DNA of 64,000 nt from an uncultured Bacteroidota bacterium (lineage in GTDB: Bacteria; Bacteroidota; Bacteroidia; AKYH767-A; JABDAW01). A model generated the notes under the pieces. It was given only the letters and a program-made list of their open reading frames with translations. It was not told the origin of the DNA and searched no databases. The position numbers and the translations under genes were made by a program. This document shows positions 1-64,000 of the stretch, piece by piece (positions within the stretch are counted from its first letter, which is position 1; every line of letters starts with the position of its first letter). The stretch is taken from positions 1,428-65,427 of the forward strand of contig CAIMUP010000013.1 in the NCBI GenBank assembly GCA_903844645.1, in the 5' to 3' direction.

Positions 1-1791
1 CACTTGTTCGGTTTCTTCTCGATATTTAATTCCGATGCTATCAATTCCGTGGAATTAATCAAAGGCGGAATGCCTGCACAATATGGTGGTCGGCTTGCCT
101 CGGTCTTGGATATTTCGATGAAGGAAGGCAACAATCAATCCTTCCATGTGGATGGAGGCATCGGGGTGATTGCATCGCGCCTCACCATCCAGGGACCTAT
201 CGAAAAGAACAAATGTTCGTTCATTATTTCTGCAAGACGGACTTATATTGATGTGCTTGCCGCACCGTTCATCAGCAATTCCTCGCCGTTCAAGGGGAGC
301 GGGTATTTCTTCTATGATTTGAATGCCAAACTGAATTATCAATTCTCGGATAAGGATAAACTTTTCGTCAGTGGGTACTTTGGTCGCGATGTATTTTCTT
401 ATAAGAATTCCGACAATGGTTTCTCTGTAGATATTCCATGGGGCAACACCACCGTTTCGGCTCGTTGGAATCATTTATTCAGCAATAAAGTCTTTATGAA
501 TACCTCGCTGATCTATACCGATTATCAATTCCAATCCAGCTTTACGGAGAGCCAGTTCCAGTTCAGTTTATCTTCCGGCATCCGCGACTTTAATGCCAAG
601 TGGGACTTGAATTATTACCCTAACCTTCGTCATAATATTAAATTCGGAGCGATTTATACCTTCCATATCTTCACCCCGAGTACCATCTCTGGGCAGTCGG
701 GTTCGGTGGTGTTTAATCCTGGCAAACTGCACCTGTATGCCCAAGAGCCTGCCCTGTATGTCAGCGATGATTACGACCTTACTGATAGGATTAAAATTCA
801 TGCAGGCTTGCGGTATTCCGCTTTCCAGCAGATAGGTCCTTATAATTTCTTCCTCCATGATAAAAACGGCTCCATCACGGATACGATTCACTATGCCGAC
901 ATGGCTAACGTAGCTTTTTATCAAGGGTTGGAGCCGCGCGTTTCCATCCGATATTCCATCAATAAAAAGTCATCCCTCAAAGCGGGATATACGATTAACG
1001 ACCAGTACATGCACCTCGTGTCGCTGTCCACGGTTACGCTGCCCACCGATGTTTGGATGCCTACTTCGCAGAAAGTGAAGCCCGAAATCGGTACGCAATA
1101 TTCGATGGGTTACTTCCGAAATTTCAAAAAGGAAACGTACGAAACATCGGTCGAGGTGTATTACAAGGAGATGAAGCACATGATTGATTATGCCGATGGC
1201 TCGACCTACGGCGATAGCTATCAGGACAACTTCGACAAGTCGTTCGTATTTGGCAAAGGATGGTCGTATGGCGTGGAATTATTCATCAAGAAAGACCTCG
1301 GCAAACTGACGGGCTGGATCGGATATACCCTCTCCTATACCAACCGCAACTTCCCTGATAACAACGATTCGATGACCTTCCCCGCGAAGTACGATCGCCG
1401 CCACGATTTATCAGTCGTCGCGAACTATGTTTTCAATGATCATTGGACGTTCTCCAGCCAATTTGTATATGCTACTGGCGATGCGCTGACGGTCGAAACG
1501 GGGCGGTATTTCATCGAAAACCGGATCATGCCGGAATACGGCGCGAGGAATAATTACCGCCTCGACCCATACCATCGCGCCGATGTTTCGGCGACTTATA
1601 TCCGCAAAAAGCATGAGAAATACCAATCGTCCTGGACGTTCTCGATCTACAATGTGTACAACCGCCACAATCCGTATTTCATCTACCCCTCTACGTATGG
1701 CAGCACGGTGTTGAATAACCTGAAATTAACCGAAAAGGAGGTTTCCTTATTCCCGATTCTGCCTTCCGTCACCTGGAATTTTAAGTTTTAA
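1..1791 (+). CDS. TonB-dependent outer-membrane receptor, C-terminal part (5' end lies outside the window)
   Basis: Plug-domain motif 'ELIKGGMPAQYGGRLASVLDI' near the start of the translated frame; long beta-strand-rich barrel region; C-terminus ends '...TWNFKF' with a terminal Phe, as in OM barrels. The frame is open to the window edge. Confidence 0.85.
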   Translation, partial: HLFGFFSIFNSDAINSVELIKGGMPAQYGGRLASVLDISMKEGNNQSFHVDGGIGVIASRLTIQGPIEKNKCSFIISARRTYIDVLAAPFISNSSPFKGSGYFFYDLNAKLNYQFSDKDKLFVSGYFGRDVFSYKNSDNGFSVDIPWGNTTVSARWNHLFSNKVFMNTSLIYTDYQFQSSFTESQFQFSLSSGIRDFNAKWDLNYYPNLRHNIKFGAIYTFHIFTPSTISGQSGSVVFNPGKLHLYAQEPALYVSDDYDLTDRIKIHAGLRYSAFQQIGPYNFFLHDKNGSITDTIHYADMANVAFYQGLEPRVSIRYSINKKSSLKAGYTINDQYMHLVSLSTVTLPTDVWMPTSQKVKPEIGTQYSMGYFRNFKKETYETSVEVYYKEMKHMIDYADGSTYGDSYQDNFDKSFVFGKGWSYGVELFIKKDLGKLTGWIGYTLSYTNRNFPDNNDSMTFPAKYDRRHDLSVVANYVFNDHWTFSSQFVYATGDALTVETGRYFIENRIMPEYGARNNYRLDPYHRADVSATYIRKKHEKYQSSWTFSIYNVYNRHNPYFIYPSTYGSTVLNNLKLTEKEVSLFPILPSVTWNFKF

Positions 1792-1855
1792 TGATGGAAA
1801 GGGAGATTTTGAATCATAAAATGGAGTTCAATAAGGGAATTAGTGCCGCGCAAAT

Positions 1856-2047
1856 GATTATTAGCGGAGCTCGAATAGGTATTAGAGGAGCTCAAATGGT
1901 TATTAGAGGAGCTCGAATAGGTATTAGAGGAGTTCGAATAGGTATTAGAGGAGTTCGAATAGGTATTAGAGGAGCTCTAATAGGTATTAGAGGAGCTCAA
2001 ATAGGTATTGGAAGAGCTCAAATAGGTATTAGAGGAGCTCAAATTCC
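1856..2047. repeat. 21-bp tandem repeat, about 9 copies (unit AGGTATTAGAGGAGCTCGAAT)
   Basis: Direct reading gives units at 1877+21k with single-base variants (ctcAaat, gTtcgaat, ctcTaat, ttgGaaG). The array fills the gap between the TonB receptor stop (TAA 1789-1791) and the next gene start (ATG 2078). Confidence 0.92.
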
Positions 2048-2077
2048 ATCAATTTGTATTAATAAATTAGCTGTATC

Positions 2078-2974
2078 ATGAAAAAACTACTCTTTCTCCT
2101 TGCCCTGATTCCATTCATCTTTATCGGTTGCGAGAAAGATATTGCCGTGAATTTCCCGCCGCCACCCGATTTATTGGTCATCGAAGGGCACATCGAGCCG
2201 GGCGGATTTGCCTACGTTCACGTTACGCGGAATGCCAATTATTTCGCCTCCACGAATACCGATTCGCTGTTGCAATACCTCGTTACGGATGCCATCGTGG
2301 TAGTTTCTGATGGGATATTAATGGATACTTTGAAACAGACATTCGCCCCGTATTTGGACCCTTATTTCCCTGCTCCGGTGATTTATCTGGGGCAATTAAT
2401 CATCGGGCAACCGAACCATACCTACACACTGAAAGTCATTGCCAACGGGCAAACAGTTACCGCCACGACCTCCATCCCCGGGCTTGTACCGCTCGATAGT
2501 ACCTGGTTTAAGGTGGAGAATAACCTCGACAGTTTGGGATATGTTTACGGACACATGCACGACCCCGATTCCTTGGGCAATGCCTACCGGTTTATGATCA
2601 AACGGATTGGGCATTTCTCCGATGGCAAGCAGAAGGATTTGGGATTTATTGCCGATGTGAATTCGGTATTTGATGATAAAGTAATTAATGGGCAGAGCTT
2701 TGATGGCGACTTCAACCGTCCACATCTGCCGCATGATACCTCGGTCGAGAATCACAATATCGAGAATGGATATTTCAAGAAAGGCGATACCATCGTCCTG
2801 AAATGGATGACCCTCGACCACGATCATTACAAGTTCTGGCAAACCGAAGGTATCGCCGCCAATGGCGCGGATAATCCCTTCGCCTCCCCGACCATTATCA
2901 AGAGTAATATCAAAGGCGGCTTAGGTATTTGGGGAGGCTATGGCACGACCTATGACACGATTATTGCGAAATAA
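2078..2974 (+). CDS. lipoprotein, DUF4249-like (TonB-receptor-associated)
   Basis: Signal peptide with lipobox 'IFIGC'; about 300 aa; lies immediately downstream of a TonB-dependent receptor, the usual DUF4249 context in Bacteroidota. The family assignment is from memory only. Confidence 0.45.
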   Translation: MKKLLFLLALIPFIFIGCEKDIAVNFPPPPDLLVIEGHIEPGGFAYVHVTRNANYFASTNTDSLLQYLVTDAIVVVSDGILMDTLKQTFAPYLDPYFPAPVIYLGQLIIGQPNHTYTLKVIANGQTVTATTSIPGLVPLDSTWFKVENNLDSLGYVYGHMHDPDSLGNAYRFMIKRIGHFSDGKQKDLGFIADVNSVFDDKVINGQSFDGDFNRPHLPHDTSVENHNIENGYFKKGDTIVLKWMTLDHDHYKFWQTEGIAANGADNPFASPTIIKSNIKGGLGIWGGYGTTYDTIIAK

Positions 2975-2983
2975 AAGATAACT

Positions 2984-3919
2984 ATGGAAGAAAAAGTAAA
3001 ATGTTTAATCATCGGCTCGGGTCCTGCGGGATATACAGCCGCTATTTATGCCGCCAGAGCCGATATGAAACCCGTGCTTTATCAGGGTTTGCAGCCTGGC
3101 GGTCAATTAACCATCACTACCGAAGTAGAGAACTATCCGGGCTACCCCAAGGGCACTATGGGTCCGGAGATGATGGAGGATTTCAAAGCCCAAGCCGAAC
3201 GATTCGGGACAGATATTCGATGGGGATATGCCACCTCGGTGGATTTCTCTGGTGCAGTTCATAAAGTTATTATTGATGAAACCACGACCATCTTCGCCGA
3301 TACGGTAATCATCGCAACCGGTGCTTCTGCCAAGTGGCTCGGATTGGAATCCGAACAACGACTGAATGGTTTCGGGGTATCGGCATGTGCCGTCTGCGAT
3401 GGTTTCTTTTTCAAGAAGCAAGATGTCGCCATCGTTGGTGCCGGAGATACCGCTGCCGAAGAAGCTACTTACCTCGCCAAGCTATGCAACAAGGTGTATA
3501 TGATTATTCGTCGTGATGAGATGCGAGCTTCCAAAGCCATGCAACATCGCGTGCAGAATACTGCCAACATCGAAATTATTTATAACTCCGAAACCAAAGA
3601 AATCCTTGGCGAGAAGACCGTAGAAGCCGTCTTGGTTTATGATATTAAGAACAAGGTAGAGCGGAAACTCGATGTTACTGGCTTCTTCGTCGCGATAGGT
3701 CATCAGCCCAACACCGATTTATTCAAAGGCATCCTCGACATGGATGAAAACGGCTATTTAATCACCATTCCCGGCACTACCAAAACCAATGTCGGAGGCA
3801 TTTTTGCTGCAGGCGATGTCGCTGACCATGTGTATCGCCAAGCCGTTACCGCAGCCGGAACCGGATGTATGGCAGCCATAGATGCCGAAAGATATTTAGC
3901 CGCCAAAGGCATCCATTAA
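2984..3919 (+). CDS. trxB: thioredoxin-disulfide reductase
   Basis: N-terminal FAD-binding 'IIGSGPAGYTAA', redox-active 'CAVCDG', a second dinucleotide site 'VAIVGAGDTAAEEA', and 311 aa, typical of low-Mr thioredoxin reductase. Confidence 0.9.
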   Translation: MEEKVKCLIIGSGPAGYTAAIYAARADMKPVLYQGLQPGGQLTITTEVENYPGYPKGTMGPEMMEDFKAQAERFGTDIRWGYATSVDFSGAVHKVIIDETTTIFADTVIIATGASAKWLGLESEQRLNGFGVSACAVCDGFFFKKQDVAIVGAGDTAAEEATYLAKLCNKVYMIIRRDEMRASKAMQHRVQNTANIEIIYNSETKEILGEKTVEAVLVYDIKNKVERKLDVTGFFVAIGHQPNTDLFKGILDMDENGYLITIPGTTKTNVGGIFAAGDVADHVYRQAVTAAGTGCMAAIDAERYLAAKGIH

Positions 3920-4043
3920 AAGGGGTAAAATAAATTTTGATTAGATAGCTCGCCTGCCGATCTCCTGAATGTTTTTTCTCATTACAAATTTCCTTTTCTT
4001 GTATTTTTTCGAGTTCCCCGAGGAATGAAATTTCTTTAATCGA

Positions 4044-4357
4044 GGCATTAGGAAAAAAAGCAGGGCATCAAATTACCCAATTTCATACCTTAAGTTTTTG
4101 CTCAAGGCATCACATTACCCGATGTGTGGGGTTGAGCAAAAACTTAATGCTTCACATCATCCAATTTGGAGGTATGGGAAAAAAAGTAATGCCCCACATT
4201 ACCCGATTTTGGGGTATGGCAAAAAACCTAATGCCCCACATTACCCAATGTGATGGTATGGCAAAAAACCTAATGCCCCACCTTACCCAATGCGGGGGTA
4301 TGAGCAAAAAAGTAGTGCCTCACATTACCTAATGTGGGGGTGTGATTTTCAATACAT
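4044..4357. repeat. 42-bp (2x21) tandem repeat, about 7 copies, each unit carrying a short hairpin (CCCCACATT-ACCC-AATGTGGGG type)
   Basis: The homologous 5-mer 'GGCAT/TGCNT' recurs at 4064, 4106, 4148, 4190, 4232, 4274 and 4316, exactly 42 bp apart; the ~4044 copy is only 20 bp upstream, i.e. partial. Units are degenerate but clearly homologous. The array lies in the convergent gap between trxB (+) and the symporter (-). Confidence 0.88.
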
Positions 4358-4551
4358 TCAAATATAAAATAAGAATCTCTAAAAATAGCCTCCAAGGTAG
4401 TGATCAAATAGAGCAATCAAAATAAAATAAAAAAATGATTAAATAAAATAATGAAAATTATGATAGACTTCGCAAAGTATTTTTTAATCCTTTTTATGAT
4501 AAATTCATTTACCGGGATAAATTGAAGCAATTTACCGAGGAAGGAGGTATT

Positions 4552-6069
4552 TTATAAACTCACTTTGGGATGAATTTTGTATTTTGCGATTAATAACAAG
4601 CCGATAAAAGTCAGCAGTCCGTTAATCATCAGCATCTCGAATCCGAATTGATAGGAGGTGAATAATTCTTTTGAATAAGTGTTCAGAAGGTAGCAAATTG
4701 TGGGCGGAAAAAGGGCGATGACAGGCACCAATTTATCCCTTACTTGCAGCTTCGTAAAGAGTCCGAAAACAAACAACCCGAGCAAGGGTCCGTAGGTATA
4801 ATTGGCGATGGTGAAGAGGTTATTCAGCACCGATTCTTTGATGGAGGTCTTGAAATAAACGATGACCAACAGCAAAATTATAGCGAAGCACAAATGCACC
4901 ACGCGGCGTACTTGCACTTGCTTCTTCTCGGTCCAGTTTTTTTCTCTGATACCGATAAAATCTATGCAGAAAGAGGTCGTCAAAGCGGTCAAAGCACCGT
5001 CAGCACTCGGGAAGGCTGCAGATATTAATCCGATAATGAAAAAAATACCGGAAACAGGTCCGAGAAAATGCAAGGCAATGGTCGGGAACAGGTCGTCTGA
5101 ATGCACCGGTATCGCAATGTTTTTCGCAGCAGCGAACAGGTAAAGCAATGCCCCCAAACAAAGGAACATAATGTTCACAAAGAAGAGAATAATACTGAAG
5201 GTGAACATGTTTTTTTGGGATTCTTTGAGGGTCTTGCACGAGATATTCTTTTGCATCATCTCTTGGTCTAAGCCCGTCATAGCGATAGCGATAAAAGCAC
5301 CGCCAAAGAAGTGCTTCAAGAAGAATTTTTTGTCGTTAAAATCAGTAACGAAGATGGCGGAATGCGGACGGTTTTTGATATTTGAAATCATATCGGTAAT
5401 GGAGAAGTTCAGTTCTTTCCCGATAAGATAAATCGTGATTACCACGGCTAATAACATGAAGGTTGTTTGCAAGGTATCTGTCCAAACAATCGTCTTTACG
5501 CCGCCCTGAAAGGTATAAAGTAAAATCAATACGATGAATGCCGCAACCGTTACTGTGAAAGGGATTCCCCACTCATCGAAAACGAATATCTGTAACACAT
5601 TAACCACAATATAAAGCCTGAATGACGCACCAATTACTCGCGAAAGCAGGAAGAAAAAAGCACCTGTTTTGTAACTGTATGCCCCGAAGCGTTGCAGTAG
5701 ATAGGAATAGATGGAAGTGAGGTTTAATCTATAATAAAGTGGCAGTAAGATGGTGGCGATAACAGCATACCCGACCATGTATCCTAAGACCATCTGGAAG
5801 TAAGCGAAGTGTTGCGGACCCACCCCTCCGGGTACCGACATAAAGGTTACACCGGATAGCGAAGCACCGATCATTCCGTAGGCTACCAGATACCATTTCG
5901 AGGACCTGTTGCCGATGAAGTAGGTTTCATTCGTGGCGTTGCGGCTGGTAAGATATGTGATGAGGAAAAGCACCGCAGAATACACCACCACGCAGGTTAA
6001 AAGTAAAGAAGGAGTCATTGTTTTTTTATAAGATGAGCAAAGAAACATAAAAGTATGGTAATTTTGCAA
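4552..6069 (-). CDS. sodium:solute symporter family transporter
   Basis: 505 aa, about 13 predicted transmembrane segments, glycine-rich helices typical of the SSF family. Confidence 0.7.
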   Translation of the reverse strand: MQNYHTFMFLCSSYKKTMTPSLLLTCVVVYSAVLFLITYLTSRNATNETYFIGNRSSKWYLVAYGMIGASLSGVTFMSVPGGVGPQHFAYFQMVLGYMVGYAVIATILLPLYYRLNLTSIYSYLLQRFGAYSYKTGAFFFLLSRVIGASFRLYIVVNVLQIFVFDEWGIPFTVTVAAFIVLILLYTFQGGVKTIVWTDTLQTTFMLLAVVITIYLIGKELNFSITDMISNIKNRPHSAIFVTDFNDKKFFLKHFFGGAFIAIAMTGLDQEMMQKNISCKTLKESQKNMFTFSIILFFVNIMFLCLGALLYLFAAAKNIAIPVHSDDLFPTIALHFLGPVSGIFFIIGLISAAFPSADGALTALTTSFCIDFIGIREKNWTEKKQVQVRRVVHLCFAIILLLVIVYFKTSIKESVLNNLFTIANYTYGPLLGLFVFGLFTKLQVRDKLVPVIALFPPTICYLLNTYSKELFTSYQFGFEMLMINGLLTFIGLLLIAKYKIHPKVSL

Positions 6070-6086
6070 CCTGAATCAAAGAAATC

Positions 6087-7532
6087 ATGATAGAAAAGAT
6101 AAAAGCATTTGAAGAAATAGCACGGCAACTGGAGCCGAATGCCCCTATTCGTAAGGGAGTCAGGAAGAAGGTGATAGATTATACAGAAGATTTTCTGGAT
6201 AACATTTATTCTCTGAAAGCCTACGAACAAACTGATGATCAAGGCAAAGGACTCTTCGATTCTCCCATTAATGATGTTACGATAGACATTGAGGAGGCGA
6301 TACAAATCATCTTCGAGAATGTGGATACGCAAGGATTGAATCCGGCTTCTGGCGGACATCTTGGGTATATCCCCGGTGGTGGCATCTATTATTCTGCTTT
6401 GGCAGATTATATGGCAGCTATTACCAATCGGTATGCAGGAATTTTCTTTGCCTCGCAAGGTGCGGTAAGGATGGAGAACCTGTTGATAAAATGGATGGCT
6501 AATATCGTAGGCTATGACGAAGCCGCAAGTGGAAACCTTACCACTGGCGGCAGCCTTGCCAATCTTATCGCGATAGTTACCGCCAGAGATGCCCATAATA
6601 TTAAAGCGAAAGACATCGAGAAAACCGTTATTTATTTGAGTGAGCAAGCACATCACAGCGTGGAGAAAGCCATCCGTATTGCGGGCATGAATGAATGCCA
6701 AAAACGCTTCCTTCCGATGGATGAAAGGTATCGTATCAAACCTGATGCTTTGGAAGAATATATCAAACAAGATCTATCCGATGGCTTGAAGCCCTGGTTG
6801 GTGATCGCTGCTGCCGGAACGACTGATGTTGGGGCGGTGGACCCCTTGGATAAGATAGGAACCATTGCCAATGAATACAACCTTTGGTTTCATGTGGATG
6901 GTGCTTATGGCGGCTTCTTCGCCTTGACCGATGAAGGTAAAACAATCCTCAAAGGCATCGAGAAATCTGACTCCGTAATCATGGATCCGCATAAAAGTTT
7001 GTTCCTGCCTTACGGGCTTGGCGTGGTCTTGATAAAGGACAAGAAACACCTCTACCATGCCCATCATTACTTCGCCAATTACATGCAAGACACCTTGAAA
7101 AATGCCGATGAATTATCCCCCGCAGACCTCTCGCCAGAACTTACCAAACACTACCGCAGCCTGCGATTGTGGCTCCCCCTGAAACTCCACGGCGTAGCCC
7201 CCTTCCGTGCCGCTTTGGAAGAGAAATTACTACTCGCAAAATACTTCTACGACAAGATAAAAACCACCAAAGGCTTCGAGGTATTGATAGCCCCGCAACT
7301 CTCCGTCATCATCTTCCGATACATCCCCAAAAGCGGCGATGCGAACGCCTTCAACGAACGCATCATTCAGGAAATTCACAAAGACGGACGCATCTTCTTT
7401 TCCTCCACCACCATCAACGGAAACTACATGCTGCGCCTCGCCATCCTCTCCTTCCGAACACACCTCGAAACGGTAGATTTAGCCCTCCAAATCATCAATG
7501 AAAAAGTAGCGTTATTAAACCTCAAACCTTAA
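6087..7532 (+). CDS. pyridoxal-phosphate-dependent group II decarboxylase (aromatic-L-amino-acid / glutamate decarboxylase family)
   Basis: 481 aa; PLP-lysine motif 'VIMDPHKSLFLPYGLG' (the S-x-H-K signature of group II decarboxylases); 'HVDGAYGG' region. Confidence 0.8.
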   Translation: MIEKIKAFEEIARQLEPNAPIRKGVRKKVIDYTEDFLDNIYSLKAYEQTDDQGKGLFDSPINDVTIDIEEAIQIIFENVDTQGLNPASGGHLGYIPGGGIYYSALADYMAAITNRYAGIFFASQGAVRMENLLIKWMANIVGYDEAASGNLTTGGSLANLIAIVTARDAHNIKAKDIEKTVIYLSEQAHHSVEKAIRIAGMNECQKRFLPMDERYRIKPDALEEYIKQDLSDGLKPWLVIAAAGTTDVGAVDPLDKIGTIANEYNLWFHVDGAYGGFFALTDEGKTILKGIEKSDSVIMDPHKSLFLPYGLGVVLIKDKKHLYHAHHYFANYMQDTLKNADELSPADLSPELTKHYRSLRLWLPLKLHGVAPFRAALEEKLLLAKYFYDKIKTTKGFEVLIAPQLSVIIFRYIPKSGDANAFNERIIQEIHKDGRIFFSSTTINGNYMLRLAILSFRTHLETVDLALQIINEKVALLNLKP

Positions 7533-7562
7533 AGCCTTTACATCTTCACGACCATTATTAAA

Positions 7563-7592
7563 TAAAAAAAAGTGGCATTTTTTTATGCCGCT
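7563..7592 (+). terminator. possible rho-independent terminator after the decarboxylase gene
   Basis: AAAAAAGTGGCATTTTTTTATGCCGCTTT: an imperfect GTGGCAT/ATGCCGC stem flanked by A and T runs. Confidence 0.35.
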
Positions 7593-7671
7593 TTATAAAT
7601 ATTTCTTTGATAGAAGTTGGTAAAGTGAGAAATTATTAGTAGTTTTGTGCGCTCAAATAAAAAACACATAG

Positions 7672-8652
7672 ATGAAAAACTCCCACCTACTCTTTTTCTT
7701 TTTTCTTTTTATAATCGGAAAGCCAATGATTGCGCAGAATCTTGTTCCGAACCCAAGTTTCGAGTTACATGATAGCTGCCCTGATAATGAAGACCAAATA
7801 CAAAGAGCAATAGGATGGTCTAAATACAGTAATATTGCTTCTACTCCTGATTATTATAATGCCTGTGATACTGGTGGACAGTTATGCGTGCCACCAGTTA
7901 ATGGGGGATTTACTCAATCATCAGCACATAGTGGTCATGCTTATGGAGCAGTTGTAACATTTGCTAAACAAATTCATAATTATCGTGAGTATATCGGTAT
8001 ACAATTATCTCAATCTTTAACTATTGGTCAGGATTATTTTCTCTCCTTTTATACAACCACTGGAGAAGTATGGGGTTTAGGAATGCCTTCAAATAATCTT
8101 GGTATTCGTTTATCAACTGTTGCTTTTAATCCAAATAATCCAACTCCAATTAATAATTATGCTCATTTATATTCTTCGGCAATTATTAGTGATACCATAA
8201 ACTGGGTACATGTTTCCGGAACAATAACAGCAGATTCGACTTATCATTATTTGGTAATTGGTAATTTCTTTACTGATAGCCTCACGGACACGATTTGCTG
8301 GCGACAGACAAATTCATTAGAATGTTATTATGCAGTTGACGATATTTGCATTACACCTGCTGCTGATTCAATGATATGTATGGAGTTCACTTCAGTTGAT
8401 GAAATAAAATTTCCCGAGGATATTAATGTATTTCCAAATCCGGCAACTGATTTTGTAAATATCGTTTTCGATGAAAATCAAGAAACGGAAATTATATTAT
8501 TTGATATGTTAGGGAATACGATTTACAAGAATCTAATTACAAATAAGAGCGCAAGATTATGTATATCTGCTATTCCGCGTGGATGTTATGAATTAAAAAT
8601 TACCAGCAAGAGAGATTATAAAACTTATATAAAAAAAATTGTTAAACTATAA
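7672..8652 (+). CDS. secreted protein with a T9SS (Por) C-terminal sorting domain
   Basis: N-terminal signal peptide 'LLFFFFLFIIGKPMIAQ'; C-terminal 'INVFPNPATDFVNIVF...GNTIYKN...GCYELKITS' matches the Por secretion tail. Confidence 0.7.
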   Translation: MKNSHLLFFFFLFIIGKPMIAQNLVPNPSFELHDSCPDNEDQIQRAIGWSKYSNIASTPDYYNACDTGGQLCVPPVNGGFTQSSAHSGHAYGAVVTFAKQIHNYREYIGIQLSQSLTIGQDYFLSFYTTTGEVWGLGMPSNNLGIRLSTVAFNPNNPTPINNYAHLYSSAIISDTINWVHVSGTITADSTYHYLVIGNFFTDSLTDTICWRQTNSLECYYAVDDICITPAADSMICMEFTSVDEIKFPEDINVFPNPATDFVNIVFDENQETEIILFDMLGNTIYKNLITNKSARLCISAIPRGCYELKITSKRDYKTYIKKIVKL

Positions 8653-8721
8653 AAAAATAAAATGAAAAACTATTGCTTTCGGTTTAGGAAAAATGCAGGG
8701 CGGTTTAGCTTTTATATTGAC

Positions 8722-8931
8722 CTGTTTAAAGTTTATGTCGGTCTGTTTAAAGTTTGTATCGGTCTGTTTAAAGTTTAAACAGGTCTGTTTAAAGTTTGTA
8801 TCGGTCTGTTTAAAGTTTAAACAGGTCTGTTTAAAGTTTAAACAGGTCTGTTTAAAGTTTGTATCGGTCTGTTTAAAGTTTAAACAGACCTGTTTAAAAT
8901 TTGTACAGACCTGTTTAAAAACTATATTGAC
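8722..8931. repeat. 21-bp tandem repeat, 10 copies, with alternating units CTGTTTAAAGTTTGTATCGGT and CTGTTTAAAGTTTAAACAGGT
   Basis: 'CTGTTTAAA' begins at 8722, 8743, 8764, ..., 8911, exactly 21 bp apart. The second unit type contains the 19-bp palindrome CTGTTTAAAgTTTAAACAG (GTTTAAAC core). Confidence 0.92.
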
Positions 8932-9076
8932 ATAGTAAAATGTTATTAATCATAGCATTTATGCTTTTCAGAGGGTAAAATATGCAATAATTACTAAAAA
9001 TAAATCTTCAGAAAATAGTTTAATCGGAATATTATCCCGTTCTTTGCCGCCGTAAAACCAATAAATACATATTAAA

Positions 9077-9712
9077 ATGTCTAACCTACTACCAGGCACA
9101 CCGATAAAAGCAAGTCGCAAATTCATGACTTTCGGAAGAGTAAAGCTTATTGCTGAATATGAATTAGTGAAAACGGGAATGACCAGTCCTGCCGGCATCG
9201 GTCATTATGCAAATCCTACGGTTGCATTCGCCACCATGGACCCTATCAAGCAGGCAATTACTGATGCCTATAACTTAAAAGATAAGGTAACGATGCGGGC
9301 AAGGATCAAGGATTTGAAAGATGACATGCGCAAGAACGCGACTTTTGCTGAAGAACATTGTAACAACGACCTCGCCACGTTGTTATTGAGCGGTTACAAA
9401 GAAGCTCAACAGGGTGGTGGTCCTGAAATAGCCATTGGCGGCACTACTAATTTGAAAGCTGGCGATACAGGAATTGTTGGCGAAATGAAAGGAACTTACA
9501 GAAGACCAGCTGGAACGAAACATGTCGAGGGATGGAGCAAGTTACACAGTGCTCCGGAAACTGCCTGGGCATTGACTGCTGTGACAGATGTCGGAGAAAT
9601 CTTCTGGACAGGCGTAGCGAAAGGTGTGGAAAACGATTACAAAGTTCGTAGTGGTGCCGGTCGCAGAAAAGGTGCATTCAGTTCGGTAGTTACCGAGATT
9701 TGCAGGTATTAA
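9077..9712 (+). CDS. hypothetical protein
   Basis: 211-aa ORF with no recognisable motifs; the start codon is uncertain. Confidence 0.4.
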   Translation: MSNLLPGTPIKASRKFMTFGRVKLIAEYELVKTGMTSPAGIGHYANPTVAFATMDPIKQAITDAYNLKDKVTMRARIKDLKDDMRKNATFAEEHCNNDLATLLLSGYKEAQQGGGPEIAIGGTTNLKAGDTGIVGEMKGTYRRPAGTKHVEGWSKLHSAPETAWALTAVTDVGEIFWTGVAKGVENDYKVRSGAGRRKGAFSSVVTEICRY

Positions 9713-9733
9713 TTTAAGAATTAAATAAACAGG

Positions 9734-9766
9734 AAAGCCTTCGAATTGCAACATTCGGGGGCTTTT
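9734..9766. terminator. bidirectional hairpin terminator between the convergent 9077-9712 ORF and acpH
   Basis: AAAGCCTTCGAAT-tgcaac-ATTCGGGGGCTTTTT, an imperfect stem followed by a T-run and preceded by an A-run. Confidence 0.45.
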
Positions 9767-10356
9767 TAATTTCTATTTGATGCCAATTTATCTTTCGCGA
9801 ATTCCATAATCTGCGGGAAGAACTCCTTGAATTCCTCGGCATATAAATCGTAATCTTTTTTTAAATCATGAATCGAAAGTTCCATCTTCGATTGGAATTT
9901 GGCACGGCGAGCCATCCCCGCCAACACCCGTTCCATCCCCTCGAAGTTAGCATAATTATAGAGCCAATTATATTCTATCATATACGGCATCATCCGCCGA
10001 ATACCTGCCGGAAGAATGGCATCCCTCGCAAGGACTATCTCGTAACAAGATTCGGAATAATCGCTTAATGAAATGTCGGAATAATCCCCCCAGTTCGCAG
10101 CCAGGAAATGGTCGTAGAAGATGTCAATAATCACCGGGGAATATTTGTGATACATCGGTCTCAACCGAACTTTTCCACGCTCCACAATAGGGTGCGTATC
10201 GGTGAATTCATCAATGCCGCGATGCAGTTCGATGCCTTTAATAATACCTACCGAATAACCATCGTAATGCTTGCCCACGACCTGGTCGGCAATAAAATTC
10301 CCAATCATTACTTCAGGGTCATCCCCCGAAAGGTAAAGATGAGCGAGAAAATTCAA
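9766..10356 (-). CDS. acpH: acyl carrier protein phosphodiesterase
   Basis: Characteristic N-terminus 'MNFLAHLYLSGDDPEVMIGNFIAD' and about 196 aa. Confidence 0.85.
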   Translation of the reverse strand: MNFLAHLYLSGDDPEVMIGNFIADQVVGKHYDGYSVGIIKGIELHRGIDEFTDTHPIVERGKVRLRPMYHKYSPVIIDIFYDHFLAANWGDYSDISLSDYSESCYEIVLARDAILPAGIRRMMPYMIEYNWLYNYANFEGMERVLAGMARRAKFQSKMELSIHDLKKDYDLYAEEFKEFFPQIMEFAKDKLASNRN

Positions 10357-10362
10357 TTGGAA

Positions 10363-10923
10363 TTACTTCACCTTTCCGCAGTAGCCGGAAGTGCGGGTAT
10401 CTATCTTAATAATCTCCCCGATATTCACGAAAAGCGGCACCTGAATCTCGGCACCAGTCTCCAGAGTAGCGGCTTTGAGGGTATTGGTAGCGGTGTTTCC
10501 GCGTTCGCCAGGCTCGGTATAGGTAACTTCTAATTCCACAAAAGTCGGCACATCGCCAATGATCGGGGTCTCGCCCTCGAAGGCTACTTTCACAATCATT
10601 TCTTCTTTGAGGAAACGAACATTTTCCCCGAATAATTCCTCGGGAATATGTACCTGTTCGTAAGTTTCATTATCCATACAAACCAAGTGCTCACCTTCTT
10701 TGTAGATGAATTGCAGTTCCTTGTATTCCATCCTGACCAGCTCCACTTCCTCGCCAGATCGGAAGCGATATTCTGCCGATTTGCCGGTCTTTACATTCTT
10801 CATTTTAGCTTGATAGAAAGCACGAAGATTTCCCGGAGTCCGGTGTTGGTATTCGGTTATTACGCACAATTCGCCGTTGAATCTAATGACCGATCCGAGA
10901 TGAATATCTGATGTTGTTGCCAT
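10363..10923 (-). CDS. efp: elongation factor P
   Basis: 186 aa. Architecture follows EF-P: an N-terminal KOW-like region 'IRFNGELCVITEYQHRTPG' and two OB domains with a 'GETPIIGDVP...VTYTEPG' C-terminal half. Confidence 0.85.
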   Translation of the reverse strand: MATTSDIHLGSVIRFNGELCVITEYQHRTPGNLRAFYQAKMKNVKTGKSAEYRFRSGEEVELVRMEYKELQFIYKEGEHLVCMDNETYEQVHIPEELFGENVRFLKEEMIVKVAFEGETPIIGDVPTFVELEVTYTEPGERGNTATNTLKAATLETGAEIQVPLFVNIGEIIKIDTRTSGYCGKVK

Positions 10924-11009
10924 AGTCTTTATTAAATATAAATTATTATTAAGGGCGGCAAAAATAGGAAAAGGATTTGAGAATGGAATTCGGGCAGTGC
11001 AAATGGTTA

Positions 11010-12275
11010 TTAATTGTTGTTGGATTTTGTTTTAGAATAATGATGCTTCAAGAAAACAAACCAGGCAATGAGTGTACATACCGCCCCCAGCCACATCGTG
11101 AAACTAATCAGTTGAGCCACTACGAAACCCGCTAATATCGGGGGAATGGCTGATGATAGCGAGATGATGCTTTGGTTGATGCCGATGATCTCTCCCTGGA
11201 TTGTTTTATCTGTTGAATTAGAGACGATGGCAAGGGAATTAGGATAGACGAATCCTTGGAATATCGGCAGGAATGGGAACCAGATAAGCGTCATGATGAA
11301 GTCAGTAGGGATGAGCATCAACAGATAACTCAACGCAAAGACGGGCATGAAGATGAGCATGGCGCGTTCCGGCGTGAAATATTTGGTAATCGGGCGGATG
11401 AGGATGCCTTGCGTGATGCCCACCCAGAGGCTGAACCAGGCAATGACATAGCCTAATGTCTTGACATCGAAATCGAACTTTATCTTGGCATATTCCTGAT
11501 AATAAATAATGAAAAAAGCGAAGCCGAGATTCATCAAGAAGATGACAGCGAAGATGTTCTTGAGGTCAGCATTGCGAAAGGCTGTCCTTACATTCCGGAA
11601 GCCTGTAAGAGGAGAAATAATGCTGTCGGGATTGCTGTGAATCATGTCAGGGAATTTAATCAGAAGGAAAATAACATTGGCTAAGGAAAGCAAAGCGATG
11701 AAGAAAAAGGGAGTTGCGAAATTGAACCAACTGACAATGGAAGGGTCAGATAAAAGCCCGCTGCATATAGCTCCTACGATGAATCCCATGCCGAAGCCAA
11801 CGCCGACTAATCCGAAGTTCTTTGCCTTGTTTTCATCCGTACTGTAATCTGCTATGGCAGATTGAACCACCGGCAAACTTGTTCCGCCTAAGCCCGCCAA
11901 AGTCCTTGCGGTGAGCAGTATATAATATTCTTTAAGATAGATTCCAAGCGCGAAAAGCAAGTAGCAAAAGATATTCACAGTGAAGGCAAAAGCGATGACT
12001 TTCTTTCTCCCTATCCTATCCGATATGGCTCCGAGAATAGGTGCTCCGATGAATTGTCCCAGCGACCAGAAGCCCGCCATCAGCCCGAACTTCAAGGTCT
12101 TTTCTGATAATGGAACGGAGGAAGCGAAGATGCTTTGCTTGGCATCGAAATAGATGGAAGCAAAGATCGGGAACGCTACTCCCATCGCGAAATAGTCAAT
12201 GAAGACGGTGAGGAAAATGATGAACAGCGAGAGGTTTGTGTTTTTGTTATTTGGAGAGGATGTTAGCATTGGCAT
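11010..12275 (-). CDS. MFS transporter
   Basis: 421 aa, 12 predicted TM helices, an MFS signature-like 'GAISDRIGRKK' loop between TM2 and TM3. Confidence 0.75.
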   Translation of the reverse strand: MPMLTSSPNNKNTNLSLFIIFLTVFIDYFAMGVAFPIFASIYFDAKQSIFASSVPLSEKTLKFGLMAGFWSLGQFIGAPILGAISDRIGRKKVIAFAFTVNIFCYLLFALGIYLKEYYILLTARTLAGLGGTSLPVVQSAIADYSTDENKAKNFGLVGVGFGMGFIVGAICSGLLSDPSIVSWFNFATPFFFIALLSLANVIFLLIKFPDMIHSNPDSIISPLTGFRNVRTAFRNADLKNIFAVIFLMNLGFAFFIIYYQEYAKIKFDFDVKTLGYVIAWFSLWVGITQGILIRPITKYFTPERAMLIFMPVFALSYLLMLIPTDFIMTLIWFPFLPIFQGFVYPNSLAIVSNSTDKTIQGEIIGINQSIISLSSAIPPILAGFVVAQLISFTMWLGAVCTLIAWFVFLKHHYSKTKSNNN

Positions 12276-13794
12276 AATGTTTTTTGTTATGGATTAAATA
12301 ATTCAATTGGTACAAAGAGAATTTAGAATTACTCCAAAGCAAAAGAGGCTTATCGGGATAAATCATTAGGAATTTTTTTGTAGAATCATCGGGGAGGTCG
12401 GTGCAGGTCAAGAGGTATTGAACATTGTACTTCAAATTATTATATGCAATGCTTTCTAATGATTGATTGGCACATAAAATTGTTCGGCGATCAGTATAGA
12501 GATTCAATGCCCTTGGCTTGTTGAATGCAATTTTTGCATCCATCGGAGTATTCCTTTTTATATATTCAAATGCTTCGACAGCTTCTGCTTCCTGCGGTCC
12601 TGGCAAGGTTTCGTTTTGATGTCGGATGATGTTGATGGCACTGAATGAATAAGGAATCAGGATGAATAAGCCGAGAGAAAGGATGATGATATTCTTCTTG
12701 AGTGGGGAATTAATCTTCACCATCATTAAACCAATTACAGTATAATAAATAAGGATGGGAAAGACAGGAAATAAGAATCGCATTCCTGAATTCATATCGG
12801 GATAAAGCAGGAGCGCAAAGAGATAGATGATGACGAAGAAGTCAATGAAATCAACCTTCCTGAAACATTTCTTCAGGAAGCCGATGGTGGTAAATAGCAC
12901 CACCAGCCATTGTGTAAGGATGGCGAGTAAAGGGAATACACCTCCGCCAGACATGAAGAAATATCTGAACGAATGGAGGTAATAACTTGCCTTCATTCGC
13001 AAGATAGGAAAGGATATTGAAGCGAAGTATTCACTGCCGATACCTATTTTAAACAATGCCTTAAAGTCTATCAATACAAACACTATCGTGATGGTGATGA
13101 CTAATGCTCGCTTCATTATTTCAAGTTTTATAGCATTGTTTCTTCTGTTTTTCCATAAGGATATGATGTCTTCAAGAATCAAAGCGGCAAGCAGCACAAT
13201 GCCGATGGTTCGGATGGAAATAAGGATGCCGAGAAGCAATCCGGTAAGGAGATATTTCAATGTCTTGTTTCCTTTTGTCTTTGAATAAACAAGGATCACA
13301 AGGATCAGGAATAAGGTGAATGGAATATCAGACATGATCTCCTCTTTGAAGTTCAAAGTGAAGGGATTATAGGCGAAGATCAGGACTAACAAGATGGAGA
13401 CAAGATCGCTGAAATGCTTGCGGTAGAAGGAAAAGAGTGCTATGCAGAGCAGGAATAGGATAAATGTAACAGTGATGACAAATCCTTTTATACTATTCCC
13501 AACATACAGACAAGTCATTGCCAGGATGAGTGGGAAACCCACAGGACGAGCGGAGATATGCACTCCCGGACTTCTTATATCATCAATGAATCCCGTCGCT
13601 GATTGCGGAATTCCTTTGGTGATGTTTATCGCTTGATGAATGTATTGCGCGAAGTCGTCGCCCCAGTCGTGGCTGTTGCGGATATTGATGAAGAACAAGG
13701 GAATACAGAGGGCATACACAAGTGCAGATGCCATGAACTTCCTCTTAAACAACTTATCCATGATAATCTTGCTCGGCATTGACATTCCAGACAT
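12247..13794 (-). CDS. polytopic membrane glycosyltransferase, GT39/ArnT-like (dolichyl-phosphate-mannose-protein mannosyltransferase fold)
   Basis: 515 aa, many TM helices followed by a soluble C-terminal domain; general resemblance to the GT-C family only. The annotated start overlaps the MFS gene by 29 bp; an internal Met is a more likely start. Confidence 0.5.
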
Positions 13795-15334
13795 TTTCTT
13801 TCGTCGTGATGTCCGCGATAATATTGTCCACGGCGGTCATGGCGCAGAGCATGGAATGGTCTTGGTTGTTGTATTTGTGCATTCCATTGCGACCGATGAG
13901 GAAAAGATTTTGAAAGGCATCGGTGAAAGTTTTAATCTCCTCAAAACGATCGTAAGTACCAAAGTATGCGGGGTAACTTTTCTTCTCTTTGATGATGATT
14001 GCATCGAGAACATCGGAAGCATCAATGAAACCAAGCTGTTGCAATTCGGCGGTAGCAAAAGCTCTCATATCTTCATCCGATTTATTCCACAACGCATCGC
14101 CTTCATCGCAGAAATAATCCAAGCCCAGCCATACTTTCGAGGTGTCATGCAGCATATAGGGACTGAAATTATTATACACCACTATCCGCCCCAGCATTAC
14201 GTTTGGTTCCTGGACATAGATCCAATTATCAGCGATTAAACTCTTGCCATCGCTGTTCTTATAATTCAACTTATTCAACAATAATCCGACGGATATAAAA
14301 TCGCGATAGATAAGACCGCCGGCTACCTCGCTGACATTAGCAGGTACATCCTGCATTGCCGCAATAAGTTGCTTGACGGGCATAGTGGAGAAGAAGTAAT
14401 CGCCATCATAAATTATTTCTTCGGCATTATCAGAAGTGCCGTCGTCAGTAGCTTTGATGGATGTTATGTTATTCCCCGAAGCAATTATCGAAGTAACATT
14501 TTTATTAAAATGTATCGCTCCGCCTTTCGCCAAAATGATACTGGCTACTTCGTCCCACATCTGCCCGGTGCCGAGTTTCGGATAGAGGAAATGCTCGGTG
14601 ATATGTTCATCGGATGTTGAATTATTAATCCCAATAATTTTCTTTAAAGCATGAATAAAAACTTTGGTAACCGATAAGCCCTTGATGCGTTGCGCGCCCC
14701 ATTCCGGCTTGATTTGGTCGCAGGGCACGCCCCAAACCTTCTCGGTATAGTCTTTAAAGAATGTTACATATAGCTCTTTGCCAAAGCGATTAATCAAGAA
14801 ATCTTGTAGCGAGGACTCTTTGCTGATCGGGAATAATTTCACGAGTAGATAACTCCAGAGAATCTTTGAAATCCGCACCAGTCCCAGGTTTCTGATCATT
14901 TCCATACCGAGCGAGACGGGATAAGAGAAGAAACTATGTAGATAAAATATCCGCGTAAAGCGATCTTTAATCAACAGCACTTTATCTTCCGTCAGCGGAT
15001 CGGGACCGGTGGCGGAGAGCGGTATCTTGCGCTTATTATTTTGATAAGAAATCTCAATATCATTTTGGTTAATGCCCTCAATTCCCTGCAACGGCAGGAT
15101 ATTCAGCCACCAGTTCATCACCCGGTCAGATTTTGAGAAGAAGCGATGCGGACCGATGTCTATGCGGTTGCCTTTATAATTAATGGTCTTCGCAAGTCCG
15201 CCCACAACGCTACTTTTTTCTAATATTATCGGCATGATGTCGGTACGCATGAGGAGTTCGTAGGCGGCGGTCAGTCCGGCAGGACCGGCACCGATGATGA
15301 TAGCAGTTTTTTTCTTTCCCTTAATGTCTTCCAT
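13754..15334 (-). CDS. FAD-dependent oxidoreductase (amine-oxidase / protoporphyrinogen-oxidase-like Rossmann fold)
   Basis: N-terminal dinucleotide-binding motif '[20 protein letters not shown]'; 526 aa. Confidence 0.75.
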
Positions 15335-15546
15335 GATGGTGGCAAAGAAAGGAAATTCGTGGGGCAGGGATGGAAAACTTTTTTTTCAGAGAATTGTATT
15401 TCTCCACTATTTTTAGTATCATTGCAACCTCGAACAAAAAATGAAGCCTCAAAACACATATAATAATCTCGCAAATCTCTCCAATAATTTTGGAGGTGGG
15501 GCTTGCATATTAAATAGAGTTTGTGTAAACTCGAAGCCGCCTCAAT

Positions 15547-15577
<31 letters not shown>

Positions 15578-15721
15578 CAAATTTTTTGAAATAACCAAAT
15601 CGGAGAACACTTTTTCTGGTTCGGTTCAAAAAATTTCGTTTTCCTTTTCTAATCTTTCATTAAAGTTTCCAAAAATTTCCGCGATTTTTCAGGAATCTTG
15701 GTCAAGTCGCCAGAGTTTTGA

Positions 15722-15950
15722 CCAAAGTTTCATACGCCCCAGCCAAAGTGTGCCGAACTTCAGCCAAAGTTTTGGAAACTTTGACCAAAGTCCAGCGACT
15801 TTGACCAAAGTAGATGAAGATTCGGTTGAGGTTTCTGAAACTTTGACCAAAGTGGGCTTCACCGTGGTCAAAGTTTCTGCTTTCTCGCCCAAAGTTTCCG
15901 GAAATTCCTCCAAAGTTTCCCAAAAATCCCCCAAAGTTTCTGAAACTTCG
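15722..15950. repeat. degenerate 21-bp phased repeat, about 11 units, each anchored on CCAAAGT(T)
   Basis: 'CCAAAG' recurs at 15722, 15743, 15764, 15785, 15806, 15847, 15868, 15889, 15910 and 15931, all on a 21-bp lattice with one unit skipped. The region is open in frames on both strands. Confidence 0.85.
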
Positions 15951-16076
15951 GGACCTGTAGGAAGAATATTGGCTGTAAATCAGTCCATTTCTTTCCTGAC
16001 TTCGATTTTCGAGGTCCTTTTACAAAATCCCGCTAACGGAATCCAAATAGAAATTTAATAACTTAATAAATAAACT

Positions 16077-16778
16077 ATGATCATAAATTACAGAGGTCCT
16101 TACAAAGCGGCTACGCTTGACGGGCAAATTGACCAAATCCGAATCATCGGAGTAAAAATGGGAACGTACAAATTAACGTTGGACCTTCTCCAACCGAACA
16201 TTGACCGGGTGAACAACACCTACCTGATGCTTAAATATGTCGATGGCTGCGAAAACAGCGTGGACGGCTACAAAAAAAATCTGAACGATTACAAGCATGA
16301 ATTGTTGAGCGGCGACAAGGCGCATCAGATGAATGCGTTCCCCGTGATGGAGGCGTTTGCCACCGCCCCTGCCGCTACCAAAGGCGGTATTTGGCATTTT
16401 ATCGAAAGCCAACGGAGCATCATGATGGAGCATGATAATTGGACGGACGGCATCGGCGAAGACATGCACCTTTTAGGTCCGATGCGCCAGTTGGATTCTA
16501 ACCTTTATGTGCCCGAAGTGAGGCTGAAAGTGCGAGCCGGAGTTATCGAAGCGATTACCGATTCGGCGATTATCACGAATCATAAACTCTATGTCGGACC
16601 GCAAGGCATTGACCCGATTCCGTTTATCACCGATTTTAAAGGTGCTAAATACGAATATCACCGCACCATCGCGCCCCCGACGACTTCCGAAAAGCTGAAT
16701 GTAATGATTCGCGGCATGTTCGATAATGAAATTATAGGGCACGATTCGGCAATCGTACAGATAGCTTATAAAGGATAA
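16077..16778 (+). CDS. hypothetical protein
   Basis: 233-aa ORF, no recognisable motif. Confidence 0.4.
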   Translation: MIINYRGPYKAATLDGQIDQIRIIGVKMGTYKLTLDLLQPNIDRVNNTYLMLKYVDGCENSVDGYKKNLNDYKHELLSGDKAHQMNAFPVMEAFATAPAATKGGIWHFIESQRSIMMEHDNWTDGIGEDMHLLGPMRQLDSNLYVPEVRLKVRAGVIEAITDSAIITNHKLYVGPQGIDPIPFITDFKGAKYEYHRTIAPPTTSEKLNVMIRGMFDNEIIGHDSAIVQIAYKG

Positions 16779-17013
16779 TCTGATGAGTGAAATCCTCCCC
16801 ATTCCGCAAGCTGAAATACCTCCTATTAATATAGGAGGTGTTTCGGTTTTGATTCGTGAAATGAGGAAAGAAATTATGGAGGATGAAAATTATACGGAGG
16901 AAGTGGGAATGAATTTTAAATTAATAGGGAAAGAAATAGAGGAGGAAAAATGATGACATAAAAAAAGAGAAACTAAAAACACAAACCATGAATAATGGTA
17001 ATATTATAAGCCT

Positions 17014-17062
17014 AAAAAGGAAACCTCTCACGGAAGTGAGAGCGTTTCCTTTTCTTGTTTTT
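17014..17062. terminator. strong bidirectional rho-independent terminator hairpin
   Basis: AAAAAGGAAACCTCTCAC-ggaa-GTGAGAGCGTTTCCTTTTCTTGTTTTT: a 13-14-bp stem, GGAA loop, T-rich tail and A-run upstream. Confidence 0.65.
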
Positions 17063-17125
17063 ATTCAAGATAAAAGGGATATGCTAATGCCCTAACCAAG
17101 TAGGCGAAACTAAAAAATTAATCTT

Positions 17126-19681
17126 ATGTACAATTTAAACACACAAACAAAAAGTAACCAGACCCAAAAAGGTCAAACCAAAGAAAAAAAGTTTTGCCAT
17201 GCGAAACTTAATCACTATTTTGCAGTCGTTATGATGATTGCAATGAGTACACTTTTAACACCGGGGGCTAAGGCTCAAGGAACAACAGTATCTTTATCAA
17301 CCACCGTTTCGCATTTCGTGGGTGGAGCAAACATTTCGTGTAACAGTAACAGCGATGGTAGTGTTACCTTATCGGTTTCTGGAGGGACTACTCCTTACAC
17401 CTATTTATGGTCGGACGATGAAACCACCAAAGATGTAAGCGGACTGTTAGCAGGTACCTACACCGTTACGGTAACTGATGCCAGTGTAAGCGGAGTAACC
17501 GCCACGGCATCCATTACTTTAACCGAACCAGATTTGATAATTGCCAACATTGATTCCGCTTCTTTAATTAAAGTAGCGTGTAATGGCGGAAACAACGGAC
17601 AAGCGGGGGTTACGGCATTTGGCGGAACGGGAGGATATACCTATATGTGGGGATGGGGTACAGACACCGTTCAAACAACCCCTATCGCCACAGGATTATG
17701 GGCAGGGAAATGGAGCGTAACAGTAACCGATACTAACGGTTGCCAGGCATATAATACGGCAACTGTAAATGAACCACCACCAGATACCCTATTATTATTT
17801 TCTCTATCTTCCTTAACGTATTACGATTTAGATTCTGCACAAAAAGCAAGATACGATACCATTATGTCTTATCAGGATATTAATACACCGATTTATTTTA
17901 TTAATATTGCACAACTCGGAACTAATTGTAATAATGCGGGTACTTATAAAATAGTAATGCCATTTTTTTATTATGACAGCATCACTGTAACTACAAACGC
18001 AATACATTATATCTCTAATGATGATTATGAGTTTGGAGGTAATATTGTTATGTCTTCACCGTATATTAATGATACAACGATCATTGATTCGTTTGCAACT
18101 TCGCATTTTGACATTGGAACTATAAACTTAATTGCAGATAGTGGTGCTAGATATGGGAATTTAATTTACAATAACGATTATTATAATATTACGGACTTAT
18201 CAGGAGGAATACAGATTATTTATAAGAAAATTTTATCTGCTGGAAGATGTGGTGATAATACAAACTCTGATGATAATAGGACCAATCAATGGACTCCAAA
18301 CTCCGATCCTTGTGTTTATAAGAGATTAAAAATTCTTTTTTGTTTTACACAAGCAGGGTGGACAGAAGCTTGGCATAATTATGGCGGTTCTATGCATTCT
18401 GTTGCACAACAATGCTTAACTAGTTTGGCGAATGTTTGGGGTTATAGTCAAAACCTTCCTGACTTTAGCGAAGCATGGGCATCAGCGGGAGAAATTATGA
18501 ATACCAATTTGATTGAAACTAATGATGCATGGGAGGATATTAAAACATTTTCTGATCAGGATATATCCTATTATCATTATAGACAACAGTACAATGCTGA
18601 TTTAGTAATATTTATTACTAATGCAAATTATACTGATGGTACCACAGGGCAATCAAGGAAACTTGGACCATGGCGAGACAGTGCTTTTGCTATTGTTGAA
18701 GCAAATTATCTTTTTGGTAATTATTCTTTTGCTCATGAAATTGGTCATTTATTTGGAGCGAGGCATGAAACATGCAATGATGATCCTGGTTATCCTCTTT
18801 CATGTGATCCAAATACAGATAATTCTATAGCACATGGGGTTGAACATGACTTTGTTTGGTATAATTGGCTTCATTCTGTAGATTATCATTGTTATTATCA
18901 TGACATTATGGCATATAAACAAAGCTATGCAGGAAATCATGTAATTACCACTGTACCTTGTTATTCCAATACTAATGAAAATTTTGATGGTCCCGATGGC
19001 AGTCCGCATAGTTTAGGAGATTATACAACGCATGATGCCGCCGCGGAAATTAGTAACAATTATGCTGAAGTGATAAGTTTTTATACAGATGGCAACATTC
19101 CATTTAGCATCAATGTGTCAACATGGGCTCCGGGGCTTTGCGGTGATCCACATAATTTACGTGCTCACCTTAACGTAGTAAATTGTAATGGACCTGATGC
19201 TTATTATATAGATTGGTATGCAAATACATCGGGGGTAAATCTTAATAATTCTCATTATGCATCAAATGTTGACCATATTGAAATGGCACATGGTCATCAT
19301 TGGGTTGGTTATGTAAAAATTACAGATGCAACTAATTCGAATTTAACATGGACTGCTGGTTTCAATGTAGCTTCACCTGCACCTTGTCATCAAAGATTTA
19401 ATGACCCATCAAATTCTAATAAAAAAAGCACTAATTCAGTAGCTATATTTCCAAACCCTAATAATGGTTCTTTCACACTTAATATAAACAGTATTATTGA
19501 TGATAAGGCAGCTTATGAAATAATAAATGTAATGGGTCAGCAAGTATTTCAAGAGAATATTATTTTGAATAAAGGAGAGAATATTTTTGAAATTACTAAA
19601 AACAATTTTGTAGCAGGGTATTATATAATAAGGGTAAAGGGTTCTTCAATGACAAACAACTTACCGTTAATTATAGAATAA
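17126..19681 (+). CDS. secreted metzincin-type zinc metalloprotease with N-terminal SprB-type repeats and a T9SS C-terminal sorting domain
   Basis: Signal peptide; repeats 'GGTTPYTYLW...GLLAGTYTVTVTD' and 'GGTGGYTYMWGWG...TVTDTNGC' of the SprB-repeat type; zinc-binding 'HEIGHLFGARHE' (HExxHxxGxxH); C-terminal 'SVAIFPNPNNGSFTLNI...GYYIIRVKG' Por secretion tail. Confidence 0.75.
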   Translation: MYNLNTQTKSNQTQKGQTKEKKFCHAKLNHYFAVVMMIAMSTLLTPGAKAQGTTVSLSTTVSHFVGGANISCNSNSDGSVTLSVSGGTTPYTYLWSDDETTKDVSGLLAGTYTVTVTDASVSGVTATASITLTEPDLIIANIDSASLIKVACNGGNNGQAGVTAFGGTGGYTYMWGWGTDTVQTTPIATGLWAGKWSVTVTDTNGCQAYNTATVNEPPPDTLLLFSLSSLTYYDLDSAQKARYDTIMSYQDINTPIYFINIAQLGTNCNNAGTYKIVMPFFYYDSITVTTNAIHYISNDDYEFGGNIVMSSPYINDTTIIDSFATSHFDIGTINLIADSGARYGNLIYNNDYYNITDLSGGIQIIYKKILSAGRCGDNTNSDDNRTNQWTPNSDPCVYKRLKILFCFTQAGWTEAWHNYGGSMHSVAQQCLTSLANVWGYSQNLPDFSEAWASAGEIMNTNLIETNDAWEDIKTFSDQDISYYHYRQQYNADLVIFITNANYTDGTTGQSRKLGPWRDSAFAIVEANYLFGNYSFAHEIGHLFGARHETCNDDPGYPLSCDPNTDNSIAHGVEHDFVWYNWLHSVDYHCYYHDIMAYKQSYAGNHVITTVPCYSNTNENFDGPDGSPHSLGDYTTHDAAAEISNNYAEVISFYTDGNIPFSINVSTWAPGLCGDPHNLRAHLNVVNCNGPDAYYIDWYANTSGVNLNNSHYASNVDHIEMAHGHHWVGYVKITDATNSNLTWTAGFNVASPAPCHQRFNDPSNSNKKSTNSVAIFPNPNNGSFTLNINSIIDDKAAYEIINVMGQQVFQENIILNKGENIFEITKNNFVAGYYIIRVKGSSMTNNLPLIIE

Positions 19682-19684
19682 GTT

Positions 19685-20410
19685 ATGAAATATTATATCT
19701 GTATTTTATTGTTGTTTTTTCTATTAAGCAACAAAGTTTTTAGTCAGAGTTTTTATATAATTGGAGGCATGGGATTAAGTGGAGGTTTAGGATATGGATT
19801 AGATGACCATATTATTTTTAAATATAGTAACGGTGTAACCAAAAAAGTTGATGATTATCTTTCACAAAATCCTATATATGGATTTGGTATTTTCGGTTAT
19901 TGTTTATCCAATAAATTTAACATTGAGGTTGGTATTAATAGTTACGGAAAAAATAATAGCTATAGCCATGATGGTCTTCCTTTTTCATATGATAGTGGTT
20001 CATCTAAAAAGGTTCTTCGGATTATGCCTGCTGTTAAATTCAAGTTCACAAAAACTTCCCATTCTTTTTATTTGAAAGGAGGTGCATCACTTGGCTTTGG
20101 CGGTAATGAGTATCGTGCCTTTAAAATTTATAATGATCTACCTCCTTGGGATTCGGGAGGTTATAAAGTTCGATATTCAGGAGGAATTGCGCCTGGATAC
20201 ATGTATGCTATTGGCAAAGATTTTAGTTTTCATCAAGACAAGTATTTTCATTTTTTCAGTTTCTATGTTGAGTTAGTTTTTATAACTAATTCCTGGACTC
20301 CTGCAAAAGAAACGATACTTGAATCATTTGGAAAGATCAACATTCCTTCACTACAATTCTTTTACTCAACAAAAGCAATTCAGATGGGCTTGAAATACAG
20401 TTTTGATTAA
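19685..20410 (+). CDS. putative outer-membrane beta-barrel protein
   Basis: Signal peptide 'ILLLFFLLSNKVFSQ'; Gly/Tyr/Ser-rich alternating pattern; 241 aa. Confidence 0.4.
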   Translation: MKYYICILLLFFLLSNKVFSQSFYIIGGMGLSGGLGYGLDDHIIFKYSNGVTKKVDDYLSQNPIYGFGIFGYCLSNKFNIEVGINSYGKNNSYSHDGLPFSYDSGSSKKVLRIMPAVKFKFTKTSHSFYLKGGASLGFGGNEYRAFKIYNDLPPWDSGGYKVRYSGGIAPGYMYAIGKDFSFHQDKYFHFFSFYVELVFITNSWTPAKETILESFGKINIPSLQFFYSTKAIQMGLKYSFD

Positions 20411-20432
20411 GCAGAAAAGAGGTAAAAACCAT

Positions 20433-20466
20433 AAAAAGCGGTACACAGTGTACCGCTTTTTTGTTT
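20433..20466. terminator. bidirectional rho-independent terminator
   Basis: AAAAAGCGGTACACaGTGTACCGCTTTTTTGTTT: a perfect 9-bp GC-rich stem with an A-run before and a T-run after; it sits between convergent genes. Confidence 0.75.
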
Positions 20467-20565
20467 ATATTGTAACCCTTTTTTCCTGCTATTGCTACAA
20501 TATTTTATTGAAGGAGGTATTTTAATTTTATTTTTTTGTCCAAAGAATATTTGTAAAATTCCCAA

Positions 20566-21870
20566 TTACTTACCCTTTATCAATTGACCATTGAGGCGCA
20601 TTAATTCTGTCTCTGCAACTTTGGTGTCATAGCGAGCAAGGATTACTGTGTTTTGGGCTCCCTCATAGCTTTGTTGTGCAACGCTCAAATCTAATGCGCT
20701 GCTGGCTCCAAGGCGATAACGTTCCAAGGCAACATCAAGGGTTTCTTTGGCGAGGGTAGAATTTTCTTCGATTAATTTCAGTGCTTCTAAATCGGTTTGG
20801 AAGGTTCTAAAAGCTTTCAAAAGATTTGATGAAACTTGTAATTTAATATCCTCATACATGAAATTATAGTTCTCGATATTGAGCTTCGCATTGCGGATAT
20901 TATGATTGAGAACCGAGCCGTTGAAAAGATTATAATTAATAGTAAACGATGGTCCGATAGCGACGTTTTGACTTTGAATAATAAAGCCCGCAGCATTTTC
21001 CGATCTGGTGCTCGAATATGCAAAACCAACGCCAAGAGTGGGGTAACGCTGCGCCTGCAATTGCCTTAAACCAAGCCTCGCAATCTTGATGTTTCTTTCA
21101 GATAATTGAAGAACCGTATTCTGTTGAATGGTCGAGGTTTTAAGCTCATCGAGAGAAGGTTTATACGTCAGCGAAATGCTATCCAAAACATTAAAATCAA
21201 GCTCTTCATTTCTGGCAATAACCTGGTTAAGATTTGTCTTGGCATTTGCAAGATTGGTATTCTGTTTAATAAGGGTTGATTTCTGAACATTCAAATCAAC
21301 TCGCGCCTGCAAGAAATCAAGCCGTGAACCAGAACCAAGATTGTATTTCTTTTCGGCAAGAGTTACTTTTTCTTCATAGACTTTGATAGCATCTTTTATA
21401 TTTTTTGCAAGTTCCTTTTGACGAACAACATCGTAATAAGAAAGTATGATGGAACTCACCGTGGTCTCAATAGCAATCTTGGAATTCACTTCGCCGATGT
21501 CTTCCAAAACCTTCAGTTTATCGTAAGAAACAAACATGTTGAAGCCATCAAATAATGTCCAAGAAAGAGCCGCACCGTAATTCAAAGCATCTGTCTTGAC
21601 ACCGGATTTATCAACGACATTGCCTGTGGAATAATCTTGATGTGTTTTGTTCATTGCGGTATTTCCATTCGCATAAAGATTCACTTGTGGCAACATCCCT
21701 GCATTGCCCGGAATGTTATTGTTTTTTGCCATTGCAGCGTTATTTTCCGCAACCAGAATGGAATAATTATTCTTCAACCCCAACGCTATTGCTTGGTCAA
21801 GCGTCAAGAGGTCTTGTGAATAGATTGAAACGGAAATAGAGATAAAAATTAATAGGAATAGATTTTTCAT
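20566..21870 (-). CDS. TolC-family outer-membrane efflux protein
   Basis: 434 aa, signal peptide, two long coiled-coil/beta-barrel repeats typical of the OEP/TolC family ('LTLDQAIALGLKNNYSI...'). Confidence 0.8.
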   Translation of the reverse strand: MKNLFLLIFISISVSIYSQDLLTLDQAIALGLKNNYSILVAENNAAMAKNNNIPGNAGMLPQVNLYANGNTAMNKTHQDYSTGNVVDKSGVKTDALNYGAALSWTLFDGFNMFVSYDKLKVLEDIGEVNSKIAIETTVSSIILSYYDVVRQKELAKNIKDAIKVYEEKVTLAEKKYNLGSGSRLDFLQARVDLNVQKSTLIKQNTNLANAKTNLNQVIARNEELDFNVLDSISLTYKPSLDELKTSTIQQNTVLQLSERNIKIARLGLRQLQAQRYPTLGVGFAYSSTRSENAAGFIIQSQNVAIGPSFTINYNLFNGSVLNHNIRNAKLNIENYNFMYEDIKLQVSSNLLKAFRTFQTDLEALKLIEENSTLAKETLDVALERYRLGASSALDLSVAQQSYEGAQNTVILARYDTKVAETELMRLNGQLIKGK

Positions 21871-21876
21871 TGCTAT

Positions 21877-22938
21877 TTAGTGTTTGATAAAATGCTTTTT
21901 CTTTTCAGGAATCAAGAGGGATAAAACGATACTTAAAGTAAGGATGGTACCGATAATTATTAATGAATCTTCGATGGTGAAACCATGTTCTTTGAGCCAA
22001 TCGTTGAAGATCATTTTTATACCGATGAAGACTAATAACACCGATAGTCCATGTTTGAAGAAATGAAATTTATGGATGATATTAATCAATAAAAAGAACA
22101 ATGACCTTAATCCAAGGATGGCAAAAATATTCGAGAAGAAAACGATGTAAGGGTCTTTGGTTACCGCGAAAATAGCGGGAATTGAATCTACTGCGAATAA
22201 AATATCGGTGAATTCTATTATTAATAATACAAGAAAAAGCGGGGTGATCAAATTCTTATGATTTATCTTTACGAAGAATTTATTGCCAACAAAATGTTCA
22301 TGAATGCTAAAATATTTAGAAGCAAATTTCACGACCGGATGGCTCTCTGTTTCTATTTTTTCTTCTTGGTTTCTATTAACGAACATTCTGATGCCGGTGA
22401 AGATTAAAAAGGCGGCGAAGAGATACAATATCCATTCAAATTTTGTTATTAAAAATGAACCGGTAAAGATGAATAGAAACCTAAATAATACCGCCCCTAT
22501 TATTCCCCAAAATAATACGCGATGATACAAACGTTTTTCGACATTAAATGCTGTAAAAATAAGGATGATAACAAAGAGATTATCCATAGACAGTGCCTCT
22601 TCTATGACATAGCCTGTGAGGAATTCCAAAGATAATTCATGACGATAATTGATTACGCTTTGGGTGTAATTATTCTCGATTAAAGCGATCGTTTGTCCGT
22701 ATTTATTAATGTGGAATTTGAGACTCTCCATCGAAGAAATGCCGTGAATATTTTCTCCATAAAAATGAAGAATTAAATAGAAGGCAAAAGCCAAAGAAAT
22801 CCAAACAATGGTTTTCAGTAAAGCTTGTTTAGATCTGACGATATGGTCATGTTTATTGAATACTCCTAAATCAATTATCAGCGCAATGACGATAAAGATC
22901 AGGAAGAAAGAAAAATAGTATAATTCGCCGGAATTCAT
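21877..22938 (-). CDS. TerC/Alx-family integral membrane protein
   Basis: TerC family hallmarks 'EEALSMDNLFVIILIF' and 'EFTDILFAVDSIPAIFAVTKDPYIVFFSNIFAILGLRSLFF'. Confidence 0.8.
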   Translation of the reverse strand: MNSGELYYFSFFLIFIVIALIIDLGVFNKHDHIVRSKQALLKTIVWISLAFAFYLILHFYGENIHGISSMESLKFHINKYGQTIALIENNYTQSVINYRHELSLEFLTGYVIEEALSMDNLFVIILIFTAFNVEKRLYHRVLFWGIIGAVLFRFLFIFTGSFLITKFEWILYLFAAFLIFTGIRMFVNRNQEEKIETESHPVVKFASKYFSIHEHFVGNKFFVKINHKNLITPLFLVLLIIEFTDILFAVDSIPAIFAVTKDPYIVFFSNIFAILGLRSLFFLLINIIHKFHFFKHGLSVLLVFIGIKMIFNDWLKEHGFTIEDSLIIIGTILTLSIVLSLLIPEKKKHFIKH

Positions 22939-22964
22939 GGCGGCAAAGTTATATTAATGGGAGG

Positions 22965-23366
22965 TTATATTCTTTTTGCAAAAAGGTATCCGATAAAGGC
23001 ACAGGGGATGTACAAAAGTTGGCTTGTAATATTGAACCACATTGGCTGATCGGGCAATGAAATGAGATTCATTAATCCTCCAAAAAATATCACTGCTCCT
23101 ACGATTATTGCGGAACGTGCACTCTCTTTTCCGGCTATTAAAGTTGCGACAAATCCTCCCGCAAAACTTCCGATAATATACCCAAAAAGAATAAAAAGAT
23201 ATGCACCAACGGGCATTCCTTTCATCATTTCTTTGACCGATTCGGGGTTCAAAAAATCCATTCTGGCAGGGGCGGGATAAATTTTCCCGCTGATTTTTTC
23301 CATCAAGGCAATTAATCCGATTGCTATTGCCAAACCTATTATTACAGCTAAAATTCTTTTTGCCAT
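22965..23366 (-). CDS. small hypothetical membrane protein
   Basis: 133 aa, 3-4 predicted TM helices. Confidence 0.45.
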   Translation of the reverse strand: MAKRILAVIIGLAIAIGLIALMEKISGKIYPAPARMDFLNPESVKEMMKGMPVGAYLFILFGYIIGSFAGGFVATLIAGKESARSAIIVGAVIFFGGLMNLISLPDQPMWFNITSQLLYIPCAFIGYLFAKRI

Positions 23367-23815
23367 GATTGTTTTATTTTATTCGATTAAAATTTGTTTT
23401 AGGAGGGGCAAAGGTATAAAAAGGGAGGTTTAGGTTTAAATCAGGGTTAATTTCCTTGTTAATTTTCCATTCCCCAAGGTTATCAATAGATGAAAATGGC
23501 TCCAAAACTTGCCCAAAAGCAATAGCAATAGTGCTAATTAGCAAAGTCACAAAACAAGACCGTTTTGCCATTTAGCATTAATACTCTTGTTTTCGGCAGG
23601 ATTTTTAACCTGAATTACATTAAAACAATGCTTGAAAAGGGTGTCGAAAGCAGACGTAAAACTTTCATTAATGAATCAAACAAGCACTCGACAGACAATT
23701 TTATGGTTTTAATTACAGTGAAACCACTCCTTATATTCAGGGCGCATTTTAGGATGGCGAAAATTTGCAGGCAACAGTTTTATAATTTTCAGAAATTAGG
23801 GTTTAATAGAATTCC

Positions 23816-23844
23816 TTGGAATATTTTTAGTTACGATAAATTTG
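23816..23844 (+). promoter_or_regulatory. candidate Bacteroidota sigma-A-type promoter for gyrA (TTG-N18-TAAATTTG)
   Basis: TTG at 23816-23818, an 18-bp spacer, then TAAATTTG at 23837-23844 matching the TAnnTTTG -7 consensus; gyrA ATG is 57 bp downstream. Confidence 0.4.
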
Positions 23845-23900
23845 TGTAGATTTGCAGCCTTAATAAAAGCAAACGATTTAAAAGATAAATAACAGATATA

Positions 23901-26477
23901 ATGGCAGAAAGAGATAGAATAATTCCGATAAATATTGAGGAAGAAATGAAATCGGCGTACATTGATTATTCAATGTCGGTGATCGTATCGAGGGCTTTAC
24001 CGGATGTAAGGGACGGGCTGAAACCGGTGCACAGACGGGTGTTGTATGGGATGCTCGAGTTGGGAGTGTTGTCTAATCGTCCTTATAAAAAATCCGCGAG
24101 AATCGTGGGTGAGGTGCTTGGAAAATACCATCCGCATGGCGATACTTCGGTGTATGATGCGATGGTGAGGATGGCGCAGCATTGGTCGTTGCGGTATCCC
24201 TTGGTTGATGGGCAGGGAAACTTTGGGTCGGTGGATGGCGATAGTCCGGCGGCGATGCGATATACCGAGGCGAGGCTGAAAAAGATTGCGGAGGAATTGT
24301 TGTTGGATATTGATAAGGATACGGTTGATTTCCGGTTGAACTTCGATGATTCTTTGAAAGAGCCGACGGTTTTGCCTGCGAAGATTCCGAATTTGTTGAT
24401 TAATGGAGCCTCGGGAATTGCTGTGGGAATGGCGACGAATATGCCGCCGCATAATATTACGGAGGTGATTAATGCGTGTATTATTTATATTGATAAACGC
24501 GATGTGACGGCAGAGGAACTGGCGATGTTTGTGAAGGCTCCAGACTTCCCGACGGGCGGAATTATTCATGGCGTGGAAGGTGTGAAGGAGGCGTTTACTA
24601 CTGGTCGTGGGCGGATTGTGATGCGTGGAAAGGTGAATGTTGAAGTGATGGATAATGGTCGCGATAGAATTGTGGCGACGGAGATTCCTTATCAATTGAA
24701 TAAGGCTTCGATGATTAAACAAACTGCCGATCTGGTGAACGATAAAAAGATTGATGGGATCTCTGATCTTCGCGATGAATCGGATAGGGACGGGATGCGA
24801 GTGGTTTATGAATTGCGCAAGGACGCGGTGACGAACGTGGTGCTGAATAGTCTGTATAAATATACGGGCTTGCAGACTTCGTACAGTGTGAATAATATTG
24901 CGCTGGTGCATGGTCGCCCGATGATGCTGAACTTGCGGGATATGATTAAGCATTACATTGATCATCGTCATGAAGTGGTGATTCGGAGGACTAAATTTGA
25001 ATTGGCGGAGGCAGAAAAGCGGGCACATATTCTTGAAGGTTTGTTGATTGCTTTAGATCATTTGGATGAGGTAATTAAATTGATTCGTGCATCGCAAACT
25101 GTTGAAGAAGCGAGGACGGGATTGATGACGAACTTTGAATTATCAGAGATTCAGGCACGTGCTATTCTTGATTTGAGATTACAGAAACTGACCGGGCTGG
25201 AGCGTGAAAAGATTAAGGCTGAATATGATGAGTTGATGACCTTTATTGCTTATTGCAAGAGTGTTTTGGCAGATGAAGGATTGCGTTATGATATCATCAA
25301 AAAGGAGTTGAATGAAATGAAGGATAAGTATGGCGATGCCCGCCGTACTGCTATTGAATTTTCGAGTGGCGATATGTCTATGGAAGATTTGATTCCTGAT
25401 GAGGCGGTTGTTGTTACGATTTCTCACATGGGATATATCAAACGGACTTCTCTTTCTGAATATAAAGTTCAGGGACGTGGCGGAAAAGGTGCTAAAGGAA
25501 CCACTACTCGTGATGAGGATTTCGTAGAATATATTATCCCGGCTACTGCGCATAATTATATGCTCTTCTTCACCGAGCAAGGAAAGTGTTTCTCGATGCG
25601 TGTATTTGAAATACCAGAAGGTAGTAGAACGATGAAAGGACGTGCCATTCAGAATATGATTAATATTCCTCCTGATGATAAGATTAAAGCATTTATCACC
25701 GTAAAGAACATGAAGGATGAGGAGTATATCAAGAACAATTATATCATCATGTGTACCAAGAAAGGTGTTATCAAAAAGACAAGGTTGGATCAATATGCCA
25801 AGCCACGTAAGACTGGGCTATTAGCTATAAAGATTAAGGAAGGAGATCAATTGTTAGAGGCTCATTTAACAGATGGTAATTGCGAGATTATGATGGCTGT
25901 GAAGTCGGGTCGTGCAAATCATTTCCATGAGTCTAAGATTAAACCCCAGGGAAGGAATACCGGTGGCGTAATAGGCATCAGAACGAAGAGAGATAAAGAT
26001 GAAGTTATCGGAATGATAGTCCTTAATAAGAGCGAAGGTGAAACCGTGTTGGTAGTATCAGAGAAAGGCTGCGGTAAGCGTTCTAATCCTGAATTTTATC
26101 CATTGAAAAACCGCGGGGGACAGGGTGTTATCACTTTAAAGATTACCGACAAGACTGGCAAGCTCATCGCTATCAAGAAAGTATCTGATAACGACGACTT
26201 GATGATCATCAATAAGTCCGGTTTGGTCATTCGTTTGGATGTGAAGGATGTGAAGTTGCTATCAAGAAATTCATCTGGCGTTATTCTTATTCGTTTTAAG
26301 GACAAGGATAAAGATAAGATTGCTTCCGTTACCAGTGTGCCGCATTTGGATGATGAAGAAGAGGTAGTTGATGGCATCGAAAACAGCATTACCGATGATG
26401 CCGCGAACGATTCCAATGCCCATGACATTCAGGAGAATAGTGCTACGGACGATGTGTTACCTCCCGACTTTGAATAA
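23901..26477 (+). CDS. gyrA: DNA gyrase subunit A
   Basis: 858 aa; '[10 protein letters not shown]' active-site Tyr region, 'QRVLYGM', GyrA-box beta-pinwheel C-terminal domain, acidic tail. Confidence 0.95.
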
Positions 26478-26507
26478 GTTTATTCGCTAACTAATAATAG
26501 TATAAGT

Positions 26508-27665
26508 ATGAAAAGAATTGTGTTTATTATTCTCATGGCATGCGGTTATTTTGCCGCCTATGCACAACCTTCCAATGTTCAGAGTGCTTGGAGGTATCTT
26601 GGTTACAAAGAATTCGACAAAGCAAAGGAGATGATTGATCCTGCCATTACTAATGACAAGACAAAGAACTCTTCCAAGACCTGGTATTACCGTGGTTTGA
26701 TTTATGAGGGTTTCTATGACACCATTAAGTATGATGTTGCCTCCTTGACTACTGCTGTGGAGAGTTATAAGAGGTCCTTGGAGCTTGATAAGAGTGATTA
26801 TGCCGATGAAATAAAGACCCGCTTTCTTATTATCAACATCGAATTCTTTCAGGCAGGTATGAAAATGTACGGAACTAAACGCTTCGATGTTGCGCTGAAG
26901 GCTTTTCAGGGCGTTATCTTGATCAATCCTACCGATTCAGGTGCGATGAAGAACGCGGCAATATGTGCCTGGAAGGGAAACAACAACGCACTCGCCAAAG
27001 AGTATTATGCGAAGCTTATTCAGATGAACTTCAACGATATTTCCATCTATTCTTCCCTCGGTTCCTTGTATTTGGAGGACAAAGACAGCACCAAATATTA
27101 CGAAACCATCAAGGCGGGGAGGACAAGATACCCTGCCAACACCGATTTCATGAACCTCGAGGTCGCGTATCTTATCGCGGCGAACAAATCTAATGATGCC
27201 ATCGAGGGTTTGAAAGCAATATTGAACAAAAACCCTAACGATACGACCATGTTATTCGCCTTGGCGAGCATTTACGACAAGCTCTCGGTGGATTACAGCA
27301 AGAAGGGCGACATGAACGAGTTCCAAAAGAACTTTTCATTAGCCGAAGAGACTTATAAAAAGGCTATCGAGGTGAAGCCGGATTACTTCAAAGCGAACTT
27401 CAACCTCGGCGCACTCTATATCAATATCGCGGTGGATATGATTAACAAAGCGAACGACATTCCTACTGATAAAAACAAGGAATATGAAGCCGCGAAAGCT
27501 AAATACGAAGTCATTTTGCGCCAGGCAAAGCCTTATTTCGAGAAGGCATTAGACTTGCAGCCTAAAGATGAAGGTACATTGACCGCACTACGTCAACTTT
27601 ATGCTCATTTGAACATGACGGACAAGGCGCAGGAGATGAAAAAGCGCCTCGAAGGTAACAAATAA
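26508..27665 (+). CDS. TPR-repeat protein (secreted/periplasmic)
   Basis: Signal peptide; repeated 34-residue 'A...Y..A...Y......' units throughout 385 aa. Confidence 0.7.
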   Translation: MKRIVFIILMACGYFAAYAQPSNVQSAWRYLGYKEFDKAKEMIDPAITNDKTKNSSKTWYYRGLIYEGFYDTIKYDVASLTTAVESYKRSLELDKSDYADEIKTRFLIINIEFFQAGMKMYGTKRFDVALKAFQGVILINPTDSGAMKNAAICAWKGNNNALAKEYYAKLIQMNFNDISIYSSLGSLYLEDKDSTKYYETIKAGRTRYPANTDFMNLEVAYLIAANKSNDAIEGLKAILNKNPNDTTMLFALASIYDKLSVDYSKKGDMNEFQKNFSLAEETYKKAIEVKPDYFKANFNLGALYINIAVDMINKANDIPTDKNKEYEAAKAKYEVILRQAKPYFEKALDLQPKDEGTLTALRQLYAHLNMTDKAQEMKKRLEGNK

Positions 27666-27710
27666 AGCTTAAACATTCGTGCATTCAGAACAAACAACCT
27701 GGATGTTTGT

Positions 27711-27935
27711 TTAATGAGCAGTATTGTCATTAGCAGGTGCTGACCCGCCGGCAGATTGAATACCCCAGCCGTTTTGTTCGGTACCAATCATGATATAATT
27801 ATCCCCGCTGGCATTGTCGGTAAAGGTAACGGTTTCCGTGCCATCAGGGGCGATGGTAGCAGATTGGATAATGATGTTTTTTCCACTCGTGTGCACTCCT
27901 ATTGATAGGAGAATTGCAAGGATAATTTCTAACAT
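27711..27935 (-). CDS. small secreted hypothetical protein (start assigned to an internal Met)
   Basis: The ORF track shows 27711..28058. An internal 'MLEIILAILLSIGVHTSG' resembles a signal peptide, so the shorter version is more plausible. Confidence 0.3.
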   Translation of the reverse strand: MLEIILAILLSIGVHTSGKNIIIQSATIAPDGTETVTFTDNASGDNYIMIGTEQNGWGIQSAGGSAPANDNTAH

Positions 27936-28052
27936 AGCTTGTAGTTTATAGTAATTTTTTACAAAAATAGGGATTGTTTTTACACTATCCAAATTTATTT
28001 CAAAAAATGTTTCACTAATCCGCTTCGTCGTATTGTTGCGCCGCGAAAGCGG

Positions 28053-28646
28053 ATGCATTCATACGACGATGATGGTATTAAATACGACCATCCATACCAT
28101 TCTCTGAAAGAGTATCTTTGCATCCTTAATAATAATAAAGGTATGAAGATAAATTTTATATTGGATGGGTTCGATTTTGATGATACCCACCAGGCTCATC
28201 AGGTGTTTGAGAATATTGGGCAAGAGATGGGGAGGGTAATTACCGATAAATTGCGCCATTTGGTGGGCTTTCAGGATGAGCATGGTCAGTTTGGCGGCAC
28301 GATAGAGATTCATGCGAGCATTCATGGTCCTGATTTGAACAAAGCAGATACCGCCCAATATAATAAGGAGTACGATTACTATTTTGATGTTCAGGATGCA
28401 GACCATATTGTGGTCGTTCCGAAGAAAAAAGGTGGTACCAATCCTGATAATATTACCAAAACGGAGAAGACTTATCTGCAAGAAATGATTGATGGTACTT
28501 CCAATAAAATTATTGCTGATGATCATGACAAAAATATAGAAACGGTGAAGTCAAACAAGAAAAGTATTCGATTTAAGACTAAATGCAAGACTCCGGGGGA
28601 CTTGAAAAAATACGTTGATAAACATAAACTCTTATTAAAAGAATAA
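28053..28646 (+). CDS. hypothetical protein
   Basis: 197-aa ORF; possible alternative start at MKINFIL (28143). No motifs recognised. Confidence 0.35.
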   Translation: MHSYDDDGIKYDHPYHSLKEYLCILNNNKGMKINFILDGFDFDDTHQAHQVFENIGQEMGRVITDKLRHLVGFQDEHGQFGGTIEIHASIHGPDLNKADTAQYNKEYDYYFDVQDADHIVVVPKKKGGTNPDNITKTEKTYLQEMIDGTSNKIIADDHDKNIETVKSNKKSIRFKTKCKTPGDLKKYVDKHKLLLKE

Positions 28647-28854
28647 TTCACCCTTTTGAGGGATTGTTTTAGGAACTAATACCTTGTAATTTTGCATCCT
28701 TAATTACAAACAATGGATCATTACAATCACATAGCGAATACAACGGATAGCAATCACGACAGAGGCAATGCTTCTGGAAGGTTTTTCAATGGTGGCGGTA
28801 GTGATATGGATACAAATTGTAGTTTAAACATATGCCAAAAAAACTCAAACATAT

Positions 28855-29094
28855 CTTTTAGTAACAATAAGATACCTTTTAGTAACAATAAGATACCTTT
28901 TAGTAACAATAAGATACCTTTTAGTAACAATAAGATACCTTTTAGTAACATAAAGATATGTTTTAGTAACAAAAAGATACCTTTTAGTAACAAAAAGATA
29001 CCTTTTAGTAACAAAAAGATACCTTTTAGTAACAAAAAGATATGTTTTAGTAACAAAAAGATACCTTTTAGTAACAATAAGATATGTTTTAGTT
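28855..29094. repeat. 21-bp tandem repeat, about 11.5 copies (unit CTTTTAGTAACAATAAGATAC, variants AAAAAGATAC / GATATGT)
   Basis: Units start at 28855+21k, checked at 28876; read directly. The array is stop-free in several frames, which produces spurious heptad ORFs on both strands. Confidence 0.92.
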
Positions 29095-29205
29095 TTTCTC
29101 ACCATAGTAAAAGCAATAGTTGCTATGGTGATGGGTCTTTTCAGAATGCCCACCCCTCTCCCTTGTATTCAAAACCAAGTAGTAACATAATAAAATAACA
29201 ATAAA

Positions 29206-29973
29206 ATGAGTCTATTAAAATTAGTATTAGTAAAAATTTCTATCTTCATGATCATCACGAAGGCTTCCATCATGAGGCAGTACCTTTTAGATTGTGTCAG
29301 TGCGGGTTCTGCCTCCACTTTGTATGCCAATCCGGCTATTACCACTGCCTTTTATACCTCGATGACGAATGCTGCGGCTGCCATTCAGACAGCGGTAACA
29401 GTTTGTGCGGCGAACAACACGAAGGCAAACAGGGATGCCATTAAAGATGCTATCGCAGCAGGAAAAGTGGTCGCGGCAAGCTATGCTTCGCAAGTTCAGG
29501 TGATTGCCAATCTCCCTATTAATGCCGCTACCCGCGAGGCAGCAAAGACAAATATTGAACAATCGCATCTGACGGCACAAAAATTAAATCAAACAACCAT
29601 AGGAATACCCGAAACCCCTGTATTAACGGGCGAAAATAACGGCATCGGCAAGATAAAAGTAAAGGTTACCAATCCTGGCGTATCGTATGACCCTAAAACT
29701 ATTATTTTTGTTGCTGTTTCCCTGCCCATAGTGCCTGTAACGGTGCCGCCAACACCTCCTCCGGCTGACCCCGTAGTTACGCTCATAGCAGGACAAGTGA
29801 TGGTAAAGACTTCCGTGGCATGCGAAGTGATAACCATCACCCAGGATGGCAAAGGAAGAGAGGTAGATTTGGTTGGATTGACTGCCGGCACTCGCTTTTC
29901 CATCTCTGCCTACACAAAAAATGGCAATAAATTGGTGAGCGTATTGTCGAACGCTATTATCGTACAGGCATAA
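29206..29973 (+). CDS. hypothetical Ala-rich protein
   Basis: 255-aa ORF immediately after the repeat; proline stretch 'VPPTPPPADP'; no known motif. Confidence 0.4.
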   Translation: MSLLKLVLVKISIFMIITKASIMRQYLLDCVSAGSASTLYANPAITTAFYTSMTNAAAAIQTAVTVCAANNTKANRDAIKDAIAAGKVVAASYASQVQVIANLPINAATREAAKTNIEQSHLTAQKLNQTTIGIPETPVLTGENNGIGKIKVKVTNPGVSYDPKTIIFVAVSLPIVPVTVPPTPPPADPVVTLIAGQVMVKTSVACEVITITQDGKGREVDLVGLTAGTRFSISAYTKNGNKLVSVLSNAIIVQA

Positions 29974-30044
29974 AAGGCGGAAAAGGATACTTTCAGGAAA
30001 TTTTGTATCTTTGCCACGAATAAATTGATACTAAAGCTGCCGCA

Positions 30045-30272
30045 ATGAGAAAAATAACCTTAGAGTTACCTGATTCTGTTGAATTAAATGACCAAGAAGT
30101 GGCATTATTAGTAGCCGCAAGTTTCTATGAACATGGAAAACTTTCATTAGGACAAGCCGCCGAACTGGTAGGTCTATCCAAACGGGCTTTTATGGAAGTA
30201 TTGGGCAAGTATGGAGTATCTATATTTAATTATCCTGCCTCCGACCTGTCGAGAGATGTAAAGAATGCATAA
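30045..30272 (+). CDS. UPF0175-family antitoxin (type II TA)
   Basis: 75 aa, 'ELPDSVELNDQEVALLVAASFYEHGKLSLGQAAELVGLSKRAFMEVL' matches UPF0175. It overlaps the downstream PIN-like gene by 8 bp (30265-30272). Confidence 0.75.
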   Translation: MRKITLELPDSVELNDQEVALLVAASFYEHGKLSLGQAAELVGLSKRAFMEVLGKYGVSIFNYPASDLSRDVKNA

Positions 30273-30720
30273 AACAATAGTCTCGGACACGAGTTGTTTT
30301 ATCATCTTTACTAATATTGGGGAATTAGATTTGCTATTTCAGACTTATGGGCAGATAATTACTACCAAAGAAGTCGCTTTAGAATACGGCGAAGAGCTTC
30401 CTGATTGGGTAATTATCAAAGAAGCTAATGATAAAGACTTTCAACATAACCTGGAGAAGAAAATTGATAAAGGAGAAGCCAGTGCCATTGCCTTAGCAAT
30501 AGAAATTATGGATTGTACCATCATTCTTGATGATTATAAAGCCCGGCAAGTGGCAGAACAATTGGGTCTTGATATCACAGGAACGATAGGTGTTATCATT
30601 AAAGCAAAATTAAATGGAATAATACCTTCTATTATACCCTATCTGGATAAAATTAGTAAGACAGATTTCAGAATAACGGATGAACTTAAAGAACAAGCCC
30701 TCACAGAAGCTGGAGAATGA
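30265..30720 (+). CDS. DUF3368-family PIN-like toxin (partner of UPF0175)
   Basis: 151 aa, acidic PIN-like residues (SDTSCFI ... EASAIALAIE ... ILDDYKAR); the canonical UPF0175/DUF3368 pair arrangement. Confidence 0.7.
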   Translation: MHKTIVSDTSCFIIFTNIGELDLLFQTYGQIITTKEVALEYGEELPDWVIIKEANDKDFQHNLEKKIDKGEASAIALAIEIMDCTIILDDYKARQVAEQLGLDITGTIGVIIKAKLNGIIPSIIPYLDKISKTDFRITDELKEQALTEAGE

Positions 30721-30768
30721 TAGTACAAAAGAATAAGTATCTTTGCGCCCTCATAAAATGAACTAACT

Positions 30769-32100
30769 ATGTTTGATAATCTAAGTGATAAGCTCGAAAG
30801 AGCATTCAAAGTCCTGAAAGGGCATGGTAAAATCAGCGAATTAAATGTCGCCGAAACCACCAAAGAGATACGGAAAGCATTGCTCGATGCCGATGTTAAT
30901 TATAAAGTAGCCAAAACCTTCACCGACACGGTTAAAGAGAAGGCATTAGGACAGAATGTGCTCACTTCCCTGACTCCCGGGCAGCTGTTAATCAAGATAA
31001 CTCACGATGAACTTGCCAATCTAATGGGCGGCGAGATGCAAGAGATCAATATGAAGGGTAGCCCTACGGTTATCCTGATGTCGGGCTTGCAAGGAAGTGG
31101 TAAAACGACGCTCTCCGGTAAGCTCGCGTACTATTTAAAGAACAAAAAAGGCAAAAGCCCTATGATGGTCGCCTGCGATGTCTATCGTCCTGCCGCTATC
31201 ACCCAATTAACCGTGCTGGGAGAACAAATAGGCGTCCCTGTTTACTCTGAATTAGAGAATAAAAACCCTGTAGACATCGCCAGGAATGGTATCAAAGCCG
31301 CGAAAGATAAAGGCTGCAACGTAGTCATCATTGATACCGCCGGTCGCCTCGCTGTTGATGAACAAATGATGGCAGAAATCGTCGCCATTAAGTATGCTAT
31401 CAACCCCAGCGAAATACTTTTTGTCGTAGATGCGATGACCGGGCAAGATGCAGTGAATACGGCTAAAACATTCAATGATAGATTAGACTTCGACGGTGTC
31501 ATCTTAACCAAATTAGATGGTGATACTCGCGGCGGAGCAGCCTTATCTATCAAAACCGTAGTGAATAAACCCATCAAGTTCGTCGGAACTGGCGAAAAGA
31601 TGGATGCACTCGAGCCGTTCTATCCCGCGCGGATGGCAGACAGGATACTCGGCATGGGAGATATTGTATCGTTGGTCGAACGTGTGCAAGATCAGATCAG
31701 CGAAGAGGAAGCCGATGCCATGACGAAGAAGATGATGAAGGGAGAACTAACCTTTGCCGACATGCTTTCGCAGATAAATCAGGTAATGAAGATGGGGAAT
31801 ATCAAAGAACTGGCATCCATGCTGCCCGGCGTAGGCAAACAGTTGAAGAATGTGGATATTAGTAATGAAAAGTTTAAGCCTGTTATCGCCATCATACAAT
31901 CCATGACTCCCGATGAACGCAATTGCAAGGTGAAGTTAGACACACGCCGCAAAAGCAGGATAGCAAAGGGCAGCGGCACCACTCCCACCCAAATGAATGA
32001 TTTGATAGCATCCCTCGACAATGCTAAAAAGCAAGCCAAGATGATGACCTCCCCTCAAAACATGAGGAACATGGAGAACATGATGAATAGGAAAAGGTAA
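30769..32100 (+). CDS. ffh: signal recognition particle protein Ffh
   Basis: NG domain with 'GLQGSGKTT', 'DTAGR', 'TKLDGDTRGG' G-motifs; Met-rich C-terminal M-domain. Confidence 0.95.
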   Translation: MFDNLSDKLERAFKVLKGHGKISELNVAETTKEIRKALLDADVNYKVAKTFTDTVKEKALGQNVLTSLTPGQLLIKITHDELANLMGGEMQEINMKGSPTVILMSGLQGSGKTTLSGKLAYYLKNKKGKSPMMVACDVYRPAAITQLTVLGEQIGVPVYSELENKNPVDIARNGIKAAKDKGCNVVIIDTAGRLAVDEQMMAEIVAIKYAINPSEILFVVDAMTGQDAVNTAKTFNDRLDFDGVILTKLDGDTRGGAALSIKTVVNKPIKFVGTGEKMDALEPFYPARMADRILGMGDIVSLVERVQDQISEEEADAMTKKMMKGELTFADMLSQINQVMKMGNIKELASMLPGVGKQLKNVDISNEKFKPVIAIIQSMTPDERNCKVKLDTRRKSRIAKGSGTTPTQMNDLIASLDNAKKQAKMMTSPQNMRNMENMMNRKR

Positions 32101-32103
32101 TTC

Positions 32104-34497
32104 TTATGCCTTATTCAAGGCAACGATAGCATCGTAGATGTCCTCGGTATTAGGCTTCGAGAAATAATCTCCATCAGAGCCGTAAGCAGGACGATGCGGG
32201 TGCGAAGTCATAGTTATTGGCGCAGCATCGAGGTAGCGATAACCATTCTGGAGTTCCAAAACTTGTTGCATCATATAAGCAGTGGCGCCACCAGGTACAT
32301 CTTCATCGAGAAAGAGAATCTTGTTCGTCTTTTTAAGGGAGTTCACAATGCTGCCGTGTATATCAAAAGGCAAAAGAGATTGTACATCTATCAGTTCGCA
32401 GGAGATATTGGCTTGTTGCAGTTGCTTCACGGCATCTTGTGCAATGCGACACATCGAACCATAAGTAACTATGGTAATATCACTACCCTCGCAAAGGATT
32501 TCAGGAACACCTATCGGGACTTTATAATCACCAAGATTGCTTGGAAGTTTCTCCTTCAAACGATAGCCATTTAATGGCTCGATAATAAGGCACGCATCGT
32601 CAGAAGCAAGCATGGTATTGTAGAAACCAGCAGCTTGCGTCATGTTGCGAGGCACTAAAATATAGATGCCACGCAGTGCATTAATAATCATACCCATTGG
32701 GGAGCCGGAATGCCATATCCCTTCCAGCCGATGACCTCTTGTTCTGATGATAACAGGTGCTTTCTGACCACCTTTGGTACGGTATTGCAGCGTGGCGAGA
32801 TCATCGCTAAGGATTTGTATTGCGTAAAGCAAATAATCAAGATACTGTATCTCGGCAATAGGTCTCAAACCCCGCATGGCAAGCCCTATTCCCTGCCCTG
32901 CAATAGTCGCTTCACGAATGCCGGTATCGGTAACTCGTATCTCGCCATATTTTTCTTGCATACCAGCAAATCCTTGGTTCACATCGCCTATCTTTCCGAG
33001 GTCTTCACCAAATGCAAGGACGAGCGGATTGTTCTTAAAGATAACATCGAAGTTGGCTTGCAGAATTTCACGACCATCCATCATTGGGGCATCATCGTTA
33101 TAGGTAGCCTTCACTTCTTTAATGTTTAATGCAGCATCTTTTGATTGGCTATGAAGATAGGAATTGTATCTATCGGAGTTCTGTTCTTTGGCTTTGTTAT
33201 TCCATTTTGTTAAAGCATCTTTTGCAACACTGTTTTCATTCTCTATTAATCTCAAAACCTTCTTTACAGAGGACATTACTTCTCTCCGAGATGGATCAAT
33301 GAAGGTGGTGAGTTCATTCTTTATCTTATTAATGAAAGCCGCATTGATACTGGCTTTCGCAATGTCATCAAAGAGAGAACTTATCTCTGCTATCTCTGCT
33401 TTTATGGGATTATTAAAGTCTTCCCAAGCCTTCTTTTTGCATTCTAAGACATACCTCTTTGCATCATATTCTATAGTATGTAATTCTTCTTCTGTAGCGA
33501 TGGTATTTGCGAGTATCCATTCCTTAAACTTCTTGATGCAATCGAAATCTTCTTCCCATGTAAGCCTGTCTTTTCCTTTATATCTTTCATGAGAGCCTGA
33601 TGTCGAATGCCCCTGTGGCTGTGTCATCTCTTGCACATGGAAGATGGCAGGGATATGTTGCTCCCGACAGATGGCAATACCCTTCTCATACATCTCGCAG
33701 AGTGCTGCATAGTCCCAACCTTTGCAGGTGTAGATGTAATATCCATCCTTATCATCGGTCTTTTCAAAGCCTTTGAGGACTTCTGATATACTGTCTTTCG
33801 TGGTTTGATATTTACGCGAAACAGAGATACCATAACCGTCATCCCAAATAGAAATAGCCATCGGAACTTGCAACACTCCGGCTGCATTAATGGTTTCATA
33901 AAAGATTCCTTCACTCGTGCTGGCATCTCCTATGGTGCCAAAAGCAACTTCATTTCCATCAATAGAAAAGTCGGTATAAGGTTTTAATTCAGGATTGTTT
34001 CGATAGATCTTTGAGGCATACGCAAGCCCTAATAATCGTGGCATCTGGGAGCCTGTGGGAGATATATCGGCAGAGGAATTCTTCATCGCAGTCAATTGTT
34101 TCCAGCTTCCATCAGAGTTTAATGACCTCGTTCCGAAGTGTCCATTCATGCTTCTGCCTGCTGATGCCGGCTCCAATTCTACTGAAGGATTGGCATATAA
34201 TTGTGCAAAGAATTCGGTGATGGAATACTGCTTGATGGCGAACATAAAGGTCTGGTCGCGGTAATATCCCGAACGAAAGTCGCCATCCTTGAAAGCCTTT
34301 GCCATCGCGACTTGTGCCAACTCTTTTCCATCGCCAAAGATGCCGAACTTAGCCTTGCCGGTAAGCACTTCTTTTCTTCCCAAGAGGCTTGCTTGCCGGC
34401 TTTCATTCACTAATTTATAATCCTCTAAAACGGTCTTCTTAAATTCGTCGAACGACAGATCTTTGGTCGCCTCTTTTACTTTATTTTCCTTAGCCAT
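32104..34497 (-). CDS. 2-oxoacid dehydrogenase E1 component, fused alpha+beta subunits (TPP-dependent, transketolase-like)
   Basis: 797 aa: the N-terminal half has the TPP-binding E1-alpha fold; the C-terminal half has the E1-beta pyrimidine-binding domain ('LGEDLGKIGDVNQGFAGMQEKYGEIRVTDTGI') and transketolase C-terminal domains. Confidence 0.8.
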   Translation of the reverse strand: MAKENKVKEATKDLSFDEFKKTVLEDYKLVNESRQASLLGRKEVLTGKAKFGIFGDGKELAQVAMAKAFKDGDFRSGYYRDQTFMFAIKQYSITEFFAQLYANPSVELEPASAGRSMNGHFGTRSLNSDGSWKQLTAMKNSSADISPTGSQMPRLLGLAYASKIYRNNPELKPYTDFSIDGNEVAFGTIGDASTSEGIFYETINAAGVLQVPMAISIWDDGYGISVSRKYQTTKDSISEVLKGFEKTDDKDGYYIYTCKGWDYAALCEMYEKGIAICREQHIPAIFHVQEMTQPQGHSTSGSHERYKGKDRLTWEEDFDCIKKFKEWILANTIATEEELHTIEYDAKRYVLECKKKAWEDFNNPIKAEIAEISSLFDDIAKASINAAFINKIKNELTTFIDPSRREVMSSVKKVLRLIENENSVAKDALTKWNNKAKEQNSDRYNSYLHSQSKDAALNIKEVKATYNDDAPMMDGREILQANFDVIFKNNPLVLAFGEDLGKIGDVNQGFAGMQEKYGEIRVTDTGIREATIAGQGIGLAMRGLRPIAEIQYLDYLLYAIQILSDDLATLQYRTKGGQKAPVIIRTRGHRLEGIWHSGSPMGMIINALRGIYILVPRNMTQAAGFYNTMLASDDACLIIEPLNGYRLKEKLPSNLGDYKVPIGVPEILCEGSDITIVTYGSMCRIAQDAVKQLQQANISCELIDVQSLLPFDIHGSIVNSLKKTNKILFLDEDVPGGATAYMMQQVLELQNGYRYLDAAPITMTSHPHRPAYGSDGDYFSKPNTEDIYDAIVALNKA

Positions 34498-34679
34498 TGC
34501 CTTTTAATTATGAAATGCAAAAATAGAAAAATTATGTTTCATTAAACAAATGCTACCAAGAATTGTATTCCTTTTATTGTTGCTCCCCAAAGGTCGCAAT
34601 CATAAAAGGAACGTAATGAAACATTTATTTTCCGCCAATTAGGATTCCCTCAAAGCGCATTAATACCCCTATTTTTCCC

Positions 34680-34866
34680 AATGTACACGTGTACAATTCG
34701 TCCTGCAACTGTGTCGGAGGCAATGTTCGGTGTACTTTGCCCCAACACAGTTGTGTTTGCCAATTCTACATGTGTACTATTGGCAAACACAGTTACTTTT
34801 GCAGAAGTACACGTGTAGAATTGGCAAACACAACTGTGTTTGCCAAATGTACACGTGTACATTCAA
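34680..34866. promoter_or_regulatory. cluster of alternating perfect palindromes (TGTACACGTGTACA and TTGGCAAACACAACTGTGTTTGCCAA) in a divergent promoter region
   Basis: A 14-bp perfect palindrome at 34682-34695 and again at about 34849-34862 with degenerate copies between; a 26-bp perfect palindrome at 34821-34846 with half-copies at 34745-34764 and 34781-34795; GTGTAC cores about 41 bp apart. Confidence 0.6.
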
Positions 34867-35028
34867 AATCGCCTTATAAAATCACCCTTTTCTGTTTAAT
34901 CAAATGAAACAAAGGATGCCAATCGGGTAGAATCACTCCTTATATATAGGTGTATTATTCGTTTTCTCTTTTCGGGGAATGCCGCCTTTCATCCTTTTAT
35001 CCCTATTTTTAGTATTTTCGCCCCTCGT

Positions 35029-35292
35029 ATGGCAAGATTTATCCTTATATTATTGATTATTTACGTCCTCTTCCGATTGTTTCGGCGGAGTATCTTTGTA
35101 TATACCGTCAATTCGTTTCAGAATAAGATGGAAGAACAAATGCGGAAACAACAACAACAACAAAAGAAAGAATATCAACAACAACAACGCCAAACAAATG
35201 GTAAAACCAAAGTCGAATTCATCCCTCCCGAGAAAAATAAACGCCCCCACGATACCGATGGTGAATATGTGGATTACGAAGAAATAAAATAA
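35029..35292 (+). CDS. small membrane-anchored protein, DUF4834-like
   Basis: 87 aa; N-terminal TM helix 'FILILLIIYVLFRLF' then a Gln/Lys/Glu-rich tail. The family call is from memory. Confidence 0.4.
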   Translation: MARFILILLIIYVLFRLFRRSIFVYTVNSFQNKMEEQMRKQQQQQKKEYQQQQRQTNGKTKVEFIPPEKNKRPHDTDGEYVDYEEIK

Positions 35293-35323
35293 CCGACTTC
35301 CCTTTTATAAAACAAGATATAGT

Positions 35324-37846
35324 ATGAATAAAAACCTCAAAAACCAACTGATAAAACACGCATTAGTAGTTATGGGATTCATCGCCATAACGATGATTTA
35401 CTTCTCCCCATTGATGGAGAACAAAGAACTGAAACAAGGCGATATAGACCACTGGTATGGCGGCGCAAAAGAGATTCTCGATTTCCGCAAAACACACAAT
35501 GCAGAAGCCCTCTGGACGAACTCCATGTTCGGCGGAATGCCAGCCTATCAAATCTCGGTGCTGTATCCCTCAAACCTGATACAGTATGTGAATAAAGCAC
35601 TGACTTTCGGCATCCCGAACCCCGCAAATTATATGTTTTTATACTTCCTCGGCTTCTATCTTTTGCTCTTGGTCATGAAGATAGATTGGCGGCTTGCGGC
35701 ATTAGGAGCTATTGCGTTTGGGCTGTCGTCTTATCTAATAATCATCATCGAAGCAGGGCATAATACCAAGGCAGAGGCAGTAGGATATATGGCTCCCGTA
35801 CTGGCAGGCATCATCCTGACCTATCGCGGAAGATTCCTGATAGGCGGGGCATTAACAGCATTGGCGATGGCGTTGGAAATTAATTCAAACCATCCGCAAG
35901 TAACGTATTATTTGTTCATGATTATCGGATTGATGCTCGCCGTACAACTTTATACCACCTGGAAAGAGAAGGCATGGAAAACTTTTATCACTGCATCAGG
36001 AATTGTAGGCGTGGTAACGGTATTGGCAGTGCTGACCAGCATCACAAGCCTCTGGGCAACGGCAGATTATGGCAAATATTCCACCCGTGGACAGAGCGAG
36101 TTGGCAGCTAAGAAATCATCTACTGGATTGGATAGGGATTATGTCTTCGGATGGAGCTACGGTAATGCCGAAGCATGGACGTTGTTGGTATCTAATTTCA
36201 AGGGTGGAAGCAGTTCCTGGCCCCTCGGTAAAGATGAAAGTACGTTAGAGAAAGTAAGTCCTAATTACCGTCAAAACATTGCGCAATTCCCTTCTTACTG
36301 GGGCGATCAGCAGTTCACCTCCGGTCCGGTGTATGTCGGGGCGATCATTTGTTTTCTGTTCTTCTTAGGATTATTAATAGTGGATGGGAATGACAGGTGG
36401 TGGTTGCTCGGAGCGACTATCCTTTCTATCGTATTGGCATGGGGAAAGAATTTTCCGGCATTTAATTATTGGATGTTCGATCACTTTCCGGCATACAACA
36501 AGTTCCGTTCGGTAACCATAGCATTAATCATTGCCGAGTTTGCGATGCCGATATTGGCTATCCTCGCATTAAATAAAATACTTAATACCCCGAAATTATT
36601 AGAGACAAAACGTAAGCAATTATTCATCGGGATGGGCGTGGCATTGGGGATAACCATTCTCATCGCCGTATCGCCAACCATGTTTGGGGATGTATATAAA
36701 GCCAACGAATACGAACAACTGAAAGGCGAGATTAAAAAACAAGGAGCGAACGATACCCAAGCCGTCGAGTTCTTGGATAATATCGAGATTGCGCGTAAGG
36801 CGGTGCTGTCTGCCGATGCGTGGAGGAGTTTTATATTTATTGCCCTGGCATGCGGGATGATATATGCCTTTACCCGATTCAAATTCAAGAAAGAATACCT
36901 GATAGTGGGCGTAGGATTATTGATAGTTGTAGATTTATGGGCGGTAGATAAACGGTATTTGAATGATAAGGATTTCGTGGAGGTGAAACATGCCGGAGTG
37001 CCGTACGAACCGCATAAGGTGGATCAGGAAATCCTGAAAGATCCTTCGCCGAATTATAGGGTGATGAACTTGCAAGACCCCTTCAACGATGCCCGAACGA
37101 GCTACTTCCATAAATCTATCGGGGGGTATCACGGAGCTAAATTGAAGCGCATCAAAGAACTCATTGATTACCGCCTCGACCCGGAAGTACAGATGATAAT
37201 AGCCTCCTTCAAATCGAAAGATCCGGCAACGATTGACAGAGCTATCGCGAGTGCCACGTGCATCAATATGCTGAATGGAAAATATATTATCTATAGCCAG
37301 GATGCCCCGCCGTTGCCGAATCAACATGCGTTGGGGAATTGCTGGTTTGTGAAGAACTTCAAGATGGTTGCCAATGCCGATTCAGAGATTAATGCTATGG
37401 GGACTTTCGACCCTGCTACATCTGCCGTGGTTGATCATCGGTTCATGCCTTTGGTGGAGGCAATTCATCCTATGTTTGATTCCACGGCGACCATTAAATT
37501 AACCAGCTATCAACCCAATGATTTGAATTATGAATCTAAAGCATCCACAGAGCAACTCGCCGTCTTCTCCGAGATATACTTCGATGGGGGCTGGAATGCT
37601 TATATTGACGGGAAGCTGACCCCTTACTTCCGCACCGATTATTTATTGCGGGGCATGAGTGTTCCGGCAGGGTCGCATAAGATAGAATTCAAGTTTGAGC
37701 CGACACTTTATTCCACTGGGGAACATATTTCCTTGGTCAGTTCCTTGCTATTATTAATCCTGGTGGGCGGGGTTTCCTTCAAATTCATCAAAGAAAAATT
37801 GGCAGAACCAGAGCCGCAATCACAGCCCAAGGCGATGAAGAAATAG
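35324..37846 (+). CDS. YfhO-family polytopic membrane protein
   Basis: 840 aa; N-terminal multi-TM domain, large extracytoplasmic C-terminal domain and final TM helix, matching YfhO architecture. Confidence 0.7.
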   Translation: MNKNLKNQLIKHALVVMGFIAITMIYFSPLMENKELKQGDIDHWYGGAKEILDFRKTHNAEALWTNSMFGGMPAYQISVLYPSNLIQYVNKALTFGIPNPANYMFLYFLGFYLLLLVMKIDWRLAALGAIAFGLSSYLIIIIEAGHNTKAEAVGYMAPVLAGIILTYRGRFLIGGALTALAMALEINSNHPQVTYYLFMIIGLMLAVQLYTTWKEKAWKTFITASGIVGVVTVLAVLTSITSLWATADYGKYSTRGQSELAAKKSSTGLDRDYVFGWSYGNAEAWTLLVSNFKGGSSSWPLGKDESTLEKVSPNYRQNIAQFPSYWGDQQFTSGPVYVGAIICFLFFLGLLIVDGNDRWWLLGATILSIVLAWGKNFPAFNYWMFDHFPAYNKFRSVTIALIIAEFAMPILAILALNKILNTPKLLETKRKQLFIGMGVALGITILIAVSPTMFGDVYKANEYEQLKGEIKKQGANDTQAVEFLDNIEIARKAVLSADAWRSFIFIALACGMIYAFTRFKFKKEYLIVGVGLLIVVDLWAVDKRYLNDKDFVEVKHAGVPYEPHKVDQEILKDPSPNYRVMNLQDPFNDARTSYFHKSIGGYHGAKLKRIKELIDYRLDPEVQMIIASFKSKDPATIDRAIASATCINMLNGKYIIYSQDAPPLPNQHALGNCWFVKNFKMVANADSEINAMGTFDPATSAVVDHRFMPLVEAIHPMFDSTATIKLTSYQPNDLNYESKASTEQLAVFSEIYFDGGWNAYIDGKLTPYFRTDYLLRGMSVPAGSHKIEFKFEPTLYSTGEHISLVSSLLLLILVGGVSFKFIKEKLAEPEPQSQPKAMKK

Positions 37847-37950
37847 GTTGAATATTTCATTCCAAAAGAAAGCCCTCCCGACATAAAATTGGGAGGGCTT
37901 CTTTTTTTAGCTAAAAGGACGATTTGGGAAGCCCGAAAAATTTTTCCGCT

Positions 37951-38202
37951 ATGAATATCTTTTGCTTCGGGATGAATATCCTTTGCTTCGGGATGAATAT
38001 CCTTTGCTTCGGGATGAATATCCTTTGCTTCGGGGTGAATATCTTTTGCTTCGGGGTGAATATCTTTTGCTTCGGGATGAATATCCTTTGCTTCGGGATG
38101 AATATCCTTTGCTTCGGGATGAATATCTTTTGCTTCGGGATGAATATCTTTTGCATCGGGATGAATATCTTTTCATCCGGCTTCAATACATTTTCATCCC
38201 GG
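37951..38202. repeat. 21-bp tandem repeat, 12 copies (unit ATGAATATCCTTTGCTTCGGG, variant ATCTTTTGCTTCGGGGTGA)
   Basis: 'ATGAATATC' begins at 37951, 37972, ..., 38161, exactly 21 bp apart. Confidence 0.92.
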
Positions 38203-38398
38203 GTTAATGTCTTACATGAACTTTTCCCCGTTATAAAACCCGATTTGGAGGGGTAAAAAGGGAGGTTTTTGGAAATTCTCCACCCTCCATTTCCCACTTT
38301 TAAGTCTCCATTCCCCATTTTCCATTCCCCATTCTTTTTCCATTGTCAGGAAATTTTATAGTTTTGCCCGCCTAACACTAAAATTATATCATAAAATA

Positions 38399-40354
38399 AT
38401 GAAAAAAATAGCAGTAAATTTTTTAATCTTAACCATCGCGATAGTAGCTACCATCGCCCTCAAAGCCCAAGGCAATGACCCGTTATTAATTACCATCGGG
38501 AATGAAAAAATCACCAAGTCGGAGTTTGAAAAGGTCTTCCGCAAAAACAACAGCAAAGGCAACCCGTCAGATCAAAAAGCCGCTGCCGATTACCTTGAAC
38601 TGTTCGTCAATTATAAATTGAAGGTCAAGGAAGCCTGCGAAATCGGGATGGATACCGCCAGCACCTTCGTAGCCGAATTGCAGGGATATAAAAAACAATT
38701 GTCCACCCCCTACCTCGTGGATAAAGAAGTTACCGACAAGCTCATGCACGAGGTTTATGACCGCATGAAAAAAGATGTTCATGCCGCCCATATCCTTTTC
38801 AAATGCCCCTCCGATGCGTTGCCCAAAGATACCCTTGAGGCTTATAACAAGGCGATGACGGTACGTATCCATTTAATAAAAGGAGAAGATTTTGCAAAGG
38901 CAGCACGCGAGAACTCTGACGATCCTTCTGCCAAAGAAAATGGCGGAGATTTAGGATATTTCTCTGCCATGCAAATGGTTTATCCGTTTGAATCAGCCGC
39001 CTTCAATGCCAAGGTAGGCGAGGTTTCGATGCCTACCCGCACTAAATTTGGTTATCATTTAATAAAAAAATTAGACGAACGGAAAGACCCGGGAGAAGTA
39101 ACCACGGCACACATCATGGTCAAGATAGCCAAAGATGCGAAGCCTGAAGATTCGACCAAAGCAGCGCAGAAGGTTGCGGAATTAGTTCAGAAATTAAAAG
39201 ATGGCGGCAACTTCGAGGAACTCGCCAAACAATATTCTGATGATGGCGGATCGAGCAAAAATGGCGGCGTTTTGCCAGCCTTCAAAACAGGTCGCATGGT
39301 TCCGGAGTTCGAGGCAGCAGCATTTAATTTGAAGAACAAAGGCGACATATCGGATCCCGTTCGGACTTCTTATGGCTGGCATATAATAAAATTAATCAGC
39401 CGTAAAGACATCGGCAGCTACGACGAAATGCAAACCGAATTGAAAGCCAGTATTGGCAAAGATTCGCGGTCAGAGGTCAGCAAGTCGTCCATGATTGCGA
39501 AGATTAAAAAAGAATATAATTTTAAACAAGACACCAAGACCCGCGATGAGTTTTTTGCTGTTTCCGATTCATCATTGATTAATGGCAAGTGGACTTCTGA
39601 TAAAGCCGAAAAACTGACAAAAACCATGTTCACCTTAGGCGATAAACAATTTACCCAAAAGGATTTCGCGACCTACATCGTTGCCCACCAAACGGCACGG
39701 AAGAATACCACGCCCCAAGCTATCGTGAACGGCATGTATGAATCTTATGTCAGCGAATCCGCGATGACTTACGAGGAGAATCGGTTAGATGTCAAATACC
39801 CTGAATTTAAAGACCTGATGCAAGAGTACAAGGACGGCATCCTCCTTTTTGATTTGACCGATAAAAAAGTATGGTCCAAGGCTGTCAAGGATACTGTCGG
39901 CATGAAAGAATATTATGAAAAGAACAAAATAAAATACCAGTGGGGCGAACGCGTACAGGCTACCATCTACAATTGTTCTTCCGAAGAAATGACCGGAAAA
40001 GTACGGGAGTTAATCAAGAAGAAAACATTGAGCAACGACTCTATCTTGGCTATCATAAACACCACCTCCCAGTTGAATCTTTCTATCAAGGAAGGGAAAT
40101 ATTCCAAGGGCGATAATCAGTTTGTTGATTCCATCAAATGGCAGAAAGGATTGTCGCCGAATGTTGTTTCCGGCAAGTCCTTTGTCTTTGTGGATGTGAA
40201 AGAAAAGCTCGCCGCCACCGGTAAAACATTGGAGGAAGCAAAAGGACTTGTTACCGCCGATTATCAGGCAGCTTTGGAGAAAGAATGGATCGCTACATTG
40301 CGAGCCAAATTTCCATTTACGGTCGATCGGAACGTGTTGGCAACGATTAAATAG
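38399..40354 (+). CDS. peptidyl-prolyl cis-trans isomerase, parvulin (PpiC) type, SurA-like
   Basis: Signal peptide; two parvulin domains ('HAAHILFK...GGDLGYFSAMQMVYPFESAAF' and 'NGGVLPAFKTGRMVPEFEAAAF...GWHIIKL'). Confidence 0.8.
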   Translation: MKKIAVNFLILTIAIVATIALKAQGNDPLLITIGNEKITKSEFEKVFRKNNSKGNPSDQKAAADYLELFVNYKLKVKEACEIGMDTASTFVAELQGYKKQLSTPYLVDKEVTDKLMHEVYDRMKKDVHAAHILFKCPSDALPKDTLEAYNKAMTVRIHLIKGEDFAKAARENSDDPSAKENGGDLGYFSAMQMVYPFESAAFNAKVGEVSMPTRTKFGYHLIKKLDERKDPGEVTTAHIMVKIAKDAKPEDSTKAAQKVAELVQKLKDGGNFEELAKQYSDDGGSSKNGGVLPAFKTGRMVPEFEAAAFNLKNKGDISDPVRTSYGWHIIKLISRKDIGSYDEMQTELKASIGKDSRSEVSKSSMIAKIKKEYNFKQDTKTRDEFFAVSDSSLINGKWTSDKAEKLTKTMFTLGDKQFTQKDFATYIVAHQTARKNTTPQAIVNGMYESYVSESAMTYEENRLDVKYPEFKDLMQEYKDGILLFDLTDKKVWSKAVKDTVGMKEYYEKNKIKYQWGERVQATIYNCSSEEMTGKVRELIKKKTLSNDSILAIINTTSQLNLSIKEGKYSKGDNQFVDSIKWQKGLSPNVVSGKSFVFVDVKEKLAATGKTLEEAKGLVTADYQAALEKEWIATLRAKFPFTVDRNVLATIK

Positions 40355-40405
40355 CAATAAATCGCTGGGCTTGTCGTTAGCTTTTCTTAATCCAATAGAA
40401 CTACA

Positions 40406-41251
40406 TTGTTCAGAATCATTTTTTGCTGCTTAATCATTTCTCTGATGACCTCCTGTTCCTATTTCAAACATAACGACGGCAATGCCGCTGTGGCAAAGGC
40501 TTTCGATGCTACTTTGAATCGGGCTGATGTCGCGGGATTGGTGCCGAAGGGCAGCTCCAAACAGGATAGTGTGATGATAGTGAAGAGCTATATTGACTCT
40601 TGGATTCGGAAGGAATTGGTATTAAGAAAAGCCGAGAAAAACCTCTCCGATGAGGCGAAGGATGTAGAGAAACAATTGGCAGATTATAAGAATTCTTTGA
40701 TAATTTATGCTTATGAAAAGGAACTGGTTCGCCAGCAATTAGATACCACGGTGAAGGATGCGGAGATCGAAAAATATTACAACGAGCACCAGGGAAATTT
40801 TGAATTAAAGGATAATATTATCAAGGTTTTGTACCTTAAATTACCGAAGACTGCGCCGAGACTTTATACCGTGAGGCAATGGTATAAATCCTCCAAGGCG
40901 AATGACCGGAAGTCGCTTGAGGACTATGCGCATCAGTATGCCGTGAATTATTATTTCGATGATAATTCGTGGTTGCAATTCGATGATTTATTAAAAGAAA
41001 TTCCGATTAAAACCTACGATAAAGAGCAGTTCTTGAAGAACAACCGGTATGTCGAAATCGAGGATTCGATGAATCTGTATTTCGTCAATATCAACGGCTT
41101 CAAAACTAAGGAAAGTACCTCGCCGCTCTCGTTTGAAAAGGATAATATCAAGAGCATTATTATCAATAAAAGGAAGCTGAAATTGATTGAGGATATGGAG
41201 AAAAAGGTGTACGACGAGGCGGTGAAGGGCAGCGATTTCAAGATTTATTAA
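40406..41251 (+). CDS. lipoprotein, SurA N-terminal-domain-like (hypothetical)
   Basis: Lipobox 'LMTSCS'; 281 aa; located between two PPIase genes. Confidence 0.45.
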   Translation: MFRIIFCCLIISLMTSCSYFKHNDGNAAVAKAFDATLNRADVAGLVPKGSSKQDSVMIVKSYIDSWIRKELVLRKAEKNLSDEAKDVEKQLADYKNSLIIYAYEKELVRQQLDTTVKDAEIEKYYNEHQGNFELKDNIIKVLYLKLPKTAPRLYTVRQWYKSSKANDRKSLEDYAHQYAVNYYFDDNSWLQFDDLLKEIPIKTYDKEQFLKNNRYVEIEDSMNLYFVNINGFKTKESTSPLSFEKDNIKSIIINKRKLKLIEDMEKKVYDEAVKGSDFKIY

Positions 41252-41284
41252 TAAAATGGACAAAAAGATGCTTTTTCTATTAAA

Positions 41285-41445
41285 TACGACTACAATGATG
41301 CCGTCATCTCCTACAATGATAGCGTCATCTACTACAATTATGCCGTCATCTACTACAATTATGCCGTCATCTACTACAATGATGGCGTCATCTACTACAA
41401 TTATGCCGTCATCTACTACAATGATGGCAACTTCGACTACACATT
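41285..41445. repeat. 21-bp tandem repeat, about 7.5 copies (unit GCCGTCATCTACTACAATTAT/GAT)
   Basis: 'CGTCATCT' occurs at 41302, 41323 and 41344+21k. The array fills the gap between the 40406 gene (stop 41251) and the 41460 gene. Confidence 0.92.
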
Positions 41446-41459
41446 TATTACATTAATTC

Positions 41460-42830
41460 ATGAAAATAATCAAAAATATAACGGGAATTTTTTTCTGCAT
41501 CGCGCTGCTGAATTCCATTGATACCGTGGCGCAGGTGAAAATTCTGGATCAAGTAGCAGGGGTGGTCGGGGATAAGGTGATTCTGCAATCCGACATCGAA
41601 TCGCAATATCAGCAATATATGCTCCAAGGCGGGGTGGATAATCCAGCCATTCGCTGCGAAATTATGTATCAGATGTTGATTAATAAACTGCTCCTGAATC
41701 AAGCAATATTAGATAGCGTAGAAGTTTCGGGCACGGCTGTAGAGGAGGAATTGGATAAACGGATGCGGTATTATATCTCCCAAATCGGCTCGCAAAAGTT
41801 GCTGGAGGAACGTATGGGAAAATCGGTATTGGAGCTGAAAGCCGACTTCAGAACGCTGATTAAAGACCAGATGCTGACGCAACAAATGCAACAAAAAATT
41901 ACGAAAGATGTGAATGCCTCGCCATCGGATGTGAAAAGTTATTACGAACACATCCCGAAGGATAGTTTGCCGAGGGTAGAATCGGAATTTGAGATACAAC
42001 AAATCGTTCGGCATATAGAAGTTACCGATGAGCAAAAAAAGGAAGTGAAGGATAAATTGGAAGGTTATAAACAAGAGATTTTGAAGGGTACTCGGGACTT
42101 TGTCGCCACTGCCGTTTTATACTCTCAAGACCCCGGTACTACTAAAAAAGGCGGTGAATTAGGCTTCTTCGGGAGGGGCGATATGCAACCTGCTTTTGAG
42201 GCTGCCGCATTCCGCCTTCGTCCGGGTGAAATATCGGATATTATTGAAACGCCGTTCGGGTATCACATCCTGCAATTGATTGAAAGAAGGGGCGAACAGA
42301 TTAATGTCAGGCATATCTTATTACATCCAAAAGTAAGCGATGATAATATTGACAAAGCGAGTAAATTTTTGGATAGTTTGAAGACGGAAATTAATAATAA
42401 AACCATCACCTTTGCCGATGCGGCGATGAAATTCTCTGATGATGCAGATACCAAGAACAATGCCGGACTGATGCAAAATGTGCAGGATGGAACAACCAAA
42501 TTTGAGGCTACCACGATGGATAAAACCCTGTTCTTCCAGATAGATAAATTGAGCATCGGGGAGCTATCGAAGCCTGTATCTTATTCTGACAGAGAGGGCA
42601 AGGCTTCGTTGCGGGTATTGATGGTGAAATCGAAAACAGCTCCGCATACCGCGAACTTGAAAGACGATTATCAGAAGATTCGCGGGGCGGCTTTGCAGGA
42701 GAAACAGAACCTCGCCTTGCTGGATTGGGTGAAGAAGAAGCGTGCTAATACGTTTGTGAATATCACGAAAGATTATCGCAAGTGCGATGCCATAAAGGAC
42801 TGGTTGAAGAATACCGCAACAACGAATTAA
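41460..42830 (+). CDS. peptidyl-prolyl cis-trans isomerase SurA-like
   Basis: Signal peptide; SurA N-domain then parvulin domain 'GGELGFFGRGDMQPAFEAAAFRL...GYHILQLIE'. Confidence 0.8.
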   Translation: MKIIKNITGIFFCIALLNSIDTVAQVKILDQVAGVVGDKVILQSDIESQYQQYMLQGGVDNPAIRCEIMYQMLINKLLLNQAILDSVEVSGTAVEEELDKRMRYYISQIGSQKLLEERMGKSVLELKADFRTLIKDQMLTQQMQQKITKDVNASPSDVKSYYEHIPKDSLPRVESEFEIQQIVRHIEVTDEQKKEVKDKLEGYKQEILKGTRDFVATAVLYSQDPGTTKKGGELGFFGRGDMQPAFEAAAFRLRPGEISDIIETPFGYHILQLIERRGEQINVRHILLHPKVSDDNIDKASKFLDSLKTEINNKTITFADAAMKFSDDADTKNNAGLMQNVQDGTTKFEATTMDKTLFFQIDKLSIGELSKPVSYSDREGKASLRVLMVKSKTAPHTANLKDDYQKIRGAALQEKQNLALLDWVKKKRANTFVNITKDYRKCDAIKDWLKNTATTN

Positions 42831-42848
42831 ATAAGAAAAATTAAGACT

Positions 42849-43817
42849 ATGGATATAAAATTTAACTCCGATGTAGAAGCAGTGGATTCCCTGGTGGGGA
42901 CTTACAAGGACCTTCGCAAAGAAATTGGGAAAGTGATTATCGGGCAAGACGATATTGTGAAGGATGTGCTGATCTCTATCTTCGGGCAGGGACATTGCTT
43001 GCTGGTGGGTGTGCCGGGCTTGGCGAAGACGCTGTTGGTGAATACGATTGCGCAGACGTTAGGCTTGACGTATAACCGGATTCAGTTTACGCCTGACTTG
43101 ATGCCGAGTGATATTATCGGGACGGAAATATTGGATGAAACTCGTAAGTTTCGGTTTATTAAAGGACCGTTGTTTGCGAATATTATCCTTGCCGATGAGA
43201 TTAACAGAACTCCACCAAAGACTCAGTCGGCGTTGTTGGAGGCGATGCAGGAACGGACTGTTACTGCTGCCGGAACGCGGTATGATTTGGGGAAGCCGTT
43301 CTTTGTGTTGGCGACGCAAAACCCGATTGAGCAGGAGGGGACTTACCCGTTGCCGGAGGCGCAATTGGATAGGTTTATGTTTAATGTGTGGTTGGATTAT
43401 CCAAAATTTGAGGAGGAGATACAGGTGGTGAAGAATACGACCTCGAATTATAAACCGGAGTTAAAAGTTATTATTCATGGGGAAGAGATTGTGTATTTTC
43501 AGGACTTGGTGAGGAGGATTCCTATTGCGGATAATGTGTTGAATTATGCGGTAACCTTGGCGCAGAAGAGCAGACCGAATACGGCATTGGCTACGGAGAT
43601 GGTGAATACTTATCTGTCGTGGGGTGCTGGTCCGAGGGCTTCGCAGTATTTGGTGATTGGGGCGAAGGTGAACGCGATATTCAATGGGAAATATTCTCCT
43701 GATATTGAGGATGTGCAGGCGGTGGCGGCGGGTATTCTGCGGCATCGTATTGTATTAAATTATAAGGCGGAAGCTGAACGGGTTTCGGTGGAGAGCATTG
43801 TTAAAAGCCTTATTTAA
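42849..43817 (+). CDS. MoxR-family AAA+ ATPase
   Basis: Walker A 'GVPGLAKT', Walker B 'LADEINR', 322 aa, the typical MoxR length. Confidence 0.9.
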   Translation: MDIKFNSDVEAVDSLVGTYKDLRKEIGKVIIGQDDIVKDVLISIFGQGHCLLVGVPGLAKTLLVNTIAQTLGLTYNRIQFTPDLMPSDIIGTEILDETRKFRFIKGPLFANIILADEINRTPPKTQSALLEAMQERTVTAAGTRYDLGKPFFVLATQNPIEQEGTYPLPEAQLDRFMFNVWLDYPKFEEEIQVVKNTTSNYKPELKVIIHGEEIVYFQDLVRRIPIADNVLNYAVTLAQKSRPNTALATEMVNTYLSWGAGPRASQYLVIGAKVNAIFNGKYSPDIEDVQAVAAGILRHRIVLNYKAEAERVSVESIVKSLI

Positions 43818-43867
43818 GAGAAGAATCCGGGGGATTCAAATCAGTTTTTGGTGTCTGGAGCAGTTTA

Positions 43868-44153
43868 ACGGCTGTTGATTGGAGAAAGTCGGCTGTTGAT
43901 TGGGGAAAGTTGACTGTTGATTGGGGAAAGTCGGCTGTTGATTGGGGAAAGTCGGCTGTTGATTGGGGAAAGTTGACTGTTGATTGGGGAAAGTCGGCTG
44001 TTGATTGGGGAAAGTCGGCTGTTGATTGGGGAAACATGGACGTAGATTGGGGAAACATGGACGTAGATTGCGGAAACATGGACGTAGATTGGGGAAACAT
44101 GGAGGTAGATTGTAGAAACATGGAGGTAGATTGCAGAAACATGGAGGTAGATG
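43868..44153. repeat. 21-bp tandem repeat, about 13.5 copies (units GTCGGCTGTTGATTGGGGAAA / GTTGACTGTTGATTGGGGAAA, decaying into CATGGACGTAGATTGGGGAAA and CATGGAGGTAGATTGCAGAAA)
   Basis: Unit starts at 43888 and 43909+21k; two clear sub-families within one array. Confidence 0.92.
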
Positions 44154-44323
44154 GGTTTTACACTTAAAATGCCAATAATTTTAATACAAAATGCTTTGTT
44201 TTTTCTACTTTTCATTTAATTATATCAAAAAAAGCAAAACAATTTCTCCGAAAATTTGGCAGTTACAAGAAATTTTAGTTAATTTGCATCCATAATCTAA
44301 AAGATAGACTTAAAATAACAAAA

Positions 44324-45259
44324 ATGAATCACAGAGAACTCGCACAAATGGAAAGAAACGGAGGACTGTTTACGTTCCTCGCCTTGGCTTCGAGCCATAC
44401 AATTTATGACTCCAATGGCAACTTCGTCATTGAAAGGGATGGACAAGCCGCGAAACATGTTATTACGCTTGACAAAGCCTCGAAAGCGGGGATTGACAAT
44501 AAAGGTTTTAGCGCAGATAAATTGGAAAAGAAAAACCTTTTGGCGGATGAAGCAGCGTTGCTTTCGGGCTACGCATTCGTGAAATGGGGTCCTACTAAAT
44601 TGAACAAACCAGCCTTTGCTTTACAATGCCACACGTTTGCTACGGATTATTTAGGAATTGCCGATGTTGAATGTACCGCTCTTGCACAAGCTGCTCACGA
44701 TTTGATGTTCAATAATAGCGGCGACCTGACGGGTTATGTAGCCGCGGGGGATTTGACACATTTGCAAACAACGATCAACAACTTTACGGCTGCTGACGGC
44801 TCTTCGCAATCGGTGAATGCGGCATCGCCAGCGGATACGGCAGCATTTAAAACGGCATTGAGAAACGAAAATAAGTGTATTCCTGACCTCTTATTTATGG
44901 TGCGACCTTTTAAAACGATTAATAAAACTTTCTACGATAAAGTGGTTCTGTTGTGTGAATTGCCTGCCGTTTCAGTCTTACATACCGATGTGATCGTTAC
45001 GGTTTTGAAGACGGAAAATAATGAGGTGATAACGGATGCGCATGGGACACTTTCGAACACTAAAAAGACGGACGATACGGATATTCATGGGGAATTGGAA
45101 ATAGATGAAGTACATTCTGGCAAAGCCATCTTGACGATTACGCAACCGGATCGGGTAACGATTGTGGAAGAGATAACGATTCAAATAAAGCATGTGAATC
45201 ATTATACGGTACACATGACGCTGAAACCGGTGCCTCCGCCGATACCTCCGGTGGTTTAA
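44324..45259 (+). CDS. hypothetical protein
   Basis: 311 aa, no signal peptide, Pro-rich C-terminus 'PVPPPIPPVV'; no recognised motif. Confidence 0.4.
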   Translation: MNHRELAQMERNGGLFTFLALASSHTIYDSNGNFVIERDGQAAKHVITLDKASKAGIDNKGFSADKLEKKNLLADEAALLSGYAFVKWGPTKLNKPAFALQCHTFATDYLGIADVECTALAQAAHDLMFNNSGDLTGYVAAGDLTHLQTTINNFTAADGSSQSVNAASPADTAAFKTALRNENKCIPDLLFMVRPFKTINKTFYDKVVLLCELPAVSVLHTDVIVTVLKTENNEVITDAHGTLSNTKKTDDTDIHGELEIDEVHSGKAILTITQPDRVTIVEEITIQIKHVNHYTVHMTLKPVPPPIPPVV

Positions 45260-45265
45260 GAAGCC

Positions 45266-45341
45266 TCACCCCTGCCCCTCTCCAAGGGGAGAGGGGTGAA
45301 TAATGAATAAGTCCTCTCGGTGAAAGTCGGGAGGATTTTTT
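45266..45341 (+). terminator. two consecutive hairpins, the second a probable rho-independent terminator
   Basis: A GC-rich imperfect hairpin CACCCCTGCCCCTCTCC-aagg-GGAGAGGGGTG, then TCCTCTCGG-tgaaagt-CGGGAGGATTTTTTTT. Confidence 0.55.
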
Positions 45342-45349
45342 TTGTTTGA

Positions 45350-46390
45350 TTGTATTCTAATTCCCTGAAAAATTTCTACTTTTGCACGATGGAAATAACT
45401 AATAATAACTACGATGAATTGATAGACGGCATCGGCAAATTGCTTCGTCAAGGGAGGCAAAAAGCTGCCCGAGAAGTGAATTCCATTTTGGTAAATACCT
45501 ATTGGGAGATAGGTAAATATATTGTAGAGTTTGAGCAGCATGGAAATGAAAAAGCCGAGTATGGAACGCAATTATTCGACCGCCTTTCAAAAGACCTGAC
45601 GAAGGCTTATGGCAAGGGATTCAGCCGTTCTAATTTTTTTCAAATCCGGTCTTTTTATCTTAAATTCCCAATTGTCCAGACATTGTCTGGACAATTGACA
45701 TGGAGTCATTACATAGAAATTATAAAGGCTGATCACCCATTAGAAATTGGCTTCTATTCCAAGCAATGCGTCAAAGATAAATGGACTGTCAGAGAGTTGA
45801 AACGCCAAATGAAAAGCATGCTCTTTCATCGCCTTGCTTTGAGTACCGACAAGGCTGGCTTTTTGAAATTAGCCAATGTAGGGCATGAGGTAATGGAAGC
45901 TGAAGATTTATTGAAGGAACCCTTCGTACTGGAATTCCTGAATATCCCTGAACATTATCAATATCTGGAAGGAGAATTAGAAGAGAAAATCATCAATAAC
46001 CTGCAACAGTTTTTACTCGAATTAGGCAAAGGATTTGCGTTTATCGGTCGACAATACCGGATGACATTAGGCGGCAAACACTACCGCTTAGACCTCCTGT
46101 TTTATCATCGAATATTAAAATGCTTTGTCCTCATAGACCTTAAACGCGGCGAGATAGACCACCAAGATATTGGACAAATGAATCTCTATCTGAATTACTT
46201 TAAAAAAGAAGAAAATACCGAAGACGACAACGAACCGGTAGGCATTATTTTAGGAGCGACAAAAAACGAAATTTTAGTGGAATATGCCACCGCCAGCATC
46301 ACCAACAAAGTCCTCCTGGCGAAATATCAAATGTACCTGCCCAGGGAAGAACAACTCCGCAATGCTCTCATCAAATTATTAGATGAATAA
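45350..46390 (+). CDS. DUF1016 / YhcG-family PD-(D/E)XK nuclease
   Basis: 346 aa; C-terminal 'RLDLLFYHRILKCFVLIDLKRGEIDHQDIGQMNLY' matches the restriction-endonuclease-like core of DUF1016 (D...ID/ELK). Confidence 0.75.
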   Translation: MYSNSLKNFYFCTMEITNNNYDELIDGIGKLLRQGRQKAAREVNSILVNTYWEIGKYIVEFEQHGNEKAEYGTQLFDRLSKDLTKAYGKGFSRSNFFQIRSFYLKFPIVQTLSGQLTWSHYIEIIKADHPLEIGFYSKQCVKDKWTVRELKRQMKSMLFHRLALSTDKAGFLKLANVGHEVMEAEDLLKEPFVLEFLNIPEHYQYLEGELEEKIINNLQQFLLELGKGFAFIGRQYRMTLGGKHYRLDLLFYHRILKCFVLIDLKRGEIDHQDIGQMNLYLNYFKKEENTEDDNEPVGIILGATKNEILVEYATASITNKVLLAKYQMYLPREEQLRNALIKLLDE

Positions 46391-46423
46391 TTTCCTACTT
46401 TTGCTCCTCAAATCAAACAATAA

Positions 46424-48589
46424 ATGCGCTTGAAAAAGATACTGGTTATACTCATTCTTCACTTTTCAGTGTTCGTTCTTCACTGTTCCGCCCAGCAGGT
46501 TCCAGAATTGTGGGGAATGACTCCTACTGGTGGAAGTGCCTTTAAAGTATATGGTGACGGAACAAACTTCTTAGACTTTCATGATTTCAATAATAACACC
46601 GGAGGTTATCCTGAAGGATATTTTACAATATATAATAACAATGGTATTCTATATGGAGTAGCAAAAATGGGAGGTGCTTATGATAGCGGAGTAATTTTTA
46701 GTATTGATACAAGCACTTTCACTTACACGGTTTTGTATAATTTTAGTGGTCCTTTGGGTACGTTTCCAAATGGAAGTCTTTTGCTTGGCAGCAATAATAA
46801 GTTTTATGGAACTACTAATAGCGGGGGGAATAATAGGAAAGGGGTGATATTTAGTTTTGATCCTTCAACAAACATTTATTCTGTTGAACATTATTTTACT
46901 GACACTACATATTGTAGTGTGGCAACTTTGATGCAGGCGAATAATGGATTAATTTATGGATCATTATGGGCTGGTGGAACTCATCATCACGGTTTAATTT
47001 ACAGCTATGATCCTGTAACCTCTGTTTATAATGATATATATAATTTGGATACTACAATATTTGTAACTAATTCTTCTTCACCAAGATTTATTCAAGCTAC
47101 TAATGGTTTAATTTATGGCTTGGGAGCTGTTGTTGGAAATATTGGAGGGGGTGAAATATTCAGCCTTAATCCAAATACTAATATACTTCAGATTTTATAT
47201 AGGTTTGATACTTCAAATGCAATTGGAGTTGTTCCACACGGTAGCTTAATTCAGGCAAACAATGGCTTACTTTATGGTATGACTTGGTATGGAGGTTCAA
47301 CAGGTTGTGGTGGAATTTTTAGTTTTGATATTTCAACTAATACTTGCATTAATGTATATAATTTCAGTTATCCAACAGGAAAAAATCCAACTGGAAGTCT
47401 TATGCAAGCAAGTGATGGCAAGTTATATGGAATGGCGAGATTGGGAGGATTAAACAATAAAGGCACACTATTTCAATATGATCTTATAACAAATACTTAT
47501 ACCGATATTCATGATTTTAATGGTTCAGATGGTTCTTTGCCAACCTCTGATTTAATAGAGTTTCCTTGTACTTTAAAATCACTAACAACAAGTAGCAATT
47601 CAAGTATGTGCCTAGGAGATAGTATCGTTCTTCATGTTAATGGTGCTATTAATTATCACTGGTATCCTGGGAATTTTACTGATAGTATAATTACAGTTCA
47701 TCCTACTGCAACTACAACCTACCTTGTTACTGGTTCTGTTAATTTATGTAGTAAAACGGATACTATTATTATTACAATTATCCCTCCAATAACCGTCACC
47801 TCTTCCTTCACCGCCGATACCCTCAAAGGCTGTGCTCCGCTTACTATTCAATTCACGAATACGAGCAGTAATGGTGTGCATTATCTTTGGAACTTTGGCG
47901 ATGGTGGTACGAGTACTGCTGTGAATCCTGTGCATACCTATAGCGATTCGGGGAAGTACACGGTTACTCTCACTGCTACCAATGATACTTCGCAATGCGG
48001 AAGGTATGTGAATACGAAGGTGAAAACGAATTATATAGAAGTGGGAAGCCCCATACAGGTAACGAGTAGATTTACCGCCAGTACGGTCTTTGGCTGCGTG
48101 CCGCTGGAGGTTGATTTCACGAATACAAGCATCAACGGAACTACCTTTCACTGGCTGCTCGGCAATGGGGAAACGGATACCGCGAAGAACCCGCATCATA
48201 TCATCTATCCCGATTCGGGCACCTTCCACGTAACGCTGATTGCTTATAACGAAAGTCCGCTCTGCGCCAACTCTCCCGATGTGTGGACTGTGGATATAAA
48301 CACGGGTATCTGCGACCTCGAATTCCCGAATGTCTTCTCTCCGAATGGCGATGATGTGAATGATTATTTTCAGTTCCTCGCGAAGGGATACACGCATTGC
48401 AACCTCATCATCTTCAACCGCTGGGGACAGTTGATTTATGAATCGCCGCTCACCGATACCTTCTGGAATGGCAAAATCAACAACACCGAAGCAGAGGTGC
48501 ATGACGGGACTTATTATTATCTTTTCACGGCTACGGATTTCTATGGAAAGGCTTTTGCGCAGAAGGGGTTTATTACCGTGATTCGGTAA
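46424..48589 (+). CDS. large surface protein: N-terminal beta-propeller-like repeats, two PKD domains, gliding-motility-type (T9SS type B) C-terminal domain
   Basis: Signal peptide; about 7 repeats of 'NGxLYG.t..GG..g.G.IFS.d..t..yt.ly.F'; PKD 'GCAPLTIQFTNTS...WNFGDGGTS...HTY..SGKYTVTL'; C-terminal 'FPNVFSPNGDDVNDYF...IFNRWGQLIYES...WNGK' type-B CTD. Confidence 0.8.
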   Translation: MRLKKILVILILHFSVFVLHCSAQQVPELWGMTPTGGSAFKVYGDGTNFLDFHDFNNNTGGYPEGYFTIYNNNGILYGVAKMGGAYDSGVIFSIDTSTFTYTVLYNFSGPLGTFPNGSLLLGSNNKFYGTTNSGGNNRKGVIFSFDPSTNIYSVEHYFTDTTYCSVATLMQANNGLIYGSLWAGGTHHHGLIYSYDPVTSVYNDIYNLDTTIFVTNSSSPRFIQATNGLIYGLGAVVGNIGGGEIFSLNPNTNILQILYRFDTSNAIGVVPHGSLIQANNGLLYGMTWYGGSTGCGGIFSFDISTNTCINVYNFSYPTGKNPTGSLMQASDGKLYGMARLGGLNNKGTLFQYDLITNTYTDIHDFNGSDGSLPTSDLIEFPCTLKSLTTSSNSSMCLGDSIVLHVNGAINYHWYPGNFTDSIITVHPTATTTYLVTGSVNLCSKTDTIIITIIPPITVTSSFTADTLKGCAPLTIQFTNTSSNGVHYLWNFGDGGTSTAVNPVHTYSDSGKYTVTLTATNDTSQCGRYVNTKVKTNYIEVGSPIQVTSRFTASTVFGCVPLEVDFTNTSINGTTFHWLLGNGETDTAKNPHHIIYPDSGTFHVTLIAYNESPLCANSPDVWTVDINTGICDLEFPNVFSPNGDDVNDYFQFLAKGYTHCNLIIFNRWGQLIYESPLTDTFWNGKINNTEAEVHDGTYYYLFTATDFYGKAFAQKGFITVIR

Positions 48590-48635
48590 GACAATTGTTT
48601 TGCTAATTTTGCGGTTCATAAAATAAATTATCGTC

Positions 48636-49475
48636 ATGAAAAATGTAATCAAAATAATGTTGTTTGTTGCGGTTGCAACTTGCCTTTTCTCTTGTGGAGG
48701 AAACACAAATACGAATGTTGCGAAGACTAAGGATACCATCCCTGTGCCGCCGCCACCTAAACCTTATGCCGAGGAGGTGAATGGCATTAAAGTTTCGGAG
48801 GCTCCGAACTCTCCGGAATTCCCTGATGCGAAGCTGCAATTGCTATCGCCGAAAAAGGATACGGTGTTGAAAATCGGGAATAATAAATTCCATTATCATG
48901 TCGAGAATTACACGCTCGGCATGCTTACCGAAGGTTATTATAAAATGAAATGCGCCAACTCGATGAAGGGTCAGCATATTCATTATATCTTGGATAATAC
49001 GCCGTATTATGCCTCCTACGATTCGGTCTTTGAACGCCCTGTGCCGAGTGGCAAACATTTATTGTTGAGTTTCTTGTCGCGGTCGTACCACGAAAGTATC
49101 AAGAATCAGGACGCGTACACTCTCACTCAACTCGTTGCCGGCAAAGGCACGGATACGCTGAAAGATTATGATATGAATGCGCCGTATCTCTTCTATTCTC
49201 GCCCGAAAGGGGAGTATAAGGGCGAGGCAGAAACGAAGAAATTATTGTTGGATTTCTACCTCGTGAATACCACCCTTTCTCCGACAGGAAACAGGGTGAA
49301 GGCGACCGTCAATGGCAACGATTTTATCCTTACGAAATGGGTGCCTTACATGATTGAAGGCTTGCCGATGGGAGATAATAAAATCACGCTGCAATTGCTG
49401 GATAAAAACAACAAACCGGTGCCAGGCATCTTCAATGATTCAGGCGAAAGGAAGTTTGTTTTGAAAGAGAAATAA
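48636..49475 (+). CDS. hypothetical lipoprotein
   Basis: Signal peptide with lipobox 'LFSCGG'; 279 aa. Confidence 0.5.
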   Translation: MKNVIKIMLFVAVATCLFSCGGNTNTNVAKTKDTIPVPPPPKPYAEEVNGIKVSEAPNSPEFPDAKLQLLSPKKDTVLKIGNNKFHYHVENYTLGMLTEGYYKMKCANSMKGQHIHYILDNTPYYASYDSVFERPVPSGKHLLLSFLSRSYHESIKNQDAYTLTQLVAGKGTDTLKDYDMNAPYLFYSRPKGEYKGEAETKKLLLDFYLVNTTLSPTGNRVKATVNGNDFILTKWVPYMIEGLPMGDNKITLQLLDKNNKPVPGIFNDSGERKFVLKEK

Positions 49476-49505
49476 GAGGTTTTTTTCATTCCGATTATCA
49501 TTGAT

Positions 49506-49913
49506 TTGATGCATAAAAACCAGGAATCATTCTCTATTAAAAAGCGATTCAACAGCTTCGGATATGCCTTCAACGGCATTAAAATATTATTCAGAACCGA
49601 ACACAATACTTGGCTACATTTATTCGCTACGGTGGCGGTACTTGCGGCAGGATTTTTCTTCCATATTTCGGTTTTGAGTTGGTTTATGCTCGTTGTCGCC
49701 ATTGCTTTGGTTTGGATTACGGAGGCATTAAATACTGCCATCGAATACCTCGTTGATTTGGTTTCTCCCGAGTACCATCCCTTAGCTAAAAAAACGAAGG
49801 ATATTGCGGCAGCGGCGGTGTTCATCGCCTCCTTTTTTGCATTCATATTAGGAATAATAATAGTGTATCACGAGTGGATTTTACACTATCAAACCATTTG
49901 TTTAGGGCTTTGA
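49506..49913 (+). CDS. dgkA: diacylglycerol kinase (prokaryotic DgkA family)
   Basis: 135 aa, three TM helices, 'RFNSFGYAFNGIKILFRTEHN' N-terminal amphipathic helix and 'ALNTAIEYLVD' motif. Confidence 0.75.
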   Translation: MMHKNQESFSIKKRFNSFGYAFNGIKILFRTEHNTWLHLFATVAVLAAGFFFHISVLSWFMLVVAIALVWITEALNTAIEYLVDLVSPEYHPLAKKTKDIAAAAVFIASFFAFILGIIIVYHEWILHYQTICLGL

Positions 49914-49925
49914 AAAGGGAAAAAA

Positions 49926-50165
49926 GCCGACCGGATTTGGGAAAGATGCGGTCGGATATTTCCTTTCTCCGGTCGGATATTTCTTTTTTCCGGTCGGATA
50001 TTTCTTTTTTCCGGTCGGATATTTCTTTTTTCCGGTCGGATATTTCTTTTTTCCGGTCGGATATTTCCTTTTTCCGGTCGGAGATTTCTTTTTTCCGGTC
50101 GGAGATTTCCTGTTTCCGGTCGGAGATTTCCTTTTTCCGGTCGGATATTTCCCGTTACCGACCAT
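49926..50165. repeat. 21-bp tandem repeat, about 11 copies (unit CCGGTCGGATATTTCTTTTTT, with GAGATTTC variants)
   Basis: 'CGGTCGG' occurs at 49948, 49969+21k; it begins immediately after the dgkA stop. Confidence 0.92.
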
Positions 50166-50299
50166 TAATTTTTGGCTGATTAACGGAAGAAAATATATCT
50201 TTGACCCCTTACCAAAAAAATGAAGCCGCAAAAAGCGATTCCGAAGGACATAAAATGAATGAAACAAAACATAATAGTAAACTTAAAACAGACAGATAA

Positions 50300-51691
<1,392 letters not shown>

Positions 51692-51721
51692 ATCCCAAAT
51701 AACCTTAATAATGATATAATT

Positions 51722-52849
51722 ATGGAAATAACAATCAAAAAAGTCGAAAACGGAGCCGATAAGAAGAAGTTTATTGACTTCGTTCATGATTTATATGCCG
51801 ATGATCCGAACTATGTGCCTGAACTTTACATGGCGCAAAGCGATTTGATGAATCCTAAGAAGAATCCTTTCTTTTGGCATTCCAAGGCGGATCTTTTTCT
51901 TGCTGAACGCGATGGAAAAGTGGTAGGAAGAATCGCCGCCATAAGGAATAATAATTATAATGAATACGCGAAAACCAAAGTCGGCTTCTTCGGGTTCTTC
52001 GATGTTATAAATGATTATGAAGTGGCTAAGAAATTACTCGATACCGCTAACGATTGGATTAAAAAGGAAGGCTTGACGGACATTATAGGACCTACAAATT
52101 TCTCTACCAATGAAACTTGCGGCTTATTAGTAGAAGGTTTGGATTCTGCGCCTGTAATTATGATGACTTATAACAAGGCTTATTACAAAACCTTCTTAGA
52201 TAAATATGGTTTTACTAAGCAAATGGACCTGATTGCATACGTCCTGGACCCGATGGATATGCCGGAAAAGCTATTGCGATTAGCAAAAGGGATTGAGGAG
52301 CGTTTGAAGAGAAGAAACATTACCGTCCGCAAGATAAATATGAAGGATTTTAACAACGAAGTAGCCAAAGTAAAGGAAATTTATAATGCTGCCTGGGATA
52401 AAAATTGGGGTTTTGTGCCGATGACGGATGACGAATTCAAATTCCAGGCTAAGGATATGAAAATGATATTAGATAAAGACTTCGCGTATGTAGCCGAAGA
52501 CAACGGAAAGGTCATCGCGTTCTCATTAACTATTCCGAATGTGAACGAGGTGTTCAAAACCATCAAGCGGGGCAGGTTATTCCCGACGGGGCTGTTAAAA
52601 TTAGTATTAAATAAGAGCAAAATATCCAGCGTACGTGTGATTACATTGGGGGTGTTGGAGGAATATCGGAAGCTGGGTATAGACGTCGTGTTTTATGCTA
52701 AGAACATGGAAACCGCCCAACAGAAAAAACTTAAATATGCAGAGGCTTCCTGGATTTTAGAGAACAATAAGGAGATGAATTCTCCCTTAATTTCCATCAA
52801 TGCGAAGCCTTATAAAACATATCGTATCTTTGAGAAGAAGATAGTATGA
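51722..52849 (+). CDS. hypothetical protein, possibly a GNAT-fold N-acyltransferase
   Basis: 375 aa; 'VGRIAAIRNN...VGFFGFFDV' resembles a GNAT beta4-alpha3 motif; weak. Confidence 0.45.
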   Translation: MEITIKKVENGADKKKFIDFVHDLYADDPNYVPELYMAQSDLMNPKKNPFFWHSKADLFLAERDGKVVGRIAAIRNNNYNEYAKTKVGFFGFFDVINDYEVAKKLLDTANDWIKKEGLTDIIGPTNFSTNETCGLLVEGLDSAPVIMMTYNKAYYKTFLDKYGFTKQMDLIAYVLDPMDMPEKLLRLAKGIEERLKRRNITVRKINMKDFNNEVAKVKEIYNAAWDKNWGFVPMTDDEFKFQAKDMKMILDKDFAYVAEDNGKVIAFSLTIPNVNEVFKTIKRGRLFPTGLLKLVLNKSKISSVRVITLGVLEEYRKLGIDVVFYAKNMETAQQKKLKYAEASWILENNKEMNSPLISINAKPYKTYRIFEKKIV

Positions 52850-53853
52850 AGAAAGTTCTGATTACTGGTGCTAGCGGCTTTGTTGGTAGCTTCTTGGTGG
52901 AAGATGCCTTAAAAAAAGGCTACGAAGTATATGCCGGAATCCGCGGAAGTAGCAGCCGCAAGTATCTTCCTGATGAACGGATTAAATTTTTATCTCTCGA
53001 CTTCGGGAATACCAATCATCTTACCAAAAGTCTTGACGATTTTGCCCAAGAAAATAACGGCGGTTTCGATTTTATTATTCACGGAGCGGGGATTACGAAG
53101 GCAAATAATATTCAGCATTATTACGATGTCAATTATCTTAATACAAAACATTTTGTCGAAGCATTAATTACCACAAAAACGATCCCGAAAAAGTTTATTC
53201 AGGTAAGTTCGCTCGCCGCTTTTGGTCCGGGCAATCCAAAAACATTAGAGCCGATCAATCATACTCATAAGCCGATGCCGGTAAGTAGTTACGGAAAGAG
53301 TAAATTAGTTGCCGAAGAATATTTTGCTACTCTGAATGACTTTCCTTTTATTATTTTTCGCCCCACGACGGTATATGGTCCGAGGGAGCGGGATCTTTTC
53401 ACGGTTTTCCAGATGGTAAATAATGGTTTTGAATTCTATATCGGGAGGAAACCACAGCATCTTACCTTTATTTATGTCAAGGATTTGGTAACGCTGATGC
53501 TGGATTCGTTGGAGAGGGATATTATTAACAAATCGTACTTTGTTTCGGACGGAAAAAGCTATGAATCGAGCCTGTTGAATACTTATATTAAGCAGGGGCT
53601 GAATAAAAAAACCATCAAACTTACGATGCCGGTCGCGGTGGTGAAGGCTTTGGCGTTTACTTTAGAGAAAAGTTTCGGGTTATTTAATCAAATTCCGACC
53701 TTAAATAGTGAGCGGGTGAAAGAATTTGAGAGTACGAATTGGAAAGTATTCACGGATGACCTTTTCTTAGACTTCAATTTCAAACCGGAGTATGATTTGG
53801 AGCGGGGCGTGATGGAAACCATCGCCTGGTATAAGCAAGAAAAGTGGTTGTAA
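52846..53853 (+). CDS. NAD-dependent epimerase/dehydratase family (extended SDR) reductase
   Basis: N-terminal 'KVLITGASGFVGSFLVE' Rossmann motif; 'SSYGKSK' YxxxK catalytic dyad; overlaps the upstream gene by 4 bp (ATGA). Confidence 0.85.
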   Translation: MKKVLITGASGFVGSFLVEDALKKGYEVYAGIRGSSSRKYLPDERIKFLSLDFGNTNHLTKSLDDFAQENNGGFDFIIHGAGITKANNIQHYYDVNYLNTKHFVEALITTKTIPKKFIQVSSLAAFGPGNPKTLEPINHTHKPMPVSSYGKSKLVAEEYFATLNDFPFIIFRPTTVYGPRERDLFTVFQMVNNGFEFYIGRKPQHLTFIYVKDLVTLMLDSLERDIINKSYFVSDGKSYESSLLNTYIKQGLNKKTIKLTMPVAVVKALAFTLEKSFGLFNQIPTLNSERVKEFESTNWKVFTDDLFLDFNFKPEYDLERGVMETIAWYKQEKWL

Positions 53854-54368
53854 GTCATTTTGAGCCAAAACGGTACCTATTTACTGAAATTCGGTAAGGT
53901 TTTCCCGATATTCTCTGCATAATCCTACGATATTACCTTGATATTTGATTATATATCGAAGGAAATCTCTCATAAATAATCCCAAAAAAGACTTATTTAC
54001 TAAGAATGGTCTATACTTTTATCCAGCGAAACGATGGTTTCATCGGGCTAAACCATAGTTTAAACAGATATTAGACCTCTTTCATTGTTGTCTTTTCAAT
54101 GATCGTATAACAATCTCGGAGGGACGGCATCTTTTTTTATTCGGTAGTAAACGATGATTTATAATAGAGGTCTATTCTTGGGAATAACTATCTAAATCGT
54201 GTGAAATGTGATCTTATACAGGCAGTTTCGGTAGTAAATAGGGGTAGTAATGATCTCGTCCAGAGGGTATTTAATAGTGTTTGGAAGGGTTCTTTAGGTA
54301 ATAATAATGAATGTGTACATACATTTTGTTCGGTGTATATGCCGCCGAGTTATTACAATATAAATTAT

Positions 54369-54775
54369 CCGTCATCATATATGAAAACGGACAATCGTAA
54401 TAGTTATTATTGTATTAACTATTGTAATTATTGCTTTAGCAATAGTAAATATGACCATAACGATACCTTGGGCGATATTTTCTATCGTTACTGCAATAAT
54501 AACATATGTAAAAGGTATCCTTAGGATACCAATTATACGTTTTCATATATGATGACGGACGAAAAGGATAGTAAAAGCTGTTATCACGATAGTTATTGTT
54601 GTTATCACAATGGTAAAAGCGGTTATCACAATAGTTATTGCTGTTATCACAATAGTTATTGTAGTTATCACAATAGTTATTGCAGCTATTACAATTGTAA
54701 AAGCAGTTATTATAATAGCTATAACAGTATTCACGATAGCGATGACAAAAACTGTAAGTACATTCATTAGTAATA
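54369..54775. repeat. AT-rich degenerate 21-bp phased repeats (GTTATCACAATAGTTATTGCT-like) with a 21-bp inverted-repeat pair and a central 17-bp palindrome
   Basis: CCGTCATCATATATGAAAACG at 54369-54389 is the exact reverse complement of 54538-54558; palindrome GGTATCCTTAGGATACC at 54514-54530; 21-bp period clearest at 54579-54720. No convincing CDS lies between 53854 and 54978. Confidence 0.8.
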
Positions 54776-54978
54776 CCATATAAATAGCACAATAGATGAA
54801 GAAATTAAAGGTAAAACGGATGGTTTATATCAGGATTAATGATGTCCCTGACACCCGAATGGTGATTCTTTCCATGTTCCTGACAGGTTTTTTCACCTGA
54901 TAGGTTTTGAGAATTGGAATTCCTATCGTTTCATCAGGTTTTGGGATTACAATTTGGAGGGAAAGGCTTCCTTTTTTA

Positions 54979-55500
54979 TCAAAGCCGATAGTAAAAGGCA
55001 AATTCGGCAGTTACCGTAATGGTTTGGAAGCTGTCGTATCCGCCAAAACCTCCCATTAAATCGACAACGATAGGAGAAGTGCCGGTATATAATTGCAAAT
55101 CCAAGCCGAGACCTGTATTATAGGTCGAATTTGTTTTAACATATCGTTGCCCGGGATAAGTTCCGTAGCCAGAGGCTGGAGTATATTCTTTTTTGTAGAA
55201 GACAGAGTTGGCAAAATAGAAGTAAAGCCCGGCATCTTTAGACTCGCGAAGCCTTTGCAATAACGTAATGCCGAAACTTACTGTAGAATTGTCGTCTTTT
55301 TGATAGTACGGAGCGAAATTGACCATCGCCCCGAAATTTTCGGGAATATATCGGTACGAAAACCCATAGCCCGTCGTGAATCCGGCACCTACGCCGACAT
55401 AATTGTTATAATGTTTTTGCCCGGTAGCATAGTCCTGCGCATGTATTTTATTAATAAAAACGATGGCGATAAGGGCGATTATCAGAAGTTTGTTTTTCAT
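54979..55500 (-). CDS. small outer-membrane beta-barrel protein (hypothetical)
   Basis: Signal peptide 'LLIIALIAIVFINKIHAQ'; 173 aa with Gly/Tyr-rich alternating strands. Confidence 0.45.
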   Translation of the reverse strand: MKNKLLIIALIAIVFINKIHAQDYATGQKHYNNYVGVGAGFTTGYGFSYRYIPENFGAMVNFAPYYQKDDNSTVSFGITLLQRLRESKDAGLYFYFANSVFYKKEYTPASGYGTYPGQRYVKTNSTYNTGLGLDLQLYTGTSPIVVDLMGGFGGYDSFQTITVTAEFAFYYRL

Positions 55501-55609
55501 GAATAATTTGGTTAGCTTGGTTCGTATTTTGAATGGTAAAACGGGGCTTGGCTATGGATTAGTATTTAATTTTATTAAATAAATACCGCCCCCTGATAAG
55601 AATATTTTA

Positions 55610-57781
55610 TTATAAGTTCTTCTGTAAATAATCTAACCACATCTGATACAAATGTTGCCTACTATTTCCTCCCGAAATGCCATGATTTTTGTTCGGATAG
55701 AAGAACGTGTCGAACTGTTTGTTAGCCTTTATCAAAGCATTGACAAACTCCATCGAGTTTTGGAAATGAACATTATCATCCGCCGTACCATGAATCAATA
55801 ATAGCTTTCCTTTTAATTTATCAGCGTAATAGATAGGGGAGTTTTCGTCATATCCTTTCGGGTTTTCTTGTGGCGTTTGCATGTATCGCTCTGTATAAAT
55901 GTTGTCATAGTATCGCCAATTCGTAACGGGGGCAACGCAGATGCCGGTTTTGAATACATCGGCACCCTTTGTCATACAAAGCGCGGTCATAAACCCACCA
56001 TAACTCCACCCTTGGATACCTATTCTGGAGGCATCTACAAAAGGAAGCATCTGGAGGAATTTAGCAGCCTCTATTTGGTCATCACTTTCCAGCTTTCCCA
56101 TGTTAAGATAAGTACATTTCTTAAACTCTTCGCCCCGATTCCCTGTTCCGCGGTTATCAACCGATACAATTATGTACCCATTGTTTGATAAAAGCTGATG
56201 CCAGAAGTAATCCCGACCGCCCCAGGAATCATTGACTGTGTTTGCACCAGGTCCGCCGTAAACAGTCATAAGAACAGGGTACTTTTTGGTAGCATCAAAG
56301 CCCTTAGGCTTAATAATCCAGGCGTTAAGGTCTACATTAATGGGAGTTTTTATAGTGATAAATTCTTTTTTCTGGATATTATAATCCTGGAGCTTTATAT
56401 TTAATTTGGCATTGTCCTCTAATGTCCGAACCGGCTTACCATCATTGGTATTTAAGGATATATATTCCGGCGAATTGGCATCGGTATGGAAGTTTATAAA
56501 GTATTTAAAATTAGAAGAGAAGTCCGCCCGATCGGTTCCCTTATAATTTGTCAGTTGTTTCTTATTCGTTCCATCGGTTTTGATAGAGAAAATATGGCGT
56601 TCCATAGGAGTCGGCTCCGCACTCTGATAATAAACCGTTTTAGTTGCTTCATCTACGCCATAAAAGTTAGTAATATCCGCCTTAGCCGTAGTAATTTTAT
56701 TCTCTAACTTACCATCCATTTTATAAAGGTATAGCTGATGGTAACCTTCCCCCTCACTCGACCAGATAAAGTGTTGCTTATCCTTCAGGAAAACCATGTT
56801 GTCGGTAATCTCTATATAGGTCTTATTCTCTTCTGTAAGTAAGATAGTCGTTCTCCCTGTATAAGCATCGGCAAGCAATAATTCCAGCTTGTTTTGATGA
56901 CGATTCATCTTATAAATACATAGCGTATTCGGGTCTTGCGTCCATTTTATTCTTGGAATATAGATGTCCGAATCCGGTCCTGTATTGAATTGGTTCGTCT
57001 TCCCAGATCTTATATCATAAACATAAATATTTACCAACGAATTTGCCTCTCCCGCCTTCGGATATTTATAGATATATTCTTCCGGGTAAAGCGAACCGTA
57101 TTTTGCTATCTGATACTGCCGAACTTTGCGTTCATCAAACCGATAAAAGGCTATAAAATTCCCATCATTATTCCAAAAAAAAGCGGGAGCAAATTCAAAT
57201 TCTTCTTCATACACCCAATCGCAAGAACCATTGATTACTTCATTCAGCTTTCCATCATACGTTACTTGCTTTTCCGAACCATTGACGAGGTCTTTTACAT
57301 AAAGATTATTATCTCTTGCAAACGCCACTTTATTTCCATCAGGAGAAAGCGAGGCATACTGCTGCTTTCCCTTGTCAGACACAGGAGTCAGGCTCTTTGC
57401 CTTACGATCATAAATATAATAAATAGCTTTATAAGAACGGCGATAAATAGCCACGACATCAGTCTTAATAATGATGCGGCTTTCGTCAGCATTAAATTGA
57501 TAATCGCCAATATTTATCTTCTCTTTTAATGATTTTTCGGAGAGAATGGTATCAACCAATTTGCCTGTTTTATATTCATACCGAAGTATCGCGCCATCGG
57601 CATAAGTAGTGTAATGCAAGCCATCTTTCATGGATGTAATTCCGTTCACAGTCTCGGCTTTGAAGGTGTTATTTTTCCATATATCATCCAGCGTGATGTC
57701 TTTTTTATTCTGCTGCGCAACGATGGTAGTACCTATAAAAAGGAACGCCATCAGTAATTTATTTTTCATATTTCTTTTCAT
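55610..57781 (-). CDS. dipeptidyl-peptidase IV (S9B prolyl oligopeptidase family)
   Basis: 723 aa; N-terminal beta-propeller; catalytic 'GWSYGG' serine nucleophile and C-terminal alpha/beta-hydrolase domain with 'DDNVHF'. Confidence 0.9.
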   Translation of the reverse strand: MKRNMKNKLLMAFLFIGTTIVAQQNKKDITLDDIWKNNTFKAETVNGITSMKDGLHYTTYADGAILRYEYKTGKLVDTILSEKSLKEKINIGDYQFNADESRIIIKTDVVAIYRRSYKAIYYIYDRKAKSLTPVSDKGKQQYASLSPDGNKVAFARDNNLYVKDLVNGSEKQVTYDGKLNEVINGSCDWVYEEEFEFAPAFFWNNDGNFIAFYRFDERKVRQYQIAKYGSLYPEEYIYKYPKAGEANSLVNIYVYDIRSGKTNQFNTGPDSDIYIPRIKWTQDPNTLCIYKMNRHQNKLELLLADAYTGRTTILLTEENKTYIEITDNMVFLKDKQHFIWSSEGEGYHQLYLYKMDGKLENKITTAKADITNFYGVDEATKTVYYQSAEPTPMERHIFSIKTDGTNKKQLTNYKGTDRADFSSNFKYFINFHTDANSPEYISLNTNDGKPVRTLEDNAKLNIKLQDYNIQKKEFITIKTPINVDLNAWIIKPKGFDATKKYPVLMTVYGGPGANTVNDSWGGRDYFWHQLLSNNGYIIVSVDNRGTGNRGEEFKKCTYLNMGKLESDDQIEAAKFLQMLPFVDASRIGIQGWSYGGFMTALCMTKGADVFKTGICVAPVTNWRYYDNIYTERYMQTPQENPKGYDENSPIYYADKLKGKLLLIHGTADDNVHFQNSMEFVNALIKANKQFDTFFYPNKNHGISGGNSRQHLYQMWLDYLQKNL

Positions 57782-58020
57782 ATAATTTGGGGCGAAATTA
57801 GTATAATTAAGGATAATAATATGATGAAGTATTTGATAAAAATAAGGATGACAAAAGGAATGCTACACGACAAATTATTTTTTCATAAACTTCAGATTCA
57901 TCTACTAAATGACTACAATTTTTATCTAATAATTTGGAGAATTAATGCCTGCAAAACGGAACAAATTAAGAGCATAAAAATGTGGCTTCTTTGGAATAAA
58001 ATTCTGAATAAGAGGGATTC

Positions 58021-58152
58021 CGACTCGGCTGCGAATGATTTCGTCGTGACTGCGACTATTTTCATCATGACTGCGACCATTTCCGACTAGATTGCGACTA
58101 TTTTCATCGTGACTGCGACCATTTCCGACTAGATTGCGACCATTTTCATCGG
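58021..58152. repeat. 21-bp tandem repeat, 6 copies (alternating TGACTGCGACCATTTCCGACT / AGATTGCGACTATTTTCATCG)
   Basis: 'TGCG' at 58030, 58051, 58072, 58093, 58114 and 58135. The array lies between the co-directional DPP-IV and TPR-membrane genes. Confidence 0.9.
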
Positions 58153-58436
58153 AAATCCTCCTATGCATGTTTTGCTTATACCAATCAACACTTTAGCTAC
58201 TTCTCAGGGCATCAAAACAGGGTTAAAACGACCAAAAACAGACTAAAAGAGGATTAAAAAGACTATTCGCGGCATGATAAAAAAAGTCCTTCTCCAACAA
58301 AGTATTTGAGACCGAAACGACGAAGAAAAGGACATCCCTCGAAACTTAACGATCCCGAATTATATCCCCATCAAGCACCCTCGGACAGGGCAAAAGTTGC
58401 CTAAATTATGGGGTGCTAAAATTACTTTTAAGAAGA

Positions 58437-60386
58437 TTATTTGCCTCCTGCCGCGGCTTGTGCTTGCTTTTCTTTGGCAAAGCAATCGTTTGCATCAACT
58501 TCATCTTTCATAAAATTATAAGTGATGCCCATCATGTGATAAGTGCTGGCGCGACTGACATTATCCTTCTCATATTTCAACGATTCGTTGAAGTTATCAA
58601 TGGCTTTTTGGTACTGCCCGAAAGTGCCGAAACAACTACCCAGATTTTTCCATGCATCAGAGTAGCGAGGGTTCCACCGAACAGCATTTTGGAAGTCATC
58701 CAAAGCCCGTTGGTACTGCCCTCCTTCAAAGAAAATCACGCCACGATTATTAAATGTTTTATCATCCGCGCGGTTGTATTTTAATGCCGAATCATAGTTC
58801 GCATAAGCGGCAACAGTGTCCCGCATTTTATGATAAATAACCGCCATATCGCGGTAAGCATCGAAGTTTTGTGGGTATAGTTGCGTAGCTATTTTTAATT
58901 CCGCAATGGCATGTTTGTAAATGGCATCTTTCTTCACGGAATCCTTCTCGTTTTTTGCATCTCTGTTCTTTAATTCAATGCCATATAGATAATGATTACG
59001 GGTACTGTTCGGACCATCCACAATGCCTGATAGATAAAGGGACATGTTATCGTACCATACCGGATTTCGCGTAACAGTTTTGAAGGAATATAAAGCCAAT
59101 ATAATGCAAGCTACTCCTATTACTTTTGAATTGGTTTTAAAGAACTCGCCAATCGAAGTATTTGCGGTAGTGATGTTCTCTGTTTTGAAAAGTTTGGTTA
59201 ATAAAAGTGCTACCACCAACGCGAATCCTAAAGAAGGCATAAAGGTTAAACGATCTGCCATTACCGTACCGATGATGACCACAATATTTGACACGATGGA
59301 GATGGTGATTAAGTAGAATAAAATGGCAAATGCGATGGTATCTTTTTCTCTTATTTTATAAACAGCATAACCAGCAATGCAGATATATACCACAACAGAT
59401 AAAAGTATACGCCAATCGGAGAGCGGCAGGAGGTTAATTTCAGAGAAAGAATAATCGTCTGAAAGGTGTATCGGGAATACAATTAAAATAAGATAACGAC
59501 CTAAGACATACATTGCATTTGGCCCGCGAATAAAGAAGTTTGGCGCACTGGCAAGTACATTATCAATGGGTAAAACAGACTTTGTATTGACAATGCCTCC
59601 TAATGCATTTCCACGTAAAGCCATATACACGAAGACGGCGAGAAAAAGAGGTAAGACGGCGGTGATATTCTTGTTTCTCGGGAGGTTTTTAAAGGTAAAT
59701 AACAAGATAGGTATGACTGCAATCATGGTTATCGCGCTTTCCTTTGCCATCATCGCTAAGAAGAATGCGAAGATAGAGAGAAAGAGTTTGGGAGTAGTGT
59801 TCTTTTCAAGATAATCCAACAACCATTGAACTGTTAATATGGAAAAGATAAGACAAAGAATTTCATCGCCGCTCTTTATATTCGCAACTACTTCGGTATG
59901 CACAGGATGCGCCATGAATAAGAGTGTTCCGATGAATGAAATGACTAAATTATTTTTGAATAATCGGGATAGGAAATTAAATAATAAGAAACCGCACAAG
60001 GCATACAAACATATATTAATAAAATGCCCGAATGCCGGAATATCAGGTGCTAATTGCCACTCTATTGCGAACATAACAAGAGATAAGGGTCTGTATAGTT
60101 CATCATTACTTGCCCAATATCCGTAGCGATAGGAGGTATGCAACAATGTTCCGATACCACTAAAGCCTTGTTGCACGACATGGTTCTCTTTTATCGTGGA
60201 ATAATCGTCTAAAGTGTAGGTATAAGGAATAGTTTGCGCATAAAGCAAGAAGCTAAACACGGCAACAATTACTCCTAATGCAAGCTTCAATTGGTTCTTG
60301 CTGGTTTTCTTTTCGGTAGTGATAGGATTAGATGTTTGTGCTAATGCTATCTTCTCTTTTTTCGTTAATTTCTTTTGTTGTGCCAT
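58437..60386 (-). CDS. polytopic membrane protein with C-terminal TPR repeats (TMTC/O-mannosyltransferase-like, DUF1736-type)
   Basis: 649 aa; about 10 N-terminal TM helices, then 5-6 TPR units ('YANYDSALKYNRADDKTFNNRGVIFFEGGQYQRALDDFQNAVRWNP'). Confidence 0.55.
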   Translation of the reverse strand: MAQQKKLTKKEKIALAQTSNPITTEKKTSKNQLKLALGVIVAVFSFLLYAQTIPYTYTLDDYSTIKENHVVQQGFSGIGTLLHTSYRYGYWASNDELYRPLSLVMFAIEWQLAPDIPAFGHFINICLYALCGFLLFNFLSRLFKNNLVISFIGTLLFMAHPVHTEVVANIKSGDEILCLIFSILTVQWLLDYLEKNTTPKLFLSIFAFFLAMMAKESAITMIAVIPILLFTFKNLPRNKNITAVLPLFLAVFVYMALRGNALGGIVNTKSVLPIDNVLASAPNFFIRGPNAMYVLGRYLILIVFPIHLSDDYSFSEINLLPLSDWRILLSVVVYICIAGYAVYKIREKDTIAFAILFYLITISIVSNIVVIIGTVMADRLTFMPSLGFALVVALLLTKLFKTENITTANTSIGEFFKTNSKVIGVACIILALYSFKTVTRNPVWYDNMSLYLSGIVDGPNSTRNHYLYGIELKNRDAKNEKDSVKKDAIYKHAIAELKIATQLYPQNFDAYRDMAVIYHKMRDTVAAYANYDSALKYNRADDKTFNNRGVIFFEGGQYQRALDDFQNAVRWNPRYSDAWKNLGSCFGTFGQYQKAIDNFNESLKYEKDNVSRASTYHMMGITYNFMKDEVDANDCFAKEKQAQAAAGGK

Positions 60387-60431
60387 AAGTTATTTGTTAT
60401 TGAAGGGGACAAAATTAAAGATTATCGGTGA

Positions 60432-61655
60432 TTACTTCTCACCTTCTAAATCATGCCCCATTTTATCCCGTTTCGTGTTGAGATAATCCTTGTTATGGAT
60501 GTTCGATTTTATTGCAATCGGTACGTTTTCCACGATCTCCAGACCATATCCTATCAAGCCCGCTCGCTTCGTCGGGTTATTCGACATTAATTTCATTTTC
60601 GTTACGCCCAAATTCCTTAATATTTGAGCACCCACCCCGTAATCCCTTTCATCCATCTTGAACCCGAGAGCAATATTTGCCTCCACCGTATCCATTCCTT
60701 CTTCTTGCAGTTTGTATGCCCTTAATTTATTCAACAATCCGATGCCCCTTCCCTCTTGATTGATGTAAACTAAAACCCCTTTCCCGGCTTCTTCAATCAT
60801 CTTCAAGGCTCTATGAAGTTGAGGTCCGCAATCGCAGCGGCAACTCCCGAAAATATCACCGGTAAGGCATGACGAATGTACCCTTACCAACACCGCTTCG
60901 TCCTTCTCCCATGTGCCTTTGATGATAGCAAGGTGCTCTTGATCGGTGTTGATTTGTTTGTAAGCGATTAACTTAAAATCGCCCCAGGCTGTCGGCAAAT
61001 TCACCGTTACTTCCTTCTCAATAAGGCTCTCTTTCGAGAGGCGGTATTTGATTAAATCCTCTATCGAAATTATCTTCAAATCGAATCGTTCGGCTATCTT
61101 GAAAAGGTTCGGCAGACGCGCCATCGTACCGTCTTCATTCATTATTTCTACCAGCACTCCCGCCGCTTCGAAGCCGGCTAAGGATGAAATATCAACCGTT
61201 GCTTCCGTATGTCCGGCTCTTCTTAAAACACCGCCATGCTTTGCTTTCAAAGGGAAAATATGTCCCGGTCTGCCCAGATCTTTTGGCATGGTTTCAGGAT
61301 TAATTAAAGCCTGAATCGTCTTGCTTCTATCGCTTGCCGAGATGCCTGTCGTGCAGCCATGTCCCAACAAATCCACCGAGATGGTGAATGGTGTTTCATG
61401 CGACGAGGTGTTCTTCGTAACCATCATATCTAATGCCAATTCCGCGCACCGTTCTTCGGTAATCGAGGCACAAATCAAGCCTCTGCCGTGGGTCGCCATA
61501 AAGTTCACAATATCAGGCGTCGCGTTGCGGGCAGCAGTTACGAAGTCGCCCTCGTTTTCGCGGTCCTCATCATCCACTACGATGATTACTTTACCTTGCC
61601 TGATGTCTTCCAGAGCCTCTTCGATGGTATTTAATTTATGTTGTACGATGTTCAT
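60432..61655 (-). CDS. ribBA: bifunctional 3,4-dihydroxy-2-butanone-4-phosphate synthase / GTP cyclohydrolase II
   Basis: N-terminal RibB region '[17 protein letters not shown]', C-terminal RibA with zinc-binding '[18 protein letters not shown]'. Confidence 0.95.
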
Positions 61656-61932
61656 GGCGTGTTTTTTAATTCTATGGCGGCGAAATTAAGAAAATTGTTG
61701 GCGTTCGATTATCCGTTCTCGATCATTCGCAATCTTTATCCAAAGATACGTTTTCTCTCATCAAAAAATACTCGGATTGGTACCAAGAAAAGCATCATGC
61801 AGATACCTTCTCTCGGTATTCATTCAGGGAATCGCGATCTGTTGGTTCAAAGACTCGTTTCTTATACACAATACTGCCTCTGTTGTATTCCATTCAGCCT
61901 CCTTTTAGCTGCTAATCGCGATTCTGAAGCCA

Positions 61933-62239
61933 AAAGTCGAGATATTGAAACAATGAATCGTACCCATTAACCACTTAATTGAAGTGAAAGACTATTTTAG
62001 TATAATGAATGACTCATTAAGTATAATGAAAGACTATTTTAGTATAATGAATGACTAAAACACTAATATGAAAGACTAATTACCAGACATGAAAGACCAC
62101 TTCATGTCTGGCAATTAGTCTTTCATATTAGTGAATTAGTCTTTTACCTTAATAAAGTAGTTAATCATTATACTAAAATAGTCTTTCACTTCAATTAAGT
62201 GGTTAATGGGTACGATTCATTGTTTCAAGGTCTCGACTT
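61933..62239. repeat. about 307-bp palindromic element: 73-bp terminal inverted repeats (2 mismatches), internal 21-bp phased TGAA(A/T)GAC repeats, and a central 73-bp palindrome with a CCAGACATG...CATGTCTGG hairpin
   Basis: Left arm 61933-62008 is the reverse complement of right arm 62165-62239. Inner inverted repeat CACTAATATGAAAGACTAATT (62061-62081) pairs with AATTAGTCTTTCATATTAGTG (62113-62133). TGAA(A/T)GAC recurs every 21-22 bp, spacings read 22/21/21/21/21. Confidence 0.9.
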
Positions 62240-62499
62240 GGAATGATAAAATGGAGGAATGGCATCCGATTATCGAGGTATTTAATAAGATAGAGGCGAT
62301 GAATAATACGATAATGACGATACCGAATCATCTGATCAAGATTCCCCAATAAATACCACCGAATACCGACCGATAGGAGGCGAAATGTGAAAACAGAACC
62401 GCTATTTTCGGTACCTTTCTCGGGAATAAAAGATAATAAGTCGCGATGAACATTCTTAGATATTCATCATCTTTATCAAGCCCGAAAAAAGGGAGTATC

Positions 62500-64000
62500 T
62501 TATTTTAAATTCTTCTTAGCCTGCTCGATAGTAATTTTTTTATCGCCACTAAAAGCGACCACAAAAGCATCTTTGATACCCGCATTCACGACCATATTTC
62601 GTAGCTGAACCGCAGTATCGTAATCCCTTACCGAACCAGCAAAATAATAGGTCAAACCATCAGCATCCTTGGTGTGGGAAATACCTTTGTTGCTTAATTT
62701 TAAGAACAGATCCACCACCTCAAACGGCACCTGCTCGCGGTATGCCCCGAGTTGCACTTTGAAGCTGATCGTAGCCGCATCAATCGTTTCTTCGGTAGCT
62801 TTAAATTCGGGTTGCTTCGGGGGTTGAACAGGCGTAGTGTCTTTAATAATAACAATCGGGTTTGCCTTTACCGGTGCGGGTTCTGGAGTTTTTGTCGGAG
62901 GAATCGGCGTAGTGAATTTCATTGGGATAACGGTCTTTTCCAACTCTCGGGCTTGGTTCAAATTGATTCTGGAACCCTTGTAATATGCAACCACAAAAGC
63001 ATCCGGAACAAGCGTCCTCGCGATGTTGTTTTTAGCTGCATCGGCAGGAGGAAAGTAATTATAAAGCCCCGATAAAAAACGATAATAACCCTTGGCAGTA
63101 ACTTCGGTATTTAATGGTTTTAATGATTCAAGAATACCAGGCGGAGTCGCATTTCCATACACACCAACCTGAACCGTGTAGAACAATCCTTCATTATTTT
63201 TAATGTTAAAAGAAGAGGTGTTGGTAGGCGTGTTGTTGTTTTGAACAGCGGTGTTAGATGCGTTATTCGGGACATCAATAGGGGTTTTGATAGCCGCCAC
63301 CGGGGAGGTTTTTACCGCATTCCTGAAGGTATAAAGATTAATGTCGTTAGCTTCTGGGGCATACTTTTCAGGATAGATATTGTTGGCTTTAAGCACCTTC
63401 GTTTCCTCGACATAAACAAACTGATAGGTTTGCTGTTGAGGCGAAGTGAGGGCATGAATTAGTAAGCCCGCATCGTATATAGAAATCCTTTTTCCATCTC
63501 TGTATGCCACCACAAAAGCATCCCGATAACCCATTGCTCTAATCTCTTTCTTAGCCAAATTAGCACTCTCGAAAGTCTGGAATAAACCCGCAGTATAGCG
63601 CAACCACCCATTAGGTCCGTCCTCATAGGTAACAGGTTGTAAGCCTCTGAAAGCATCTCCCGAAACAGGTGCTCGGAATGCCCCAATCTGTACTTTAAAA
63701 TACAAGCCATCCGGTAATTTTTCGTTATGAGGAATTGGTTTTATTTCATTGTTGACAGTCTTCTCTTTGCTAATGTTAAAGACATATTTATTGGAAGAGG
63801 TATTTGCTTTTTCTTCCTTTAGTTTGTCGTTAATAATTTTTAAAGTATCTTTATTCGGTAAGTCAGATTTGTTGGCAACAACGGTCGTTGTGAGCTTTTC
63901 TTTTAGCATTATTGCCTCCGCTTTTTGATTATCCGATACTCTTGCCAAATCCTTTGCAACAACATAAATACTATCGGCATCATGTTGCTTGATTTCGGCA
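62500..64000 (-). CDS. SPOR-repeat protein (three sporulation-related peptidoglycan-binding repeats); the N-terminus probably lies beyond the window
   Basis: Three copies of 'Y(F/T)VQ(I/V)G(A/V)(F/Y)...A......L......G(Y/I)..AFVV(A/F)' resembling SPOR domains; the frame stays open upstream of the TTG at 63948 to the window edge. Confidence 0.55.
   Translation of the reverse strand, partial: AEIKQHDADSIYVVAKDLARVSDNQKAEAIMLKEKLTTTVVANKSDLPNKDTLKIINDKLKEEKANTSSNKYVFNISKEKTVNNEIKPIPHNEKLPDGLYFKVQIGAFRAPVSGDAFRGLQPVTYEDGPNGWLRYTAGLFQTFESANLAKKEIRAMGYRDAFVVAYRDGKRISIYDAGLLIHALTSPQQQTYQFVYVEETKVLKANNIYPEKYAPEANDINLYTFRNAVKTSPVAAIKTPIDVPNNASNTAVQNNNTPTNTSSFNIKNNEGLFYTVQVGVYGNATPPGILESLKPLNTEVTAKGYYRFLSGLYNYFPPADAAKNNIARTLVPDAFVVAYYKGSRINLNQARELEKTVIPMKFTTPIPPTKTPEPAPVKANPIVIIKDTTPVQPPKQPEFKATEETIDAATISFKVQLGAYREQVPFEVVDLFLKLSNKGISHTKDADGLTYYFAGSVRDYDTAVQLRNMVVNAGIKDAFVVAFSGDKKITIEQAKKNLK

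What the first reader, a model, noticed from the sequence alone, without database searches (positions are those of the whole stretch)
53854..54978. A 1.1-kb gene-free AT-rich region built from 21-bp phased repeats with an exact 21-bp inverted-repeat pair and a central palindrome
No credible CDS is present; the only ORFs are low-complexity Cys/Tyr/Asn-rich reads on both strands. The region contains GTTATCACAATAGTTATTGCT-type units on a 21-bp lattice. CCGTCATCATATATGAAAACG (54369) has its exact reverse complement at 54538. GGTATCCTTAGGATACC is a perfect palindrome at 54514. AT-rich phased repeats plus dyad symmetry resemble replication-origin, DNA-unwinding or partition-site architecture, or a heavily decayed member of the 21-bp family.
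Basis: seen in the sequence. Interest (0 to 1): 0.5.

Follow-up and report, generated by a model that had tools for sequence, protein, structure and literature searches.

The report
Hidden mini-genes for greasy peptides
The "gene-free" repeat region is not a replication origin: its core is a 380-bp element, found at two places in this bacterial lineage, whose pattern of change fits tiny, very hydrophobic peptide genes, and the 21-bp repeats are in-frame seven-residue expansions of one of them.

Summary
The sequence features are real: an AT-rich 1.1-kb convergent spacer, a 21-bp lattice at 54568-54735, and an exact 21-bp inverted pair at 54369 and 54538. The "perfect central palindrome" is a 7-3-7 hairpin. 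It is off-centre and is not conserved in the second copy.

The claim of no credible CDS does not hold. A second copy of the core (54365-54743) lies at an unrelated locus next to an Nramp gene (L028/L029), 82% identical, with unrelated flanks. Differences between the copies fall 36:13:14 on the three codon phases. The Ile/Val/Thr/Ala reading phase gives dN/dS 0.31 (p about 2e-5).

The core is one (RYN)n tract carrying conserved mini-ORFs of 78, 33 and 27 aa. Convergent pairs share overlapping stop codons inside the palindrome TCATATATGA, which is the inverted repeat. The 21-bp array is (ITIVITA)n.

I found no DnaA boxes, parS or dif, and the local skew has terminus polarity, not origin polarity.

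The most likely reading is a small membrane-peptide module resembling type I toxins. The coding strand and the function are unproven.

Separately, 21-bp arrays with unrelated units fill most non-divergent spacers in this clade.

The parts
54365..54743 (.). Core element. It is homologous to L028 6375-6732, and L029 is identical to L028 over the aligned stretch. Identity is about 81-82%, and the flanks on both sides are unrelated.
   Evidence: Over the alignment range 54369-54740, 351 positions align with 63 substitutions. P1 is 95% identical and P2 is 100% identical.
54340..54790 (.). (RYN)n tract held in a single phase: purine, pyrimidine, any base. Both strands therefore read as Ile/Val/Thr/Ala/Met codons.
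   Evidence: the RYN fraction is 0.5-1.0 here and 0.95-1.0 in the array. The window-wide mean is 0.24 and the 99th percentile is 0.58; among the window and 8 other loci scanned, only this element and its L028 copy reach 0.8 over 90 nt.
54543..54779 (-). ORF-A, 78 aa: MVLLMNVLTVFVIAIV...(ITIVITA)n...TILFVRHHI*. It is the longest hydrophobic mini-ORF and contains the 21-bp array.
   Evidence: The L028 counterpart (6532-6756) ends with the same FVRHHI*. dN/dS is 0.28 over 65 aligned codons. GRAVY (mean hydropathy) is 2.31. Gene callers call it on metagenome contigs, as 78 or 85 aa.
54568..54735 (.). The 21-bp array, 8 units in register. On the - strand it reads as ITIVITA / AFTIVIT heptads. It differs by one whole unit between assemblies.
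   Evidence: Within-array variation by coordinate phase is 18/2/8. L002 has one extra unit. Copy B proteins P0130 and P0135 differ by one 7-aa unit.
54451..54552 (+). ORF-B, 33 aa: MTITIPWAIFSIVTAIITYVKGILRIPIIRFHI*.
   Evidence: L028 has a 33-aa counterpart with the same start and end. dN/dS is 0.60 over 33 codons. Hydrophobic residues reach 10 of 15 in the best 15-aa stretch.
54375..54458 (-). ORF-C, 27 aa: MVIFTIAKAIITIVNTIITITIVRFHI*. It diverges from ORF-B, with overlapping start codons.
   Evidence: The L028 counterpart is 21 aa, one 7-aa unit shorter, with tail IVRYHI*. dN/dS is 0.34 over 19 codons. The only substitution in P1 is Phe to Tyr in this frame.
54307..54384 (+). ORF-D remnant: MNVYIHFVRCICRRVITI*IIRHHI*. 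It is a collapsed, stop-interrupted inverted copy of the head and tail of ORF-A.
   Evidence: Inverted repeat 54297-54329 / 54745-54777 is 33 nt and 73% complementary. It has no counterpart left of P1 in L028.
54369..54389 (.). P1, the left arm of the exact 21-bp inverted pair. It is itself an imperfect palindrome around TCATATATGA. On both strands it reads R-[H/F]-H-I-stop, so it holds the overlapping tails of ORF-D and ORF-C.
   Evidence: (I4). The 22-nt stretch 54369-54390 is 21/22 identical in L028.
54538..54558 (.). P2, the right arm of the inverted pair. It holds the overlapping tails and stop codons of ORF-B (+) and ORF-A (-).
   Evidence: P2 sits in a 35-nt block (54531-54565) with no substitution between the two copies, where about 6 would be expected at 18% divergence.
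54368..54559 (.). A 192-bp imperfect palindrome (85-nt arms, 72% complementary) closed by the P1:P2 stem. It folds as a long hairpin on either strand.
   Evidence: I1. RNA fold energies are -71.9 and -73.2 kcal/mol, z -9.1 and -10.9. In L028 the closing stem is kept at 20/21, the interior differs, and z is -5.1. Much of the 72% arm complementarity is expected from the RYN low complexity (my inference).
54394..54452 (.). Short 21-bp array, 2.6 units, inside the inter-P segment. The window has one unit more than L028.
   Evidence: (D2).
54514..54530 (-). A 7-3-7 hairpin followed by TTTT on the - strand. It looks like a terminator and lies 13 nt past the ORF-A stop. It contains the TAG that ends the + strand Cys/Tyr ORF.
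   Evidence: It is not conserved in L028, where the sequence is AGTGTCCTTACGATAAC and TAG is TAC.
54884..54981 (+). Two + strand terminator-like hairpins with T runs (54884-54899 and 54956-54971), outside the conserved element.
   Evidence: 3 terminator-like sites were found in the region against 0.7 expected.
53854..54364 (.). Unique AT-rich spacer with no detectable relative and no conserved ORF. It contains a 12-nt direct repeat, TTCGGTAGTAAA, at 54140 and 54227.
   Evidence: (D4).

Best explanation
The core of the region (54365-54743, extending to 54779) is a lineage-restricted element present at two or more loci. It is one continuous (RYN)n tract that encodes very small, very hydrophobic Ile/Val/Thr/Ala-rich peptides.

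What the sequence shows:
- The layout is D-> <-C B-> <-A.
- Each convergent pair ends in the same palindrome, CGT-YWT-CAT-ATA-TGA on both strands, so the two ORFs share overlapping stop codons and tails R-[H/F/Y]-H-I.
- The exact 21-bp inverted repeat is simply the two copies of this tail-to-tail junction.
- The 21-bp lattice is an in-frame heptad expansion, (ITIVITA)n, of the hydrophobic segment of the longest ORF (ORF-A, most likely on the - strand). It was made by the same 21-bp duplication and slippage process that fills many other spacers of this genome. It gains or loses whole units between strains.

What I infer:
- No canonical Bacteroidota promoter motif is present, and in both loci the element sits between convergent genes. 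The peptides are therefore probably expressed from read-through of the flanking operons.
- The two strands' transcripts would be mutually antisense, and each can fold into the P1:P2-closed hairpin.
- Functionally this resembles a type I toxin-antitoxin or small-membrane-peptide module whose expression is limited by antisense pairing and RNA structure.

The coding-like constraint and the two-copy distribution are shown by the data. Translation, the coding strand and toxicity are inferred.
For: - A second copy exists in a different gene context, between a 96-aa gene and Nramp next to a DtxR-family regulator. It is 82% identical over about 370 bp and the flanks are unrelated.
- Substitutions by phase are 36:13:14, chi-square p about 3e-4 by my arithmetic.
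- Nei-Gojobori dN/dS is 0.31 in the hydrophobic phase, with Fisher p 2e-5 and 4e-5. It is 0.94 in the Cys/Tyr frame (p 0.84) and 1.65 in the third frame.
- Within the array, variation by phase is 18/2/8. In the - frame this means wobble varies most, then position 1, then position 2.
- ORF-A, B and C keep their open frames and tails in both copies, and B and C also keep their start codons.
- All indels between copies and between strains are multiples of 21 bp (P0130 against P0135).
- The only P1 substitution is Phe to Tyr in ORF-C.
- The RYN tract is unique in about 200 kb examined.
- Codon usage of the hydrophobic frames is 0.17-0.25 per codon, within the range of real genes (0.245 +/- 0.083). 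The Cys/Tyr frames score -0.17 to 0.01.
- ORF-B and ORF-C meet the empirical type I toxin criteria of Fozo et al. 2010 (PMC2887945). They are 70 aa or shorter, reach at least 10 of 15 hydrophobic residues, and have a charged or aromatic C-terminus. They are repeated in one long spacer and coincide with a local folding-energy minimum.
- ORF-A lies downstream of, and co-directional with, the flanking gene in both loci: 199 nt after the 173-aa gene, and 9 nt after Nramp.
Against: - There are only two diverged copies. The phase bias outside the array (11:6:5) is not significant on its own.
- An (RYN)n tract is automatically stop-poor and hydrophobic on both strands. The ORFs on the two strands are therefore not independent evidence, and the coding strand cannot be told from substitutions.
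- The N-terminus of ORF-A is not homologous between copies, and the L028 ORF starts at TTG.
- No TAnnTTTG promoter motif lies in 53700-55100.
- No Pfam, NCBIfam, PADLOC or PHROGs family matches, and the protein-database search with ORF-A returned nothing.
- Gene callers disagree between loci.
- ORF-A, at 78 aa with about 70 uninterrupted apolar residues, is atypical for known toxins.
- The terminator-like hairpin is not conserved.
- Other 21-bp arrays in the genome show no sign of coding: open-frame count 3.95 against 3.65 expected, p 0.09.
Confidence: 0.5

Rival explanations
1. The region is a non-coding structural spacer. It is one more of the lineage's 21-bp minisatellite and hairpin tracts at gene 3' ends, comparable to REP/BIME elements. 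It acts at most as a barrier or RNA 3'-end stabiliser between convergent operons. The RYN periodicity would be a by-product or a relic.
For: - 10 of 17 spacers of 120 bp or more in the window carry a 21-bp array of 100 bp or more, with unrelated units.
- Several arrays come with long dyad symmetry, for example 61934-62239.
- Units are enriched for internal dyads, P about 0.001.
- Arrays vary by whole units between strains.
- The hairpin closed by P1:P2 is kept in both copies.
- No promoter motif is present.
- Both loci are convergent junctions.
Against: - It does not explain why 57% of substitutions fall on one phase of three, or dN/dS 0.31 at p about 2e-5.
- It does not explain the single-phase RYN tract running across P1, the centre and P2.
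- It does not explain why the starts of ORF-B and ORF-C and all the tails are conserved.
- The hairpin interior is not maintained, and the one change in the closing stem is not compensated.
Confidence: 0.25
2. The region is a decaying relic of a once longer gene for a repetitive hydrophobic protein. The coding-like signal is historical and the present mini-ORFs are fragments.
For: - The hydrophobic frame is open for 56 codons between P1 and P2 on both strands, beyond the ATG-defined ORFs.
- ORF-D is clearly degenerate.
- The N-terminus of ORF-A is not conserved.
Against: - The stop-containing junctions P1 and P2 are the best conserved parts, at 95-100%, with a 35-nt block carrying no change. 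That is the opposite of what random decay predicts.
- The stops sit at identical places in both copies.
- Constraint persists after the copies diverged to 18%.
Confidence: 0.1
3. The region is an invertible DNA switch (inverton). The 147-169-bp segment between the 21-bp inverted repeats would be flipped by a site-specific recombinase, as with Bacteroidales invertible promoters.
For: - The flanking inverted repeats are exact over 21 bp, 148 bp apart in the window.
- They are conserved in the second copy at 20/21.
- The size is typical of invertons (my recollection of Jiang et al. 2019, not checked here).
Against: - Six contigs from four samples have the same orientation relative to the left flank. 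The two copy-B contigs align with the window in that same orientation.
- No recombinase family appears among the genes called within about 10 kb at either locus.
- No TAnnTTTG promoter motif lies inside.
- There is no gene on either side for a flipped promoter to drive.
- The repeats are explained by the overlapping ORF tails.
Confidence: 0.05
4. The region is a replication origin, DNA-unwinding element, partition site or terminus (dif) region.
For: - The region is AT-rich.
- Its repeats are phased at two helical turns.
- It has dyad symmetry.
- The local GC skew changes sign near 55-56 kb.
Against: - No DnaA boxes, no parS and no dif-like core are present.
- The skew extremum is a maximum and coincides with the change of gene strand.
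- The same element occurs at a second, unrelated locus.
- Dozens of similar 21-bp arrays with other units occur across the genome.
- No dnaA, dnaN, parA, parB or rep genes lie next to it.
- It is absent at the orthologous junction of the nearest other species.
Confidence: 0.02
5. The region is a leader-peptide attenuator rich in Ile, Thr and Val, like thrL or ilvL. It would sense charged tRNA and control downstream genes through alternative hairpins.
For: - The peptides are almost pure Ile/Thr/Val/Ala runs.
- They are followed by strong alternative hairpins.
- The resemblance to thrL and ilvL leaders is from my own knowledge.
Against: - In both loci the element lies between convergent genes. 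No biosynthetic gene lies downstream on either strand.
- ORF-A is far longer than known leader peptides.
Confidence: 0.03

Closest known systems
Type I toxin-antitoxin loci (for example ibs/sib, ldr/rdl, zorO/orzO, the fst par locus, txpA/ratA, bsrG/SR4)
   Same: - The ORFs are very small, with one hydrophobic stretch and a charged or aromatic C-terminus.
- Several paralogous copies lie in one unusually long spacer.
- The convergent arrangement gives 3'-overlapping, mutually antisense transcripts.
- The RNA structure is strong.
- The phylogenetic range is narrow, and annotation misses them.
The criteria are from Fozo et al. 2010, PMC2887945. The examples of 3' overlap are from my own knowledge and the abstracts listed.
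   Different: - There is no sequence similarity to any known toxin family.
- Both convergent partners are hydrophobic ORFs, not one ORF plus one non-coding RNA.
- The stop codons overlap inside a conserved palindrome.
- The longest ORF carries a variable heptad array and reaches 78-85 aa.
- No own promoter is detectable.
- None of the type I toxin papers returned by the literature search mentions Bacteroidetes.
- Toxicity and an antitoxin RNA are untested.
Bacterial minisatellites (VNTR) in spacers, including the minisatellite inside the Porphyromonas gingivalis 'BrickBuilt' MITE (recalled from memory, not checked)
   Same: - It is a head-to-tail array of about 20-bp units in a spacer.
- It gains and loses whole units between strains.
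- It is associated with inverted repeats.
   Different: - The array lies in a tract under codon-phased constraint.
- The genome's many arrays share only the 21-bp period, not unit sequence or flanks.
- No terminal-inverted-repeat family or target-site duplication was found.
REP/BIME extragenic palindromes of enterobacteria
   Same: - It has imperfect palindromes at gene 3' ends and between convergent genes.
- It can form stable hairpins in read-through transcripts.
- More than one copy exists per lineage.
   Different: - Only two copies are known.
- The P motif is absent from the rest of the 64-kb window and from the other 21 of 29 loci held at the time.
- The 30 matches in the metagenome scan look like chance.
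- No RAYT transposase was seen.
- A coding-like signal is present.
Iteron-type origins and centromere-like repeat sites
   Same: Direct repeats are spaced at two helical turns in AT-rich DNA.
   Different: - No initiator or partition gene is adjacent.
- There are no DnaA boxes or parS.
- The repeat units vary mainly at every third base.
- The same period recurs in about a dozen unrelated arrays across ordinary chromosomal spacers.

Membership tests
Chromosomal replication origin (oriC) | A cluster of DnaA boxes (TTATCCACA-like) | tested here: not met
   No box with one mismatch or fewer lies in 53854-54978. The window has 24 against 19.4 expected. The unit motif TTATCACAA matches the box at only 6 of 9 positions without a gap.
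Chromosomal replication origin (oriC) | A minimum of cumulative GC skew, with leading-strand gene orientation diverging from the site | tested here: not met
   The local cumulative skew has a maximum at about 55-56 kb and genes converge on the site. Whole-genome skew is not available.
Chromosomal replication origin (oriC) | Conservation at the same position in related genomes | tested here: not met
   In L022/L023 (SPT 86% identical) the epimerase-like gene is followed by a 92-bp spacer and an RND pump gene. The only relative of the element is at an unrelated locus.
Partition site (parS or centromere-like repeats) | A parS consensus, or repeats next to parAB or rep genes | tested here: not met
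   No TGTTNCACGTGAAACA within 3 mismatches occurs in the window. The neighbours are ceramide-synthesis genes, a 173-aa protein and a DPP-IV peptidase.
Type I toxin-antitoxin module | A small ORF (70 aa or shorter) with a predicted transmembrane stretch (at least 10 of 15 residues from I, V, L, F, C, M, A) | tested here: met
   ORF-B (33 aa) reaches 10 of 15 and ORF-C (27 aa) reaches 11 of 15. ORF-A reaches 13 of 15 but is 78 aa. The criterion is from PMC2887945.
Type I toxin-antitoxin module | A C-terminus rich in charged, polar or aromatic residues | tested here: met
   The tails are VRHHI, IRFHI, VRFHI and VRYHI, and they are conserved in both copies.
Type I toxin-antitoxin module | Paralogous copies repeated within one long spacer | tested here: met
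   Four related ORFs (A, B, C and the remnant D) lie in a 1.1-kb spacer.
Type I toxin-antitoxin module | An antisense RNA antitoxin that pairs with the toxin mRNA | not testable with these tools
   Only the potential exists: the ORFs are convergent and fully overlapping, and the hairpin has z -9 to -11. No transcript data are available.
Type I toxin-antitoxin module | Toxicity of the peptide on overexpression | not testable with these tools
   This needs an experiment.
Type I toxin-antitoxin module | Sequence membership of a described toxin family | tested here: not met
   There are no Pfam, NCBIfam, PADLOC or PHROGs matches at E of 1 or below.
Invertible promoter (inverton) | Inverted repeats flanking a segment of 100-700 bp | tested here: met
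   An exact 21-bp pair lies 148 bp apart.
Invertible promoter (inverton) | Both orientations present in populations, a recombinase nearby, and a promoter inside | tested here: not met
   Six contigs from four samples have the same orientation, and the two copy-B contigs align in that orientation. No recombinase family is among the called neighbours. No TAnnTTTG motif is inside. Read-level data were not available.
The lineage's 21-bp arrays (defined here) | Period exactly 21 with no indels between units, a location in a spacer, and whole-unit copy-number differences between strains | tested here: met
   The same properties hold for the arrays at 1859, 8711, 28847, 37951, 41289, 43869, 49949, 51563 and 58039.
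The lineage's 21-bp arrays (defined here) | A unit sequence shared with other arrays | tested here: not met
   The best cyclic match between units averages 10.2 of 21, against 10.08 for shuffled units. The arrays are a family by period only.
Amino-acid leader-peptide attenuator | A biosynthetic operon downstream on the same strand | tested here: not met
   Both loci are convergent junctions.

The most novel reading that the evidence does not exclude
Two things may be new.

(1) This may be a palindromic double-stranded coding module. One (RYN)n tract would be translated on both strands into mirror-image hydrophobic peptides. Convergent genes would share overlapping stop codons inside a conserved palindrome, and each mRNA would be the other's antisense regulator. 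That is a self-contained toxin/antitoxin-like arrangement not described so far, in a phylum absent from the type I toxin papers my search returned.

(2) It sits in a clade of uncultured Bacteroidia where an unknown ruler-like process makes tandem duplications of exactly 21 bp. That length is two helical turns and seven codons. The duplications arise from arbitrary local sequence and fill most non-divergent spacers. Here the process can be seen remodelling a gene.
Probability: 0.15. Interest if true: 0.8.

Novelty: new variant of a known kind. Interest (0 to 1): 0.5.

Why it matters
If the hydrophobic mini-ORFs are translated, this would be an unannotated family of membrane-active peptides in Bacteroidota. 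None of the type I toxin papers my search returned mentions that phylum. Its gene geometry is unusual: convergent ORFs share stop codons in a palindrome, and both strands are potentially coding.

The region is also a clean example of a misleading six-frame view. Low-complexity DNA that looks non-coding (Cys/Tyr/Asn ORFs) hides a constrained frame that only a diverged second copy reveals.

Independently, this clade's genome-wide habit of making 21-bp arrays from unrelated sequences points to an undescribed mutational or structural mechanism. It offers natural material to study how tandem duplication lengthens small proteins in frame.

Tried and rejected
**Negative searches**
- Rfam at gathering thresholds gave no hit in 64 kb, and there are no tRNA or tmRNA genes.
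- DnaA boxes, parS and a dif-like core are absent from the region.
- BLAST of the region against phage and plasmid collections gave no match. The P motif is absent from viral contigs.
- The P motif in JGI metagenome contigs gave 30 single sites. None has adjacent hydrophobic ORFs, the GC is mostly 0.46-0.65, and the number is close to chance expectation.
- Pfam, NCBIfam, PADLOC and PHROGs gave nothing for any small ORF.
- The protein-database search with ORF-A gave no scored hit, not even itself, presumably because of composition filtering. Exact look-ups of ORF-A, B and C found nothing.

**Looking for orthologues through neighbouring genes**
- The 173-aa neighbour has only 7 relatives. The closest is 58% identical, sits on a contig without DNA, and that contig ends right after the gene.
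- The closest GTDB genome is only 50% identical for the epimerase-like gene.
- Same-species contigs are 100% identical except for one repeat unit, so they carry no information on selection.

**Ideas tested and dropped**
- Shared ancestry or a shared motif of the different 21-bp units was tested and dropped.
- An excess of open frames across arrays as a sign of coding was not significant.
- Intrinsic DNA curvature as the reason for the 21-bp period gave a mean percentile of 0.29 across 18 arrays.
- The canonical Bacteroidota -7 promoter motif does not occur in the region.
- Inversion of the segment between the repeats was not seen in any assembly.
- An assembly artefact from k = 21 is unlikely. 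My reasons: the arrays are imperfect, and they recur in contigs from different samples and sources, ENA and Logan.
- Four literature searches for genome-wide 21-bp arrays found nothing relevant.
Full report
**1. What is at the coordinates**

53854-54978 is the spacer between two convergent genes. On the left is a + strand NAD-epimerase-like gene (52846-53853). It is the last gene of a ceramide-type operon. That operon holds a serine palmitoyltransferase (NF047600, 685 bits), a GNAT-like 375-aa protein and the epimerase-like reductase. On the right is a - strand 173-aa gene (54979-55500) that follows a DPP-IV peptidase gene.

- The spacer is AT-rich: GC 0.33 overall and 0.285-0.30 at 54300-54800, against 0.41 for the window.
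- Tandem Repeats Finder (TRF) reports a 21-bp array at 54580-54722 (6.8 copies, 77% matches) and a 2.6-copy array at 54399-54452. Eight units are in register from 54568.
- CCGTCATCATATATGAAAACG (54369-54389) has its exact reverse complement at 54538-54558. No shuffle gave a match.
- GGTATCCTTAGGATACC (54514-54530) has 7-bp arms around a 3-nt loop. It is not a strict palindrome and it is not at the centre of the inverted pair.

**2. Context: a genome full of 21-bp arrays**

The window contains about a dozen arrays of period exactly 21 with essentially no indels. They start at 1859, 8711, 28847, 37951, 41289, 43869, 49949, 51563, 54580, 58039 and 61985/62116. A 42-bp array starts at 4111.

- Their units are no more alike than shuffled units: 10.2 against 10.08 matches of 21. 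Their flanks share nothing.
- 10 of 17 spacers of 120 bp or more carry an array of 100 bp or more. The two divergent, promoter-bearing spacers carry none.
- Contigs of the same species from other samples differ by whole units.
- Related species also carry 21-bp arrays, with other units at other places. SPT identity is 86-93% for L022, L024 and L026, and L024 has five or six arrays in 20 kb.
- More distant Bacteroidia loci have none.
- At the spt / GNAT-like gene junction the array of this species is missing in L022 and L026, so arrays turn over quickly.
- Units are enriched for internal dyad symmetry, P about 0.001. Several arrays sit in long palindromes.
- I found no description of this phenomenon in four literature searches.
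- An assembly artefact is unlikely. The arrays are imperfect, and they recur in contigs from different samples and sources, ENA and Logan.

**3. The key result: a second copy and a codon-phased substitution pattern**

Same-species contigs are identical in the region except for one extra unit in L002, so they say nothing about selection.

A profile-free scan of 1.84 billion representative proteins with the + strand Cys/Tyr ORF found P0130 (130 aa, 57% identity). Its cluster mate P0135 led to contigs L028 and L029. There, a sequence homologous to window 54365-54743 lies between a 96-aa gene and the 3' end of an Nramp (MntH-type) gene. A DtxR-family regulator is next to it. This is again a convergent junction, and the flanks are unrelated.

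Tetranucleotide usage (r 0.94-0.95) is compatible with the same genome. In addition, the copy-B contigs and contigs of the window's species come from the same assembly accessions. Neither point proves it.

Over 351 aligned positions there are 63 substitutions:

| Measure | Result |
|---|---|
| Substitutions by phase relative to 54381 (0 / 1 / 2) | 36 / 13 / 14 |
| dN/dS, hydrophobic phase, - strand | 0.31 (Fisher p 2e-5) |
| dN/dS, hydrophobic phase, + strand | 0.31 (Fisher p 4e-5) |
| dN/dS, Cys/Tyr/Asn frame | 0.94 (p 0.84) |
| dN/dS, third + frame | 1.65 |

- Variation among the eight units of the array shows the same phasing, 18/2/8.
- All indels between copies and strains are 21 bp (P0130 against P0135).
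- The phase bias outside the array (11:6:5) is in the same direction but is not significant alone.

**4. Anatomy**

From about 54340 to 54790 the DNA is a single-phase (RYN)n tract. The RYN fraction is 0.95-1.0 in the array, against a window mean of 0.24. Among the window and 8 other loci scanned, only this element and its L028 copy reach that level.

RYN codons are Ile, Met, Val, Thr and Ala, and the reverse complement of an RYN tract is again an RYN tract. Both strands therefore read as stop-poor hydrophobic peptides.

The ORFs, conserved in both copies, are:

| ORF | Strand and coordinates | Length | Sequence | L028 counterpart |
|---|---|---|---|---|
| A | - 54779 to 54543 | 78 aa | ...(ITIVITA)n...FVRHHI* | same tail |
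| B | + 54451-54552 | 33 aa | MTITIP...IIRFHI* | 33 aa, same start and end |
| C | - 54458 to 54375 | 27 aa | MVIFT...IVRFHI* | 21 aa, one unit shorter, tail IVRYHI* |
| D | + 54307-54384 | remnant | MNVYIHFV...VITI*IIRHHI* | none |

- The layout is D-> <-C B-> <-A.
- Each convergent pair meets in the palindrome P, which reads CGT-YWT-CAT-ATA-TGA on both strands. The two ORFs of a pair therefore overlap by their last codons and stops.
- P2 lies in a 35-nt block without a single change between copies. The only change in P1 is Phe to Tyr in ORF-C.
- On either strand the P1-P2 segment folds into a long hairpin (-72 to -73 kcal/mol, z -9 to -11). In L028 the closing stem is kept at 20/21 but the interior is not.
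- The 7-3-7 hairpin with a T run lies 13 nt past the ORF-A stop on the - strand. It is present only in the window copy.

**5. Which strand, and how it is expressed**

Substitutions cannot separate the strands, because the wobble positions coincide. For ORF-A I favour the - strand for three reasons:

- Its tail is conserved.
- The variant units read Ala-Phe-Thr there, whereas on the + strand they put Lys inside the apolar run.
- In both loci it lies downstream of, and co-directional with, the flanking gene: 199 nt after the 173-aa gene, and 9 nt after Nramp.

No TAnnTTTG promoter motif occurs in 53700-55100. The only terminator-like sites are at 54530 (-) and at 54884 and 54956 (+). Read-through from the two convergent operons is therefore the simplest source of transcripts. 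Those transcripts would be mutually antisense across the whole element. This step is inference.

**6. Mechanism proposed**

The shown parts are these:

- It is a two-copy, lineage-restricted element under codon-phased constraint.
- It encodes or encoded mini-peptides with one apolar stretch and a basic/aromatic tail.
- The 21-bp lattice is an in-frame heptad expansion that changes by whole units.

The inferred part is the function. The peptides would insert into the membrane, and their synthesis would be limited by antisense pairing of the convergent transcripts and by the P1:P2 hairpin. That is a type I toxin-antitoxin-like or small-membrane-protein module.

ORF-B and ORF-C meet the empirical search criteria of Fozo et al. 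2010: size, hydrophobic stretch, polar or aromatic C-terminus, repetition within one long spacer, and a local folding-energy minimum. They match no known toxin family. The papers retrieved on type I systems do not mention Bacteroidetes.

I give about 0.5 to the reading 'constrained hydrophobic mini-ORF element'. Within that, I give perhaps half to the toxin-antitoxin-like mode of action.

**7. Rivals**

- Non-coding hairpin and minisatellite spacer (0.25). It fits the genomic habit and the convergent position. It does not explain the phase bias, the single-phase tract across all three symmetry axes, or the conserved starts and tails.
- Relic of a longer gene (0.1). It is contradicted by the stop-bearing junctions being the most conserved parts.
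- Inverton (0.05). The repeats fit. No second orientation was seen in six contigs of the window locus or in the two copy-B contigs, and there is no recombinase, no promoter and nothing to switch.
- Leader-peptide attenuator (0.03). No downstream operon exists.
- Origin, partition or terminus site (0.02). There are no DnaA boxes, parS or dif. The skew extremum has the wrong sign for an origin and tracks gene strand. The element is duplicated elsewhere and is absent from the orthologous junction in L022.

**8. Novelty and score**

The finding as first interpreted (origin or partition site) is not supported. What is there is a new variant of known kinds: small hydrophobic-peptide modules and in-frame VNTR expansion. 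It has an unusual palindromic, stop-sharing geometry, and it lies in a clade with a striking and apparently undescribed genome-wide 21-bp array habit.

The evidence rests on two diverged copies and no expression data. Interest is therefore moderate, at 0.5.

Noticed in passing
Window 1859-2044, 8711-8919, 28847-29093, 37951-38213, 41289-41426, 43869-44152, 49949-50152, 51563-51690, 58039-58151, 61985-62200 (and the 42-bp array at 4111-4341); also L024 3799-3947, 8603-8810, 12802-13038, 13120-13319, 18447-18653; L022 138-329; L026 3005-3121: This clade has tandem arrays of period exactly 21 bp with unrelated units. They fill 10 of 17 spacers of 120 bp or more in the window, but not the two divergent spacers. 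They vary by whole units between strains and are absent at orthologous junctions of sister species. Units are enriched for dyad symmetry, and predicted curvature is somewhat above that of shuffled units. I found no description of this in the literature.
   Followed up: partly
Window 61930-62243: A nearly perfect hairpin or palindrome of about 300 nt lies between two - strand genes. Its arms (61934-62058 and 62115-62239) are 86% complementary. The RNA fold is -183.7 kcal/mol with z -24.7. Both arms carry 21-bp arrays, in opposite orientation.
   Followed up: partly
Window 51524-51721: The 21-bp array (GKDDNYA heptads) begins inside the last codons of the serine palmitoyltransferase gene (...GDDDNL*). 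It is in the same reading frame as both that gene and the next gene (GNAT-like, 51722-52849). A single TAA separates what would otherwise be a fusion with a repeat linker. In L022 and L026 the two genes are 3 bp apart with no array.
   Followed up: partly
Window 28686-29205: The 21-bp array at 28847-29093 lies in a 161-aa ORF (28713-29198). That ORF is preceded by a canonical TAnnTTTG motif and by the same GCATCCTTAAT block found in front of gyrA and of the gene at 28143. The array is therefore probably transcribed as a long leader or small ORF upstream of 29206-29973. Another assembly aa here, one unit fewer.
   Followed up: no
L024 8403-8978: Inverted repeats of 139 nt (88% complementary) flank a 298-bp segment that contains a 21-bp array. 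The architecture resembles a MITE. No second copy was available to test mobility.
   Followed up: no
L026 2983-3170 and 4180-4304: A 21-bp array is bracketed by inverted copies of its own unit (49-nt arms, 94% complementary). Just upstream of spt there are two runs of a 7-bp repeat in opposite orientation, AGTGAAA x4.6 and TTTCACT x6.
   Followed up: no
Window 34730-34860: 41-bp repeats form a 58-nt-arm palindrome (83% complementary) in the divergent spacer upstream of the 840-aa YfhO-like gene. This is the one strong array in the window whose period is not a multiple of 21.
   Followed up: no
Window 15547-15574; L020 6715-6748: An (AC)14 dinucleotide run lies inside the ORF 15441-16058. It is (AC)17 in another assembly of the same species. 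The 6-nt difference is in frame, giving 205 against 207 aa.
   Followed up: no
Window 50300-53853: The operon upstream of the finding looks like the bacterial ceramide pathway. It holds a serine palmitoyltransferase (NF047600), a GNAT-like putative ceramide synthase and an epimerase-family reductase. It is conserved in L022 and L023.
   Followed up: partly
Proteins P0131, P0132 and P0134 (contig L027 for P0131): Unrelated metagenome ORFs consist of other 7-aa tandem repeats, (FHNSYVK)n and (TMHNAQC)n. Gene callers therefore translate 21-bp arrays in other organisms as well.
   Followed up: no
L028 6241-6291 and 11674-11806: The contig carrying the second copy of the element also has short 21-bp arrays, and it ends inside one. 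This is consistent with it belonging to the same clade or the same genome.
   Followed up: partly

Follow-up and report, generated by a model that had tools for sequence, protein, structure and literature searches.

The gap between ribBA and the gene of a SPOR-domain protein, in the DNA of an uncultured Bacteroidota bacterium, holds a long quasi-palindrome whose interior repeats itself every 21 bp. How did such a sequence arise, and is it a mobile element, a functional structure or a by-product of something more general? Here, we address this question within the whole 64-kb stretch of DNA that contains the element (hereafter the window), and by comparison with related loci and with known bacterial repeats. 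By itself, the element is a curiosity: quasi-palindromes of such length are usually not tolerated by bacteria, and this one lies between two housekeeping genes. Its value lies in being the clearest dyad-symmetric member of a larger pattern of arrays.

Architecture of the quasi-palindromic element

The element, its parts and its neighbours are listed in Table 1. A preliminary description, made from the sequence alone, had reported a palindromic element of 307 bp spanning 61933-62239; the element is indeed there, but its start was placed one base too early, and the true length is 306 bp. The arms had been called near-perfect reverse complements, and this was confirmed, as 71 of 73 positions pair between the left and the right outer arm, the sole mismatches being those at 61943-61944 (TA vs CC). 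A repeat search extends the inverted-repeat arms to 125 nt at 86% complementarity (61934-62058 / 62115-62239), and beyond the outer arms the pairing reaches 61930-61931 / 62240-62241 with a 2-nt bulge.

The 21-bp phasing of TGAA(A/T)GAC-N13 units noticed earlier was reproduced, with six direct units on the left and four inverted ones on the right. The cores of the left array read, in order, TGAAAGAC, TGAATGAC, TGAAAGAC, TGAATGAC, TGAAAGAC and TGAAAGAC. In the right array, R1 is identical to L1 and R4 agrees with L5 at 20 of 21 positions, while R2 and R3 are diverged; degenerate cores are present in two of the four inverted units (TGATTAAC and TAAAAGAC). The units follow one another head to tail, as in minisatellites or VNTRs (units of about 10-100 bp), and were counted as 3.5-4 copies of period 21 by TRF and as six plus four by register.

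At the centre of the element, the hairpin that had been pointed out is present (CCAGACATGAA / TTCATGTCTGG, with the 7-nt loop AGACCAC at 62094-62100). The 73-bp palindrome around it was found as well, but it is near-perfect rather than perfect, with one mismatch at 62082/62112. The centre of this palindrome (62097) and that of the outer arms (62086.5) are 10.5 bp apart, and therefore the left half has one 21-bp unit more than the right half. A gapped alignment of the two halves gave 128 matches, 14 mismatches and 22 gapped bases. It had been proposed that the whole could extrude as a cruciform or fold as a long RNA hairpin, and the predicted folds, which are far beyond chance, agree with such a capacity: the RNA fold has -184 kcal/mol (z = -27.5) and the DNA fold -121 kcal/mol (z = -24.9).

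Two kinds of candidate features inside the element were considered and rejected. Small open reading frames (the longest of 17-23 codons by eye, none of 25 aa or more wholly within the element) were not accepted as coding. Inward-facing sigma-70-like hexamers (TTGAAG-16-TATAAT) occur in both arms, but these were discounted because Bacteroidota use a promoter consensus that differs from the sigma-70 type, and because matches in the region are no commoner than in shuffled sequence.

Table 1. Coordinates of the element, its parts, the neighbouring genes and the other arrays of the window
Feature	Position	Strand	Description
Whole quasi-palindromic element	61934-62239	.	306 bp, 29% G+C vs 41% in the window
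Left outer arm	61934-62006	+	51 nt non-repetitive (61934-61984), then first 21-bp unit
Right outer arm	62167-62239	-	inverted copy of left arm
Left array	61985-62110	+	six direct 21-bp units, TGAA(A/T)GAC core + N13; last unit forms the central loop
Right array	62105-62188	-	four inverted 21-bp units, R1-R4
Central near-perfect palindrome	62061-62133	.	33-nt arms, one mismatch, 7-nt loop 62094-62100
ribBA (DHBP synthase / GTP cyclohydrolase II)	60432-61655	-	279 bp downstream of the element
SPOR-domain protein gene	62500-64000	-	frame open to window end; stop codon 260 bp upstream of the element
TATCTTTG	61741-61748	-	match to Bacteroidota -7 consensus TAnnTTTG; 86-93 bp upstream of ribBA ATG
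Other array	1859-2044
Other array	4111-4341
Other array	8711-8919
Other array	28847-29093
Other array	34744-34861
Other array	37951-38213
Other array	41289-41426
Other array	43869-44152
Other array	49949-50152
Other array	51563-51690
Other array	54368-54722
Other array	58018-58151

The ribBA gap and its neighbouring genes

The gap had been described as gene-free and about 850 bp long. It measures 844 bp between ribBA and the SPOR gene, and none of the open reading frames checked against called genes (seven of 32-110 aa and one of 41 aa) is recorded as a called gene. The surroundings are those of an ordinary chromosome: the 40 window proteins scanned against Pfam belong to genes such as gyrA, ffh, efp and T9SS cargo, with 10 of the 40 matching no family. 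The protein search gave no 100% match for the SPOR protein.

In Bacteroidota, the -7 promoter consensus is TAnnTTTG. The motif TATCTTTG, situated between the element and ribBA, matches this consensus, a match that is to be read as such only, TAnnTTTG not being enriched in the window. Thus, ribBA appears to have a promoter motif of its own downstream of the element. In the relatives, ribBA has TAATTTTG 21-32 bp upstream of its ATG and a short leader.

It had also been stated that an FMN riboswitch would be expected in this gap but is not recognisable. The absence was confirmed, as the Rfam model RF00050 gave no match at the gathering score in the whole window and none at E <= 10 in 61400-62700; the only Rfam matches obtained were generic long-hairpin ones to miRNA precursor models, far below thresholds. 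The expectation, on the other hand, was not borne out. No FMN riboswitch was found around ribBA in 14 other Bacteroidota loci either (flanks up to 10 kb per side), and thus the lack of one is normal here. What the element has in common with this riboswitch is its position upstream of a riboflavin biosynthesis gene, and no covariance-model match accompanies it.

The element in independent assemblies

An inverted repeat of this kind might be an assembly artefact, i.e., a fold-back or a chimeric join made where short reads fail to resolve the repeat. All five independent short-read contigs from the same strain stop inside the element (at window positions 61894, 61944, twice, 61974 and 62086), sister arrays likewise break or gap assemblies, and the independent confirmation covers the left half only and not the right. 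However, the two halves are not exact reverse complements, given the 14 mismatches, the indel of one unit and the TA vs CC difference in the outer arms, and the right arm runs on into unique sequence and the SPOR gene. Moreover, an independent assembly (L001) contains the left half, with five of its units and a portion of the central stem, at 100% identity, and contigs breaking exactly at the repeat boundary (61944) are what is expected of a real inverted repeat. We therefore regard an artefact as highly improbable.

Breaks of this type are frequent in the lineage. Its short-read contigs often end, or have N scaffold gaps, in 21-bp arrays and in the palindrome (L001-L005, L223-L225, L088; L224:5164-5263), and at least 8 contig ends or scaffold gaps at arrays or palindromes were counted in the fetched loci. 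Arrays and palindromes thus break the short-read metagenome assemblies of this lineage, by which the contiguity of its MAGs is biased and intergenic content is hidden.

The reading as a mobile element is not supported

The preliminary description suggested that the element is MITE-like, i.e., a non-autonomous mobile element. In its most explicit form, this would be a non-autonomous MITE with an internal minisatellite, similar to BrickBuilt, with its long terminal inverted repeats recognised by a transposase acting in trans. Such repeats, long and nearly perfect, are indeed present; the element is small, non-coding and intergenic, it lies at a synteny breakpoint, and Bacteroidota provide a precedent built on tandem repeats of about 23 nt (PMC4596501). 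However, no target-site duplication could be found, whichever boundary was chosen: the flanks read ...GAAGCCAA on the left and GGAATGAT... on the right, the inverted repeat continuing imperfectly into them (the 2-nt bulge) with no direct repeat. Nor is any transposase, integrase or reverse transcriptase family present among the 40 window proteins (Pfam). The missing target-site duplication and transposase had already been remarked upon in the preliminary description, and both remarks hold.

A search with the arm for other copies, which had been suggested as a check, was negative in the window and in the collections covered. Only the two arms, and no third copy, exist in the 64-kb window, and a 26-mer from the unique arm had 0 exact matches in GTDB species representatives and JGI metagenome contigs. 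The whole element was without a blastn match in plasmids or phages, and among 128 loci retrieved by the phased motif, not one had the unique arm. Furthermore, copies of BrickBuilt have a common unit sequence, whereas each array of the window has its own. Within the sequences searched, the result comes close to a single-copy element with no related sequences, the outcome that had been named beforehand as speaking against the earlier reading. The idea of a mobile element is not supported by these comparisons, and we consider it rather unlikely.

The comparison of the ribBA leader with that of relatives, also suggested earlier, gave nothing that could be aligned. The closest RibBA among GTDB representatives is 72-76% identical; closer relatives came from a protein collection, two with RibBA identities of 92% and 84% and a further one whose SPOR protein is 70% identical. 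Their neighbours differ, and no upstream sequence is alignable: ribBA is preceded by a divergent T9SS-cargo gene in the first and by an arginase gene 120 bp away in the second, while in the third a permease gene follows the SPOR gene after 17 bp. As no sequence is shared with the relatives and their neighbouring genes are different, the gap is lineage-specific DNA at a synteny breakpoint.

Arrays of 21-bp units occupy most intergenic gaps

The element had been linked to a 21-bp phasing theme of the window, and this link proved to be well founded. Tandem arrays of period 21/42 (or 63), each with its own unit sequence, were detected by TRF in 13 of the 21 intergenic gaps longer than 100 bp. Nearly all gaps above 150 bp hold an array of period 21 (or 41/42/63), and this is true of co-directional, convergent and divergent gaps alike. 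The pooled intergenic autocorrelation reaches 0.443 at lag 21, other lags being at about 0.27 and genes at 0.286, and its peaks are limited to lags 21, 42 and 63. The density of arrays per 100 kb is 20 here, 12 in close relatives (four loci) and 0.67 in 80 other Bacteroidota ribBA loci, the window value being about 30 times that of the latter. Overall, 21-bp arrays of unrelated sequence make up about 3% of the DNA and occupy most intergenic gaps in this uncultured Bacteroidota clade.

With respect to the source of the units, the consensuses of 12 arrays were found to have no relative elsewhere in the window at <=4 mismatches beyond chance-level matches. The arrays at 51563, 54568 and 58018 show the same pattern of a core plus a variable part as the element in the ribBA gap. 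Full-text literature yielded no description of 21-bp intergenic arrays in Bacteroidota, BrickBuilt being the only comparable case.

In the 80 unrelated Bacteroidota ribBA loci (L006-L085), the commonest tandem-repeat periods are 21 (12 arrays) and 22 (10 arrays). Units of about two helical turns may thus be weakly preferred across the phylum; that of BrickBuilt has 23 nt.

Arrays are gained and resized between close relatives

The gap upstream of the second PPIase gene (41252-41459) allows the gain of an array to be followed. Here, it has 208 bp, composed of a 37-bp leader, 6.6 units and a 24-bp tail, while in two relatives, whose MoxR is 95% and 87% identical, the orthologous gap has 12 bp and 13 bp, respectively (L219:8597-8608 and L221:8608-8620). 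By this comparison, the array together with its non-repeated flanks is a lineage-specific gain. The same two relatives carry arrays at other positions and with other unit sequences.

Changes of unit number were seen between strains. Over 20.4 kb, a near-identical strain (L222) and the window are 15 substitutions apart, to which indels of 168 bp and 63 bp are added; both indels fall within arrays (those at 37951-38213 and 49949-50152). Over 11.5 kb, a second strain (L002) has no substitution at all, and its only difference is one 21-bp gap; by the unit copy numbers (7.8 vs 6.1), this gap belongs to the array at 54568-54722. At the element in the ribBA gap, the strain contigs all break inside it, and the differences in unit number (21, 63 and 168 bp) are those of sister arrays; for the element itself, the hint at such variation is an indirect one, namely that its two halves differ by one unit. 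Judged from these alignments, the arrays are shown to be recent lineage-specific gains in which whole-unit change outpaces the surrounding substitutions, and unit number is the fastest-evolving character in near-identical strains.

Dyad symmetry recurs in phased sequence

A second, weaker dyad of 21-bp-phased sequence was found in the window at 54368-54559, with a perfect 22-nt outer inverted repeat (TCCGTCATCATATATGAAAACG) and a diverged interior. Dyads also occur outside the window. In the relative with the 92% identical RibBA (L086:6989-7194), a perfect 100-bp palindrome with 49-nt arms and a 2-nt spacer is nested in a 34-nt imperfect inverted repeat and directly adjoins a 21-bp array (7209-7502). 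TRF counts 9.5 units in this array (7284-7482) and the register span gives about 14, the range thus being about 9 to 14. At the level of the single unit, significant internal dyads or hairpins were detected in 5 of 21 array units.

The units at 4111-4341, 8711-8919 and 34744-34861 are hairpins with perfect stems of 9-12 bp (P <= 0.001 vs shuffled units); being made of such units, these arrays could fold as strings of stem-loops.

The region of the second dyad has some further features. In 54368-54760, open reading frames starting with ATGAAAACG lie in each arm and a third one starts at 54551 (MMTDEKDSKSCYHDSYCCYHNGKSGYHNSYCC...); they would encode Cys/Tyr/Asn-rich heptad-repeat peptides. Gene callers choose a hydrophobic ORF of 78-85 aa on the opposite strand, and all the ORFs of this region are putative. 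Gene orientation changes at about 53.8-55 kb from + (about 35-53.8 kb, and mostly + before) to - (54.9-64 kb), the cumulative GC skew has its peak there (1.85), and the 1.1-kb gap at this switch contains the second array dyad. The region could be terminus-like, the window being too short to tell.

A proposed origin of the element by inverted duplication of a minisatellite

Of the explanations considered, we favour, with somewhat more confidence than doubt, the one in which the element goes back to a lineage-specific 21-bp minisatellite. At a synteny breakpoint, this array and the adjoining 51 bp would have undergone an inverted duplication, and the element would not be a transposable one. Several lines of sequence evidence seem to converge on this explanation: 21-bp arrays are present in most gaps, young and hypervariable, dyads recur, the site is a breakpoint, and all mobility tests that were run gave negative results.

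The fold-back step we infer from the architecture of the element; neither an intermediate nor an empty site was found. A nascent strand would have folded back at the short hairpin that ends the array (CCAGACATGAA...TTCATGTCTGG), copied the array and the 51 bp of flank in reverse and then switched back, a process known as template-switch (snap-back) inverted duplication. Later, the interior units would have been reshuffled by unit gain, loss and conversion, giving rise to the difference of one unit in length and to the diverged middle. The outer arms, whose non-repetitive sequence cannot slip, are still 97% complementary. The pattern of the arms appears to fit this history, with 71 of 73 positions kept in the outer part that cannot slip, an indel of one whole unit, and a diverged middle. 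A fold-back duplication would also account for the single-copy status, the missing target-site duplication and the site at a rearrangement junction.

Cruciform extrusion and the termination or cleavage of SPOR read-through are plausible activities of such a structure, yet they are probably incidental. An RNA reading through from the SPOR gene would be predicted to form a hairpin with about 140 paired positions, which should stop or destabilise the transcript.

Functional explanations and the 21-bp unit length

One might ask whether this effect on RNA is the main role of the element, which would then be a bidirectional terminator or insulator, or else a hairpin that stabilises the 3' end of the SPOR transcript, and would keep read-through away from ribBA. 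The position, 260 bp past the SPOR stop codon and upstream of the TAnnTTTG motif of ribBA, would be suitable, the central stem is terminator-like on the - strand in a simple scan, and the RNA fold is extremely stable. Nevertheless, a 306-nt palindrome at 29% G+C is much larger than would be required for termination, the stem is followed by a poor T-tract (TTTCATATTA), another, weaker terminator-like site is found nearer to the SPOR stop (62376-62356), and the SPOR gene of a relative has its next gene after only 17 bp, all of which makes a main role at the RNA level quite improbable. The organisation of the units could alternatively point to protein binding, in which TGAAAGACT cores, placed every two helical turns and mirrored about the dyad, load a cooperative DNA-binding protein. 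The putative binder could be a regulator, a nucleoid protein or an iteron-type initiator; either ribBA or the SPOR gene would be under its control, or it would organise the chromosome locally. Unit positions 1-10 are nearly invariant while positions 11-21 vary, the 21-bp spacing lines the cores up on one helical face, a dimeric or looping protein would match the overall dyad symmetry, and TGAAAGAC is found six times within the element and once in the rest of the window. Against this, the motif is not in use elsewhere in the window, the ribBA leaders of relatives are short and unrelated, and the twelve other gaps have unrelated units, so that each of them would need a different protein. Between strains and species, the sister arrays appear, disappear and change in size, unlike conserved operators. 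A scan of viral and metagenome contigs for the phased motif (TGAAWGAC-N13 three times) returned more than 120 loci, but the 126 arrays with phased TGAAWGAC share nothing past the 8-mer that was searched for (position 9: G43, A36, T31, C16). As for an iteron-type origin, no plasmid Rep family is present in the 40 window proteins (Pfam), and no DnaA-box cluster was seen in the gap by eye. On balance, we consider an array for protein binding to be unlikely.

The remaining explanation concerns the unit length itself, and we hold it to be doubtful, albeit worth stating. The palindrome would be left over from, or a stage in, a process peculiar to this lineage, in which 21 bp are measured off and arrays of arbitrary sequence are seeded, expanded and occasionally folded back in most spacers. 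Rather than ordinary slippage, this process could be an enzymatic or nucleoprotein 'ruler', or else selection for phased arrays that structure the nucleoid or insulate. If this were true, arrays and dyad forms together would be a new class of bacterial genome feature. Even under the preferred reading, the inverted duplication of a minisatellite, a dedicated mechanism behind the 21-bp unit length (two helical turns) is possible. The TGAAAGACT core is much better conserved than the 12 other positions of the unit, unlike in more homogeneous arrays, and this could speak for a binding site under selection and against neutral turnover; however, the arrays at 51563, 54568 and 58018 are built in the same way.

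Relation to known repeats and significance

The nearest described case is BrickBuilt of Porphyromonas gingivalis, a MITE that encloses a minisatellite of 23-nt units (Klein et al. 2015, PMC4596501). One genome has 19 copies of it, with a common unit sequence and small terminal inverted repeats (PMC4596501). The element resembles it in its host phylum, in the strictly intergenic position, in head-to-tail units of about two helical turns without spacers, and in the non-repeated 'leader' and 'tail' segments with inverted-repeat ends that surround the units. It differs in that it is single-copy in the sequences searched, has a unique unit sequence and arms of at least 73 nt, and has its array mirrored about a dyad.

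Bacterial minisatellites or VNTRs, e.g., the mycobacterial MIRU loci and the loci used in MLVA typing, are intergenic arrays whose unit number varies between near-identical strains. Such variation was shown here for the sister arrays. The difference is that at least 12 independent loci in 64 kb have a common 21-bp length but no common sequence, one of them being palindromic at the level of the array; no description of a pattern of this kind, with many loci of common length and unrelated sequence, was found in full-text literature. Quasipalindromes and inverted duplications made by template switching during replication have been described in E. coli and yeast. Like these, the element has a short hairpin at its centre between long inverted arms, of which one directly adjoins the original flank, and it lies at a rearrangement junction, whereas its arms are mostly tandem array and would for that reason have diverged by unit turnover, the event itself being deduced here.

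Other comparisons are less close. REP/BIME, ERIC and Correia elements are families of tens to hundreds of copies, 30-150 bp in size, that have no internal tandem units. They are likewise intergenic and hairpin-forming, and they can act as terminators or mRNA stabilisers, but no second copy of the element in the ribBA gap was found in the sequences searched. Plasmid iterons, e.g., those of the R6K gamma origin (seven contiguous copies of 22 bp), are likewise direct repeats of about 21-22 bp that are in phase with the helix and lie in A+T-rich DNA. The setting here is different, as it is a chromosomal housekeeping region with no rep gene among the scanned proteins and with unrelated arrays in many gaps.

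Thus, the element combines two known kinds of sequence, a minisatellite and a quasi-palindrome, and what surprises is that a 21-bp rule holds across the clade. Should this length be due to a specific mechanism or to a function (e.g., helical phasing, nucleoid binding or insulation), this would be new biology. If the cause is instead an unusually error-prone replication or repair, the clade would be a natural system in which the genesis of minisatellites and palindromes in bacteria can be studied.

Further repeats in the window

Two other observations concern repeats next to genes. At 51521-51721, the array after the aminotransferase gene (50300-51544) keeps the reading frame of the gene beyond its stop codon (...AGDDDNL* GNDDAI AGNDDAN AGKDDNY...), and the final 21 bp of the gene are themselves a diverged array unit. 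On the ribBA leader side of the element, at 61830-61925 on the - strand, the palindromic AATCGCGAT(T) occurs twice, at about 61832 and about 61914 (a spacing of about 82-84 bp), each copy being followed by CTGAATG(G)AATAC. This pair may represent an operator pair or a degenerate repeat.
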